From assembly GCF_021028975.2 (NCBI RefSeq), contig NC_059437.1, forward strand, positions 54,746,001 to 54,810,000: a stretch of 64,000 nt of DNA, read 5' to 3'. Every line of letters begins with the position of its first letter. Positions within the stretch are counted from its first letter, which is position 1. This stretch comes from Sphaerodactylus townsendi (taxonomy: Eukaryota). Below the pieces are notes generated by a model. It saw nothing but the letters and a program-made list of their open reading frames with translations. It did no database searches and was not told the origin of the DNA. The translations under genes were made by a program, and so were the position numbers. Positions 1 through 64,000 of the stretch are shown piece by piece.

Positions 1-87
1 TTCGGAAGTCATCCACAAACTCTTCCGGTGCTTCTGACGTAGGTGCGCTTGATACCTTCTCGCTGGCTGATGCCTTTTCTGAAGGAG
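1..87 (-). CDS. CLIP1: CLIP1 second coding exon (truncated by window edge)
   Basis: Acceptor CCCAG at 88-92; encodes (A)PSEKASASEKVSSAPTSEAPEEFVDDFR, leading into CAP-Gly 1. Confidence 0.93.
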
Positions 88-1146
88 CTGGGATCAAATG
101 CAGACAAGTGTGTGTTAATTTTGCAGCAGGACAGGTTACAGAAAACATAAAAAAAGAAACATACTATTTTTAAAAAAGTTTTAATGCAGTCAGATCCTTG
201 GAAACCTGTAGAAAGGCAGGATATAAATATGTAAAATAAGAACTAGATTATGCTCACAGGGACATGTGAAGTCACATGTCCCCGGGTGCATGCCAGCTGG
301 TTTCATGGGGAGGGCAGAGAATCGCCCCCCATGCCCCTCCCTTTGGTCCTGGCCGGCCAGGCTGCTCCTTCGGCCAGCTCCACCAAAGTGACCCAAGGCC
401 ACCGGCTAAGGTAATTGGGGCGGGGGGGGGGGTGAGCGCAGGGGGAGTGCGGGGTGTGTGTGTGCCCAGAGCAGGTGCTGCCCCGGGCGCCATTTCCCCC
501 TCCCCACCTCTGATTATGGTGCAATGCAAAAGAGGCCAAGTTCCCCTGCTTTCCCCTCCTTCCCACTATCCACCCACCTAGGGGAATTTATCCTGCCTTC
601 ATGGTAGTGTGTGTTGGATATAACATGTAGAACAGGGGTCTGCAACCTGTGGCTCTCCAGATGTTCATGGACTACAATTTCCATCAGCCCCTGCCAGCAT
701 AGCCATGCTGGCAGGGCCTGATGGGAATTGTAGTCTATGAACATCTGGAGAGCCACAGGTTGCAGACCCCAGATGTAGAAAGAATCAGCATTCTTAACAA
801 ATCAACACATACTGGACTTTTAATTGGCTGATTACTGTGCCACCTACCCCCCACCCCAGGATCTGTTAGCGAAGAGAAAAGGTTTTGACACTCCAGATAC
901 CACTCTCATTCTTTCTGCTTTTATTAAAAAGCATCTTTAGATTCTCTCCCCACCTGAAGTGCCTATCAGAAATTATGCCTCCATTAGAAATGTCTGCAGC
1001 ACTGGGAGGATACACAGAGCCTTTTATCTTAAGAAGTTAAACTCTTCCTTACCAGCAGCGACAGATGCCGCTGACTTCAGAATTGCAATTCCAGGCTTGC
1101 TGATCTTGGTGGGAGCCTTAAGCCCACTTGGTTTTAACGTACTCAT
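1..1146 (-). CDS. CLIP1: CLIP1 / CLIP-170 (CAP-Gly domain linker protein 1), N-terminal part; the gene continues beyond the left window edge
   Basis: Exons 1053-1146 and 1-87 splice in phase 1 (GT-AG) to MSTLKPSGLKAPTKISKPGIAILKSAASVAA|APSEKASASEKVSSAPTSEAPEEFVDDFR. This matches the recalled human N-terminus (MSMLKPSGLKAPTKILKPG...EEFVDDFR), and the synteny with ZCCHC8 fits. Confidence 0.95.
633..772. mobile_element. Palindromic hAT-type MITE
   Basis: Near-perfect 140-bp inverted repeat starting CAGGGGTCTGCAACCT; perfect 8-bp TSD ATGTAGAA (625-632, 773-780). Confidence 0.9.
1053..1146 (-). CDS. CLIP1: CLIP1 first coding exon (whole exon probably 1053-1252 including 5'UTR)
   Basis: ATG at 1146-1144; donor G|GTAAG at 1052; acceptor TATAG at 1253-1257 preceded by a pyrimidine tract. 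Confidence 0.93.
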
Positions 1147-4100
1147 CTTTTTCTTTCGCTGTCGGTGCTTTATCCCTTCTGACTGCAGTAACTATCTCTT
1201 CCCGCACATGGATGCAGTGTGGTCTTCTATGCTGCTTGCCTTTGGGTTAAACCTATACACATATAGGTTTGACATACATATGAGGGGAGGAGAGAGAGAA
1301 AAAGACAAATAAGGTTTTCTAGTTAAAAGGTTTGCAAAGAAACTTCTATGCATAAACCCAAAGCAACAACAAAGGAATATTTTCAGGGTGAAGCTGTTAA
1401 TTCCCCTATGCTGGAAGCCACGTGGGAATTAAAAATATCTCAACTTCTGGAAACTTAAAATGTCTGGACTATCCAGTACTTTAAAAACAGGCTGTTGTTT
1501 CTGTATCGAGTTTTCAGAGAAAGACTATTTTGAGAACAGAAATCAAAGGCTTATACGGCTTTACCAACATCTCCACGGCGGGAAAAAATAAACTATTTGA
1601 GGCATTTAGGCAATTCTAGGTATTTGTGAAGTGATGCAACACTGTGGAGCAATACAAACAATTTCGCAAGGGAACAACCTTTAAAAAACAAAAAAGACCA
1701 CATAGGATGCCTGAAGAATCAGAAATTTGATCTTAACACACTTAACTCAATGGCTCAGCAGAGCCTTATGACACCCATCTTTGCAGCGCTAGAATTCCTA
1801 GCTGAAGTTTGTGAGACGTGTTAGCCCACTACGCAGTCCCCCTAGAGTGCCCCAGTCCCATTCCTTTGCAGCCAGAGTGAGCAAAGAGTCCTTCCTCCTC
1901 AGTTACTGGGAAAAGAGCATAGCTTTCATTTAGAGAACTCATACGGGCTTTTCAAATGAAGCCACGGGACAAGGCTGTTTTCCCAAAGCAATTTTAATTA
2001 AGCATTTGTCACTTAGGGATCAGAGTTCCTTTCCTTGAATGGCTACAAGAAAGAAATGGGCTGTTTTTATTGGAACATGCTGGTCTGTGTCTAATGTACC
2101 TCTGGCTGTTTACAAAGAAATGACTTAAATCAAAATATACTTTAAACACCCAGCACCTGAGTTTCAACAGGCTGGGTAAGTAAAATGATTAAGTTAATGC
2201 AAGCAAAACAGCAACCCAGCTTGCTCAACTGTTTCTCAGAACTGGATATACAGGTTATGGAAAGAAGATCTTGGCTGTCTGTCCGCACAGCATGCTGGCA
2301 CCAGCACAAGCTTGTGCCCACGCAGCATTTAGATCATCCACTTGACTGCCAGCAGCACCCAGGCCTGGCACAGAAGCTGAAGAGTTACAGGAGGACAGAA
2401 TGCTCCTCTACAAGAACGACGATTAAACAAAGTTGAAGGCAGCTCATGCTGCAAGCTGAAAACTCTTTTGCTGCAGGAAAAGAAACCTGGGCAGCCTCAT
2501 TCTTAGCTTTCCCATTGGGGTGAGGTCTGAGAATTAAGACAAAACGAAGCCTCAGCAGAAACTCGAATAGGCTTGCAACATAGATATGGAGAAAAGCACC
2601 AGGAAGGAAAGGAAGATTCCAAGTTAAGTGGAGCAGGTAATCCAAGGTCTGCTCCCCGTGGAGGCAAGAACTAAACTGAGGAAATGGGGGTGGTTCCACC
2701 CAACAGGAAGATGGGGGGGAGAAGTTTATTTCCTGCCTCCCTGATGGGACAGTGGGAACCACCCATGAGATGTCCTCCAGCCCAGGGGAGAATTGGGCAG
2801 CCTCATATTTAGCTTTTCCATTGGGGTGAGGTCTACGGATTAAGACAAAACAAAGCCTCAGCAGATATTTGAATTTTTAAAAAGAAGCCTGGCTATCAAA
2901 CCCAGCAAGACTTTGTAGACTTCTGTTTTACACATGCCAGGATTCTAAGTGGTTAAATACTTCCATAGCAACTGTTTTCAATATGCATGACTGGCGTTTT
3001 TCAAACAGAAATAAAGAGATATGCTGGACCATCTATCAAATACGTCATGCAGCAAAGGTGAGTAAAAGACTAGGAAAGCTGTGACAAAGGAAAAACTGGC
3101 TAGGGCTCAAAATGCTCAGGAAGTATGGTGGAGGAATGGCCCTTCTCAAGTGGCCACTGGGCGCAGCCACTCAGTGTGGGGCTAAAAGAAGCTTTTCTCC
3201 TTCCTGCACAAACTATTCCCTGGAATTTCACAGGCACTTTAAAGCCACCATTCATTTTAGTCTAATGCCACTGGTGTAAATCCCTTGAGCTGAAACACCC
3301 ACTGAAACCCTTCAGATGATTATTTCAGCAGATTAACCACAAGAGTTGGTTATGGGGGCAGGAAACTGGCCAAAGCATTCTGCTCGCTATAAAATCAGCC
3401 ACAGCCAACAAGGATTGATTAGAAAGTACTCTGAAAGGTATAATTATGCTCTAGTCACAAGGACAATGCAAGCACATGACCAGTTAGCGGTTAAAACCAG
3501 CCAGATTTACTGTACTCAAGACCAACCAAAGAATTTAAGTGACATTAGAGGCACTAACAGATGCAGAGTACAGTCAAAGAAATTACATTTAGAGACCCTC
3601 TTAAATGCTGTTAGAGAGAGAGAGAGAGAAATAGTGGCTCCTTCAATCTGTCTTCAATTCCAAGATCAGTTGCTCTGCAATGCAAAATGCATGAAACAGT
3701 TTTACTTTAAATGCAGAGTTTAAATCAGCTAAATATCATTACCTAAATGATCCAGATAATTCCAAAAGCACAACAGCGACTTTGTTTGACCAGGTCAAAG
3801 GTACATTTATTCTATGTGATGCACAACTGTCAATTCTACATGCAAAGACATCAACAATGAATAATTCCAACTTTATGTTTACTTGTACCGAATTTTTGGA
3901 AATTTAAAGTTTAGGAATATCCTCCATGTACTTTGATCATTGTTGTGAATGTGTCACAGAAACAGAGGGGAATCCAGGTATGATCCTACCCTAAAATTTA
4001 ACTTTTGATACCATATCTCATCTATTTCACCTTCTCGTCTACCTTGTGAGCCATGTACAGATTATCATGCATCAAAAAAAAAATTAACCAATGCTCTAGG

Positions 4101-6086
4101 CTAGAAATGTTTCAAATGAAAATGTTTAAGACATTTATCTGAATTCCAAGTCAAGGCTTTCAACATGAAAGGCAAAACAAGATCAATACACACAAACTTC
4201 CAGCAATAAAATATAGCAGTATAAAATCATCAGTAAAACAAACAGCGCAAGTTTCCTCGAATACACTCAAGAAGCATTAGTTAATCTCTCCCACCACTCA
4301 AAACAGCAAAACGGAAGCTCTACCACCCATCCACAAGACTGTTCTGAAATTGATGATGACACTCTGGCTGACTAACTTCAAATAATCTTCTGGACATCTC
4401 TCAAGTATAAACACTGATCCACCTCTTTTGTCCGTGTGTGTGCGCGTGCAAGTGAATAGGTTTGCTCAGCCTCAGAGTTCTTTTAAACAGAAATCTGAAA
4501 TAACCATCACTTGGACTTGAGCTAGTTGTAAAATTGCTAGTTTTGAGGGGCTTCTGTGGCTGTTGGATCTTTTTGAAGTTCGCTTAGCGGTCAGGCACAC
4601 ATGACTTCATCTTCAAGCTATTTATATCCCAATTTCCCCCAAAGCAGCTTCCAGTGTTGCCCTCCAGCTAGTTCTCACAACAAACCTGTGGGATAGATTT
4701 AGGCTGAAAGAAAGTGAGTGGCCCAAGGTCACCAGTGAGCTTCCAAGGCAGGCTAGGGGAACTGCCCTGCATCTCCCAAATCCTAGGCAAGCACTCCAAT
4801 CCGTACACCACATAAAATGTATGTTATGGGTGAATTCTAAACCACTGCTCATGTGTCTGCAAGAGGAAGAGCTAATCTGGATTTGCCTTAACTTTGGTCA
4901 TACAATGCTCCAGTCCATGGCATAAATAAAACTAGCCTTGGCAGGAAACACCAACTGCGTGCAATAAGGCTCCTGCAGATTCCACCAGGATGCTCAAACC
5001 AGTGATGTCAATTGGCCAAATATGGAAACATTCAAGTAAAATTATACTCCCTTGGTATAGTGTAGAGAGCAGTATTCAAAAGCAGCACTGAAGCTGCAGA
5101 ATATTCTTATGCAAAGGTTGGGCATTAAATCTTACATTTACAAGTGACACTTAAATTAAATCCAGAACCCTCGAGCCCTTCGGGGATGAGGCGGCCTATA
5201 AGTTTAATAAATAATAATAATAATAACAACACAGTACCAGGATACTAAATGAGGTACGTAAGAAAACATTCCAAAGAACAATACATTTAGTTCTGCTTCT
5301 GAGAGGAAAAAAAACAGCAAAATAAGACACTGGGGTGACAACAAACAGGAAAAGCGGTTACTTTCAGGACATCATCATTAGCTGAAAAGTTACGATTACC
5401 AAGCACATCTACCTTAAGACAATGTTTTGCAGTTGCAACATCTTGCCTGTATGTGTAAAAATAGCAAAATAGGAGAGATTACTGAAAAGCTGGCTGCTCT
5501 GGAAGTCACTTACCCAAGCAAGAGACAAGAGGCTTCTGTCTTTTCAACAACTGTTAAGCACAACACTAATGCAGAGGCCGGCATCCAAGGGATCAGACCT
5601 TTGAGTGGCTTGCAGCCTGAAATTCCCTCCGCCTGTGCTCTTTTACTAACAATACTGGAATGCACAGTAGGCCTTGGGAGGGCGTGGACCCCCTCCCCCG
5701 CTTTTGTATTATGACTTCATTAGCTCTGACCTCACAGCCAAGCATTCAGGAATGCCTGCCAGAAGTGAGAATGACTCTTGGAATACCACGGTAAGCCAGC
5801 GAGAGCAGGCATGGGAGTTTTCTCAACTCTTACCCTTCTAAAATACACACACACAAAAAGCACTAGGCCAAACAACACTAGCTTGGTTACCTCTTTATCA
5901 GAAGAACCACCATTAAGCTGATCGTATTAGTTATATGCATACTGTATATTCTGTGTAGCACCAATGCGCACGGTGCTTTACGGAGCAACCCAATCACTCC
6001 CTGCTACAAAAGAGTTTGCCATCTAACTGTAACTATGGGGAAAGACTATATAGAACCCACTGGACCCCTTCTTGGAGCCCACCAAG

Positions 6087-6274
6087 CAGAGGTGAGATCC
6101 AACCGGTTCTCACCACTTCTTTAGAAGTGGTTACTAATTTTTTCTGTAGAGAAGGGGTTACTAAAGCAACCTCCCTGCCCAATAGGGACTGGAGGTATGC
6201 GTGTGCGGCGGCGCCACTGTTTGAATCCCACCACCATTGGAATCTGTTATTAAAATTTTTGGATCCCACCACTA
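6087..6274. mobile_element. Non-autonomous hAT element nested in an older hAT-like remnant (about 6040-6600)
   Basis: Termini CAGAGGTGAGATCC ... GGATCCCACCACTA; perfect 8-bp TSD CCACCAAG. Confidence 0.85.
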
Positions 6275-9200
6275 CCACCAAGTGTTTTAAAAACTGGGTG
6301 GGGCCAGGTGGGTCTTTTGCCCAGGAGGACTTCTGATTTCTCCACTGAAGACCTGATTAGTTATACCGACTAAAACGATGTTGTTTCAGTGGCAGTTGCC
6401 ACCACAGTGTTTATTTTATTCTCTCTCACTTCCATTTCCAAGGGTATTTTAATTACCCCTTTTCTCCCCTGTATATGGGCATCCTCTGGGTGTGTGTGTG
6501 TGGCTCCACCTCTTATGGCAGCCATTTTGGGGTTTTACCCACCATCCTGTGCCAGAGTTCCAAAAGGGACCACAGGCTCAATAGTGTTGGGGACCCCTGC
6601 TATAAAAGGAGAAAAGGGCATCAACAACTGTCATTGTGAAACACATTTAAACACAACTATATGTAGTTAGGTTCAGGTTTACAGCTTGAAAACGAGAACT
6701 GGGATTGAGCCAACACCTTAATTAAAAAAAAACCTGGGTTTTGAAGAAGAGAGGCAGTGAGATATGGGATACCATGCAGGTTGTCCCAAGCATAAGATAT
6801 AGCCAGACAGACTAGGTGAGATTGATGACAGGAGGAGGAAATGTCCAGGTAGAGCAAAAGCTAATGGCAGGCATACATAGAGATGAAGGGTCAAAGATCC
6901 ATGGCCACCATGGGCCACATCAGGAGAGGGAAAACTGTACCAGCCTCCAATTCCCGACCCCTTTAGTTCAAAAAGGATAATACTTCTCCCTTCGAAACCA
7001 CTGAACAAATCTGCCCAAAGATCCCAGGTTGGCACCAGGAAAAACACTCAGTGGGCTGACAATTATGTCAATTAAACAAACATGGAAAGAGCAAAGGACT
7101 CTGATGATCCAGGCAACCTAGGTTAAAATGCCAGTTTACTCAAAGCCCAGAAAGTTTTGGCTTCTGGGCTCTAAAACAGGGGATAAAGACGGATCTGCCT
7201 TCGGATAAAAACTGAGAACTTAAATATGGTATCTACTGGGGAAGCCCAGCTGATGATCTATATATGGCTCTATCCCTCGCCATGGGATGAATGAGATTAA
7301 TGGGTGAAGGTTATCCAAGGGAAGAGAACTATTTTGTTCCTTTCTAATCTTGTACACAGAAAGGAAGAACAATCAGTGCTTCTCCCATAAGATCTGCAAA
7401 CATTTAATAAATCCAAGTGCGCACGTCCTTGCTCCGTTTCCATTTGACTAGGCACAGCTTAGCACTTTGCTGCCAAAGGACGATGACTAATTGACAGCAT
7501 TACAAGCCTGTTCAAGAAAGGAACAAAGTTACTTGTCTTCCCATCCAGTACATGCACACTTCTCATGCCGACTTGCCTCCTTCTCAACAGATGAGCAACT
7601 AGGTTGTCATGCAGCACTACTTCATAGCATTGCATCACCAACATGTTACTTTTGTGCTGAAAAGCATCCCATTTTTTCCCCTAGCAACCTTATGGGGTTA
7701 CATTTGCTTGTGCACAGACAGCTCTTGAAACCCATCTGGAAACAGAACGATAATCCTCCAGTAGACAGGAAGCTCAGATGTTCTAATATTGTGTTTCTTG
7801 GCTTAAGTTGCTCATTCATATTTTAATCCTGTTTTCTGCAGTCAGGGGTTAGGTATCTGCTGTGTCATCTGTCTTCTTCAACAAAGGCATCAGGTCAAGC
7901 CATAGCAACAAGACCCACTTTACCTTTAAGCTTCTACCAAATGCTTCATTCAAACCATTCCATTAAGGGTTAATGGCTCAATAAAGCTGCAATCCTAATT
8001 CGAAAGATCAACTGATGCAAGTACCACATACCAGGCCGTAAATTCACGACAAATCCTACTGGGATACAATCTACCTACAGGGCATTTTCCTTGCAGAAAC
8101 TGTTCATTTCCAGATTACATGGAGGTCAGGTCCCTTTAAGACCGATTTTACCAATCAAGGTCCCTAAAAAGACAGAGATATTCCCCAGCTTCCATTCGTT
8201 TGGTTTCTGCAGCTATAAAGTGAGTACATGATATAAGTATTTCTGGTTCCAGGAACAAACCAGATACAGGGAGGCCAACTGCCTACCTCTTGTAGAGAAT
8301 GCATTAATTGTAATACATGAGCTCCCAAGGAAAGTAGCTGATTTATTTAGCCTAGTATTGTTTTATTCATGGTGGCAGCTCTTCCAAACCCTGGGCAGAG
8401 GTCTCTTCCAGCTTTGCCACTCAAGTTTATTTTAACTATAGGTGCCAAGAAATTAAACGTGAGACTTTCTGCACATGCTCTGCCACTAAACACGAGATCA
8501 AAATAAGCCGGAATTAAGATCAGAATGTGTCATTTTTAAAGCTCCAACTGTCTTCAACATCATGAATTCCATGGCTTTGGCTGCTTTCCAGATGCAAGAA
8601 CCTCTCATCTATTGCTAAGACTACAACTCATTATATAAACCACACCACAAGTTTATAATTTACACATAACACCTGAAACTAATCATATGTGGAACCAAGA
8701 TGACAAAGACAATAATCCTACTTTTATCTACCCAAACATACTCTTGTAAGTGGAGACAATAAATGGAGAATTAAATTGCAACTGTACAGTGCCACAAAAA
8801 TGAATTTTCAGTTTACGGAGTTTCTGTCTGATAAAGAGAGGGTGCACATGTGTAAAGAGAGATTTTTGAGTCAACACAGACACAGCCCACTGTGTTTCCC
8901 TGTACACCTCAGTGTCAAAGGGCATTTGCTCTTTGGCTGAATCAAAGGTAGACACGTATGATTATTTTCAAACGATTAATACCAGGAATCCACACACACT
9001 CTAAATTCCTGTGTAGTGTCATGTATCCTACCACATAATCCAGCAAAATTTGAAGCTGTCCTCCAATTTACGTGGCTTTTCCACTGGATAGCAAACCACT
9101 TAAGCAGAAAGGAGATTCCTTACACTAGAGAAAGCCTTCAATCTTTGCTGAGCAGTCATGTGTGAGTCAGTATTTCAAAACTGACCTCTTCAGCTTATGG

Positions 9201-10360
9201 TGCTTTTCAGCAACGTAGAAAGTTGTAAAACACAACTTCAGTATTGAAAAATAACTTCAGTATGGTAGGAATGGCTGTATCTAAAACAATGCTCCCATTC
9301 TTAAGCACTGCAGACTCCAAATGCAGGGCTGGTCATATGTGGCCACGAGAATTTCTCCTAATGCAAGCCCCATGGAAACAAACAGCACATTCACTGCAAT
9401 GATATCGTTCATCTCTGTTTATTACAAGGACCCAAGCAGGATACGTTCTCAGTTGATGGCCACAGTGTTCTATATCCATACTCTGATCCAGTTCTCATGC
9501 TCCACTTTGGCCTATTCAGTGACTCTGACTCAGAATGTCTAGGGGAGGAGCAAAGGTTGGTGACTGAGGAGCACCAGAGGGACCAGGAAGGGCCCTGCAC
9601 TACAGAGCCACCTGCAGGTTACCCCTTCTCAGCATCCTCCTCAGCACCCTGCTGGAGCTTGTGAAGGAAACCTCGCCACCAGCCCCAAAATAGTCACCAG
9701 GCCTCTGCCGTGCAGAACTCAAACCTGGCCCTGTAGTGCCCCAGGACCCTCTCCAAATCTGCAGGAATGCCTACGCCAAAATGGCACAGAAGAAGTGAAG
9801 CAGCAGGTGGGCTCCATGCAACCTCACAGTACAGCTAGAGTAGTGCTCAGAGGGTGATTCCTTGCAGCATCCTGGCTGGTACACACAGCCAGCTCAGGAA
9901 CTCAGTAATGTGGCTGGGCCAAGTTACCTCCCAGTCAACTTAAGCCATGCCTGGGAAGACAGTCTTGCTGGATCAACCAGCTCACAAGTCCATAATTCTT
10001 GCCTGCTAGATCCAGTGCCAAATCCTGCCTCTTCCTGCACCCCAAGCTCTGCTCAGTGATCATCTGCAGGGTAAGTCCTGGTCCTTAAGGAGGCCAGTGG
10101 GAGCCTGAGGCTGGAACATCAATTAAGGAGATACATGTACACAAGGAACGCCTCTGTGCATATATTGGCTTCCAGATCAGGAACCATATAAATAAATCAT
10201 GATCCAAATCTGTATCTAAGTGTGCATGCTATCTAACCAAACTTAACTGCCTTTAATAAAAAGGGTTCAGATTCTGGCACAACCAACATGTTTACATGCA
10301 TTTGTAAAATGGGAATCCACCTTTTGTGGACATATGTAACACAGTATGTAATAGACTTCC

Positions 10361-10463
10361 CTCTGTGATATACCTCTGAAGATGCCAGCCACAGATGCAG
10401 ATGAAACGTTAGGAACAAGATCCACCAGATCACAGCCACACAGCCCGGAAAACCCACCACAAT
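10361..10463 (+). mobile_element. Penelope-like element fragment with a hammerhead motif (single arm)
   Basis: Same sequence as the arms at 43.4-43.6 kb and 48.8-49.0 kb; CCT-CTGAAGA...GAAACGTT-AGG. Confidence 0.75.
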
Positions 10464-11751
10464 CATTTGTAAACATTCTCTTTTACTTGAATAAGATTCT
10501 CAAGTCATACTTATCACATTTTGGCAGCATCCTTCCTCAGAAGATGGCTTCCTCAGTAATAGAGAATAATATCCTTTGTTTGGGATAAGCAAAACCTCCT
10601 TCTCCAAAATTCTGAGCACTGGCAATTCCTCCCAAACGAGAAAAATGCTAGCTACCAAGGTGACCCCCCCCCCCCGTCCCCTCCCCAAGTCCCAAGCAAC
10701 AACTGGGAGCTCCGTCAACTCTGGTAAAACCAGGAACAAAGGCACTCCCATGCATTTTCCGCTGGAGCACTCAAAGGGGCTGGTATTGCTTTTGCAAAGG
10801 GGAATTCACCCCCAGCCATCCGTGGAGATAATCAAGGTATGCTGGAACTGAAATAACTGTGATTTACTAGGTATGAGTATAGTTAGGGTTTCTTTCCCTT
10901 TGCAGAGTTAGCAGAACATTCCATATTTTCCTCTTCTATCTCTGGATTTTTAAGCAGTCCTTTCGCATCTTCTCCCTTTCGCTTTTCCCAATAAAATCCC
11001 TTCGCAGAACAAGAGTGTTATCCCTTGCTTTTCTTTCAGTATTTTTGCAAAAGTTGCAAACAAAAAATAGACCTATTAAGAAAGTATTTCTATGGTGGAG
11101 GGTCAGAAAGTACCTTTACCACTCCATCTGAAGTGTCTGGGGAGTTATGACACCATGCAAAAGTATTTATGGCACTCGAGAAAGCAAAAGAAAGAGCCCT
11201 GACGAAAGTTACCATTTTAGTTCCTTGTCTATTTACAGTAGCATGTAAATTTATTCCAACGGTCTCCACAGCAACAAGACTATGAAAACAGTTCTAACTT
11301 CAGACAAAACCTAACTGGTTGGGTACTGTTCCTGCTTTAACAGCAAAACAAAATATATATATACCTGGAAGGACATCTTCAGAATCTGGATGATTCAACC
11401 TTTTCTGGATCTATTGGAGACACAGGTTTGACTATTTATAGCAAGGTTCAACTCTGAAATGCATCACAAAGCCTTCTCTTCCCCTGTAGTGCCCTACAAA
11501 CAGTTTTGTGGACAGTAACACCCCATCATGATATGTTGTCCACCCCACCCCCACACCAACAGTCCCTATGTATCAGAAATGGCCACCATTTTCTGGTATG
11601 CTTTGCAGGTAAATTAGTGTTCATGTTTGGCCCCTAATTTTGCCTTTTAGGGGTGCTTTGCTAAAATTTCATTAGGGAGAGCTGCAAGGAATATGATTCT
11701 TCCGCTTTAAGCTTCCTCCCTAGGACTACTGGGGTAAATGTATTTATGGAC

Positions 11752-12100
11752 TAGGACTGCTAACCACCAGGCGTAGCCTCACAATCTTAGGAATTATGAC
11801 CTAACTCCAGACTGCAGATATCAGTTCCACTGGAGAAAATGGCTATAAGGCAGAGATGTCCAACTCTGGTGCTTCAGATGTTCATGGACTACACTTCCCA
11901 TCAGCCCCTGCTGGCATGGCCAATTGGCCATGCCAGCAGGGGCTGATGGGAATTGTAGTCCATGAACATCTGAAGCGCCAGAGTTGGACACCCCTGCTCT
12001 AAGGCATTCTACTCTGTTGAAGTTCCTCCCAAAACCCTACCTTCTCCAGGCTCCACCACCAAATCTCCTGGAATTTCCCAGCCCAGAGTTGGCAACCCTA
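11752..12100. mobile_element. Older TAGGGTTGCC-type non-autonomous DNA transposon interrupted by a younger MITE
   Basis: Termini TAGGACTGC ... GGCAACCCTA; both flanks share TATGGAC. Confidence 0.65.
11851..11996. mobile_element. Palindromic hAT-type MITE (related to 633-772)
   Basis: 146-bp inverted repeat centred on GGCCAATTGGCC; 8-bp TSD CTATAAGG/CTCTAAGG. Confidence 0.9.
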
Positions 12101-12861
12101 ACTATGGACCACCAATGCCTTCTGACTACTCAGGCGCACAAATGTAAATGAACACGGAAGAAACATACGGTTGACAGCCTGACATTTCACAGAGAAAGAA
12201 CATGACTATATGATAAGTAGCCTAACCTTGAAGTTAAAAGTTTGGTTGAAATATGGATAAAAAGTTTGGCCAAAGAATTATTTTTAAAGCTTTTCTGCTC
12301 ATCCAAAGTGAACGACCCATTTCCCAACGCTCCCATGAGCCATCTCCATAGCAGAATGGCAGTTTCAGAAAATTCAACAATTGATGTTGGCTCCAGTTTG
12401 GTTTTTTTTTTAAAAAAACCAAAACTAAATAATGGCATGACTAAACTATTTTGAACCAAATACAGAAATTGATTATGGGCCTGTGAATAGCTAGAGAAGG
12501 CTAACTTTGGGTCTATGAGTAATCTGTGCACTGTATCAAAAGAGTTCCTGGCAAACTGAGAAAGTTCCTACATTTAACTAACAAGGAGGCAAAGAACAGA
12601 TATTTTTAAAAGTCAACAGTTTGCAAAAAGTAATGTATGAACTCTTAACACTTCAATTCAATTTACTTGTGCATATTTATTGCTTATCAGAACAATACAT
12701 ATTGTCTGCAACATCTACAGATGCTATAACATATTTGTTTATTACCCTTGGACATCAGGCTTCCTCCAAAGAGCTAAGCCAGCTGGTATTTAATTCCATA
12801 ATAGATCTTTGATAGCTAAAAGCAAGTAACTTGCCCAAGATCACCTACTGAGCTTCATGAA

Positions 12862-13074
12862 ACATCAGGAAAACATCAGAAAAAACTTTCTGACAGTACG
12901 GGCTGTTCGACAGTGGAATGTACAACCTCAGAGTGTGGTGAAGTCTCCTTCTTTGGAGGTTTTTAAACAGAGGTTCGATGGCCATCTGTCAGGAGTGCTT
13001 TGATTGTATGTTCCTGCATTGCAAGGGGTTGGACTTGATGGCCCTTGGGGTCACTTCCAATTCTGTGATTCTAT
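12862..13074 (+). mobile_element. CR1 LINE 3' end
   Basis: Typical CR1 3' region (GTCTCCTTCTTTGGAGGTTTTTAAACAGAGG...GGGGTTGGAC) ending ATTCTGTGATTCTATG. Confidence 0.8.
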
Positions 13075-13451
13075 GGGAGGCTGGAAACTAGAACCAAAGT
13101 TCTATCCAACGTTCTAGTCTCTTCTCAGAATCTACAAATGTAGTTCAATTAGGATCTTTCGCCACTAGAGTCCCAACAGGGATGGAGAAACAGCAGAAAA
13201 ATACTTCCAACTGGTGTTCTTCATCTTTGTGATTTCTTTCTGCTCTGCTCCCTTCAGTTGAAACCTGGATATAACCAGCATGAAGAATGGGTCTTATTCT
13301 AATGCTAAAGATTGGTGGTGCACACTTAACTGCCCTAGCAGCTCAAAATATTCCTCAGGAAAGCTGAGATCACCCACCAATGTGTTATTTAAACACACTT
13401 CATTTAAATGCCAGAAAAAAATTATTCAGCTGAGGAAGCTGGAAACATGTT

Positions 13452-13753
13452 AAGAAGAAGAAGAAGAGTTTGGATTTATATCCCCCCTTTCTCTCCTGCA
13501 GGAGACTCAAAGGGGCTTACAATCTCCTTGCCCTTCCCCCCTCACAACAAACACCCTGTGAGGTAGGTGGGGAGAGAGAGCTCCAAGAAGCTGTGACTAG
13601 CCCAAGGTCACCCAGCCGGTGTGTGTGGGAGTGTACAGGCTAATCTGAATTCCCCAGATAACCCTCCACAGCTCAGGCGGCAGAGCTGGGAATCAAACCC
13701 GGTTCTCCAGATTAGATACACGAGCTCTTAACCTCCTACACCACTGCTGCTCC
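13452..13753 (-). mobile_element. tRNA-derived SINE (Squam3-like) with (CTT)n tail
   Basis: Reverse-complement match to the copies at 38787 and 43099; A/B box head at the right end. Confidence 0.85.
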
Positions 13754-16700
13754 CAAGGATATAAGGAAATACGTTCATGCAAATATTCCCCACTGCAATG
13801 CCAAAGATATAAAAACAAAGGCAGGTAATATCTTGCGTGCTGGAGGATTTCCTTTTTATTCTAACAATACTGATAAGAATTTAAACCAGGGTTTTAAAGA
13901 GGGAGTTACCAGGACAAGAGAGAAGAAAGAAAGCAGTGAACTTTGATGACAGGAAGAAGGTGGAGGACAGCCTAGCACAGCTGCTGATCGCAAAGGATGA
14001 TGGATCAGGGATGCTTCAGCAAGGCATCACAACATTCTTATGTAAGAGTATGGAGTATGGAGTACCACTTGACACCAGTTAATTGTGCCTTTAGCTGTTG
14101 ACAGATCTTAAGCATGCAATCCTGTACATTTCACAAGCATCAATGGACCACAGAGACTGGGAACATTTGGCGGGGGGAAAGGCAGACCACATAACATTGA
14201 AGCAGTCTACTATTGCATACAGTGCGAAGAGACAACATAACTTAGTTGCTTTTGAGGTTCTTTTTCTTGTTTGCGGGATGAAGAACAACAAAGGAAAGAA
14301 TCTGAGTCATGACAGAGGAATGGCCATTCCCACTGTTTTGCCATTTAACATGCTGATATCATTAGGAGTTACAAGACCTGCTTTACCACTGATTGGGAAA
14401 TGCAATGAATCACCAACATTTCTGGAATGGGGTGAAGAACAGAACTCTATGCATGGCTGCTCAGAGGTAGGCCCATGTGTCAATGCTTAGTCGACCTGTC
14501 ACTTGAGATACTGCGGGCTCTATTCATGCAAGCTTGATGTGGCATGTCTTCATTTAAAAACTAGGGCCTGAATACATTTGAAAGAGCTCTGCTCATGCAA
14601 ATACGAGTAGAAAATATACTGTAGCATAGGGATTGTACTGTGAGGAAAGAGGAAAGGACAAATCAAACCTCTTCCACTGAACACAGCTGTGATTAAATTA
14701 ATTGCATGCAGGAGATAAAACACAGAATTAATTTAGTTACATTAAGCCTACGCACCTGAGGACAGAAAGGAGCAGGCTAACTTTATACCCTATTTCAGAA
14801 TATCAAATAAGCATCAGTTCAGAATACCACACAACTCTTTGCCAGATCTGACAACCAGGTATTTTACGAAACCTAAATCCAATCACTCTCATCCTCTTTC
14901 CCAATGTATTTATTCAGCTGGGTTAAGCATGACCAAACGCAAGCTGGAACTGAAGAGCTAGCAGTAACTAAGATAGGCTTTAAGCACAGGCACGTCCAAA
15001 CAAAAGCTTGCCCTGATCACGAGGGCTGGGTAGGGACCAACACATTCATCAGAGATTCCTTGAATACCATATTTATTCTCTTAACTCCATACCTAATGAG
15101 CAATTGAACTGGTAAGTTTCATTCAAGTGCAAAAGACCCTCCTCCATTTTAAAAATGAAAGTGTTGTTATAAATATTAAGGGTTTTTCCCCTCCCCCCCA
15201 AAGTAATAGCAACAGGGGTGAACTTGCCACTACTTTCCAAGGTTCAGGAAAATATGATGAACACAAGAAATCCTTTTCTACAGCAGAAGCATATGATTTA
15301 AAAGAAATTAAGCCTAGGCTCTTACTGAAATTTTCCATTGTCTGTAAGATCAGTTCTGAAACATGCACGTAGCCACTTATCTGACAGCAATAAAGCATAG
15401 ATTACAGTAATGATGTTATTATAAAATGTAAAGGTAGTCCCTTGAGCAAGAACTAGGAAGTCATTACTGACCCATAGAGTAATGTCATATCCTGATGTTT
15501 ATTAGGGAGACTATGTTTACAGGGAAGTTTGCCATTGCTTTCCCCAGTCACCCCCTGCAAGCTGGGTACCCATTTTTCCAAGTTTTACTTTCTACACTTT
15601 GGTTCCAGAAGATACATATCCTTTCAAAGCCACAATAACACTAAAGCACCATGGAAACACCTTTTCTCAAACACATAATTTCAGCCAGAACCTGAACTTT
15701 ATCACAATTTATTCAATCATAAACCTTTCCGCTTGGAGAAAAGGAATTATCCCAATTTAGTGATAAAGGCACGAACAGGCTTGCTTGCAAAATCTACACC
15801 AATAACACAGAAGGTATGCCAATGTTTTAGTTTGAACCCCCAGGCAACGGAGTAGCTTCTAATACAGACATCAGACATGAAGAGGCCTCCTGATTTACCT
15901 CCCTACCTACTTATTCAACTCCGTGACGCACTACATGCTCTTTACATACACGCTGCCTACGCCCAGCATAAGAACAATCTCTTAAAATGAAACTGAAAAT
16001 CCAAAAAAGTCAACTGTGACTAAGAAGTGCATTAAGTGGTCACGGAATAATACAAAAATACACCCTGGCAGCGTGGACGCCCTCCATCTTGCAATAAAAG
16101 GTACACATAATTCAGGATTCTTTAGCTTGAAAAACTCAAAGAGATTTTCGACAGCTCTGCAAGAACATCCCTAATCTCTTAATGCTCGTGGTAGGAAGTC
16201 ATGATTTCTTCTGCTCCTTGTGGCCAACAGTGTTCCCGCCCACTGCTGATGTCATGCAGCAGACTGCACACCAGTTGACTGCTGCATCTCTCCACCCAGT
16301 TCAAACAGCACTGCCTCAGCTGATAAGTGCTTTTGTGCCAGAAGGCGGTAAGCAGAGAAACACCTTTGTTTATACCCCATAGCGGTCTGGATACGGCACT
16401 CCGAGCTACTCCCTGGCCATGAGGACAGCTGCAGTCTCTGGGTGCCTGTGCAGAACCGCTGCCAGCAAACTGGTTGCTGTCACCCTAGGCAATGTCACAT
16501 CACATGACTTAGCACAGTCTGGGTGACTCAATTAGCTGGCAGATTTTCTTGGTCCTCCACCTCCTCCAGTGACCCTCTTCCTCCCTCAACCTGGCAGACC
16601 ATGAGGAGAGAAACACTTAGCCTGGGAAACCCTTTCCCCCAAAAAATTCCTTCAGTCCCCTTCCATGAAGAATGAGGATTGGATCGTCACCCTAGTCCAA

Positions 16701-17649
16701 AGTAGCGGGGTGGGTGTGGGCTTCAGTGTTTCTGTACTAGACTAATCTAGACTGATCTTGTCTGCTCAGGCACACAGGGACCCCCGATCAGCCCTTCCAG
16801 ACTTTTATCCCAATTGCCACAGACAGCAAAATGCAGCAGGAGAGTCATGGGTATGCCTCTACAAACACAAGAGTCTCACTCAAACTGGAGATCCCTCAAA
16901 AATTTCCTACGAAATACAAACCCCCCCTCCCCAAGGAACTCCATTCACTCCGTCTTGTCAAAGTATTGCAGCCCACTTAGAAAGTCACACCATATCTGGA
17001 GACGAATCGCCTTCAACGATCGCCTAAAAAACAGGGCTAGGGAACGTTCCCATGCCAGCATGGCAAAGCAGACACAGTCCAATCCCCCCCCTCCCACACA
17101 CACACACACACGGTACAGAAGTGCAAATCTTTCCCCCACCTCAACAAATCTTCCTTTTGCACTCAGCATTAACCATGTGCAAGCAAGGATGGTATCATTC
17201 CCCCTGCCAATGCCTGGCAGGCATAGCCTACAATACCCCAGCCAGAAAAGTGGGGGTACAGATTCCCCCACCCAAATCCATCTTATCCCCAACAAAGAAT
17301 GTTGCACAGCACGCACACGCACACACACCTGACACTGCCCATTTCATTTGACACAGGAGGAAGAACACCTGGGGTGGGGTGGGGTGGGGTGGGGAGCATA
17401 GGGGCCCAGAGCCTCTACCTGAGCAGACAATAGATATGGGGGGGGGGGGTTTGACAAGCATGGCAGAACACATCTTTCTGAACACCCTGCCTCTGAACAG
17501 GGGAAGGTGATGTGGAAAAGGGATACTGTCAGCAGACAATAAAGGGGACCATGTAGGAAAACTCCCCCCCCGGGGGGGGGGGAAAGTGTCACTCCACCTA
17601 GAACAGCCCCACGCAATATAAAACAAATAAAAATCCTTTAACTACAAAA

Positions 17650-18600
17650 AAATTAATCAGAGCATTTGTTCCCCCTCAGGTCAGCCTCCCGCTCCCCGAA
17701 AGAAAAAAAGGGGTATAACTCCCCCCCCCCACACACACACACACCTCTGAATAAAAACCTAGCCAAGCATCTGGGCATCCGCAGGTGGCTTAGCCCACGG
17801 CCACAAAGCAGGAGGGGCGCAGGCACCCCCCCCTCAAGACACCCCCCCCCCGGAAAAAAAACCTTCCCCCCCCAGGCGACCCCCCCCCCAAGTCCTCCGT
17901 CCCCTCCCCTCAGAAATGGTGGCCGAAGGAAGAGAAGGAGCAGCCCACCCTGCGGGGAGGGGGGCGTCCAACAGTCGCCGTCGTCCTCTCCCCCCCCCCC
18001 ACCCCCCGGCTTGACACCCCCTGAGGGCGAGCCCCGCGGCCTAGTCCAGCCGAGCTGCGCCTCCCGCCCTTCCCTCACCGCTGCTGGGCGTCCCTCAGCG
18101 CCGCCGGCTCCGTCTTCCCCTCCGTGGCTGCGGCGGCGGCGGCGGCGGCGCCTCCTTCCTCGTCCCTCCCCGGCTTCCAGGGGGCGGGAAGGGGAAGAAG
18201 GCGTCGACGTCGGCGCTGGGCTCCGGGCCCGGAGGGACGGACGGAGGCGGAGACTGCAGCACGCCCCGGCCCGGCCCCGAAGGCGCCCGCCCGCCCGCCG
18301 TGGCCGGCCTTCCCGATCCTCGCCTTCCTTCTCCCTCCCTCCCGACTGAGCAGCCATCCGTTCCCGCGCTTCCCTCAGAAACGCAATGGCCGGCCCCAGT
18401 CTCGGTCGCGGCCTTCCTCGGCTCCCGCCGCCCGGGCTTTTGTTTCCTCGCAGACCCGGCTCGGCCTGCTCCAAAGCCGCCAGGCGCCCTCCCGAGCCGG
18501 CCTTGCTCGCCTCAGAGATGCCCCCCGATATGCTAAACCCCTCTCCCGTTCCCAAGAGGGCTTCTTCTCCCCTCGCCTCTCTCTCTCTCTTGCATCCCTG
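17650..18600 (-). promoter_or_regulatory. CLIP1: CLIP1 CpG-island promoter and non-coding exon 1 (exon about 18079-18330)
   Basis: Very GC/CpG-rich island with a (GCG)n run and GC boxes; minus-strand donor CG|GTGAGG at 18078; TSS position approximate. Confidence 0.75.
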
Positions 18601-20394
18601 GTTCCTTGTGGCGCCTTATCCAGGCCTGACGAGGCTTTTCGTGCGGATTTTTCTGTTCTGTTCAAGGTGCTCTCTCTTTTCCTGACATTTTTTCCCCTCA
18701 GAGATGAGGCTGAACGGGGTCTAGTTCTTTATCGCTGTCCCCACTCGTTTTTTCGTTTAGCCCCTCTTTCACCACATGTTCCTTTTTTGTAGGATTTTCT
18801 CAGCTCACTGTGAATGGGATGTTTTTGCCCTCTTAGCAGACAACATCTATAGTTCCCAACCTGTTAAGAGGGCAAAAATATCCCATTCGCAGTGAGCTGG
18901 GAAAATCCTACAAAAAGGGAGAGGATGGTGAAATAATATCTTTTATCTTGTTCTTACGAATTGTGGTTAACCGTCCCAAGGCCAAAAGGGAAGGGGCGGT
19001 GTAGAAATGTAATAAAATGCAAATTAAAATTGAATAAAACTTCATTTCCTCTCCCTTGGACTTTCCTTTTGTTTCTTGGTAGAGTAACATCCAGTAATAC
19101 TAAGCCTATTCACATTGTTTTCATAGGGATTCCACCCCCACCCCTTAGTTTGTGTGCCTGTACTCTTTTTTAACATCCCTATATTCATCTATTCCTTCTT
19201 CTGCTTCATTCCTTATACAGTGCCTGAGTCAGACCTAAGCACATCTCGTAATGGGTCTACAGAAGGAAAGTGACTGGAACTGCTGGAACAGGCAAGGGGA
19301 TACCCTTCTTTACTCCCAACATGGTTTGTATAAACGCAGCACAAGCAGGACAAAACAACAAGAGTAAGATGGGAGGATCATCTGTCAAAATTCCTATAAC
19401 TTAGAGACTTAAAAGAAGAATTCCTATATCCGAACTAACATACTAAAAACCATTCCTAACATACTATGGGATAAAATGGCAAAAATACAGTGTGGCACCT
19501 TAGGTATTTAAGCAAGCTTGTTGCGACATGCAGTAATACACAGAGAATAACTACTTCATCAGTTAATGACTCTCCCACTCAGAGATTAATATAATTTAGT
19601 TTCCTCATGGACAAATGATTTTCTTTAGGTGGGATTCCTTAGTCTTATAAATCCCCTATTACCAACTAGGACTGAGATGCTTTTCAAACAAAACTTTAAT
19701 ACAACAGCTGGAAATGCCATCTCAACTTGCAACAATTGGGGTAGCACCATGATTGATAGCAAGGGGAGTGGTTCTTTACCAGTGGCCACACAGCCAAAAA
19801 AATCCCTGGGTTTTCATGCTCCTTATGCAAATTGATTCACCAACCACAACTCCTTTCTGTCCTCTCTGACACTGATCAAACAAAGCCTGTGAATAGGAAG
19901 GGAACTCTGTTCCCCACCTCCATCCAGCAACCTCACCACTCTTATGCAACAATAAATCTGCAGTGCCCCAAGGCTCTTTGTTGTTTGGCCTCTGGGTTCC
20001 CTGCAGACTTTCATTAACACAAGAGTTCAGGGAACTGGGAATTCTAGTTTAGGGAGCCCCTTTCCCCATCAATCTTTCTATATCTCCTAGTCAAATGGAC
20101 AAAGCCTTCTCTGCTTTGGTGTGTGGCTTTTGGATAAAGTACTACAGTTAGAAAGAGGAGGTAGTTATACAAAACATAAATACAAATATATAAATACATA
20201 TGTCCAATGCTACTTCAATCTTCATTTTTGTCATAAATTTGTTGATGAGCAAAAACTGCAGAATTTTAAATTACTGGCTGCTTTTAAACATTCATACTTT
20301 TGAAGCAACCACATATTTTAAAGACCCAACTTATGTGTTGAATGACTCCAGCCACTATAGCTGAAACAAACCTTTCTTTATTGCTTAAAGTCAG

Positions 20395-20557
20395 GTAAAG
20401 TGTACTGCTGAGTCGCAACCCACTCATGACCACCCCGTGAAGTTCCACCGAATGGAGTTTTCAAGGCAAGAGATGGACAGAGGTGGTTTGCCGTTGCTAT
20501 CCTTGCGTAGTAGCCCTAGTCTTCCTTGATGATCTCCCATCCGAGTACCAGCCCAAG
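20395..20557 (-). mobile_element. Truncated 5S-Sauria-like SINE
   Basis: Reverse strand GTACTCGGATGGGAGATC... followed by GGCAAACCACCTC tail. Confidence 0.55.
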
Positions 20558-22630
20558 TTTATTGTGCCAACAGTAATCCTGAAGACAAAAACATTTGCTT
20601 TACCTTTCCAGGTAGTCACTGTCTCATTAAACATATTGTCAGTAAAATGTCTCACACCCATGTAGACATGCATTCTTGGTGTCTGATGTAAATCTTTTAG
20701 CACATTTTCCTGGAGATACTTCAAAATTCCAGACGTGTGCTGAGGCCATCCGAAGAGACTCTGCTAACAGAGACTGCATGTGGTGGAGCTGGAGGAGCCA
20801 GAATCACAAGTGGGGTGGCCAAGTCCAGTTTGGGAAATTCTTGGAGTTTTGGAGGCAGCGCTTAAGGAGGGTGGTGTTTAGAGAGACTGGAGTCCCCCCA
20901 CCCCACCCCGACAACTAGCCCACACATGTTTTCACAAGCCTGGATATTCACATAAGTATTTTGTTGGCCATTTGTGGTCCAAAGGGGTGGGGAGAACCAA
21001 CATCAATCAAGTGTTTAGTTGACGAGACAATTCTCATCCCAAGTAGCTGAGAGACAAACTAGATGTTTCAATGGGCACAGGTCTGACTGGTGGCCACCAA
21101 CACCATTTTAGAGAGGAATTTGGCCACTTAAACAGTGCTGGCTGTTTGAGCACTTGAAAAGGTGTGAGGGGAAGGATCTTGCTGTGGCCTGACAGCACTT
21201 TTAAAACTGCTGAATGCTTCTGCTGTAACATCTGGCTTCACCCTAAGTAGGTGGCTCCTTTCAGAGCTGGTGTAAGATAGAGTGTAGATGTGCAGAGTTT
21301 GCTCCTCCCCCTTTTAAAAAAATACTGTCAGGGAAGTCAAAGAGGAAAAAGTTGTATAAAATTGTAATAGATGTGTCAAGATGAAAAAAGCCCTCCGAAC
21401 ACAGAGGTATTGTTTTTGGACAGAGCTTCAATTAATGCAGTAAAAGCTGCTAAGGCATCTTGTGAAAAACAAGGGCTTTATTGTTCGGGGGTGTAAAAGA
21501 AAGAACAAGTAGCAAGCAATACAGAGGACTGAGAGGGACCAGCCAGTAAACCACTTCAACTAAACAATACAGGAACACAAATGTCCTGCCTCTGCTTTTA
21601 ATCCTGTACTTCCATAAATAAATTGTTGTACGCATGGACTGTTCGTTCATATACACACATATGCCAATTCCACACTGCAGCACTCACTTTAAAATCTTGT
21701 GCTGGCTGGAGGAAGAATTAGGGTGCATATGTGTATGCTTCTCAGATCTATCCAGAGCACTCCTCCATTGGCAGATTGTGACTTCTGTAGCATATACTAT
21801 TGTGTGATTGCACAAATAAAGAAATGTGGTCAGAATCAAGCACTGCTTCTTTAACCATTATAGAGCGACTAGCAATAAAGTCTGTTGTATGAAAAAACAC
21901 AAGGGGCTCTAAAAAGCTGTGCTCTCCACAGAGGTGGCAGAGCTAAGAGTTCAAGACCTGTGGAGCTTATTGGAGAAGGGGAGATTGATGGGAAACAGGG
22001 GTGTGGGGGTCTAGGCATAAGAACAATGGGAGGGGGCGGAAAAGAAAGGAGAAGGGTGGGGGCGGAGGGTGGCAAGTAGCACAGAAATAGGGAAGTGTGA
22101 ATGCCTCTCCTACCTGTATCTGCGACACCTGCTACCATGACAAAACTGTCCATCGTGTGGAAATAGCTCTTGTATTTTTCTACAATAAGAGGATTGATTA
22201 TTCTGTAATGTTTCAGCCTCCTCCCCACCCTGGCCTATTTTTAATTTGGACTGTACTGGAATTAAATAGACAACAAATTGAACCCACCACCATCCAAATT
22301 ATTTGTTGGCATTAATTACTTCAATGTGCTGAAAAACTCAGTATCTTTTAGGTACTTCATTTTGCTGGAGCAGCAGATAATATCTTAGACATTCAATACT
22401 ATTTTAATTCATATCTCCAGGGAGCTCTGTTGAAAGAACAAATTGTATGAGAAAGGGTTTTTTTTCTTGGGGAGGGGGGGTCCCCTGAGCCCTGTAAAAA
22501 TTACTACTGAGAGTCACCATCAACAGTAGATACCATCCCTTTATAGTTGTGCCCACTTTATTATAAATATCCCTGAATCTGATGTCTTGGTTTTAGCTTT
22601 ATATTTGAGTTATCCATAAATATTAGTTGG

Positions 22631-22882
22631 TGAGAGCCAGTGTGGTGGAGTGGTGAAGGTGTCGGACTAGGATTTGGGAAATCCAAGTTCAAATCCTCAC
22701 TCGTGCCCCGGAAACTTTGCTGGGTGATCATGAGCCAGTTATACATGCTCAGTTCTGACTCTGGCTAATATTTGGAATTCCAGGGTTGTGATGCAGAGGC
22801 AGGCAATGGCAAACTACCTCCCAGCGTCTCTTGCCTTAAATACTGTATGGGGTTGCCGTAAATCAGCTGTAACTTGACAGTT
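22631..22882 (+). mobile_element. tRNA-head SINE with a Sauria-like tail (composite)
   Basis: GAGAGCCAGTGTGGTGGAGTGG...GTTCAAATCC head; GCAGAGGCAGGCAATGGCAAAC tail. Confidence 0.65.
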
Positions 22883-24040
22883 AAAATATTAATTAATGTG
22901 GGTTTATTTGGACCCAATCTCAAATTACTGAAGGCTTTTCACAAGCATAAGAGGGTTGTTTTTTACTACTTGAAGACCAAGGTAGGGCAGGTAGCCCTAT
23001 GTGGTACACCTTGCCTGTTACTGGTAAAAGTTGAGAGTTCAGTATAACCGGTGTCAAGGCTGGCAAAGTACACACAAATAAGTTTCCCTTAAACAGTATT
23101 AGTAATCTACATGTGTCCCAGATAGGTTCTTTACTCCCAAATTGTATTGTAGAAGATGGAAAAAAGTTTACACATATAAAACTCATGAAGAGGGACTGCA
23201 GCTCAGTAACGGAGCACCTGCTTTGCGCACCTGAGGTCTCAAGGTCCACTTTTGTACCTGTAGTAGAGGCAGAGTACACAGCAATGCATTAAATGGACCG
23301 ACAGACTGATATAAGGTGCTTCATACATCCTGATTTTACGTAACCCATGGCTTCTGAAAACTGAATAGCCAGTGCCCTTCTCTTGAGTTTTTAACCACCG
23401 TCCATTATTTTTCTCTTTCAGTAAAAGCACTGGCCATCTTGCAAAGCCTCCCATCAATTGAGTCGTAGCTCCGTCAGCTTTAAAAAAAAGCACATTACAA
23501 GCTAGTGCGTATCCAAAGCTCATTGACACAAAAGGAGCAGTAAACCACCATGCCAATACACTGATTGAACACTGTGGAGATTAACAGTCTTGGATAGGGA
23601 AGAAAATATATGTGTCCAACACATTAACATGGCTTGTTAAATATTAGCCGCAGCTACACTGTGCAGGCCGGATTTCAAAACGGAGAGTACATGACATTAT
23701 GCAATCCCCAGCAGATGTTCTTTTCACTCTTGGAGTCAACGCAGTGCTTGTAAGTGCTGCTGCATCGACAGCCAAGTTCTTAATTCAGAGGCACAGTGCA
23801 GGCTTGTTGCAATAAGGCAACACTATGCCTTCCACTCCACAGCAGGCTTAAGAGAAATTAGGTCTGTTCAGCTAACACTGGAGCTTTACCCCCAGCGCAA
23901 GGAGCAGGCCTGGCCCAAGAAGCAAAAAGCACCACTCTCAGAGGAAGCAGTTCACTCTGACTCGTTAGCAATCATACAGACCTTAATTTCTACTCTTAAC
24001 AATATTAATGCCTTAACTTGGGGGGGGGGGGGGCAAGCTA

Positions 24041-24215
24041 GCCTGATTTTGTGAGATCTCGGAAGGTAAGCAGGGTTGGCCCAGTTTAGAACTGGGATGG
24101 GAGACCATCAAGGAAGTCCAGAATTGCTACACAGAGACAGGAATTGGCACATCACCTCTGAATGTCCCTTGGAAACCTGCAGGGTCGCCATACATTGGTT
24201 GCCACATGACCGCCC
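24041..24215 (+). mobile_element. 5S rRNA-derived SINE (5S-Sauria-like)
   Basis: GATCTCGGAAGGTAAGCAGGGTTGGCC...TGGGATGGGAGACC resembles 5S rRNA (GATCTCGGAAGCTAAGCAGGGTCGGGCC...TGGATGGGAGACC), followed by a Sauria-type tail. Confidence 0.75.
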
Positions 24216-27004
24216 TTTCCATTAACCCCGAGGATTCTAACAAGTTTCCTAAACAGTTTGGCTTTCTCAGAGAGCTCACTATGGCTTCTGTGGTTCTCCA
24301 CTCCTCCATTGTACCCTTATCACCAACCTCTTGAGGATAGTTCAGCCTGTACAAGGTCGTCCATCGAGACTTGCAGTTGCCTCTTAACTTTTCGGCTAGT
24401 GCCCTAACCACCACACCACAACCCTCCACTTCTGGGCTGCAATGGGAGATTTACAAACAAGAAAAAACAAACTCACCCACCAACCTGTTGTGCAGTTTAC
24501 AAATACTTCCTTGCCTTGCTGCTTGGTGAAGTGAACAGTGGTTATTTGCTGCACTGCTCTGAGAGGTTTGATGGGGCTGGGCCCAAGACCAAACTGCTCT
24601 GCCCATGAGTTTCTTAGGGATGGGATGCAGGAATGAACAGGCTAATGAACTAAGGGCAACTCCTCATGAGCAACAAGCCACAGCTGGTTCACTTCTAAGG
24701 ACCGAAAACCAATTTAGAGAAAGATAAATATAACCAGTTCAACAAGTTTCCAAACTCAGGCCCGCTCCTGTAGCATGTCTTGACTATGGCTGCACTCTGA
24801 CACATCAGTTTAACAGTTGCATGGCTCATGGGCTTCCCTCCTCATACTGACTCCTTCAAAAATAACTAGTTACCCATGACATATGACTGCACTGTATAGG
24901 TTTACCAGAGCTACTTTGCCTTCACAAACCTAGATACTAAACCAGACATAAAGCTAGTGGAAGAATTCTCGTGTGTTTGTGTGTGTGTGTTTTGGGGGGA
25001 ACTCCTGCTAACCATGTGTCTGTATTCTTATATTACTGGGTGATCGGATTTGGTGTATAACTGGGATCCTATATGTAAGGGAGGTGTGGAAAAGTATCAA
25101 TCAGCCCAGCAACAAGTCAGGTTTTAAACATCCCAGTTTCGAGTTAAAGTGTCATCCATCTCAACACAGCCTCTGTGTAAAACTGGGAAGAATTTTGGTC
25201 TATCCAAGCTCTACTTACCTGTACCCATGCCCTACGGAAATCAGTACTGGATAAGTTTGTCCTGACTGATTTAAAGTCCAATTGTTTTTAACAAATCTTA
25301 GTCATGATGTATTTTAGCGGGACTGAGGTCATCGCTGAACTGTTTGGATCATAAAGACAGGTCTTCACAAGGAGTCACTGGGGTGGCAGCGGAGGAGAGG
25401 TGCCAGCCAGGGACGTGTTGCAACAGCAGAAATGCGTGGGAAAGTCTCTTTCACAGTGCTTCCCACATCACACTTGCTTCACGTCAGTTATTTTCATAAT
25501 TTCACCTAGATTTTCTCATAACACACCCACAACCAAGGCTAAAAATGCACTATGCTTCATAGAACTATGCAATGGCTACACAGCAATGTGTTTTGTAGAA
25601 CAAATGCAAAACTAAACAAATGGTAACTGAAGAGAAGACAAAGGCAAGAAGTAAATGCAGAAAGAAGACAAAACAGGAATCATACATATGGGGGAAATGG
25701 AGCCATGAAAGCAAGTCTGATTCCCAACCCACCAATATATAATTGTTAAGAACCCTGAAAGAACAAGTGTTAGGAATCTTCTACCAGAGAGCAGGGAACT
25801 TTCAATGGAGAGCCACGTTTCACTAGCACAAAGCTTTAAATATCACCTAAATATTATTTACAAACTTTAAATTTATCTACTTCATTTATACCTCACCTTT
25901 CTCCCCAGTGGAGACCCAAAGGAATTTACTTCCTTCTCTTCTCCATTTTATCCTCACAACAACCCTGCAAAGTAGGCCAGGCTGAGAGTGACTGGCTCAA
26001 GGCCACGCAGCAAGAATTCTGTGGGTTGCACAGCCAGCATTATCTACTGCAGGTAACCAACAATTAAAGGAAGATCCCCAAGGTAGTGCCTGTGAGCACC
26101 ATGGTGGCTCTGCCAACACCTTTTCTGGAACCGTCAATATTTGTAGGAAGTTAAGTGGGGCCACAAGGGGCTTTTGCTCAGCAAGGATTCCAATTAGCTC
26201 TGCAGATTTTTTAAAATGTTGCTTTGGAAGCAGCTGCCACCATGGCACAAGGATGTACACTGGGTTACTGCAGTTAAGTTGAGCCAGGCATTTCGTGACT
26301 GGCTCTGCCTCCTGTGGCACCCATTTGGTTGCTGCTCCCACTGCGTTGTGCTGGAATGCCAAAAGTTTCCGCAGTTCAAGAAAGTTAGGGACCCTTGGTG
26401 TAAGAAATCCTACCCCCTTCTTGTTTGAGTAGGGTGACTGGTCTTACCATAGAACTGGAAATCAGAACAAGCCACCAATTATGAACCTTTCAGGTGGTCT
26501 ACCTGCTTTTCCTAGTTCATGTAACAGAAGCATTTGATTAACTAAGGTGAACTTTGCTGGCTGTCCAGATTTGTTATAGAGCTGGTGACTGGTTGAATGT
26601 TAATTAGAACATATTTATAGGTTTTACTATATTTTCATGTTTTAATGCTATGTTTAATATGCTGTGAGCTGCTCCGAGTCCTCTCTTGAGAGGGCATGGA
26701 TTTTAAAGAATCAAATAAATACCCCTTTGAGAGACTGAAAACCAAGAGATATTTCTTCACATACCTTAAACCTTCATAACGAAGAAGTGCTATACAAAAT
26801 AGAAATAAATCAGGATTCCTGTATTTGTGTACAAAAATCTCTGAATACAGCTTTTGGTTAGTACTGTGATAAAAGATTTTTGAACAGAGAAAACCTGTAA
26901 CATAAGTGAACTGACATTCTCACATTCATAGAAACTTATCTTCTAACAGTGGGTTTTCTACTGTTCACTTGACTGGTTACGCACGCAAATTATGAAAAAT
27001 CTTG

Positions 27005-27010
27005 TTTATT
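27005..27010 (-). terminator. ZCCHC8: Likely ZCCHC8 polyadenylation signal AATAAA
   Basis: TTTATT on the + strand about 620 nt after the stop, at the end of an AU-rich UTR-like stretch. Confidence 0.6.
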
Positions 27011-27628
27011 AAACTTCTGTACTCTGGCACCAACATAAATGTACAGCAAGTTCAAAATATCTGACGATGTTACAAAAATGCAGAAGTGTCACTTAAAAAA
27101 AATTTGACCAGCATAAGTTATTTATAAAACTCTTCAAAAATGGTAAAGATAATTGCCAAGTAATCCCTGATTATTCCCATTCGATTGCCAGAATTTCTCG
27201 CTTATTTTAAAATGGGGGAAAGCATCTTTAAAAGTTTAGAACTTTTTTTTCAAAACCACTGGCAGTAAAGCTTATCTACAGGATGAGCCGCTTGACATGG
27301 AAAGCGCAGCCTTAATTTGTACAGCACAGACAAAAAAACCACAGTTGATGCTGAAGCTCACAAGTCCAAAGAAAGCATTAAGGTCAACAGATATTTGGGG
27401 CACATTTCCTGACACACCAGTGAATGCAACACTTGGTAACTCTTTCGTCTATAGGTGGAAACTTTTGTCTTCAGCGGAAGCCCTGTATGCTGGACTGTGA
27501 AAAACCGTTTACGGAAGAACAAAGCAATAGTGTTCTCAGGTGTCTGTAAGAAAATACAGAGGAGCTTCTCAAGTTAATGGACAGACTTGATTTCTTTCCT
27601 GTACAACTCTACTGCAACAGTAGGACAA

Positions 27629-28434
27629 TTAAGAGGAAGCCTTCTTGTTCTTCTGCTGGTTCCTGGGAGAGTTCTTTAACACGCTTCTTATTCGGAGGTA
27701 AACCCCAGTTGATTCAGCCATATTTTCAAATTCAAAAGGGGTTATCCCTGCAGCAAATTTGCTCATGTCGGGGACTGGGCTAGCATTTTTAGAAGATCCG
27801 TCAATACTGGTGACCATGGGGGAGCTGCCAGAATCCACCCCTTGGCTGACTTCACACACAGAGATGGAGGGGCAGCTCTCAGCTACGCCTTCTTCAGAAT
27901 CCGTTTGGTCAGGGGGTTCTTCTCCTGTTAAGTCAACCATTTCTTCAGTTGAACTCTGTTTTTCTTCAGGCTGTTCTGCTTTGGGTATATGGTCACTAAC
28001 ATCAGGAGATCCAGGATCTAATTCATCCAATGTCTTCCATTCTGCACTTTCTGGAAGGATATCTGAGTCAATTCTAAGTGGGGATGATGCAACGGAGTTT
28101 CCTGTTAAAGGGGTTCCTGTGGGGATTTCAGAGTCACTATTTGCACTATCTGCCTGCTCAAGGGCTGCCCAAATCAGGCGCTGCTGCTCCTCGAGCTCTT
28201 CCAGGGTCAATGTATCTTCATTCTCTATTGTCACTGAAGCAGAACTGTTGACAGTATTCAAAGTATCTTGGGGAAGAGGTGGTGGTGGCCGAGGAGGGGT
28301 AAAGTTGGGGGGAGTGCAGGGAGGGGTACCTCGGGGCAGAGGGGGAGGGGTTGCATTCAGTGGAGACCCAGGAGGCAGTGGAGGCTGGAACTGGAAGCTG
28401 CCATAACCTGGAGAACCCGGCAGCATTTCTAAAT
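27629..28434 (-). CDS. ZCCHC8: ZCCHC8 exon 14 (last coding exon)
   Basis: (D)LEMLPGSPGYGSFQFQPPLPP...KKASS* within ORF 27629..28489; acceptor CTCATTCCAG. Confidence 0.95.
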
Positions 28435-31400
28435 CTGGAATGAGAGAAAGGCACGTTTTAGTGACAGATTTATGCAATTTAAATGCCATCTTATAAAATG
28501 TAATTGAAGCACCTTAGAACCAAACTACCAACAGAATCAGTGGAATAAAAATAGATTACAACTACCAACAATCAATCTCAAACTGTTCACAACAGCAACA
28601 GATCTGGAGCATTTAAACCATCACAAACCAAATGCTGCAAGAAACAAAGGTCTTTCTGCATGCTGCAAACAAGGCAGAAACAGAGGGAAACATCTCCAAG
28701 GTACCAAATTGTATAACATCTGTATTGCTACTGAAAGGATCTTGCAGCTGTTCAAGATGGTAATCTAAGCAGGCCATAGTGGAGATCTTAGTGGAAAGGA
28801 AGGTCTGTATGGAAGCAGATGATTCCTTCTCAGTAACTTAAGATACGACCATATAAATGCCAAAATCTTGAATTGGGTCCGGAAACAAATCCATAACCAG
28901 GAAGTGTTCAGAGAAGTGGTGTTGTGTGTTTTCTGTTTATTACTGAAAATATATTTTAGAAAAATTTCTGGATCACTATTCCAATCTTCAAAAGCAAACA
29001 TCCAGCAGTGTTTAGGATTAACTGAAAATTCTGGACTGTCTTCAAAGACAAGGTCACAGAATGGATTATAGTAGTCTAATCCGGGTGACAGCAGCTACAA
29101 GCATGGGGCTTCCAGCAGATATATTTGGCAAATCAGCTGAGGATGACTGAAAAACACCTCTTGTGCTGTTGTGAGACTCTATAAGACTACTCAGCTGAGG
29201 ATGACTGAAAAACACCTCTTGTGCTGTTGTGAGACTCTATAAGACTACAAGTCTTGGATTATGGACACAATTACCAGATTCTGTGCAACATTAGAAGAGT
29301 CTAATGTAGCTTTGCATTAATTCAACACATTACATTTGCTATTTTTTATATCATCCATGTAATTTTTTCCTTGTAAACACTTTAGAACTGCATGCATTTT
29401 TGTGCTAGCCTTTTCCCATAATAAATCGTTCATTCATTCATTTGCAAAACTGGATCTGGAGTTCCCCTCCTAGATGAGCCTGACTCTTGAGGGATACAGA
29501 ATCCCATTCAAAACAGGAATTTCAGTGCACTACTGTCTTGATTCATTCCTCTTCTTCAAACAATGTTTGAGTTGAGTTTCAACAGGTGGGATTAGGCAAG
29601 GGCTCAGATAAAATGGACTGATTTTTTAAAATCTGATGGCCAAGTGAGCAAGATGAGCTTTTAGAATATTCTGTTCTATGAATTATATATTTGTATCAGA
29701 TTTTTGAAAAGGATATACCAGAATCTAACTCCATGTCAGCTGATGGCACGTCAGCATTGTTCCTCTTCTGCCTTTTTGGATTATGGGTGCTCTGGTTAGG
29801 CGAAGGTCTTTTACTGCTGGACTTTGAATTTCCCTGAGGAAGGATCAGAAAGCAGGATGAGAAATCAGAATATTCAGAAGTGCAATGTAAACAAAGCTCT
29901 ATGCATTCCTCATGGGTTTTGGCTGGGGAAAACCAAATCATGGTCCCCTGAGAGATATATTCTAGACACCTCCTCATCATTTCCATCTGTTTTAAATAAA
30001 ATACAACTTCTAGTCCTTTAACTTACATGTAACTAATATTCACTTCTACCTTTCAGCATTTTTGGCCAATTAGAGCAAAGGTATCAAGATGATTGACAGG
30101 CGCTGAAGTGCTTACTTTAACATGCAGTATTATACGAAATGCTTTTCACAATATAAAATGAAAACTTCAAATCTATTTTGGGAGCATATGATCTCCATAC
30201 CAGCCAAGAAGTTCACTGGGTACCTTTGGGCCAATTACTCTCACAACCTGAACTCTTTAGCTCACAGGAGTTATTTGCACCCCAGTTTTCTGCTCAATTA
30301 GGATCTTCAAGATGGCGAACAGGTAAAAAGACATTTCAAAACAAGCACGCACGCACGCACACACACATATATACATATTATACATATATATTTTCTTTTC
30401 TTCCCTCCTGCTCATTCACAGTGCTTGATGATACCCTAGAAAGCACTAAATGTCTGGAACTCAGTATACTTGCCTTTGGTATTACCCTATTTTCCCCAAA
30501 ATAAGACCTACACTGAAATTAAGCCCGAGCATGATTTTTTGGGATTTTTGGAGGATGCTTGAAATATAAGCCCTACTCCAAAAATAAGCCCTAGTTATAG
30601 ATTCTCCAGCGCAGCTGATCTGGTCACACGGGGTGTGCCCCCTCCCCCCCCTCCTTTGCTTGCTCCTTGGCCTTTTGCTCTCTATTTTATAATTTATTTT
30701 GTATATTCATTGTTATTTTAAGGAAGAGTCTGGCCGCTCCCTCCTTTTTGGGGCGGTTTAAGGGAATTGGGTTACAGGACGCCATCATCATTATTATTGT
30801 TACTGTTTTTGACCGCTGCTTAAATGGTTTTAATGGTTTTTAATGGATTTTAGTGTATTTGGTCACCATTGTGACCCTTGGTATTTATTGCATATATAGT
30901 GTTGTACACCGCCCAGAGCCCCTCGGGGATTGGGCGGTCTATAAATTCAAATAATAAATAAATAAATAAAAATCATGGAAAAAATAAGACATCCCCTGAA
31001 AATAAGTCCCAACGCGCCTTTTGGAGAAAAAATTAATATAAGACCCTGTCTTATTTTCGGGGAAACACGGTATTATTATTATTTACAGCCTCTCACACTG
31101 GGACAGGGCAGATTAAAAGTATGATAAAAATTCAGTCCATCACTAAGTGGATTACAAAATATAACAAAAATTGAATCTAACAGTGAAGACTCCTAATAAG
31201 ATAAAAACAATACAGCTGGGCTGGTAAGAACCAAGCACAACGCATGCAAACATACCTGCTTAAGGCAACTAGCCAATCTGTAATGTTCTAGTACTTTTAA
31301 GACTAATATGGAAAAACAACTTCTTAAGCTTATCTATGATTCAAATCAGAACCTCAAGAGTATGCACACTGGCACTCTTAGAGGATGCTTCTCAGCACTG

Positions 31401-34400
31401 GAATTCTTCTTACTTAAAGATGTATCTCTAGGAAGCAACGCAAGATCTTTTTATGCCAATTAGATTTGAGTGGCAAGACTGATGAAAACGGAATGCACGA
31501 GTGATCAGCATCCTGTTACCTGCCAGAGCTCTAACTTGGCTGTATTCATCTAAAGCAGGCAGGATAGGAAATGGAAGGAGGTTCCTCCAACTGCAGCGGA
31601 TATTTTTCAACCTAATATTATTAGCCTTATCTACTCGGGGCAGGTGGGAGGAATTACCTATGCTCCAGGACACCTTCCGCCACCCAAAGGAGAATAAGAT
31701 TATCAGAACTTATCAGAACTTCACATATCCTTCACATCTATGTATTCTGAACTCAAAACAACAGAATTTCATTGGGAGAGGGAACAAAAAACAGATTTCT
31801 ATTAACTGGAAATATCAACACACAAATTTGACTAGCATATTTAAATGGATTCACCGAACGATAGGTAGAAAGATAGTGGGCAAAGATATCTTTCTGCTGA
31901 GATGGTTGCATGGGTATAGAGCCAAACATCCTCCATTCCTGCAGCAAAAGAAACAAAGTGCTAATATTAGAAAATGGATGTATTAAAGAAGCTAAACTTA
32001 AATGTTTGACATGTCATACAGGGTTTTTTTTACACATATTCAGCACACCAAAACTGTAACAGGAAATCCAGAAAATAGTGTACAGAAGGGGGTGTGTAGG
32101 AGGAAATTTACTACAGGATCTTATATCACTTCTCTGGGTGCTTTTGCTAGCCTTTCCACCATTAGTTCATGAGTCCCAGACAAGCTTCACCTAACAAAAC
32201 CTTGGTAGACAGGACTATATTGTCTTTGGCAAAACTGGCAACCAGCTAGATTCTGCTGTCTGTTTCTTGCAGGTACATACAACACTAGCTGGACTATGTT
32301 CTGTTTTGCCTCCAAAACTGCAAATGTGCACAAGTTAGAGACATATAAAGTAATTTCAAACTAGTGTCTGCTGCTGAAAAGTATTAGAGGAAATAAATTT
32401 GTATTTAAACCGAATACCAGTTTTCTATACTAGAGCAGTAGGCCCAGCAAAATGCACAAGTTTACAAAAAGAAATGAATTTAAACTGAAACATAATTCCC
32501 AAATGTGGTACTATCTTTATCCCAGCTAGAAAAGCAGAGAACAAAACGCTGAATTTGTAGCTAACAGGGGGCTGGGATCCAAAGAATTCAAAAGCATAAG
32601 CAGCACTGTGTGTGTCGAGGGCAATTTTCCTCTTCCTTGAAGAGCATGCTGTTTTCACAAACTACCCTGGAAACTTCCCTCAGCTGCTCAAGGGCAGAAC
32701 ACGAGGCAAAGAAAACTGCAATGGCAAAGCACCCTTAGGTGTTTACAGCCAGACTGCTCTTTGAATCCTGGCTGATTTCACAGTTGCTCATCTCTTTGGT
32801 ACTCACATCTGTGACTCCGCTTGGTGAGGATATATTAAAACCTGGGTAGTTTACCAGCTTGGAGATATCATAAGAGACACAGCGATTCTGTTGGTAGGAT
32901 TCTTCCTCAGAAACTTCACCACCAGGAGATGCTATAACAAATAACCAATATTGTTAATGTAAAAGTATTTCATTCATACAACATCCAGTGCCTTGGACAG
33001 CTAAATCACATCAAAGGAAAAAAGCCTTATACAACTCCTCAAAGAAGAATGGACCTGTGCCTTACGTCCCACATATCTGCTTAATGCCAGGCATGGACAC
33101 CCAAGGAAGAAACATGGTGATGTTTCATGATGACGATGTAGCAATTAACAAAAGAACTTCCTGGGTGAAAGCACAGTGAAAGATGACAACTTCTACCATA
33201 GGCAAGAGAGTTGTGTCAAAATGCCTGCAGTAAAAGACCCATGGTCGGCAAAGAGCCTTCCTCATTAAAAACTATTCCAACATCTATTCATTGACACTTT
33301 GCTTTTCTGATGAATTTCATTGTGACAGGTTTAAAAAAATATTTCATTTTCAAGTCTCTATTTTTGATAGTAAATATGAAAAACTTACAACTGTAGCTTT
33401 ATCTCTTTTGTAACTAAACTAGAAATAGCTGCAAAACATGAATGCTATTTAATGGATGGAGGGCATGTGCCATCAGCCCATCCAGAAATTATTACTATAA
33501 ATAACAAAGAGAATTCCAGGAATTTGATAAAGAGGCTCAGCAGCCAGACACAAATAAGCATCATCCATGGATGCTGTTGTCAGTGTGGTGTAGTGGTAAG
33601 AATAACAGACTAAGATCTGGGAACCTCAGATTTGAATCTCTACTTTGCCATGGAAGCCTGTTGGATGACCTCGGGCCTGTCTATCATAGCTAGCCAAACC
33701 TACCTCTGGGGGTTGTTGTAGCAACAGAGAATCCACACTATTTTAAACTGCGGTCCTGCATGGTGCAACTTCTGCCGCAGCATGCATGACCACACTTAGA
33801 TCTTTACGTTGCACAGAGTATAATAGTGGAAGTTTGGATATTTTCACTACTGCAACAATATTCAGAGCTTATGCTCTTTATTCCAAACTCACAAAAGCTC
33901 TAGAAATTTGTCCTGGCTCTGGAGAAAAAAATTATAAGTTATGTACACTAAAGCATATTTCACCACTCATTTCACCTTTACCATCGTAGAGAGTTAGCCC
34001 AGATTTTTCCATTTCAGCCTCTTTGAGCCAACCTGGGGGGTAACCCAATTCCCGCATTCGATATATGAAGGGAGGAAGAGTTTTGTCTGTAACGCCAAGC
34101 GCATCCTGAAGTTCCTCACTACAATAAGGGGGAAAAGATCCTGTAAGAAATACGGAGACACAACACCACTATTGTGACACTGTGTCCTGAACTGCCAGCA
34201 TTTCAGGAAACACACAAAAGTCTGTACAATACTGTACACTGGGAATAACATGGCCACGATTGAAGGACTCACTGGAACTGCAACATATACTGGAAAACTG
34301 TGCCTATTTTGAGACACTTTCTAATTTGAGGGAAAGGGTGTGTAGACGGCGCTGAAATCTGCCTTCCCTCCTCAGGCTGTTCTTGGAAACTACTGATCAC

Positions 34401-37400
34401 AGTCAGAGGCATATGGGGGGGAATGGTGCCTGGGGCAACACCTGCTCTGGGTGCCCCTCCTGCCCCACTTACCGGGAGCCTGCTGTGGGCTGGGTCGAGG
34501 GGCGGCCTGCTGGGCGCCCCCATGTGATCCAGTGGGGGGCACCTGGGGTCAACTGACCCTCCATGTCCCTCTGGCAGATACGCCACTGCTCACAACAAAA
34601 GTTATTTTGATACAGAATTTACTTAGAAGATTTATTTACAGCTTTTCACCAATTAAAAAAACATGATGAGAATGTATCTAATTTATGTTTGCAAAATATG
34701 TTACCTTGTTTCATTAGGGAAGGAAACAGTATTAACCTATGGAAGACACAGAGTTTATGCAGTGGGAGAAACATTACCTAATTATTCCCGGTTTGAATCT
34801 TCCAAACCTTTCTTCGATTTCTTCGGCATGATACCGCTGCTGGAAGTTTTGGTTGCTGGCTTCCCCGCAAGCCTCCATGAACTGTTTCCTTTTTTCATTT
34901 ATACGGGCAGCATTTCGTGGCTGAAATATAGTTGAGGAAAAAAATAAAGGAAATACCAACTTCCAAGTCACCAACACAATTTTTGGGGATTTACCTGTGA
35001 CATGCACAAATTCATTCCGCAGCTATAGGGCTGTTAAGGCCTTTGAGGACAGATTTATTGGGGTCAAGCCCATCAGCTACCATGAGATGACTTGATTTCA
35101 TATGAGTTCCATGACCTGCCTAGGCCCAGCTGCTCACTACTGGTCAACAGAAACCATCCCATGAAAGCCAGTGTGGTGTGTAGTGGTTAGACTGTCAACT
35201 CAGGATCTGGGGGACCTGTTTGAGTCCCCATTCTGCCATGCCACCTTGCTGAGTGTCCTTAGGCCAGACACACACTCTCAGCCTAACATACCTCACAGGC
35301 TTGTTGTGAAGATAAAATGGGAAAGAATTATGTAAGCTTTGGGTCCACACTGTGAAGAAGGCAAAGTATAAATGTAGTTAAAAATGTATAAATATAGCTA
35401 CAGATGGGAGAGGGCAGATAAAATATATATTGCTGGGTGGGAAGGAAAAAAGGAAGGAGGGAAAGGTGAGGTTATGAGGGCTACCCTGCATATCCTTGTG
35501 GGCCCTCACTTATTGTATGTTATGATATAATACTTTTTTCCTGCACAATACGTGCATTCTGAGCCACTTCTAATATCCTACATTTGTTGGAGGGTTCTGT
35601 AATCCTAGTCCTGGTAAATTGTTTATTAAATGCCTCATCCTATTGATTTACACTGTGCAAATCTGCCTTGAGTCTCAGTGAGAAAGGTGCACTGTAAACA
35701 CAGTAAATAAGTAAAAATTACTGAGGTCCACATAATTTACAGAGGAATACATCACAAAGAGAAACACTGCTCTACCTCTCTCCACCAAAAGATCTAAATG
35801 TGGTCAGTAGTGCTGCAGCACAAGAGAGCGCAGCGTGCTTCCACAGTAGAAAATAGCCCCAAACAACTATGAGCATTATAACTTATTTTCAAGTGCAGCA
35901 TTTAGTGAAACACCTGTTCAAATGTACTGGAGAGGAACAAAAAGATGCAGAGAAAGGGCCAAAACTGCGGAAGGGACAGTGGGAGAGAAAGGCTCCTTCT
36001 ATATCATGTTTCAGATCCCCATCTATAATATCTTTTCCTGTTATACCGAATCATCTTTAAAGCTGATGCTTCCAAATTTATCCATATTTACTTGTAACTA
36101 CATATCAGCATGTTTTGGTAGACATAAACAACTCTTGTGACAAGGCGGTGTAATATTTTACCTGCGGACAGTCTTTCATTTGATGGTCTTCACATCCGCA
36201 GTTGAAGCAGTGAGGTTTTGGCCTGTTTTGTGAGAGTATCAACAAATTTACAAGGCAACTACAATGTAAACTTGTCAAATGTGTAATTACTGCGTAGAGA
36301 TTCAATGTCCTTTAAAAAAACTCAGTCCATGTTACCTAACTGTTCAAGCCCATGACAGAACATGACATGGCACGTGCAGTCCTGTGCAGAGTTATTCCAG
36401 TCCAAGCCCATTGAAACCGATGGGCTTACACAGGAGTAACTCCAGAAAGGCTTGCACAGGAAGTATACCGACATCCATACTGAAACTTCACCCTAGAGTG
36501 ACAGACTGATGCAGCTGCATGAGTTTGAAGTCTGGATGCAGGTAACAAAAGTATGCCTTTAATTTAAATGTATGTTCAACAGCAAACAAGAATAACATAA
36601 CGCTACACCTCAGCCCCCGTACACAGAACTCAACCAAAATAGGATACGAGATATGATTTTAAAAAACACCACCAAATGCAAAGATATAGCTGTTTGTATG
36701 ACATGATTTTTTGTGTGATGCTACAACAACCACCTTAAACAAACAAGATTGCCATCTAGAATTAGAAGAGAAAGATTTCCCCCCTCCCCTTAACTATTCA
36801 TTTACTTATTTAGGATAGTTCCAAGCTGTCCTCTTCAAGACAGCTTGCAATCGAAACATCACAATATTTTAAAAAATAAGCCATTAAGACATCAGTGACA
36901 TAAAAACCATCCACAAAATAAAAGCAGAAATTTCTTAGATAAGAAATCATTGTCAAGCTTCAACAGCACCAACATTTTGCTTTTCCAAAATATGTAAGAA
37001 GAACTTTAATAATTTATTTAGGATATTTGTATGCCACCTCTCTCAAGTCCTGCTCAAGGGCACTGACAATCAACCCTGGACATTTCTATCTGAAGACATA
37101 ATTCCATGCATCATTCCCTATCCCACCGATTTACACAATTTGAGGATTTTATTTTAATCCTCTTTTTTAAAACCAAATTAAGCTACTGGCTCAATCTACT
37201 TCACAGTATCCTTCTCAAACACTGATATACTTCTTTCCTGTGGCACATTCAGAAAACCATCCCACTAGCAGATATTTTTTTTCTGGCATTTCTGACTAAC
37301 AAACTGATTTTTGTGAGACAAGTCTAAGAAGACGAGAAAGACCAAGATGGCAATCTAAAGAGCTACTGCAGGGGAACCAAGCCCAATGACTTCCCAGTGC

Positions 37401-40400
37401 CCACTGGAATTTTTAGTTGTTTTCCTGCGAGAACATACTTCTCTCTCACACACACCATGCCATATCACAAAGTGCTTTAGAAACATCCCTACATTTAAAA
37501 AGAGCAAAGTTACAAGCACAATCCCATATCTCCTATTGTGCACAAGGAGCTAAAGCGTGTGGCTCTTAGGAACCTGGCCACATTCTTGGTTGCCCCATTA
37601 TGTTCAATGAAAACACTTTACATTATGAACATAACCCAATTTTCACTCTATCGTAAATTATTTACGAACCGCAATACAATTCAGATTTAAGATAAATACA
37701 AACCTTTTAGGCTTTACTTGTATCTCTTGTCCATCTAGAGACAGAATCTGTGTGAAAACTTGCTGGTATCTTAAGAGTTCAATAAGGAATTGCCATTGTA
37801 TGTAGCAGAATGGAATTTCTTTTCACACATTTGTAACTAGCTCAAACTTTATGCAGAATATAAACTCAAAATCAGTGTTAACAAGATGGTGAGATTCTGC
37901 TTGAAAATATTACTTTTGCCAGTCTTTAAACCAGGGATCCCCATCATGGTGTCCTTGGGTGCCTGCCAATACTTTTTCTGGAATCCACTAAGGTTTTTTT
38001 AGGAAGTGGGTGGGGCCAGTTGGGGATTTTTGCCCAGGAAGTGTTCTTATTGGCTGTACGGATTCTTTGAAATGGGGCACAAGTATCTCCACTGGATTCT
38101 TGAAGTTAAGGATCTCCGCCTCCTGAGCAGCCATTTTGTTGTCGGTTCACCATGCTGTGTCAGAATTCCAGATGTGCCTGCAGGCATAAAAGGGTTGGGG
38201 ACCCCTACTTGAAGATGACAAATATGTCATGTCACCAGCCTTATCCGACATCAAGCAGCATTTTTAAGTACTGCATGAAATCTACTGCTTCTGGTGGATG
38301 GATTTATCAGTAAAACAGTAGGCGCTGCATAATTTAGGGCTGCAGAGGTCGTCTAAAAATATACAGATTTAATCCCGCTCTGTTTTAGCACTGATGGCAT
38401 TAAGTAGCAGTATTAACACAAATTTGACTAAATAGGATACTTGGGTACTTCCCATCCGTCTGTGAGCTGAGGATTTTCATTTAATATAGGTTGCCCCAGT
38501 TTATCAAGACAAAAATTGGTAAAATAGAACACACTCCCTATAACCTGTAGAAAGAGTCAGAAAGCGTCAGTATTTTCTCAAATTGAAAGAACACACATTA
38601 AAAATATACTTTAATACTTCACAAATCTCTATTCTGATATAAGTACATTAAAAGAATTGTTCTCAAGTTTAACGGCTGGCAAGTATGGTCATGCACTCCC
38701 TGCATTATGCTAAGCCAATTATTAAGAGGCACGATCTTCCGAGAGTTAGATATAACAAACTGCTATAATTAAGGCATGGCTATTTTGAGAGCCAGTGTGG
38801 CGTAATGGTTAAGAGCAGGTGCACTCTAATCTGGAGAACGGGGTTCGATTGCCCGCTCTGCCACTTGAGCTGTGAAGGCTTATCTGGTGAACCAGATTAG
38901 CTTGTGCACTCCAACACATACCAGCTGGGTGATGTTGGGCTAGCTCTCTCAGCCCCACACACCTCACAGGGTGTTTGTTGTGGGGGGAGGGCGGGAGGGA
39001 AAGCAGATTGTAAGCCCCTTTGAGTCTCCTACAGGAGAGAAAGGGGGATATAAATCCAATTCTCCTTTCTTCTTCCAGATCTTTCTGACAATTTTCTAGT
39101 GCCACTGCAGAAATCTCTAAGACTCATAAATGTGCATCACAAAATAAAAAAGTAACTTACGCTAAAAGCTTCTTTTGTTCTTTTGGCTGGATTTGGGTTT
39201 GTCACTTTACAGTCCTCTTCCAGCACAAAACTGGAGGGCTAAGAAGAAAAAGAAGTCACAGCTTGCACAACTGAGATCGCACTTCTCAAGCAAGGAGGTT
39301 CGTGATTCTGCCTCATCTCCCTTGTTGCCCTAAGTGTTAAATCCCTCCCAGAACACCTACACGGTCCCAATGCTCTTTCTTCCCCTTCAAATCCCAGCTC
39401 AAAGTAGCAATGTCTCCCAACACTTATGTGAACAGGGAAGGCCCTTTTGTGCATGGGAGCTTTCTGTGCATACTAGAGAGCACATGAAGTTCTAAATGTG
39501 TTCTACCAAACTGAAAAGGATTACTGGATGATTTAAGGTGCTCCCAACAAGATGTGTGATTCTCCTAAATGACAAGGTGCTTTGAAGCAGCAATGCAGCT
39601 TTGTGCGTTGTTTTAACGAACAGAAATGCTGTCCCATGACAAGTTTACATATTACAATGGTCAATTTTGACAATCAATCAGACCAAAGGAAAAAAAAACT
39701 TTAAGAAGAAAGTGTGCATTTTTTAATATTTTAGGAAGACACAATATACTAGAATTAGTCTACTTAAAGTAACTTCACAAAACAAGACAAAACTGAAAAA
39801 CATATTTCAATCACCATGTTTACACATAAGTATAATATAAACATACCTGTGGCTTAACATTGAAGTATGTCTTGTCAACTTCAGCTCTCTGTTGTTCCTC
39901 ATATCTCTGAACTAAACTAGATACAAAATCCTCTATTTCTTGATGATATTGCCTGCACAAGAGATTATGGGAATAGATAAGACTATTTGTACACCCTACG
40001 TGAAATGACAAAATGTGCATCTCAGACCATTCTTGTCTACATTAATCACGCTGAGAACTTTATTTCATAGATTTCTTTTGTGGACCTTGAAGAAGAGTTT
40101 GTAAATCCAATGGTAGCATTACAGAAATTCTCCCTTCCATGTTGAACAGAATTCCTGTATTCCTGAGGTGGGGGGAGGAGCTCCTCCTAACTCTAAAATG
40201 ACGCCCACAAACCTGAAAAACTAGAGTGGATACAAATCAATGAAAAGTCAGACTTCTGAATTCAATCTGATTTGTGAAAAGAAAAAAGTGTAAGTCTGCA
40301 TGTCAGCATCTCAGATCTCTGTTAAATATGTCTTCAGTTCTCTTCAGTTCTCAAATTAGGAATATTAACCATTTTCAGTTCTCAGTTCTCAAATTAGGAA

Positions 40401-43400
40401 TATTAACCATTTTCATCAACAACTACTAGCTTTTGCTTTGAGAACATTCTGGGCTTGTTAGCTAAATACACCCCAAAACACTAAATATTATGAGCAAATG
40501 TTCTGAATTGTTAGCTACTTTGTGTTTCTGGGTGTATCTGAAATTCGGGTATAGCAAGAATGTGATACATTATGGAACAGAAGTGAATACAAAATTGCAA
40601 TCCTGGAAAGAAATGCAACCTCATAGAGTGTGCAACCATTTCATTCAATTGTCATTTTAAAAACACTTTTAATTATTACAAGTGTTTAGGAATTTAATTG
40701 TTTAGGAATTAAACAGCATTCCAACAGGAAACTTGATTTCAACCACCCTACCCTGCAAGAAACTAGGCCAACTGTCAATAACCTCTCACCTTTAAACAAT
40801 CCCTACAACAGAAATCATCAACTTTTTTAGACCCAGAATACAAGTCTGCAACATAAGGTTTGCTTTTTGAACATTTATTAGATATAATTCTCTTTTTACT
40901 TTCTTTTTCCTCTTTTCTCTTCCCAACACAGTCTCCCTCTTAAAAAAGCCTACACACACAAAAGTAAATGGAACTACCACAACAGATGAGAGCTCCCTTG
41001 AGTTGGGTGCAATAAAAGTTGAAATCCACTACTTTATAGTGAACACCAAATCAGAAATTCCGAAAAAGCCAAAGTAAAACACACTTACTTTGAAATATTA
41101 TTGTTCATGAATAAAATCTGTAACAAAGGGCCATCATGTTTAGAGTCATTCAATATTAGTCCGCTAAAAAAAGAAACACATTGAAATTAAAGAACAATGT
41201 TTACCAAACAACTTTCATTTTGTTGAGTACACTTACTACACCTCAACAAAGTTCAACATAGCTATCTTATTTTACCTCAATATTAAATCTTTTTTTCTCT
41301 CCATACAGCATGCTATGAATAACTTATAGAAGTAACCCTCCCCTGTTGCTATTTAATATCAGTGAGGGTTTTGATTAGCAGATTTATATCTTTCCTAGTT
41401 TAAAAATGGAACAACCAGAACTGAAAATAATAATAATAAAAAATATAACAATAACACCTCAAGAAAGAAAAGTAATCAGAACCATCAGTTCCTTTAGAAA
41501 TCATCTAATGCACACAGCAAAAATAATTCAGTAATTATTTTTATTGCTACACATCCAAGAAACAGGAAGAGTCACAAGCAATTCGTGACCTCCCTAAGCA
41601 CTTGTGTCCAAAGCAGCTCTTTGCATCCAAGCTATCATGTCTCCATTAACTCACAAAATATCTGCAAAAAACTGAGCCATTTCAACAGAGGCGGAACGAG
41701 GGGGAACTGTGCTCGGGGCCTGCACGCATCCTGCGCCCCTACTGTGGCGGCATCCGCCTCCATTCCGTCCTAGAACGTCCTGCCACACCCCCTCCAGTGC
41801 TCCACCTGGGGCGTCGCGCCTCAACCTGCTGGTGCTATGCCACTGAATTTCAATATACCTTGGTCGTGTCAGTATTTTCAGTTTTCTTCTGAGTTCATGA
41901 TGTTAATAATTTGTTAAGGAATTTATGTTACATACTTGTCTGAAAATAAAATGTTTGAAACACCAGTAATTCCCCCTTGAAATACTGGTAATTCCCCCTT
42001 GGGGTAAAAAGGAAGTGAATAAACAATGAATAAACTCATTCCCACCCCCCAAGCAGTGCATTTTAAGATAATGTTCTTTTTGTATAGCTCTAGGTCAGTG
42101 GTGGCGAACCTATGGCACGGGTGCCAGAGGTGGCACTCAGAGGCCTCTCTGTGGGCACTCGCGCACAGAGTTCATCATGTGGGAGAGGGGTGGAAAATCA
42201 CACACACACACACATCTAGGCTGGCCTGGGCATGATCCTTTACCTGGGAGTAAGCTCGGTTGCTGACAAGGGGGCTTGCTTCTGAGTTAACCCTCCTAGG
42301 ATCGTGATTCACCCATTTGAAGCGTTGCACGGTTACTTCACCAAGCTTACTCCTGAGTATTGCGTGCCTCGGAGCCAACTGTTTTTTCTAACCTAAACCC
42401 TCAGCATTCAGGTTAAATTGCCGGGTTGGCACTTTGTGATAAATAAGTGGGTTTTGGGTTGCAATTTGGGCACTCGGTCTCGAAAAGGTTCGCCATCACT
42501 GCTCTAGGTGGACCTTGGTGCTAGTACCTGTTGGATTTCTGCATCAGTGGCAAGATTTAAAAAAACATGCTTTTCAATATTTCAAAGGCAAAAACAGAGA
42601 CAAGGTTACGGCACCTCAAATTATGGACTAAAAATGACAGCCTGAGGTATCCATCTCTGATGTCTCCACTTGAAAAATTTACTGTGCAATTTCTAGTCCT
42701 AAAAATCTGAGAGTAGTAAAGATATACTCAATATATACCCCTGGAGTTGTAGTTTGTGAAATACTTTAGCACTCATAAATAAAACATAGCAAAAATACAA
42801 ATGTGTCTATTCAAATATTAAAATCAAAATATCACAGTAAAAGGCCCTAAACAGGGTCCCAAACGTACATCAATGAAAATCACCAGATGATGGCACATAA
42901 AAACTTGTGCAACACTTTGAGACCCAGACGCGTTTTGGCCCAGTGGTATTGAGGTTAAGTTTCTGAACCTTTTTCTGCTGGCCATTGAAGGAGGCAACAC
43001 ATGCAGGTCAGAAAATATATATATACACAAAGAAATAATAATTATAAATAAGTGGTTGTTGTGGGTTTTCCGGGCTGTGTTGCTATAGTCTGGTAGATTA
43101 GGAGGTTAAGAGCTCGTGTATTTAATCTGGAAGAACCGGGTTTGATTCCCAGCTCTGCTGCCTGTGGAGGCTTATCTGGGGAATTCAGATTAGCCTGTGC
43201 ATTCCCACACATGCCAGCTGGGTGACCTTGGGTTAGTCACAGCTTCTTGGAGCTCTCTCAGCCCCACCTACCTCACAGGGTGTTTGTTGTGAGGGGGGAA
43301 GGGAAAGGAGATTGTCAGCCCCTTTGAGTCTCCTACAGGGGAGAAAGGGGGGATATAAATCCAAACTCCTCCTCCTCCTCTTCTTCTAGATCTTGTTCCT

Positions 43401-43936
43401 AACGTTTTGCCTGCATCTGTGGCTGGCATCTTCAGAGGTGTAGCGCACTTCTTCAGTGTGTAGCGCACTTCTCTCCGTGATACACCTCTGAAGCTGTCAG
43501 CCACAGATGCAGGCGAAACGTTAGGAACAAGACCCACAGACCACGGCCACACAGCCCGGAAAACCCGCCACAACCAGTGGAATCCGGCCGTGAAAGCCTT
43601 CGATAATACATTATAAATGAGCGCCACAGGAAGAGGGAGCTCTGGCAGAGGCCTCAGGGGGACGCAGGAGCGGGCCTGAGAGCGGGTAGGGCTGGGGAAA
43701 GGGCCTACGAGGCGGGTCGCGGATCCCCTCGGATCCCGCGCAGGCCCGGCCCGACCCAGAAGGATATTCTCGGCCTGCAGCTCCCTCACGCTCTCCTGGC
43801 ACTCCCGCAGCCGCTCGCGCAGCTCCTCCGTCTCCTGGTCGAAGCGGATGTGAAGCGGCTGCGCGGCCCCCGCCGCCTCGTCCGCGTCCAACTGCTCGAA
43901 GAGGTCGGGGTCGCCGAAGTCCACCTCAGCCGCCAT
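27629..43936 (-). CDS. ZCCHC8: ZCCHC8, zinc finger CCHC-type containing 8 (scaffold of the NEXT nuclear exosome targeting complex); complete, 14 coding exons, 2118 nt, 705 aa
   Basis: All 14 exons splice in frame; MAAEVDFGD start, CCHC knuckle CFNCGCEDHQMKDC, PSP motif RMRELGYPPGWL, C-terminal PFEFENMAESTGVYLRIRSVLKNSPRNQQKNKKASS. Confidence 0.97.
29133..29248. repeat. Perfect 58-bp tandem duplication
   Basis: TCAGCTGAGG...TAAGACTAC twice (29133-29190, 29191-29248). Confidence 0.95.
29719..29833 (-). CDS. ZCCHC8: ZCCHC8 exon 13
   Basis: GNSKSSSKRPSPNQSTHNPKRQKRNNADVPSADMELDS. Confidence 0.88.
30485..31070. mobile_element. Tc1/mariner(pogo)-type non-autonomous element with a nested L2 3' end
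   Basis: TIRs CCCTATTTTCCCCAAAATAAGAC / GTCTTATTTTCGGGGAAACACGG; TA on both flanks. Confidence 0.85.
30720..30970 (+). mobile_element. L2-type LINE 3' end with stem-loop and (TAAA)n tail
   Basis: CCGCCCAGAGCCCCTCGGGGATTGGGCGG...AAATAAATAAA; related tails at about 5165-5227, 26660-26720, 51310-51370 and 56793-56865. Confidence 0.7.
31855..31938 (-). CDS. ZCCHC8: ZCCHC8 exon 12
   Basis: EWRMFGSIPMQPSQQKDIFAHYLSTYRS. Confidence 0.92.
32807..32931 (-). CDS. ZCCHC8: ZCCHC8 exon 11
   Basis: (A)SPGGEVSEEESYQQNRCVSYDISKLVNYPGFNISSPSGVTD; TAG/GTGAGT. Confidence 0.92.
33976..34118 (-). CDS. ZCCHC8: ZCCHC8 exon 10 (PSP domain)
   Basis: EELQDALGVTDKTLPPFIYRMRELGYPPGWLKEAEMEKSGLTLYDGK. Confidence 0.95.
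34404..34588. mobile_element. GC-rich hAT-like MITE
   Basis: Termini CAGAGGCATAT ... ATACGCCACTG; degenerate TSD. Confidence 0.65.
34778..34920 (-). CDS. ZCCHC8: ZCCHC8 exon 9
   Basis: PRNAARINEKRKQFMEACGEASNQNFQQRYHAEEIEERFGRFKPGII(S). Confidence 0.95.
36162..36222 (-). CDS. ZCCHC8: ZCCHC8 exon 8 (CCHC zinc knuckle)
   Basis: PKPHCFNCGCEDHQMKDCPQ = CX2CX4HX4C. Confidence 0.95.
37704..37769 (-). CDS. ZCCHC8: ZCCHC8 exon 7
   Basis: YQQVFTQILSLDGQEIQVKPK(R). Confidence 0.92.
37770..38440 (-). other. ZCCHC8: U12-type GT-AG intron (ZCCHC8 intron 6)
   Basis: 5' GTATCCTA; branch-like TTCCTTAT about 12 nt from the AG; no long polypyrimidine tract. Confidence 0.8.
37932..38207. mobile_element. Old hAT-like non-autonomous element
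   Basis: Termini CAGGGATCCCC ... GGTTGGGGACCCCT; related remnants end near 6599 and 26396. Confidence 0.6.
38441..38544 (-). CDS. ZCCHC8: ZCCHC8 exon 6
   Basis: VIGSVFYFTNFCLDKLGQPILNENPQLTDGWEVP(K); followed by U12-like donor GTATCCT. Confidence 0.94.
38787..39075 (+). mobile_element. Full-length tRNA-derived SINE (Squam3-like)
   Basis: A box TGGCGTAATGG, B box GGTTCGATTG, body shared with other copies, CTT-rich tail; degraded relatives near 33580, 35165, 50760 and 62150. Confidence 0.85.
39161..39238 (-). CDS. ZCCHC8: ZCCHC8 exon 5
   Basis: PSSFVLEEDCKVTNPNPAKRTKEAFS; TAG/GTAAGT. Confidence 0.92.
39847..39952 (-). CDS. ZCCHC8: ZCCHC8 exon 4
   Basis: QYHQEIEDFVSSLVQRYEEQQRAEVDKTYFNVKPQ; CAG/GTATGT. 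Confidence 0.93.
41089..41163 (-). CDS. ZCCHC8: ZCCHC8 exon 3
   Basis: GLILNDSKHDGPLLQILFMNNNIS(K); AG/GTAAGT. Confidence 0.93.
41686..41845. mobile_element. GC-rich hAT-like MITE next to the ZCCHC8 exon 2 donor
   Basis: Termini CAGAGGCGGAAC ... GCTATGCCACTG; TSD CATTTCAA/AATTTCAA. Confidence 0.75.
41859..41901 (-). CDS. ZCCHC8: ZCCHC8 exon 2
   Basis: (N)HELRRKLKILTRP(S); AC acceptor after TTCCTTAAC branch; GT donor. Confidence 0.92.
42096..42501. mobile_element. Non-autonomous hAT (Charlie-group) element
   Basis: TIRs CAGTGGTGGCGAACCT / AGGTTCGCCATCACTG; perfect 8-bp TSD CTCTAGGT. Confidence 0.92.
43053..43609. mobile_element. Palindromic Penelope-derived element with two hammerhead motifs, interrupted by a SINE
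   Basis: Inverted arms; TSD ATTATAAAT(A/G)AG at 43041-43052 and 43610-43621; ends CCGTGAAAGCCTTCGATAATAC. Confidence 0.8.
43099..43386 (+). mobile_element. 5'-truncated Squam3-like SINE nested in the Penelope-derived palindrome
   Basis: Body matches the 13452-13753 copy; (CCT/CTT)n tail; TSD TAGAT at 43094-43098 and 43387-43391. Confidence 0.85.
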
Positions 43937-44250
43937 TTTAGGGCGGGCCGAGGAAGCGCGTCGCCGGCGGGTCAGCAGGCCGCGAGAGGGGGTGACGGCG
44001 ACGGGCCGGCCCGCGGGAGACGTCGGCGCCTCAGGAAGGAGACGGGCCTAGGCTAGGCAACCAGGTCTTCACGTCGACCGGGGACTCAGGAGGAACTACA
44101 ACTCCCGACATGCAACGGGATTAGGCCGCGCTAATTTCTTACCGGCCCAAGGAAACATTGCGCGATGGGGCTTGTAGTTCAACTTGTGCAGACATTGGGG
44201 TCATGTTCTCCGGAAGAGTGCTGCATGCTGGGATACGTAGTTTTAAAGTT
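43640..44250 (-). promoter_or_regulatory. ZCCHC8: ZCCHC8 CpG-island promoter with three ACTACA-type (ZNF143/THAP11) motifs and a YY1 motif over the start codon
   Basis: ACTACAACTCCC 44095-44106; reverse GAACTACAAGCCCC 44167-44180; reverse AACTACGTATCCCAGCATGC 44223-44242; AAAATGGCGGC over the ATG. Confidence 0.75.
43768..43936 (-). CDS. ZCCHC8: ZCCHC8 exon 1
   Basis: MAAEVDFGD...RELQAE plus 1 nt; followed by U12 donor ATATCCTT. Confidence 0.93.
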
Positions 44251-44544
44251 TGGCGGAACAAACAAGGCCCCTCCCCACCAGTTTGATGGCGTTTGCTTCT
44301 ACTAGGTATGGGTCTGCCATGTACAACGTGTAATTAACATAAATATCATGCGTCTATGTTTAGTCCACGTTATCACAATGACCAAAGCCGTGTCAACGTC
44401 TTTTATTAGGACCACATGCAAATATCACAAAACACTGTGCAAGCTTTCGAGTCCTTCAGAAATTTACCACAAAAGCATCTTGTGGAGACTTAAAACAAAA
44501 TGCAAAGCCCACTACGAACTTGAATTAGTTCTTACTTTTTTTTT

Positions 44545-44728
44545 TACCTGTCACATCACATATAGTTTATGGCAACCCCAGCGGGATTTTCCAGGCAAGA
44601 AATGTTCAGCTGCTGTTTGCCACTGTCTGCCTCCACATCACAACCCTGTTATTCCCTGGAGGTCTCCCTTCCAAATACTTGCCAGAGCTAACTCTGCTTA
44701 GCTTCTGAGATCTGACCAAGCTGGACTG
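44545..44728 (-). mobile_element. 5S rRNA-derived SINE (5S-Sauria-like)
   Basis: Reverse strand GTCAGATCTCAGAAGCTAAGCAGAG...GGGAGACC...GGAGGCAGACAGTGGCAAAC. Confidence 0.7.
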
Positions 44729-47175
44729 AGCTGCTTCTTACTGCGTCTGAAAAAGTGAGTTCCAACTCACAATATGTTGGAATAAATGGTGTTTAATCTT
44801 TAACGTGACCCTAGATTCCAGTTTTATTTAATTGGGCTAGGTTGTCCAGAACAGGTTTCAAACTATTTTCAAACTAGCAATCAAACAGCAGTAGTTAACA
44901 AGGTGCCAAGTTTATAACTGCACTTACGGAGAGGTAGATTTTTACTCAATTCACTTTCAAGCTTCATCCGTTCCAATGAATGAACTGGCACTGAGGCAAA
45001 AAGGTTGAACATACCATTTTAGCAGCTTTTTCCCCAACTTAAAATATGTGTTACATATAAATCAGCATTCAGAATCTAGGTGGCCAACTTCTACTAGGTA
45101 AAATAACATCTTGTTGCATAAAGCTGCCTGAAGATAAATGGCCAAAAAGACCACTTTGATCAGATGTTATCCTAGAAGAACCTTTGGCTAGGGAGGATAT
45201 TATATCACCAATGCACAGAAAAATTCAGTAATGCAACTTAATATTTCTAGAAGGAAAAGGCAACATGTTAAATTTCAAAAACAAATTTACCAAGTACAAC
45301 GGCCCTTTAATTCTTAAGTGGTGGGCTTCTGAAATTTCAAGCTCCCATCACCAGAGGGTAAGGAGAATTTACGCATCTTCACACACTTTTGTACACTATT
45401 TTTCAAAAGCAAAATTCCCTATACTGTCAATTTGTTTTTGAACATTTATCTATTATTGGCAATGGAAATGCTTCCTAAGTGGGGTGGCTTGGAAAAATCC
45501 TTTTGGGCTAGCAATTAACAGTACTTTCATTAAATACTACCTAGAAGTAATTTACACACATTTTGCTTTTCTTGGTTTTATTAATATGTTCAATAGTATA
45601 CAGCAACTGAGGCACTGATGCTAGGCAACTCCCATTCATCACACAGCATGTGTGAGCATAATTCTGTTTAAGACTACTTTTTAAAGTGTAGAAATTGGGC
45701 TGCACGAGTGTTTTGAATCCAGGGAAGGCTTTGGTCTCTACTAGGTTTGGTAATTTGGTAAAACCAAAAAGCCAGATCAGCTTTTTCTTTTACTGACAAA
45801 AACCAGGTATTCAAAAAGCTGAATACAGTTGGGGCCAATAACATTTGGCTTTAACTCCCTCCTCTCCCACATGGGCTTGGGAGCCAGCAGAGGGAAGATC
45901 TCCGTGCGTCACTGAGCAAACTCAGCCCCGCATGAAGGATCTACCCCTCTCGGATGCTCAAGCCCAACCACGAGCTACACCTGCATGCAGGATCTAACCC
46001 CCCCCCCCTGCTTTTCAAGTCCTGTGAGCCTTGAAAGGGATTAGAGAGGAATTGCTAGGTCAAATCTGGGATGTGGGGCTGAGCTAGTTCAGCACTGCAT
46101 GCAGAATCTGTCCCTCAGTGATGCTTGTCAAGCCCTTCAGGGCTTTGAGTGCAGTGCTGGGGGCAGTTCTCCCCCACACACTGTTTCCCAAGCCCGAGAG
46201 GAAAATGGTGGGCAGGAGAGAACTTAAAAATTCAAGTTTGGATTTTTAAACGCAAATATTTTCAGCAATACCTGAATAAAGCCGATGGATATTGGCTTTA
46301 TTCAGCTTTACCAATAATTTTAGGTAGAAGTTGGTTAGAAAAACCAAATCTGAAAGTTACCAATGTATTTTTTCGGTGCTCAAGCTTAGTCTCTACTACA
46401 CCGTGTTGTTGGCCCTCCAGAGTAACTGGTTGGCCCCTGTGAAAGACAGGATGCTGAACCAGATGGACAACTGGTCTGATCCAGTAGGGCTTTTCTTTTT
46501 CTTATACGTGTAGCATCCCAGCATACTATACAGACTGCATAAAAGTGTAGAGAGAAGCAATAGTGCTACTACAAGAAAAGGTTTGACTGGAATAGCTGGA
46601 GGCCATCTGTTTCTCTGACTTTGCAGATATTCCTGCTAGAGTAGGCACAGAACTTCTACATTACTTACAGAGTCTCCCCCTATTAGTGTGGGCAGATTGA
46701 AGCCCAGTCAAAGATGAAACAAGTTTTTATGCTGCCTCAAGCAGGGCACTGAAGAGGTAGCAAATTTCTAAACAAATCAAATATCTGCTGATCCAGTCCC
46801 AAATAAGTGAATTACCGTATCCCCCAGTGTAGTAATCTTTGGACTGGAGTGCAGGCAATATTACTCAGCTAGCAAAACCAGGAAGGAGCATTAGGATACC
46901 CAAAAATAACAAGCTAAATCTTATACAGTAAGGATTGGACATGTGTCACACATCTCATATGCTGCTGCCTTCTGCAATAACTGAAACAGAAATACAGATA
47001 ATAGATACAAATCATGAAAATAGAGATTTAGTAACTTTTACTGTTTGCTTCTGTGGTGGAATGAGCTTTTTCTAAACTGCAGTATGAAATCTCTAATAAA
47101 TTCTGTAAAATTAAGATCTGTAAGCAATTTAAGTGAGCCAGTGAAAGTAACAGTACTATTTGAGAAAAAAACATC

Positions 47176-47181
47176 TTTATT
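47176..47181 (-). terminator. RSRC2: Proximal RSRC2 polyadenylation signal AATAAA
   Basis: TTTATT on the + strand about 425 nt after the stop, followed on the minus strand by a U-rich element. Confidence 0.6.
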
Positions 47182-47604
47182 AACCAGGTTTTTGCACTGC
47201 ATTATGTACTCATTGGCCCAGTCTGCTAAGTAACACCTACACAACGTTTTTATGTTTCAAGAGTTGAAAATAACTGTACAAGGTTAAAGTACAAAAGTAC
47301 ACAAGACAGCGGACACAAAATATCCAGGTATGAGTTTATCCTCCTCACTTGCTCTATTTTGAAAAGCAGAACTAAAATGTTGTCCTTCTGTAGCTCTGTC
47401 AAGTATAATGGAAGTGAGTATAACCTGATTACAACATGAAACACCAGTTATCACTGATCTGATATTTACAAAAATTGTAATGTCAATAAATTAAAGTCAA
47501 TGCAACACCCATGCAAGCTAGAAATGCTAGCTTTTGGTGAACAAGGACCCAATATTGGAGCAAGAATCTTTTTTCAAAGTCCCAGGCTTCAAGCTCATGT
47601 TCTT

Positions 47605-47784
47605 TCAAACAGCATCCATTCCTCGCATTGAAGATGTAAATCCCAATCCCATTCCTCTTTGTGTGTGAGTCTGTGACCTCGCCATTTCATATTGTGCATC
47701 TAGGTTTCTGAATACTTCTTCCTGCTGTTTCAAAGTCTTATAACTTTCTTCATCCACTGAACTACTACCAGCTTCCTCCTCACT
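47605..47784 (-). CDS. RSRC2: RSRC2 exon 10 (last coding exon)
   Basis: SEEEAGSSSVDEESYKTLKQQEEVFRNLDAQYEMARSQTHTQRGMGLGFTSSMRGMDAV-TGA. Confidence 0.95.
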   Translation of the reverse strand, partial: SEEEAGSSSVDEESYKTLKQQEEVFRNLDAQYEMARSQTHTQRGMGLGFTSSMRGMDAV

Positions 47785-50700
47785 CTAGAGCAAAAAAAAA
47801 AAGATGTTTAAAAAATGATTAATGGATTTGACCCAAAGAAAGGGATAAAGTCAACGGAACTGCTCACATGTCTTTATCTACTCCTTCAGCAAACACCTTT
47901 CACTCAAGAGAGCGGTCTTCCATGCATATCAACTGCACACACGAAGTAAACACTATCCATCCCATAATATACAAGGGGTAAGTTGAATCCATTCTCAGCA
48001 TACTTTTGCCTTGCCACAGTAATTCAAATTCAAAGACAGAATCTCCAGTAGACAACTGTCACATATAATTTTCCACAATGCAGTAAGCTTATCTCTGCAT
48101 TTAATGCAGTAAGCTTGCCTACTGACAATATAGTAAAAACAATCCCCTTGGGACTTCAAAACATTTCAGAACAATTAGTGACAACTTAACAAGTGATCAC
48201 AGATAACGTACCTTGATACCCATCAGTTTTCTAAATTTGACATTTTGGTCCTTATTTCCAAAGTTCAGTTTCTCCCAGATTTCTGCTGATTGTGATTTAT
48301 CCTGCAAAAACATAAGAACGTGATATGTGTGTTGTTTTCAGCCAACTAGAGTTTATAGATAATGCTACCAAGGAGTCAATGTTTAAGACATGCAGCACAT
48401 GGGAAACAACTCACAAATCTTAACAAACTTTCAGAAAAAATCTGTGTGGAAGCCTGCTTAACCTCTCCATTCACTTCAAAAAGAAAGAGCTGCAGGTCTT
48501 CTGGCCAGGCAAGTTATATTTACAACCCATAGTTACTACAAAACAAATATCCTTGAACTGCTTATAAGGAGGCTGTTTTAAACATCAGCCAATCAAATGC
48601 AGAACATATTGCCTCTGTGTTCAGACAAGATTCTTGAAGCTGTGATGAAAACAAAACCCTCTGGTAGCATTCTCTAAATCCTAGATTTCTAAGGTGCTAG
48701 AATCCTAACTTCAAACCTTGTACTTGCAGAAGCATTACTACCAAATGGCTAAATATTTCAGGAGTAGGATGTTGTGGGTTTTCCGGATTGTATGGCCGTG
48801 TTCCAGTAGCATTTTCTCCTAACGTTTCACCTGCATCTGTGGCTGGCATCTTCAAAGGAGATCCTTTGAAGATGCCAGCCACAGATGCAGACGAAAAATC
48901 AGGATAAAATGCTACTGGAACACAGCCATACAACCCGGAAAACCCATAACACCATAGTGATTCCGGCCAAGGAAGCCTTCAACAATACTTCAAGAGTGTG
49001 TTTGCTGATAAAGGGCCCCTTCTTGAAACACGACGCACACATGACATAGAGGTGTGTGCTTTTATGAATTGACTTCCATGAACAAATCAGAGAAACTAGG
49101 CACAAAATTACCCCTTCTTTTTTGCCTTGCCACAGCATTTTCCGCTTCTTCTCCTGTTCTGCAAACTTCATTGGATTCACTGCTGCTGGGTTATAATAAC
49201 TTGGAACAGCTATTCCTGTCTCTGCCAAAGCCTTTGCCTGCAGGGCCGCCATTTGAGCCGCCATCGCAATCTGAGGAGTGACCTGTGTCCCGGAGGCCAG
49301 GAGAGCAGCGACGTTGATGACAGAACTTCCAGTAGCAGCTGCCGCTAAAATAAACATTGACATTTTATACAAGAGAAAGCATTTAACCGTTCCCCACCTT
49401 GATTAGACATGAGAAAAACATAACCCACAATATTCACAAGAATTTGTACAAATTAGGCACCTGCCAAGAGTAAGAAGCTTTCAGTTGGTCACCACTTAGC
49501 ATTTGCCTGATGGTGCAACTATTTTGGGGCCTGACTGAAAGAGTCCTAAAAACACAGCTTTAGAATAGCATTGCTTCCTACAAAACTGCCAATAATTACA
49601 ATAAAACAAAAGTTACTTTCTTTTTTTAAAGTTTTCCATTTCAAAGTTACTATTTTTCTAGTTCTATGGTAACTTATTTTTTCTGAAGTAGAATTTGTCA
49701 CAGATTCATAACTATTACGCCAACAGCTGAAAAAGAATTACCAGCAACCATTTCCTGTTGCTTCTGTTTTTCAACAAGCTCTTTCTCCCTCTGTTCTTGA
49801 AGTTTTTTTGCTCTCTCCAATCTAGAAATAGAAATGCAGAAGCAATGAGTTAATAAAAGATTTTTATCTTGTCCCACATTAGTTAAAAATGCCACCACCG
49901 ACCAAGGGTGAACAACATGCTATCTCTGAAGTGCCTAGCTGCAAAATTTAAACTCTAGATCAGTGATTCTCAACCAGGGTTCCGTGGTACCCTGGGGTAC
50001 CATGAGCACGTCCCAGGGGTACCATGACAATGCTACTGCCTGCCCGCCCCCCACCGGAATCAAATGGATTTTGAAAGGGGGGGGGTTTGGAAGCTTCATG
50101 GGCTCCCTTTAAACAACACTGCAAAACAGCATTGTTTTATTTGCCTAAATTCGGTGTACACTGGGGGGGGTGCGGGGTAGATTTAAACGGAGCTCTCCCT
50201 TTAAATTCCCCCAATCCATGTTGAATGTAGGCAAACAAGCAACGCGGCTGTCAATGCTGCTTTCCCTCCCCTCCCCCTGCTTGCCACTCCCCCCACCTAC
50301 AGGCCAAAAACGGAAAAAAATCTAAAAAAAATCTAAAAAAATTCAAATGAACCTCAGGGGTACCCTGAGATATGAAGAGTGAGGTCAAGGGTACCACGAT
50401 GTCGAAAAGGTTGGGAAACACTGCTCTAGATACTAAGATTTTTTTAATAGCTTAAACAGCTTACTGCATTTCATTATTTCAGGGTTTGGGGGGGGGGAAG
50501 GCTAACTGCAGTATCCATGAGTCAAAATTCATTAACATGCAATATTTCTAGCTTTCAGATCTATAAGACAGACTGTACTGTCAGTGCATGCTCAGGAACA
50601 AAATGGTTTTACATGGACCTTCTAACAATTCTCTGCCCCATTAAAACAGCTGCACTGATTGTCAATTGAATTCTTGGTGATATTCAAGGTGTTGGTTATT

Positions 50701-53700
50701 ACCTTTAAAGCCCTACCCCACTCCTCCACATGAGCTGTGGAGTCTTACTTGGTGAACCAGATGTTTCTCCACTCCTACATTCCTGCTGGGTAACCTTGGG
50801 CTGGTCACAGTTCATTCAGAATTCTCTCAGCCCCACCTACCTCACAAGGTGTCTGTTGTGAGGAGAGGAAGGGAAAAGGAGTTTGCAAGCTGCCTTGAGT
50901 CTCCTTACAAGAGAAAGGGGGGTAAAAATCCAAACTCTTATCTAAGGGACCACCTCCTCCCATATAGTCCCCCGCAACTGCTCCGCGCTTCATCAAGCAG
51001 TTCACTGAGGGTATCAGGACCCTGTGAAGTATGTCTCCCACCAGGTCTAGAGCACTTTCGGTGGTAGCTCCCTCCTGGTGGAATGCTCTGTGGGGGAGAT
51101 CTGTGCCCTACTGGATTTATCTCAGTTCTACAGGGCCTGCGAAATGGAACTCGTCCAACAGGAGTTCCTCCAGATTTATGCCACTGGTTTGGTCTGTTAC
51201 CCTCAGTGTAACTGCTGGCCAGTTTGATGCCTATGACTCCTAGTGCTGAATACTGTTATGCTGGAATAAGTTTTAGTTTTTAATTTTAATTTATACCTTG
51301 TGATATTTACTGTATTGTAAACCACCCTGAACTTTGGAAGGATGGTACAGAAATCTAATAAATGAATAAAAATGATGGTATTAGATTTCTGCAGAGATCT
51401 GTCTCTCTCTTATGCATCCTGATGGACCTTCACCTTGCCATATCGCATCTACATCAGATCTCTTCCATTTTGAGAACCTCACTAATAAAGTCTTACAACT
51501 TCAAAGCCTCAATTGGCATAATCAATAATAAAGTCAAAGATTTAGATATTTTCTGAAAAGGTGCACCTGCAGTATTACAGAATTAACATTAGCGGGAGGA
51601 GAATGGTGACAACTGCCCTCTCAAGGCTAGAATGCTGCAGCACTACTTCATTATAAAGTTAGTAAGCCGTTAATTTCCATATCTTCAGACAAAGAAAAGT
51701 CTATACCTTCTGGCCAGAGCTTCTTGGGCATCCATTGCTGTATTTCGCCCCCTAAAGGGTGGAGGGCTAGGCGTTCTGCTGTGACTTCTGCTGAATCTTT
51801 TGGGTTTTTCAGGTCTCTTCTTTCTTTCTCTACAAGCAGGCATTTTAAAACATGTTTCAAAGGAAGTTTCAAAACTGTTCATGGTTGTTTAAATAAATTA
51901 ACCTTCATCTAACTGCCATGATACACTCTTAATTTCAAAAGTGCTGTAGCCACCCCATGATGGTCACTTCTTTACAAAAAGCAGACAAACCTACCTGCTT
52001 CTACTCCTGGTTCTGCTCCTGCTCCGACTTCTATGCCTGTGTCTAGATCTTGATCGAGAACGTGATCTTACACGCCGCTTTTTATCTCTGCTTCGAGAAC
52101 GTGACTTTTTTCTATCACGGCTTCTACTACGATGACGCCTGAAAACACATTCCAAATTTCTTATACTTCCCAGCTTGACAATTCTCTTTTAATTGAAGCA
52201 AAATACAATTAAAACATTACACTGTATTTTCGCAGTAACAGAAGTTGATATATTTTTCGCTTCTCATCAACAAACAGCACATTCATCTAAAAAACCAAAT
52301 CAATGACCTGAACTCTACTAAGTATTTCCAAAACATAACAGAAATTATTTCAGAATTGATCAAAGAGGATCACAGTAAGTGGTAATTCAAGACTCTGACT
52401 GTCCAAGTCCAATTAGCAGATGAAGTGCTTGAGGGTATCAAACAAGTCACACAAGCATCGTGACAAAAATATCACATTGGCACTCCAATTCTAACACACA
52501 AACCTGCCAAAGAAATGCTGGAGCAAACATTCAGGGCATTTTCATTTCATTTCATTTTAACCTTTAATGGCATATAATTCAGGGCATTTAATTCATGAAA
52601 AATTAAACTAAATTAGTCAGTAATAAATTAATGCTGGAGACTTTAAAATTGCATACTCCTTCTAAGCAGCACACAAAACTTTTCTCAGAATCCCTCAAAA
52701 AAAGTCATAACCATCAGAAGAAAGGTTATCCAAAAAGTGCTAAACAATCTACCTTTCACGAGACCTAGACCTTGAATGACTCCTTCCTCTTGAGGATTTT
52801 CTCTCTTTGCGCTTATGCCGATCCTCACCATTTTCGGAGGTACTCAGGCTGTCTCTTCCTTTGTCAGAAGAGTGCTCTTTGTCATTATGGTCTTCCGATT
52901 TGTGCTTTTTGGATGACTTTTCTTTGGACCCGTGTCTTCTTGCCTGTTTTAAGAAGAAGTTGGTTCTTTCAGGAAAATAGTGCAACAAAGAGAGTTAGTA
53001 TGGGCATCAGTAGATAAAGAATGATATGTTGTGATGCAACATTAGTAACCTTAGGAGTGTGGGCCAGTCAACTGTAATGGCTTTAACACCACCATCTACC
53101 CAATGTTGCATATTCGCACTATCATTCCTCCCCCCTCTGCTATCCTCCCCATTTAAACCTTTTATGCAGCCTGGTTCTCATACCAAGACTGGCTTTACAG
53201 CATTGTACAGAACAGTCCCTCTCAATGATTGGTTACACTAAGTATAGTGGTAAGAAAATGGCTCTGCTTCCTAACAATACAAAGAGGATGGGATGGTGAC
53301 AAGTAGTAACTGGTGAACACATCAGCAACTATGAAGATAACTTGAAAGTAGCTCTATAGGCCATCCTTTGAGAGGCACTAACAGTTTGTATTTGCCAGGC
53401 ATCTTCAGCTGTAAAGTCTTAAGTAACAGGTAGTCAATATGACCAGACTACATTATTTTAAGCACGTTGTGCTCATGTAGTTTGGTTTCACCCACACTAT
53501 TTGGTGGGACTATCTGCAGGCATCCCTCTTGGCAGTACATTTTATATGTACACATTTCTTCCCCCAAGACTAAAAACCCTACATAAAAATAAGGGTAAAT
53601 CTGGTTGTCGCCTCAACCTAAACCTAATAAAAAACACTGTGCATGTTTACAATTCATCAACTTGCTGCTGAAGTCAGTTACATTTAGACAGCATGCATCA

Positions 53701-56700
53701 TCTTCACATTCTAAGATAAAAAGCAGTTTCTAAAAACAGGTCAATTTTGGCTTCTTCCCTGTCACTAATACAACCACTGAAGAAAGATGTTTAGAACTAA
53801 TCATGAAATAAAAACACAATGTCTCTCCCTATTAAGTGCCCACTAACATGAAATGAATCACATTAGGCAGAGGTGAATTGTGAATTTGATATTATGGGGT
53901 AGGTCTACATATTTGTACACTACCCCATCCTCTTTTATCATTGTAAATTACACCACTGTGGTAAAAAGCCAATGAGTCATTCAACACCTATTACAGACAT
54001 AAAGGCTCTGGCCTACATTAAAAATGTTGGGCCAAAAATCCAAAACAATTTCATGTAACAAATTCTTCCCCCTAAATTTAAGATCTCAAATGCATGAGAA
54101 GTTTTCTTTATGTCACAAACACAGAAAAACCATTCTTAAAAACATCATTTTTTAAAAAGTGTATCTAACCAAAAGATTAAACATCAATAAAGTCTGTGTA
54201 AACATGATGGAGAAGTTTTTTCTAAACACATACTAAAAACCACCATTATATCCCATAACCAACTTAAGTTTCTTTTTTAAGGGAAANNNNNNNNNNNNNN
54301 NNNNNNNNNNNNNNNNNNNNNNNNNNNNNNNNNNNNNNNNNNNNNNNNNNNNNNNNNNNNNNNNNNNNNNNNNNNNNNNNNNNNNNNNNNNNNNNNNNNN
54401 NNNNNNNNNNNNNNNNNNNNNNNNNNNNNNNNNNATATAGTCAATTTCACAAATACTCTTCTAGTTTTTTTTAACAGCTTCCATTGGGAATGGGAAAGAA
54501 GTCCAAGGCACTCCCATTAGATTTTCCATTTTTCTAGTTTAACACAAGCTCAGTAGAACTTTACTTTCTAACACTGATGACTGCATGGGTTAGGGGTGGG
54601 TGGGAAATAATCTCCCCTAGGTAACTGCCTTACCTAGCAATATTATTGCAACCATTGCCTCACCAAACAATGTTATCAATAGTGCTGTATCTCATTCCCC
54701 TTGGATTTCTTTAGGGTGATAGTTACTTCTAGGAACCCTCTGCTTTTCCCTATAATTTCAGGACCATGGCATAGAACTAAGTAGGGTCTAAGGTCAAGAA
54801 GGACAAAAGGATTTTGCAAATTCTGAGCTCTGATCATGTAGCAGAAGGCACAAAAACTTTGCTCAATGGAAGATCTGTTAGAACCAAATAAACCAAACTC
54901 TATTTTGCCACAGTAATTTTAATTGTAGGCTGATTCCACAGTTAATTTGAGAGAATTTTTGTCCACTATTACCTTTGGTCAAAATGATGGCTTCAGTCAT
55001 GCTTCTCACTCCAAACACATTTTCTTTGAATTTACAAGGGTTTTTTCCCCCGTACTTACCATTAAGCCAATTAAATACAAGTTTACACATGCTATGACAT
55101 ACATATAAATATGTCAGGTACAATTACCTAAACACTACAAAGTATTAATTACCTCTTTGCTTCTGCTCCGGCTTCTGTACTTTTTCCCGTCATTATCTAA
55201 GAAAATAAAAATGTTCATTAATCATCAAATAAAGCAGCCTGAAAAAACTTTATATTCAGTCTAAAAACAACACATATTAAAATACACCCTACAAAAGTTG
55301 TCTCAGTATTTAAGCAGCCTAACAGCCCAATCCAGAGCTGCCCTGTGGGTGGGAACAGGGCCACTTCAGCACCACCCCATACCCTTCAAAGGGCTGTCTG
55401 TGGCGTATGTCCAAGCCCTGCTTGGCAGGTGGAAAGGTGCTGGACGGCAACTAAAGTCGGCTTCACCCCTGGGAACAACCCCGCCATGCTGATGTAGTGT
55501 GGGGCGATGGGGAAGCACAGGTGGAGAGCTGGTGCCCAGCTGCGGCCAGCGTAAGTGCCCCTCGACTGGCATAAACCCACACTGCATCCAGAGGGGGACT
55601 CAGCTGCTCCCTCTGGATTGGGCTGCTCAGCTAATAAAATTTAGACTAATTTCTATTTTCATCCTCTATTACTTTTTTATTCAACAAATTACATGTTAGT
55701 ATGGAAAAGTTTAAAGCATGAAGAAGTTCAATATTTTTAGAAAGGCTTCAGAGGTGAAATCTAATTTAACTGCTACTTGATAGAAGAATATGGTCGAAGA
55801 ACAATTTTTCAGATATGCAGAGGTTTTTGAATATGACAAAACAGCAAAAAGAAAAAGTGGCAATAATGGACATGACCATCAAAGTCAATATTGTCTGCAA
55901 TAAGAAATACAAGACTTAGCAATAATTACAAATTAGTTCCAGATCTTACCATAGAGGCTTCCTGGAGGCAAGAAGATGCTTGCAATGCAAAAAAGCCTCC
56001 CTGCTGCCAGGAAGCCGCCATCAGGCTTAATGGACTTATGCCACCTTTTTGGTGGCTGTCAATGTGATGGGCGAGCTGTGGTGGCCACATGTCAGCAGAT
56101 TTGCTCCTCTGCTGGGGCAAGTGCCCTGAGGAGGGCAAATCCACCAGTGCAGCTGCAAGCTGCTCCCACTGATGGATTCAGCCCCCTCCCTTTATATGGG
56201 GCTGTTAATTTAAATGAAATTTATAGTTAATTCAGTAAAATCAACAGACCTAGACTGGAGAAAATCTGCAGAGGATTTTGCTACACAGGTAAACATGCTT
56301 AGTACAGATATCCCCAAGTAGACAAAACATTTGAATTTTATAACTTTGGAGCCTTCTGTACCTGATTTCCGTTTTCTCTCTCTTGAATGTGAACGTGACC
56401 TTGATAAATGATGCTTTGACGTTCTAGGAGAACTAGATGAATCTGAATGTTCTTTTTTCTTCTCTCTGTCAGGAGATGACTTTTCAGGGGCTGCTGCCTC
56501 TCGCTCTGTATCACTAGCCTATTTCAAAACGGAATTAAACTCATATGTAATTCCAGGCCACTTAACATGTGTTTGAAATTCACATGTCTTAAGCACCTGT
56601 CTATATACAACTTTATGTTAATGGTACCTATAAGGTTATGTTTCTCAAGTGCAGCTACATTCTAGATACTGATTAGATACACAAGACACACCCCTCTAAG

Positions 56701-59700
56701 ACACTGAAAAGAACAATAGTACAAGAATATACTACAGGAAGTGAGAAATCAAACACAGTGGAAGTTCATAATTTTTATAAGACAAATGCAGATATTTATT
56801 TTTATTTATTTATTTTATTATTTGGGTTTATAAACCCCCCTCCCCCGAAGGGCTCAGGGCGGTGTACAACATAGATAGAGCACAGCATCAAGTTAAATAC
56901 AATAAATATAGATTAAAACAGCTCTAATAAAAATAAACCCTACCCCGTTTAAAATGCAGCATTTATTAACTAAAGATGGCGCCTGCTATCAATTCCCATA
57001 AACCCCAAAAAGGAAGGGGTGGCAGGATCTCCGATGTCATAAAGGAGGGAGAGGAAAAGGAGGGCCCCTTATCAACGGCTAATCTCCCCAAAGGCCCGGT
57101 GGAACATTATTATGAATATTATGATGGATAGCTAGCAAACATTTGTTCCAAAAACTAATTCTTCAGCAAGCTTGTCTAATATGACTTGTAAGCTTTTATT
57201 GTGAACTGTGCCTTGCCCAAAAGAGCCTGAGTGTATGGAAATTCCTGGGGCTGAGAAAAATATAATGGGCTAACACACTAGCCAGAGTTTGCTAGCTACC
57301 CATGATAACATTTGTCTTGTTATAAACATTACAAAGTTGTACTTTGTTTCAATTTCTCAATCCATCTAGTATGCTATATGCCATTAAAGGTTAAATTGAT
57401 TTGAATCCATCTAGTATGTTCTTGTACCTTTGTTCTTTTTTCTGCATTCTAGTTACTGACAATTTAATCATTTAAAGCATTGTGGTGCCAGGTTTTTCAA
57501 AAACCAACAACATCCAAAACTATTTGACATGACTGGGCTCAGGCTGCGTATTCCAGAAATATGATAAAATCTTATTAACAAATGTTAGTCTACAGCACAT
57601 TAAATTAACCAATTTCCATCATTCTGACATAAAGGGGCTTGTGAAACTATCATACTTGAATGCTCATCCTAGCCCTGACCGATGTAATAAGATTATTTTA
57701 ATCTAATTCACTTCCAACTAAATTCCAAAGGTGAAATTCCAAAGTGATATTTTTGAAACCCCTTACCCAATTCAGAAAATATGGAAAAAGCAGCTTGCAA
57801 GGTTGTTTTTTTTTAACTAAACAGCAACTTTTCCTTCTCAGGAAAAATATCTTTTGACTTAAACAACAAAAAACTAATCAATCATTGGCCAGTTACATTT
57901 TCCCCAGGTTCTATCAATTCCCACAACTGGTGGGTCAAATGTAGCAAATCTGTTCTATTTTTATTACCAAAGTGAATACAATGGTCTTTGGGACACTCAT
58001 GTTTTCGATAACTAGTCTACAACTCAATTATACTATGCACTTTCCAACTGGAAGCCTACCTTTAAACACATTTGATTTTCAAGTGTCAACAGAGCACCAC
58101 CAACTGAAGGGGGATTCCATCCTCCTGTGACAGCTCCCCCTCCCCCTCCAGCTCTGAGCTTATTTTACCAGAATTCAGCAAAACCCAGATTTCTTCCATG
58201 TCTCTGCCCCCACACCATACACCATTTTAATGTCCTTTAGGTGATCTCTTGAGAGTTTAACAAAAGCTTTCAATACCTAGACACTGAAAATGTGAAGGGC
58301 TTTCAATTTACCAAATAAAGGCCCCTTGATTAGCACAAGGGGATTGTCTCCTACAGTTGAACCGCCTACAATTTTGACATTCAGAATTAGAAGAACTAAG
58401 GATGGAGGAGTAGGCAATTTTTTGTGCATATTCCACTTTATTAAATAATATCAGCAATTAATTGGTGAACAGGATACTCTTTTTAAAAAGTTACTGTGTG
58501 TGATCAGCAAAGAATACCATTTCAGTTACAATGAAAAGGTGGTGGGATGTGGGGGAAACCTCCAGAAAGACTGGAGGACAGGCTTTCCCTGTTTTTTCTC
58601 TTTTGAGGGGGAAACTTTTCAATTTTCTTAAAGAAAAACTGGAAAAGTTGGGGGAGTGCTAAAAACAAAAATGTGCTTCAACTGAAATACGCAAAATGCT
58701 CCTAAAGACAATGTTGTACTCAAAAGTACTTGAACACACTGCCTATGCCCTTAGCCAATACATACAAGGGCACATGCCACATATTTTCAATGTTTTGCTT
58801 AAATGCTTCAGAAGGTAGCAGTGTTGATCTGTCATTGAGGAGCCGGATTCAAGTTCATTGTTATTTAGAGATGAGATTTCCAGGGCGTTAAGCTTTCAAG
58901 GTGCAAAGCCCCCTAGGCCAAGCAGGTCACCATTTCAAAGGGATGCAAAGTCTAAAATTCCCATTACAATAAATCTCGCACACGTGATCTACACGCATTA
59001 AATACAAATCGGGCTTGCTAAATCAGGTGACCCTGAATACATTTAGAATCTGGGAACTGTCTTGATCCAGAACTTTCTGCACAATTTCCTCAGGCCAATT
59101 CATAAGGAAAACTTGTCTGGTGCAGAGCTTCCCATCGGGTTTGTACAAGAAAATGTTTCCAGGAAAGTGGCTTCGATTCACCTCTTCGGCCATAAACTCA
59201 TAGGAAGCTTTCATCACCTCTCTCTCTCTCTCTGGCTCACCCCCGCCCCGTCATCTTCAATACAGGACGACCACTGCTGGCCCACCTCACAGGGCCGTTG
59301 TGACGGTTACTGAGACGCCTGTGGAACCGCAAGGGCAGCGCTAATACAGAAAATCAATCGAGTAGGAAATATAAACGCTGAACGAAATTCGTCTGGATCG
59401 GGTGAAACAGGGAACCGGGGGAAAAGGCCAATGCCCAGGCCTTTCTTTTAAAAACCCGAACAGTATCATAACACAGCTACGCTTTTCAAAAACAAAGCCC
59501 TCCTGCGAGCATCCCATAATAAGCCAGACCCCCCTTCCCCAGAATCCGGTCCAAAAGGACAAGACGGGCGGAAACTTCGAGAAGGGGGCAGCCGCTTTCT
59601 CCCGTCGGCCCACCAGGCCCATCATGGCGGCTGCGCTGAGGGGAGGAGAAGGGACGAGGAGGAGGAGACGGGCGCCATCTTGTCTCCCTCCGCCCGGCTC

Positions 59701-59781
59701 GCCCTGAGACCTCTCCCGGGGAAAAAGACCCGACGCCGCTCCGGCTCCCTCCTCCCCGGCGAAGGCCTCACTCACCGCCAT
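47605..59781 (-). CDS. RSRC2: RSRC2, arginine/serine-rich coiled-coil 2; complete, 10 coding exons, 1248 nt, 415 aa
   Basis: Exons splice in frame: MA|ASDTERE..., RS-rich region, AMDAQEALARRLERAKKLQEQRE, C-terminal ...AQYEMARSQTHTQRGMGLGFTSSMRGMDAV*. Confidence 0.97.
48212..48301 (-). CDS. RSRC2: RSRC2 exon 9
   Basis: DKSQSAEIWEKLNFGNKDQNVKFRKLMGIK. Confidence 0.95.
48766..48983. mobile_element. Palindromic Penelope-derived element with two hammerhead-like motifs
   Basis: About 90-bp inverted arms around 48860; flanks AATATTTCAGGAGT / AATACTTCAAGAGT. Confidence 0.8.
49112..49344 (-). CDS. RSRC2: RSRC2 exon 8
   Basis: AAATGSSVINVAALLASGTQVTPQIAMAAQ...KRKMLWQGKKEG. Confidence 0.94.
49742..49821 (-). 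CDS. RSRC2: RSRC2 exon 7
   Basis: LERAKKLQEQREKELVEKQKQQEMVA. Confidence 0.94.
49961..50423. mobile_element. Non-autonomous hAT (Charlie-group) element
   Basis: TIRs CAGTGATTCTCAACC / GGTTGGGAAACACTG; perfect 8-bp TSD CTCTAGAT. Confidence 0.9.
51707..51829 (-). CDS. RSRC2: RSRC2 exon 6
   Basis: ERKKRPEKPKRFSRSHSRTPSPPPFRGRNTAMDAQEALAR(R). Confidence 0.94.
51995..52138 (-). CDS. RSRC2: RSRC2 exon 5 (RS repeats)
   Basis: RHRSRSRDRKKSRSRSRDKKRRVRSRSRSRSRHRHRSRSRSRTRSRS(R). Confidence 0.93.
52753..52943 (-). CDS. RSRC2: RSRC2 exon 4
   Basis: ARRHGSKEKSSKKHKSEDHNDKEHSSDKG...RSHSRSRSRE(R). Confidence 0.94.
54287..54434. other. Assembly gap (148 N) in RSRC2 intron 3
   Basis: Run of n. Confidence 1.
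55153..55196 (-). CDS. RSRC2: RSRC2 exon 3
   Basis: (D)NDGKKYRSRSRSKE. Confidence 0.92.
55323..55625. mobile_element. MITE with 15-bp TIR CAGCCCAATCCAGAG
   Basis: Perfect terminal inverted repeat; superfamily not determined. Confidence 0.7.
56362..56518 (-). CDS. RSRC2: RSRC2 exon 2
   Basis: ASDTEREAAAPEKSSPDREKKKEHSDSSSSPRTSKHHLSRSRSHSRERKRKS. Confidence 0.93.
56793..57110 (-). mobile_element. L2-type LINE 3' end
   Basis: (TTTA)n followed by CCCCGAAGGGCTCAGGGCGGTGTACAAC, the reverse of the 30900-30970 tail. Confidence 0.7.
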
Positions 59782-60260
59782 GTCGCGGCGCTGGGCCGGT
59801 GGCGACGGGGCCCTCCTCGCCCGCCTCACAACGGCGCTCCGTCCGGCCTCGCCCCGCCGAGCAGCTCCCGACGTTTCCCGAGCCTCCACCGACTGAGGCG
59901 ACCCGACGGCCCCGCCCACTCCTCAGGATCCCCGGATGTCGCGGGCGGGCGGGAGCGGGGAAGCGCCGCCTCCGCCGCCCGCTTTGAGCCGAGGCGGGAA
60001 CGCCGGAGCGCGCGGCCTGCTCGTTTGTGCGCCCGCTGAGGAGAGCCGAGTTCCCGCCAATTCCGTTCTGGCTGAGGTGGCGGCGACGGCGGCGGCTGGT
60101 TCTGTCTTGCCGGTCCCGCCGCGTCGTGGGGAGGAGGAGGACAGGCGTGTGGGGTGGATGGTCTCTCCCAAATCTTTTGGTAGGCGGGAATCCAACCGGT
60201 GAAGCTCCTCGTCCCTCTTGCCCATTCCCTCAGCCGTTTCTCCGCTTTGAGGCGACTCAC
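59560..60260. promoter_or_regulatory. Bidirectional CpG-island promoter of RSRC2 (-) and KNTC1 (+), with E2F and YY1 motifs
   Basis: CpG-rich; E2F-type GGCGGGAA at 59993-60000 and 60183-60190, TTCCCGCCAA at 60051-60060; YY1-type CAAGATGGCG (reverse) near 59673-59682; candidate KNTC1 exon-1 donor CCG|GTGAAG at 60199. Confidence 0.8.
59776..59781 (-). CDS. RSRC2: RSRC2 exon 1 coding part (ATG GCG)
   Basis: ATGGCG|GTGAGT in the CpG island. Confidence 0.88.
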
Positions 60261-60424
60261 GTAACAATGAAAATACTGCACTGGCTAAAGCCCTTCAGAA
60301 TTTTAAAACTGGCTGCTGGGTTCGGTGGAAAGTTTTCAAGGGCTGATTTGGTCATTTATTAAGTACACCGTCCCTGTCAGGGGGGGGGGGAACTTGCTAA
60401 AATGGCCGTTTGTCACACTTTGGT

Positions 60425-60608
60425 GGCAAACTTTGGAAATCTGGCATGGCTGTTTGCTGCCTTCCTGCCTCCTAGGAACTCAAGGTGGCTTGCAGTGTAC
60501 ATAAGTATGAAACAGGCAAACTTTGAAAATCTGGCATGGCTGTTTGTTTCCTGCCTTTCTGCCTTCTAGGAACTCAGGGTGGCTTGCAATATACATAATT
60601 ATGAAACA
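60425..60608. repeat. Imperfect tandem duplication of about 90 bp in KNTC1 intron 1
   Basis: GGCAAACTTTG(G/A)AAATCTGGCATGGCTGTTTG...CTAGGAACTCA(A/G)GGTGGCTTGCA...TATGAAACA twice. Confidence 0.9.
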
Positions 60609-60730
60609 CGTAAAATATGTTGCTTTGTTGCACTGCAAAGGCTCACGTGCTTTTGCTGCCCCATCCGTTTAATTTTCTGCTTTGGGGTTCTTTTTTTTTC
60701 TTCCCAGCATAACACCCAGACTTTGAGAAG

Positions 60731-60847
60731 ATGTGGGATGACATTGAGCTTTTTGATGATACAGGAACGCTGAACGTAGGCACGCAAGAATACGGGAGTG
60801 CCTTCTATCAAGTCAACACGCTAGTTAAAATCTCTTCCTCAGAAAAG
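60731..60847 (+). CDS. KNTC1: KNTC1 first coding exon (exon starts 60708)
   Basis: MWDDIELFDDTGTLNVGTQEYGSAFYQVNTLVKISSSEK. Confidence 0.92.
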
Positions 60848-63800
60848 GTAGAATTTTCTGTTAGTGACCTGGGTCCATGAGTGAAGACTGTCAGCACAGA
60901 GTTATGTAACGGCTATCATTACAATTCCCTGCGGTTAAAGCAGAAGTGCTGTGGCATCTTAAAGGTTAACATATTGTGGCAGACACTTTGGTGAGAATAA
61001 AAGCCTGTACTATGATATGTTTGTTGAAAGGGGATCTTTGTTTCCTGCAGTGCCATAAGGAAATACTCAAGTTTAGCAGTATAGCCCTGTTAATGGGACT
61101 GTGTTTGCAGTCATACAAAGACACTGTGGATTTGTGCTTGAGTATAACTCTGTGACCTACAATGATCTGTATCTGATGACTGCTTTGAGCAGGGGAGCAG
61201 GACAGAGCAGTTGGTAGCAGGACAGAATTCATCTCAATAACTAGTTGCCCAGCTTCAATTCCACAGGTGCTGCTTATCAGCTTTTTCTTTTTCCTTGGGA
61301 GATTAGATATCTAGGGGAGGGGCAGATGTCATGGCTACATATGCTAGATATGGGCTCAGTGCCAAGCCAGAGTTTATATCTTCAAATTCCTTTTTTGTGT
61401 TTCTCAGGTCTTGTCTAATCCGAAGTTACAGGCCTCTAACTTGAGTGACAGCTTCACTTTAGTCGCTGACACATCAGTGGTGGTGCTTGATACGAACCTC
61501 TCTCCTCAACTGTTGAATCGGTTTGGTGAGTTGATAGACATCTGAATAGAAGAAGCCATGAAATGAATGATCTTCAGAGTTTTTCTGTTACAATATATAT
61601 TTGGAACATTTAGTGTAATGCCAAGACATTGTGGATTTGTACGTGAATGTAGCGCTCTGATCCACAATGATCTGTAATCTTGAGTGTAACACTGTGACCC
61701 ACAGTGATCTGCACCACAGTCTCTCCCCAAGATTTCTGCATGTGCTGTGTTTGTTTCTGATTGATATGCTGGTAGAGACATAATGTGTTAGCTTAAATTG
61801 TGCAAATTTTTATGGTGTCACTGGTCCGTAGGATGTGAGTGCTTAATTTTGAAACCTTTCAGAAACGGAAGTTGATATTGTTGGCACGTGCCAAGAAGGT
61901 CACTTTCTGGTTGTTGGTGAGAGAAGTGGCAACTTGCATCTTATTCACATTCCATCAAAGGAAACCTTGTTAACGCGTGTAAGTAACTTGTTTCCTGCTA
62001 GTTTCTGTATGTCTGGAGTACCACAGTACAGTCAAGCTAGTTGAATCAGTGGCTTAGACCTGAGAGTCTGGTTCAGCTGTGTTACCTGAAGTGTGTTTTA
62101 CTAAAAAAGAGCCTGCAAAGAGTGTTGCACTTGGATTTGGGAAACTAAGTAGACTCAAGTTTGAATCTCTGCTGACTGCGTGACTTTGACCCACTTTCTC
62201 AAAAGCTAATCTACCTCATGCTGTTCTGAGAATAAAATAGATGAGAGAATGATGCTGTAGACAACTTTGGGTCCACATTGGGGAGAAAAGTGGGGTATAA
62301 GTATCCAAATGAATAGGTGCTGAACTTGGGGCTTGTTTATCAGTGTTTTGCCACAGAGCTTTAAGTATGGGCATCTGGATAGAGATTACTGTTGATGCAT
62401 GTATTGTTGATGAGTTCTTATGTTACTATTGCTGGGGCAGTTCAATCCAAATGGGAGGGCCTAATGGGCTTTGAGAGTGGCAAGAGGCTGCACTGATGCC
62501 TTTGCCCCTCCACTGATGTAAGGAGCACTCGAACTGACAGAAAGGTCAAAGACGCTGGTGTCTGGCTGCCCCACAGCTCCACGATGGGCAAACCTGGAAG
62601 TGGGTACCACCACAAAGCTATGCTTGTGTCTGTGTGGACTCTGGCGCAGAGGGAGCATGGCATTCCAGGAGTAGAACTGACCGTAGTAGTTTTCTACTGA
62701 CATTCCAGCCTGGGAATATCCCTACAAGCCCACAGATATATGGCACACAAAAGTGTGATATAAGCCTGTTTTGGCTATAGAGCCATTCAGGTGGCAGGAG
62801 CATTTTCAAATTTACCTTCTGTAAAACCACACTTTGGATAGGCTCAAGTTAATATGTGACATCTGGTAGAAATAACATTGTTTTCAGAAATTATATTAAA
62901 TGTCTCTTTGAACTCTTAGACACTGATTCAGAAGTCTTCAAATGACAGAACTTACCTGAGTCTCAATCTAGAAAAAGATAGTGCCGATGCAGGTAAATTT
63001 CCTAGGGAATACATCAATGTGCATGCATTTTCAAAAATTCTTGCAAGCTAAGGGTGATCTTATTGGAGGAGTTTAACAACTTACAATTTTGCACGGTGGG
63101 GAAACCATATGTCTTTTTGCTTTGTTGTTTTTCACTCTGTGAATCTTAATCTTGTGTCAACCTGGGCATTCATGGTCATTCTTACTTTTTTGTAATTTGT
63201 AATACAAGGACAAGGACAAGAATAAGCTAGGTGATGCTTTTTAAAATCATGTTTCTCTTGCTTGTACTTGATGAAGCTCAGCCTTGTCAACCCCTTTACA
63301 TGCTGATCACTTTCCTGAAAATCACCTTGTCTTTGGTTCTCTTATAGGCACCTATCATGCATTTATTCTCACCAGAAATGGGATCTTCTGTATTATGCAC
63401 CTCCCCCTTGTCAAAACTCAGGAAGGTAGGAAAACCATTTAGACATCTTGAGTCTGCTTATGGCATACCGTAATTGTGGAGCTCATTGGACTTTGACCCC
63501 TGCTGTTCTGATTCAGTGATATGTGGCTGCATTTATTTTGATTGTTCTAGTTTTACCAACTAGCCCATAGTCTTCTATATTAGATTCCCAATAAGGCGAC
63601 TTTGGGAAAATTGAGTGTATTTCCAATTGTCCTCAATAACAATCTTACTGCTGTAAGTACATAGTACATTGAGGCAGCAAAGCAAGATAACACCAGTGAA
63701 AATTTTCCTTAAAATATATTTCAAAAGGATATGTTAATATTAAATAATTATATTGAAGAATTATATTTTATATTATATTTAATATTAAATAATTAAACTT

Positions 63801-63900
63801 AAACTGTTCAGATGCTGTTCAACACAAACTGCTTTTTACAGGTTATCCTTTTCTTTCTTATATAGCAATTGATACCCTGGACTTCAGTACAGCGAAAAAG
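60731..63900 (+). CDS. KNTC1: KNTC1 / ROD (kinetochore associated 1, RZZ complex), first six coding exons; continues beyond the right window edge
   Basis: In-frame splicing gives MWDDIELFDDTG...LVKISSSEK|VLSNPKLQA...|ETEVDIVGTCQEGHFLVVGERSGNLHLIH...|...|AIDTLDFSTAKK. This matches the recalled human MWNDIELL...DTEVDVVGLCQEGKFLLVGERSGNLHLIH...DFSTAKK. Confidence 0.95.
61408..61525 (+). CDS. KNTC1: KNTC1 coding exon 2
   Basis: VLSNPKLQASNLSDSFTLVADTSVVVLDTNLSPQLLNRF; CAG/GTGAGT. Confidence 0.92.
61863..61978 (+). CDS. KNTC1: KNTC1 coding exon 3
   Basis: (E)TEVDIVGTCQEGHFLVVGERSGNLHLIHIPSKETLLTR; CAG/GTAAGT. Confidence 0.94.
62920..62992 (+). CDS. KNTC1: KNTC1 coding exon 4
   Basis: TLIQKSSNDRTYLSLNLEKDSADA; TAG/GTAAAT. 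Confidence 0.88.
63348..63425 (+). CDS. KNTC1: KNTC1 coding exon 5
   Basis: (G)TYHAFILTRNGIFCIMHLPLVKTQE; TAG/GTAGG. Confidence 0.9.
63866..63900 (+). CDS. KNTC1: KNTC1 coding exon 6
   Basis: (A)IDTLDFSTAKK; TAG/GTAACC. Confidence 0.9.
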
Positions 63901-64000
63901 GTAACCAGGAGTATTTACTACTATAATTTCTGATATACTTGTTTTGCTTGTGACTCAGACTAGTCGCATAGACATTTGGGACTAGTAGTGATATTGTATT

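Follow-up and report, generated by a model that had tools for sequence, protein, structure and literature searches.

The window, the whole 64,000-nt stretch of Sphaerodactylus townsendi DNA that was analysed, carries two exons of a gene which, judged on its sequence, is a reptile-type ZCCHC8, separated by a putative minor intron:

43768..43936, minus strand: ZCCHC8 exon 1, coding part (56 codons plus 1 nt)
41902..43767, minus strand: ZCCHC8 intron 1, U12 AT-AC type, 1866 nt
41859..41901, minus strand: ZCCHC8 exon 2, 43 nt, in frame with exon 1

Exon 1 matches the human ZCCHC8 chains 7s7b_B and 7z52_A (E 1.1e-4); exon 2 gave four chance matches only against solved structures, and its identity with the human exon is putative. 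The intron shows a U12-type 5' splice site (ATATCCTT), a branch site (TTCCTTAAC; TCCTTAAC, near the AC end) and exons that join in frame, splicing being predicted from the sequence. It encloses the insertion at 43053-43609, in agreement with the location in a ZCCHC8 minor intron given in the earlier note, and this insertion starts 158 nt downstream of the 5' splice site. Its parts are, in forward-strand order:

43041..43052, plus strand: left copy of the target-site duplication (TSD), ATTATAAATAAG, AT-rich and starting ATT
43053..43098, minus strand: left arm of a Penelope-like element (PLE), outer part (ORF +39 to +84), with a tail-less terminus at 43053
43099..43386, plus strand: later SINE, 288 nt (267-nt body plus CTC/CTT tail)
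43392..43442, minus strand: left PLE arm, inner part (ORF -13 to +38), 5'-truncated at -13
43443..43453, no strand: inversion junction, a local duplication after a shared GTGTA (period 20, 2.1 copies over 43429-43472)
43454..43576, plus strand: right PLE arm (ORF about -40 to +84), one C missing after 43536
43577..43609, plus strand: 33-nt PLE 'tail' (ORF +85 to +117), right arm only
43610..43621, plus strand: right TSD copy, ATTATAAATGAG

Compared with the right arm, the left arm is identical at 37/46 columns in its outer part and at 48/51 in its inner part, and it is without the 33-nt extension at 43577-43609. The inner arms (43391-43442 and 43481-43532) are 94% complementary across 52 nt, so that the palindromic, inverted arms of the earlier note are confirmed, as is its 12-bp TSD with one mismatch (11/12 identical between 43041-43052 and 43610-43621). 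A related organism (organism D) has A at 43619 in the right copy, which gives a 12/12 match, and no empty, pre-insertion site was seen among the joints listed in the relatives' contigs. The description of all of 43053-43609 as a palindromic cassette holds for the head-to-head arms but not for the full length, since 288 of the 557 bp are SINE; the unit before the SINE measured 264 bp.

On sequence comparison, the SINE at 43099-43386 is an insertion later than, and unrelated to, the PLE arm. It has a 5-bp TSD of its own (TAGAT, at 43094-43098 and 43387-43391), and it is 91% identical to 13452-13738 and 78-79% identical to 38807-39083 and 50735-50937 in the same window; PLE family copies free of the SINE join 43080 to 43387/43393. 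Squam3 SINEs are described as having a tRNA head, a partial CORE, an L2-like 3' end and a (CTT)n tail, with 267-271 nt in Squam3B3 (PMC7983390). The 267-nt body and CTT-type tail thus suggest a Squam3B3-like SINE, by length and tail as compared with the published description only; the 5-bp TSD is a difference from that family, which seldom has TSDs (PMC7983390). The shared AGATCTT that follows the SINE at 39083 was considered as a second SINE-in-PLE case, which was rejected.

Each PLE arm of the insertion contains one hammerhead motif, and the two lie on opposite strands:

43398..43438, minus strand: minimal type I hammerhead motif, sense to ZCCHC8, with G12->A and the ORF ATG kept at 43429-43427
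43485..43525, plus strand: minimal type I hammerhead motif, antisense to ZCCHC8, with A9->C and a GUU cut site after 43522

The minus-strand copy reads CCT CTGAAGA T GCCAGC CACAGAT GCAGGC AAAA CG TT AGG and the plus-strand copy CCT CTGAAGC T GTCAGC CACAGAT GCAGGC GAAA CG TT AGG, an exact match to the layout, positions and strands first proposed, and both reported lesions (GAAA to AAAA in the sense copy, CUGAAGA to CUGAAGC in the antisense copy) were seen. G12->A corresponds to C>T at the CpG 43408-43409, and A9->C also abolishes the ORF ATG at 43494; with G12A in the sense arm and A9C in the antisense arm, neither motif of this copy has an intact catalytic core. The minimal type I layout is supported, with one correction: helix I has 3/3 pairs in 5/5 window arms, and helix II has 5/6 pairs with an A.A mismatch in 5/5. 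The sense arm is without distal helix I, being truncated at -13 and interrupted by the SINE. Relative to the Poseidon element of Anolis (PAc), helix II shows one one-sided change and one broken pair, and no two-sided change. A possible A-U/G-C exchange in a distal helix I is a by-eye hint.

The search with hammerhead models that the earlier note had proposed was made with motif descriptors and with Rfam. A relaxed descriptor, permitting one of the two core changes, found only two sites in the 64 kb, both of them here, and none in 100/100 first-order random sequences of equal length; as it was composed after the motif had been seen, this control speaks for non-randomness and says nothing on function. 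The strict descriptor found no site in the 64-kb window (0/5 arms pass), and an Rfam scan of 42000-45000 returned no hammerhead among seven matches at E<=10, which fits a motif lacking a stable helix III. The Rfam matches to mir-1295, mir-609 and mir-938 fall far below the gathering score and reflect the hairpin only, and a microRNA reading was rejected.

Several features relate the arms to Penelope elements of the Poseidon type. Indeed (i) the right arm matches 91/126 nt (72%, counted by hand) of the PAc template across the pLTR-ORF junction (PMC11167929), in keeping with the Penelope origin first suggested, (ii) helix II opens with an ATG, and 26 nt further on comes the cut site, as in PAc (PMC11167929), (iii) the window arms end within, or 33 nt before, the PAc reverse transcription (RT) start at +111 to +118 (PMC11167929), and (iv) an inverted, 5'-truncated copy lies beside a direct copy, with a 33-nt tail between two fixed RT start sites and a short TSD in AT-rich DNA. 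The RT start sites on PAc RNA were demonstrated in vitro, PAc cleaves AT-rich DNA at ATT, and its hammerhead cleaves only with its protein, insertion needing no cleavage (PMC11167929). The present family shares with PAc two fixed end sites, +117 being the outer one and the other lying 33 nt away, and an AT-rich target that starts ATT; it differs in that the main subfamily has GUU (PAc, GUC), in the A.A at helix II pair 4 (PAc, U.G), in a different pLTR upstream of helix I and in being present here only as ORF-less stumps. Typical PLE insertions are described as an inverted pLTR with a 30-40 bp tail and a TSD, and EN+ Penelope elements (Adineta Pen2a and others) as having head-to-head inverted copies, a short TSD, an optional 30-40 bp tail at one end, microhomology or a palindrome at the junction and a pLTR that spans the first ORF codons (PMC3846280, PMC8557442); compared with these, the present insertion is miniature (264 bp before the SINE) and without ORF body. 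Minimal hammerheads of metazoan PLEs, already reported for reptiles, likewise have a long helix II, a short helix I, an extra base between 9 and 10.1, G10.1-C11.1 and a palindromic 15.2-16.2, and occur as opposite-strand pairs 100-700 bp apart with low activity even as dimers; the difference here is that both copies carry a core mutation (PMC4209133). The literature searched yielded nothing on gecko Poseidon or Penelope elements and, among the matches listed, nothing on this palindrome in lizards; the family may already be catalogued in Repbase/Dfam or, as reptile motifs, in the supplements of PMC4209133.

Two further copies of the family are present in the window:

10340..10465, plus strand: second copy, a solo arm (ORF about -42 to +84), core intact, helix II broken
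48767..48988, no strand: third copy, a SINE-free head-to-head pair of a second subfamily, with ends at +83 and +117

The third copy has TSD-like flanks identical at 8/10 positions. All five window arms end at one of the two sites (+83, +84, +84, +117 and +117), the tail end at 43609 recurring at 48988. No RT gene and no autonomous member of the family, which would pair an RT with a C-terminal GIY-YIG endonuclease, came to light: the ORF start read from 48730-48849, some 28 residues of the element and 12 of flank, was compared with proteins and had no match among four candidates, which is weak evidence. The family is very high-copy: summed contig depth in the set X1 reaches 2.1e7 on the arm and 98 on the unique flank (values that are not a copy number), and it drops about 30-fold past 43612. 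Family-wide, loose ends at 43576/43578 run on into unrelated, AT-rich sequence (X1, 244+170 contigs; X6, 298+144), and many other copies are palindromic, with opposite-strand and skip joints in the contigs. In the family majority CUGAAGA, the ATG, the C that is missing here and a CAA codon are all present, giving an open 39-codon frame. Among the rows listed it has A9 at 93-97%, G12 at 81-84% and GUU/GUC, so that CUGANGA, GAAA and NUH are all kept; the lack of this core in a consensus had been named earlier as speaking against the ribozyme. The majority A at 43494 stands at 93-95% in DNA contigs, and the cut-site triplet of the main subfamily is GUU, with C making up 15-19% of the DNA contig depth. 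Across copies, the loss of G12 keeps to the rate of CpG sites: A takes its place in 16% (X1) and 19% (X6), and ten other CpG rows compared give 7-21%. A relative diverged by about 7% has the same junction of tail and flank. Under a bridging rule of 31 letters, one of four non-self junction contigs qualifies (organism D, 32 letters at the right junction), the other three overlapping the element by 26-28 letters.

With the head-to-head geometry, each strand has one ribozyme whose own complement is transcribed first, and on either strand the ribozyme is therefore predicted to be captured in the 52-bp stem while it emerges. The predicted stem reaches -100 kcal/mol (z -15) and lies 230-380 nt into the U12 intron. 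The predicted pair probability of helix II in the nascent pre-mRNA (sense) is 7e-23, the other value being 5e-29, and folding the ribozyme within the transcript is predicted to cost 54 kcal/mol (sense) or 70 kcal/mol (antisense). The suggestion that a long hairpin sequesters the sense ribozyme in the pre-mRNA is thus what folding predicts. Taken alone, the five arms have no better predicted fold than shuffled sequences (z from -0.3 to 1.7), as expected for minimal motifs. In this model, the pre-mRNA would carry a double-stranded hairpin rather than a cleaving ribozyme and, with both motifs core-mutated and predicted to be zipped against each other, the locus is likely inert. Within a slow U12 intron, a sense ribozyme with an intact core would be able to cleave the pre-mRNA, but the head-to-head geometry predicts self-silencing on either strand. 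In RNA runs of a relative, family reads numbered 5971 and 7788, both strands about equally, and the unique flank at 43621-43660 had no reads in the 6% and 19% portions of two runs, which speaks neither for nor against expression of this copy; no RNA run was listed as containing the locus. No depth step marked copies that begin at the cut site, a comparison confounded by subfamily divergence.

The most convincing reading of the locus, and one that is very probably correct, is a head-to-head pair of 5'-truncated Poseidon-type Penelope ends. One arm bears the 33-nt tail, one arm took up the SINE later, and 12 bp of the target are duplicated; the pair likely goes back to one old integration and is now likely inert. 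An autonomous element's protein would have nicked AT-rich intron DNA, and uncleaved RNA would have been reverse-transcribed from two fixed internal starts (ORF +117 and +84; in vitro for PAc), back through the hammerhead into the pLTR, with an early stop. The two short products would then have been joined in inverted orientation where they share a few letters, with priming either from the two nicked strands or from a product folded back on itself, the hammerheads being passengers, one per pLTR end. After insertion, the 264-bp unit would have decayed, the SINE would have landed in it, and G12 would have been mutated in one arm and A9 in the other.

The earlier note had seen in the locus a retrozyme-like family with ribozymes in both polarities, and this was not borne out. 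Non-LTR retrozymes resemble the present family in being short, non-coding, PLE-related and provided with type I hammerheads (PMC7229834, bioRxiv 10.64898/2026.07.22.740005), but they are described as head-to-tail tandems with canonical hammerheads, from which circular and linear monomers are released (PMC7229834), whereas the two arms here stand head to head and each strand has a single ribozyme, predicted to be blocked. Tandem units, each with a complete hammerhead, are absent from the 64-kb window, and the insertion is therefore not a retrozyme; among the rows listed, no RNA joints indicated circular or linear monomers, in libraries unsuited to circles. A small non-autonomous palindromic element (retrozyme- or MITE-like), copied as a unit with ribozymes on both strands, would agree with the two window insertions, of three, that are palindromes of 220-265 bp without an ORF and with common outer ends, with the many palindromic copies elsewhere, with the C3->U common to both arms of 48767-48988 and with the existence of non-autonomous PLE derivatives (bioRxiv 10.64898/2026.07.22.740005). 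It is nevertheless very unlikely: the two palindromes belong to different subfamilies and have different centres, one window insertion in three is a solo arm, the fold-back joints listed after 43438 resume at at least seven different places (43497-43505, 43537, 43583), a palindromic transcript would block its own ribozyme, and RT start sites at fixed positions account for the constant outer ends. As the fold-back points vary, the palindromes likely arise per insertion; together with the solo arm and the differing subfamilies, this variation fits the published by-product of PLE integration better than a unit-copied palindrome (PMC3846280, PMC8557442).

Two other readings grant the insertion present activity. 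Its hairpin might have been co-opted, with an effect on how ZCCHC8 pre-mRNA is spliced at the minor intron, edited (A-to-I) or degraded, as could be argued from the strength of the modelled stem, from human ZCCHC8 being among the genes most affected on minor-splicing failure (PMC4667643) and from a tail-flank junction present in relatives; its retention in a rate-limiting intron across related organisms leaves room for a function beyond what folding predicts. Such a role is very unlikely in view of the arms, which differ from each other at 12/97 columns and show CpG-type decay, of the at least three other repeat insertions in this intron and of the 5' splice site, which has a predicted pairing probability with the element of 0.0 at 9/9 bases. 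That one ribozyme still cleaves in vivo, aided by the element's protein or by a dimer partner, is extremely unlikely. Cleavage of the PAc hammerhead when protein is added (PMC11167929) and abundant family transcripts in a relative speak for it; against it stand the hits of G12A and A9C in the conserved core, the missing distal helix I of the sense arm, the hairpin capture and, weakly, as the libraries are fragmented, the absence of any RNA-end pile-up on the arm in 2/2 runs of a relative.

The locus is thus likely an ordinary decayed stump of a very common Penelope-type retrotransposon, and as a single locus it is of little consequence. The two fixed RT start sites demonstrated in vitro in Anolis Poseidon are, on the other hand, confirmed by genomic ends alone in a second reptile lineage, and the family's many junctions are usable data on how PLE inverted repeats form. 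As a tentative and rather doubtful idea, reptile stumps might record how Penelope builds its inverted ends: copies of the main subfamily would break off at about -40 to -42. A small CACAG/CTGTG hairpin precedes the hammerhead closely, and on its 5' strand, at this point, the fresh cDNA end would turn back on itself and prime the second strand. If this were true, junction counts in stumps would tell fold-back from two-strand priming, and the stumps would mark the true RNA start of the element.

The 557 bp at 43053-43609, in intron 1 of ZCCHC8, is to judge from its sequence two insertions, a head-to-head pair of 5'-truncated Penelope-like element (PLE) ends of Poseidon type and a SINE. The features concerned are the following (window positions):

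43767 to 41902, minus strand: ZCCHC8 intron, with 5' start ATATCCTT and with TTCCTTAAC 11 nt upstream of its AC end
43099-43386: SINE, flanked by a 5-bp duplication of its own (TAGAT); other stretches of the window match it at 91% and 78-79%
43398-43438, minus strand: hammerhead of the left arm, sense to ZCCHC8, G12A
43485-43525, plus strand: hammerhead of the right arm, antisense, A9C

Other family copies join across the SINE position in the relatives' contigs. The SINE fits Squam3B3 by its 267-nt body and CTT-type tail, a likeness drawn from the description in PMC7983390 and not from an alignment. Without it, 264 bp are left, namely a left arm of 97 nt, a junction of 11 nt and a right arm of 156 nt, the last 33 nt of which are absent from the left arm; the arms differ in 12 of 97 columns, and at the centre junction 20 nt are locally duplicated around the shared GTGTA.

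Both hammerhead motifs proposed in the earlier note, with their core changes, were recovered at these coordinates, as were its inverted arms (the inner arms are complementary at 94% over 52 nt) and the 12-bp direct repeat, with one mismatch, on both sides of 43053-43609. A descriptor tolerating either core change found two sites in the window, both of them these motifs, whereas 100 random sequences of similar composition contained no site. As it was composed with the motif already known, this result shows that the pattern is not due to chance, and says nothing on function. A strict hammerhead descriptor found no site in the window, and an Rfam scan gave no hammerhead match at 43053-43609. Helix II carries an A.A mismatch in all five arms of the window, and both arms of sufficient length are predicted to form a distal helix I.

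The Penelope origin is supported. Indeed, (i) a hand count gives 91 of 126 identical nt and a single gap between 43485-43609 and the RNA template of Anolis carolinensis Poseidon (PAc) printed in PMC11167929, against which helix II differs by one change on one side only and by one pair that is broken; (ii) PAc is described as having its ORF start where stem II begins and its cleavage 26 nt past the start codon (PMC11167929), and the right arm has its ATG at 43494 and its cut after 43522; (iii) PAc reverse transcription is reported to start at ORF +111 to +118, the 30-40 nt tail being the stretch between two starts (PMC11167929), and in ORF numbering the arms end at +84 and +117 here (lost C counted), +84 at 10465, +83 at 48767 and +117 at 48988; (iv) the layout, a 5'-truncated copy in inverted orientation together with a single tail and a short TSD, is that described for a typical PLE insertion (PMC3846280; PMC8557442). 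Pairs of minimal hammerheads on opposite strands, 100-700 bp from each other, have been on record since 2014 (PMC4209133). At 43576/43578 the relatives' contigs show hundreds of loose ends that lead into unrelated AT-rich DNA, and depth drops about 30-fold after 43612. The three bases that follow +117 in the PAc template are ATT, as at the opening of the right TSD (43610-43612), which leaves the right end uncertain by 3 nt; a 3-nt primer-template match there is possible. The 48988 end lacks the ATT continuation. A protein search with the ORF start found no autonomous element of the family.

The earlier note had read the palindrome as a retrozyme-like unit, which is not borne out, as head-to-tail units are absent from the window. 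The three insertions found there are one solo arm (10340-10465) and two palindromes of different subfamily and centre, and joints leaving 43438 resume at at least seven different places (15 joints listed, 1231 more; the short contigs give no frequencies). Because of the solo arm, the differing subfamilies and centres and the varied fold-back points, an origin of palindromes anew at each insertion is favoured over copying as a unit. For the inversion itself, both nicked strands would prime, as PAc is reported to extend both (PMC11167929), or the cDNA would fold back and prime itself, as proposed for PLEs (PMC3846280); the studied copy is compatible with both routes. In the main subfamily, the two arms that have a long 5' side both end between -40 and -42, on a small inverted repeat (CACAG/CTGTG), where weak pairing is predicted for the solo copy's cDNA end (-2.8 kcal/mol); with n=2, this 5' stop is only a lead as to how the inversion forms. 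The solo arm, whose 5' end lies on this hairpin, has a possible 9-bp TSD (CATATGTAA / CATTTGTAA). The second-subfamily palindrome at 48767-48988 has no SINE, and some 120 nt separate it from an exon of the adjacent gene, which from its peptide we take to be RSRC2; its arms probably come from one template, since C3->U is common to both.

Concerning activity, both cores are mutated, and the sense arm ends at -13 and is interrupted by the SINE, and so has no distal helix. The proposed sequestration of the sense ribozyme in a long hairpin agrees with folding prediction: on either strand the ribozyme's complement is transcribed ahead of it, predicted helix II pairing in the nascent pre-mRNA is 7e-23, and the predicted cost of folding the ribozyme is 54 (sense) and 70 (antisense) kcal/mol. 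Published minimal hammerheads are described as lacking activity as monomers and having little as dimers (PMC4209133), and the PAc hammerhead as requiring its own element's protein and being dispensable for in vitro insertion (PMC11167929). In one relative, two RNA runs with 5971 and 7788 reads of the family gave no pile-up of read ends, a weak negative. We infer that this copy is inert.

The host gene is supported by exon 1 (43936-43768, minus), which matches human ZCCHC8 chains (E 1.1e-4). By its terminal sequences, 43767-41902 is a predicted minor (U12 AT-AC) intron, and the 43-nt exon that follows keeps the reading frame; human ZCCHC8 is listed as a minor-intron gene (PMC4667643). To judge from the repeats in the window, the host organism is probably a lizard. 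The intron carries at least four insertions. At 42096-42501 lies a MITE, presumably hAT-like, with 16-bp terminal inverted repeats (CAGTGGTGGCGAACCT) and a perfect 8-bp TSD (CTCTAGGT), and at about 42790-42946 a further, lower-copy repeat, with contig depth 10- to 50-fold over flank in all four runs. Upstream of ZCCHC8, a weak 5S rRNA-like match (44633-44745, minus; Rfam scan, E 0.022, below gathering) is possibly a 5S-derived SINE.

Single contigs carry the tail-flank junction in three organisms compared (B, C and D); D, a relative about 7% diverged, has the left junction on one as well. Under a bridging rule of 31 letters, only the right junction of D is bridged (32 letters of element), the others having 26-28. 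In D, 29 of 423 letters differ at the junction contig and the right TSD is perfect. No empty, pre-insertion site was seen among the joints listed for the relatives' contigs.

Furthermore, the family is a very abundant repeat in all four organisms compared; in DNA run X1, contig depths sum to about 2.1e7 on the arm and to 98 on unique flank, figures that do not give a copy number. Among the rows listed, the family majority letters restore CUGAAGA and the ATG, put back the lost C and leave a 39-codon frame open, and A at 43494 holds 93-95% of DNA depth. G12 is A in 16% and 19% of depth, values within the 7-21% seen at the 10 other CpG rows compared, so that its loss across copies fits neutral decay. 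In the second subfamily the triplet is GUC, and the sequence surrounding the ribozyme differs. At position 43522, this GUC subfamily makes up 37-44% of RNA reads (X23, X24) versus 18% of DNA contig depth (X6) under the same organism label; it may be more expressed or younger, or reads and contigs may weigh copies differently.
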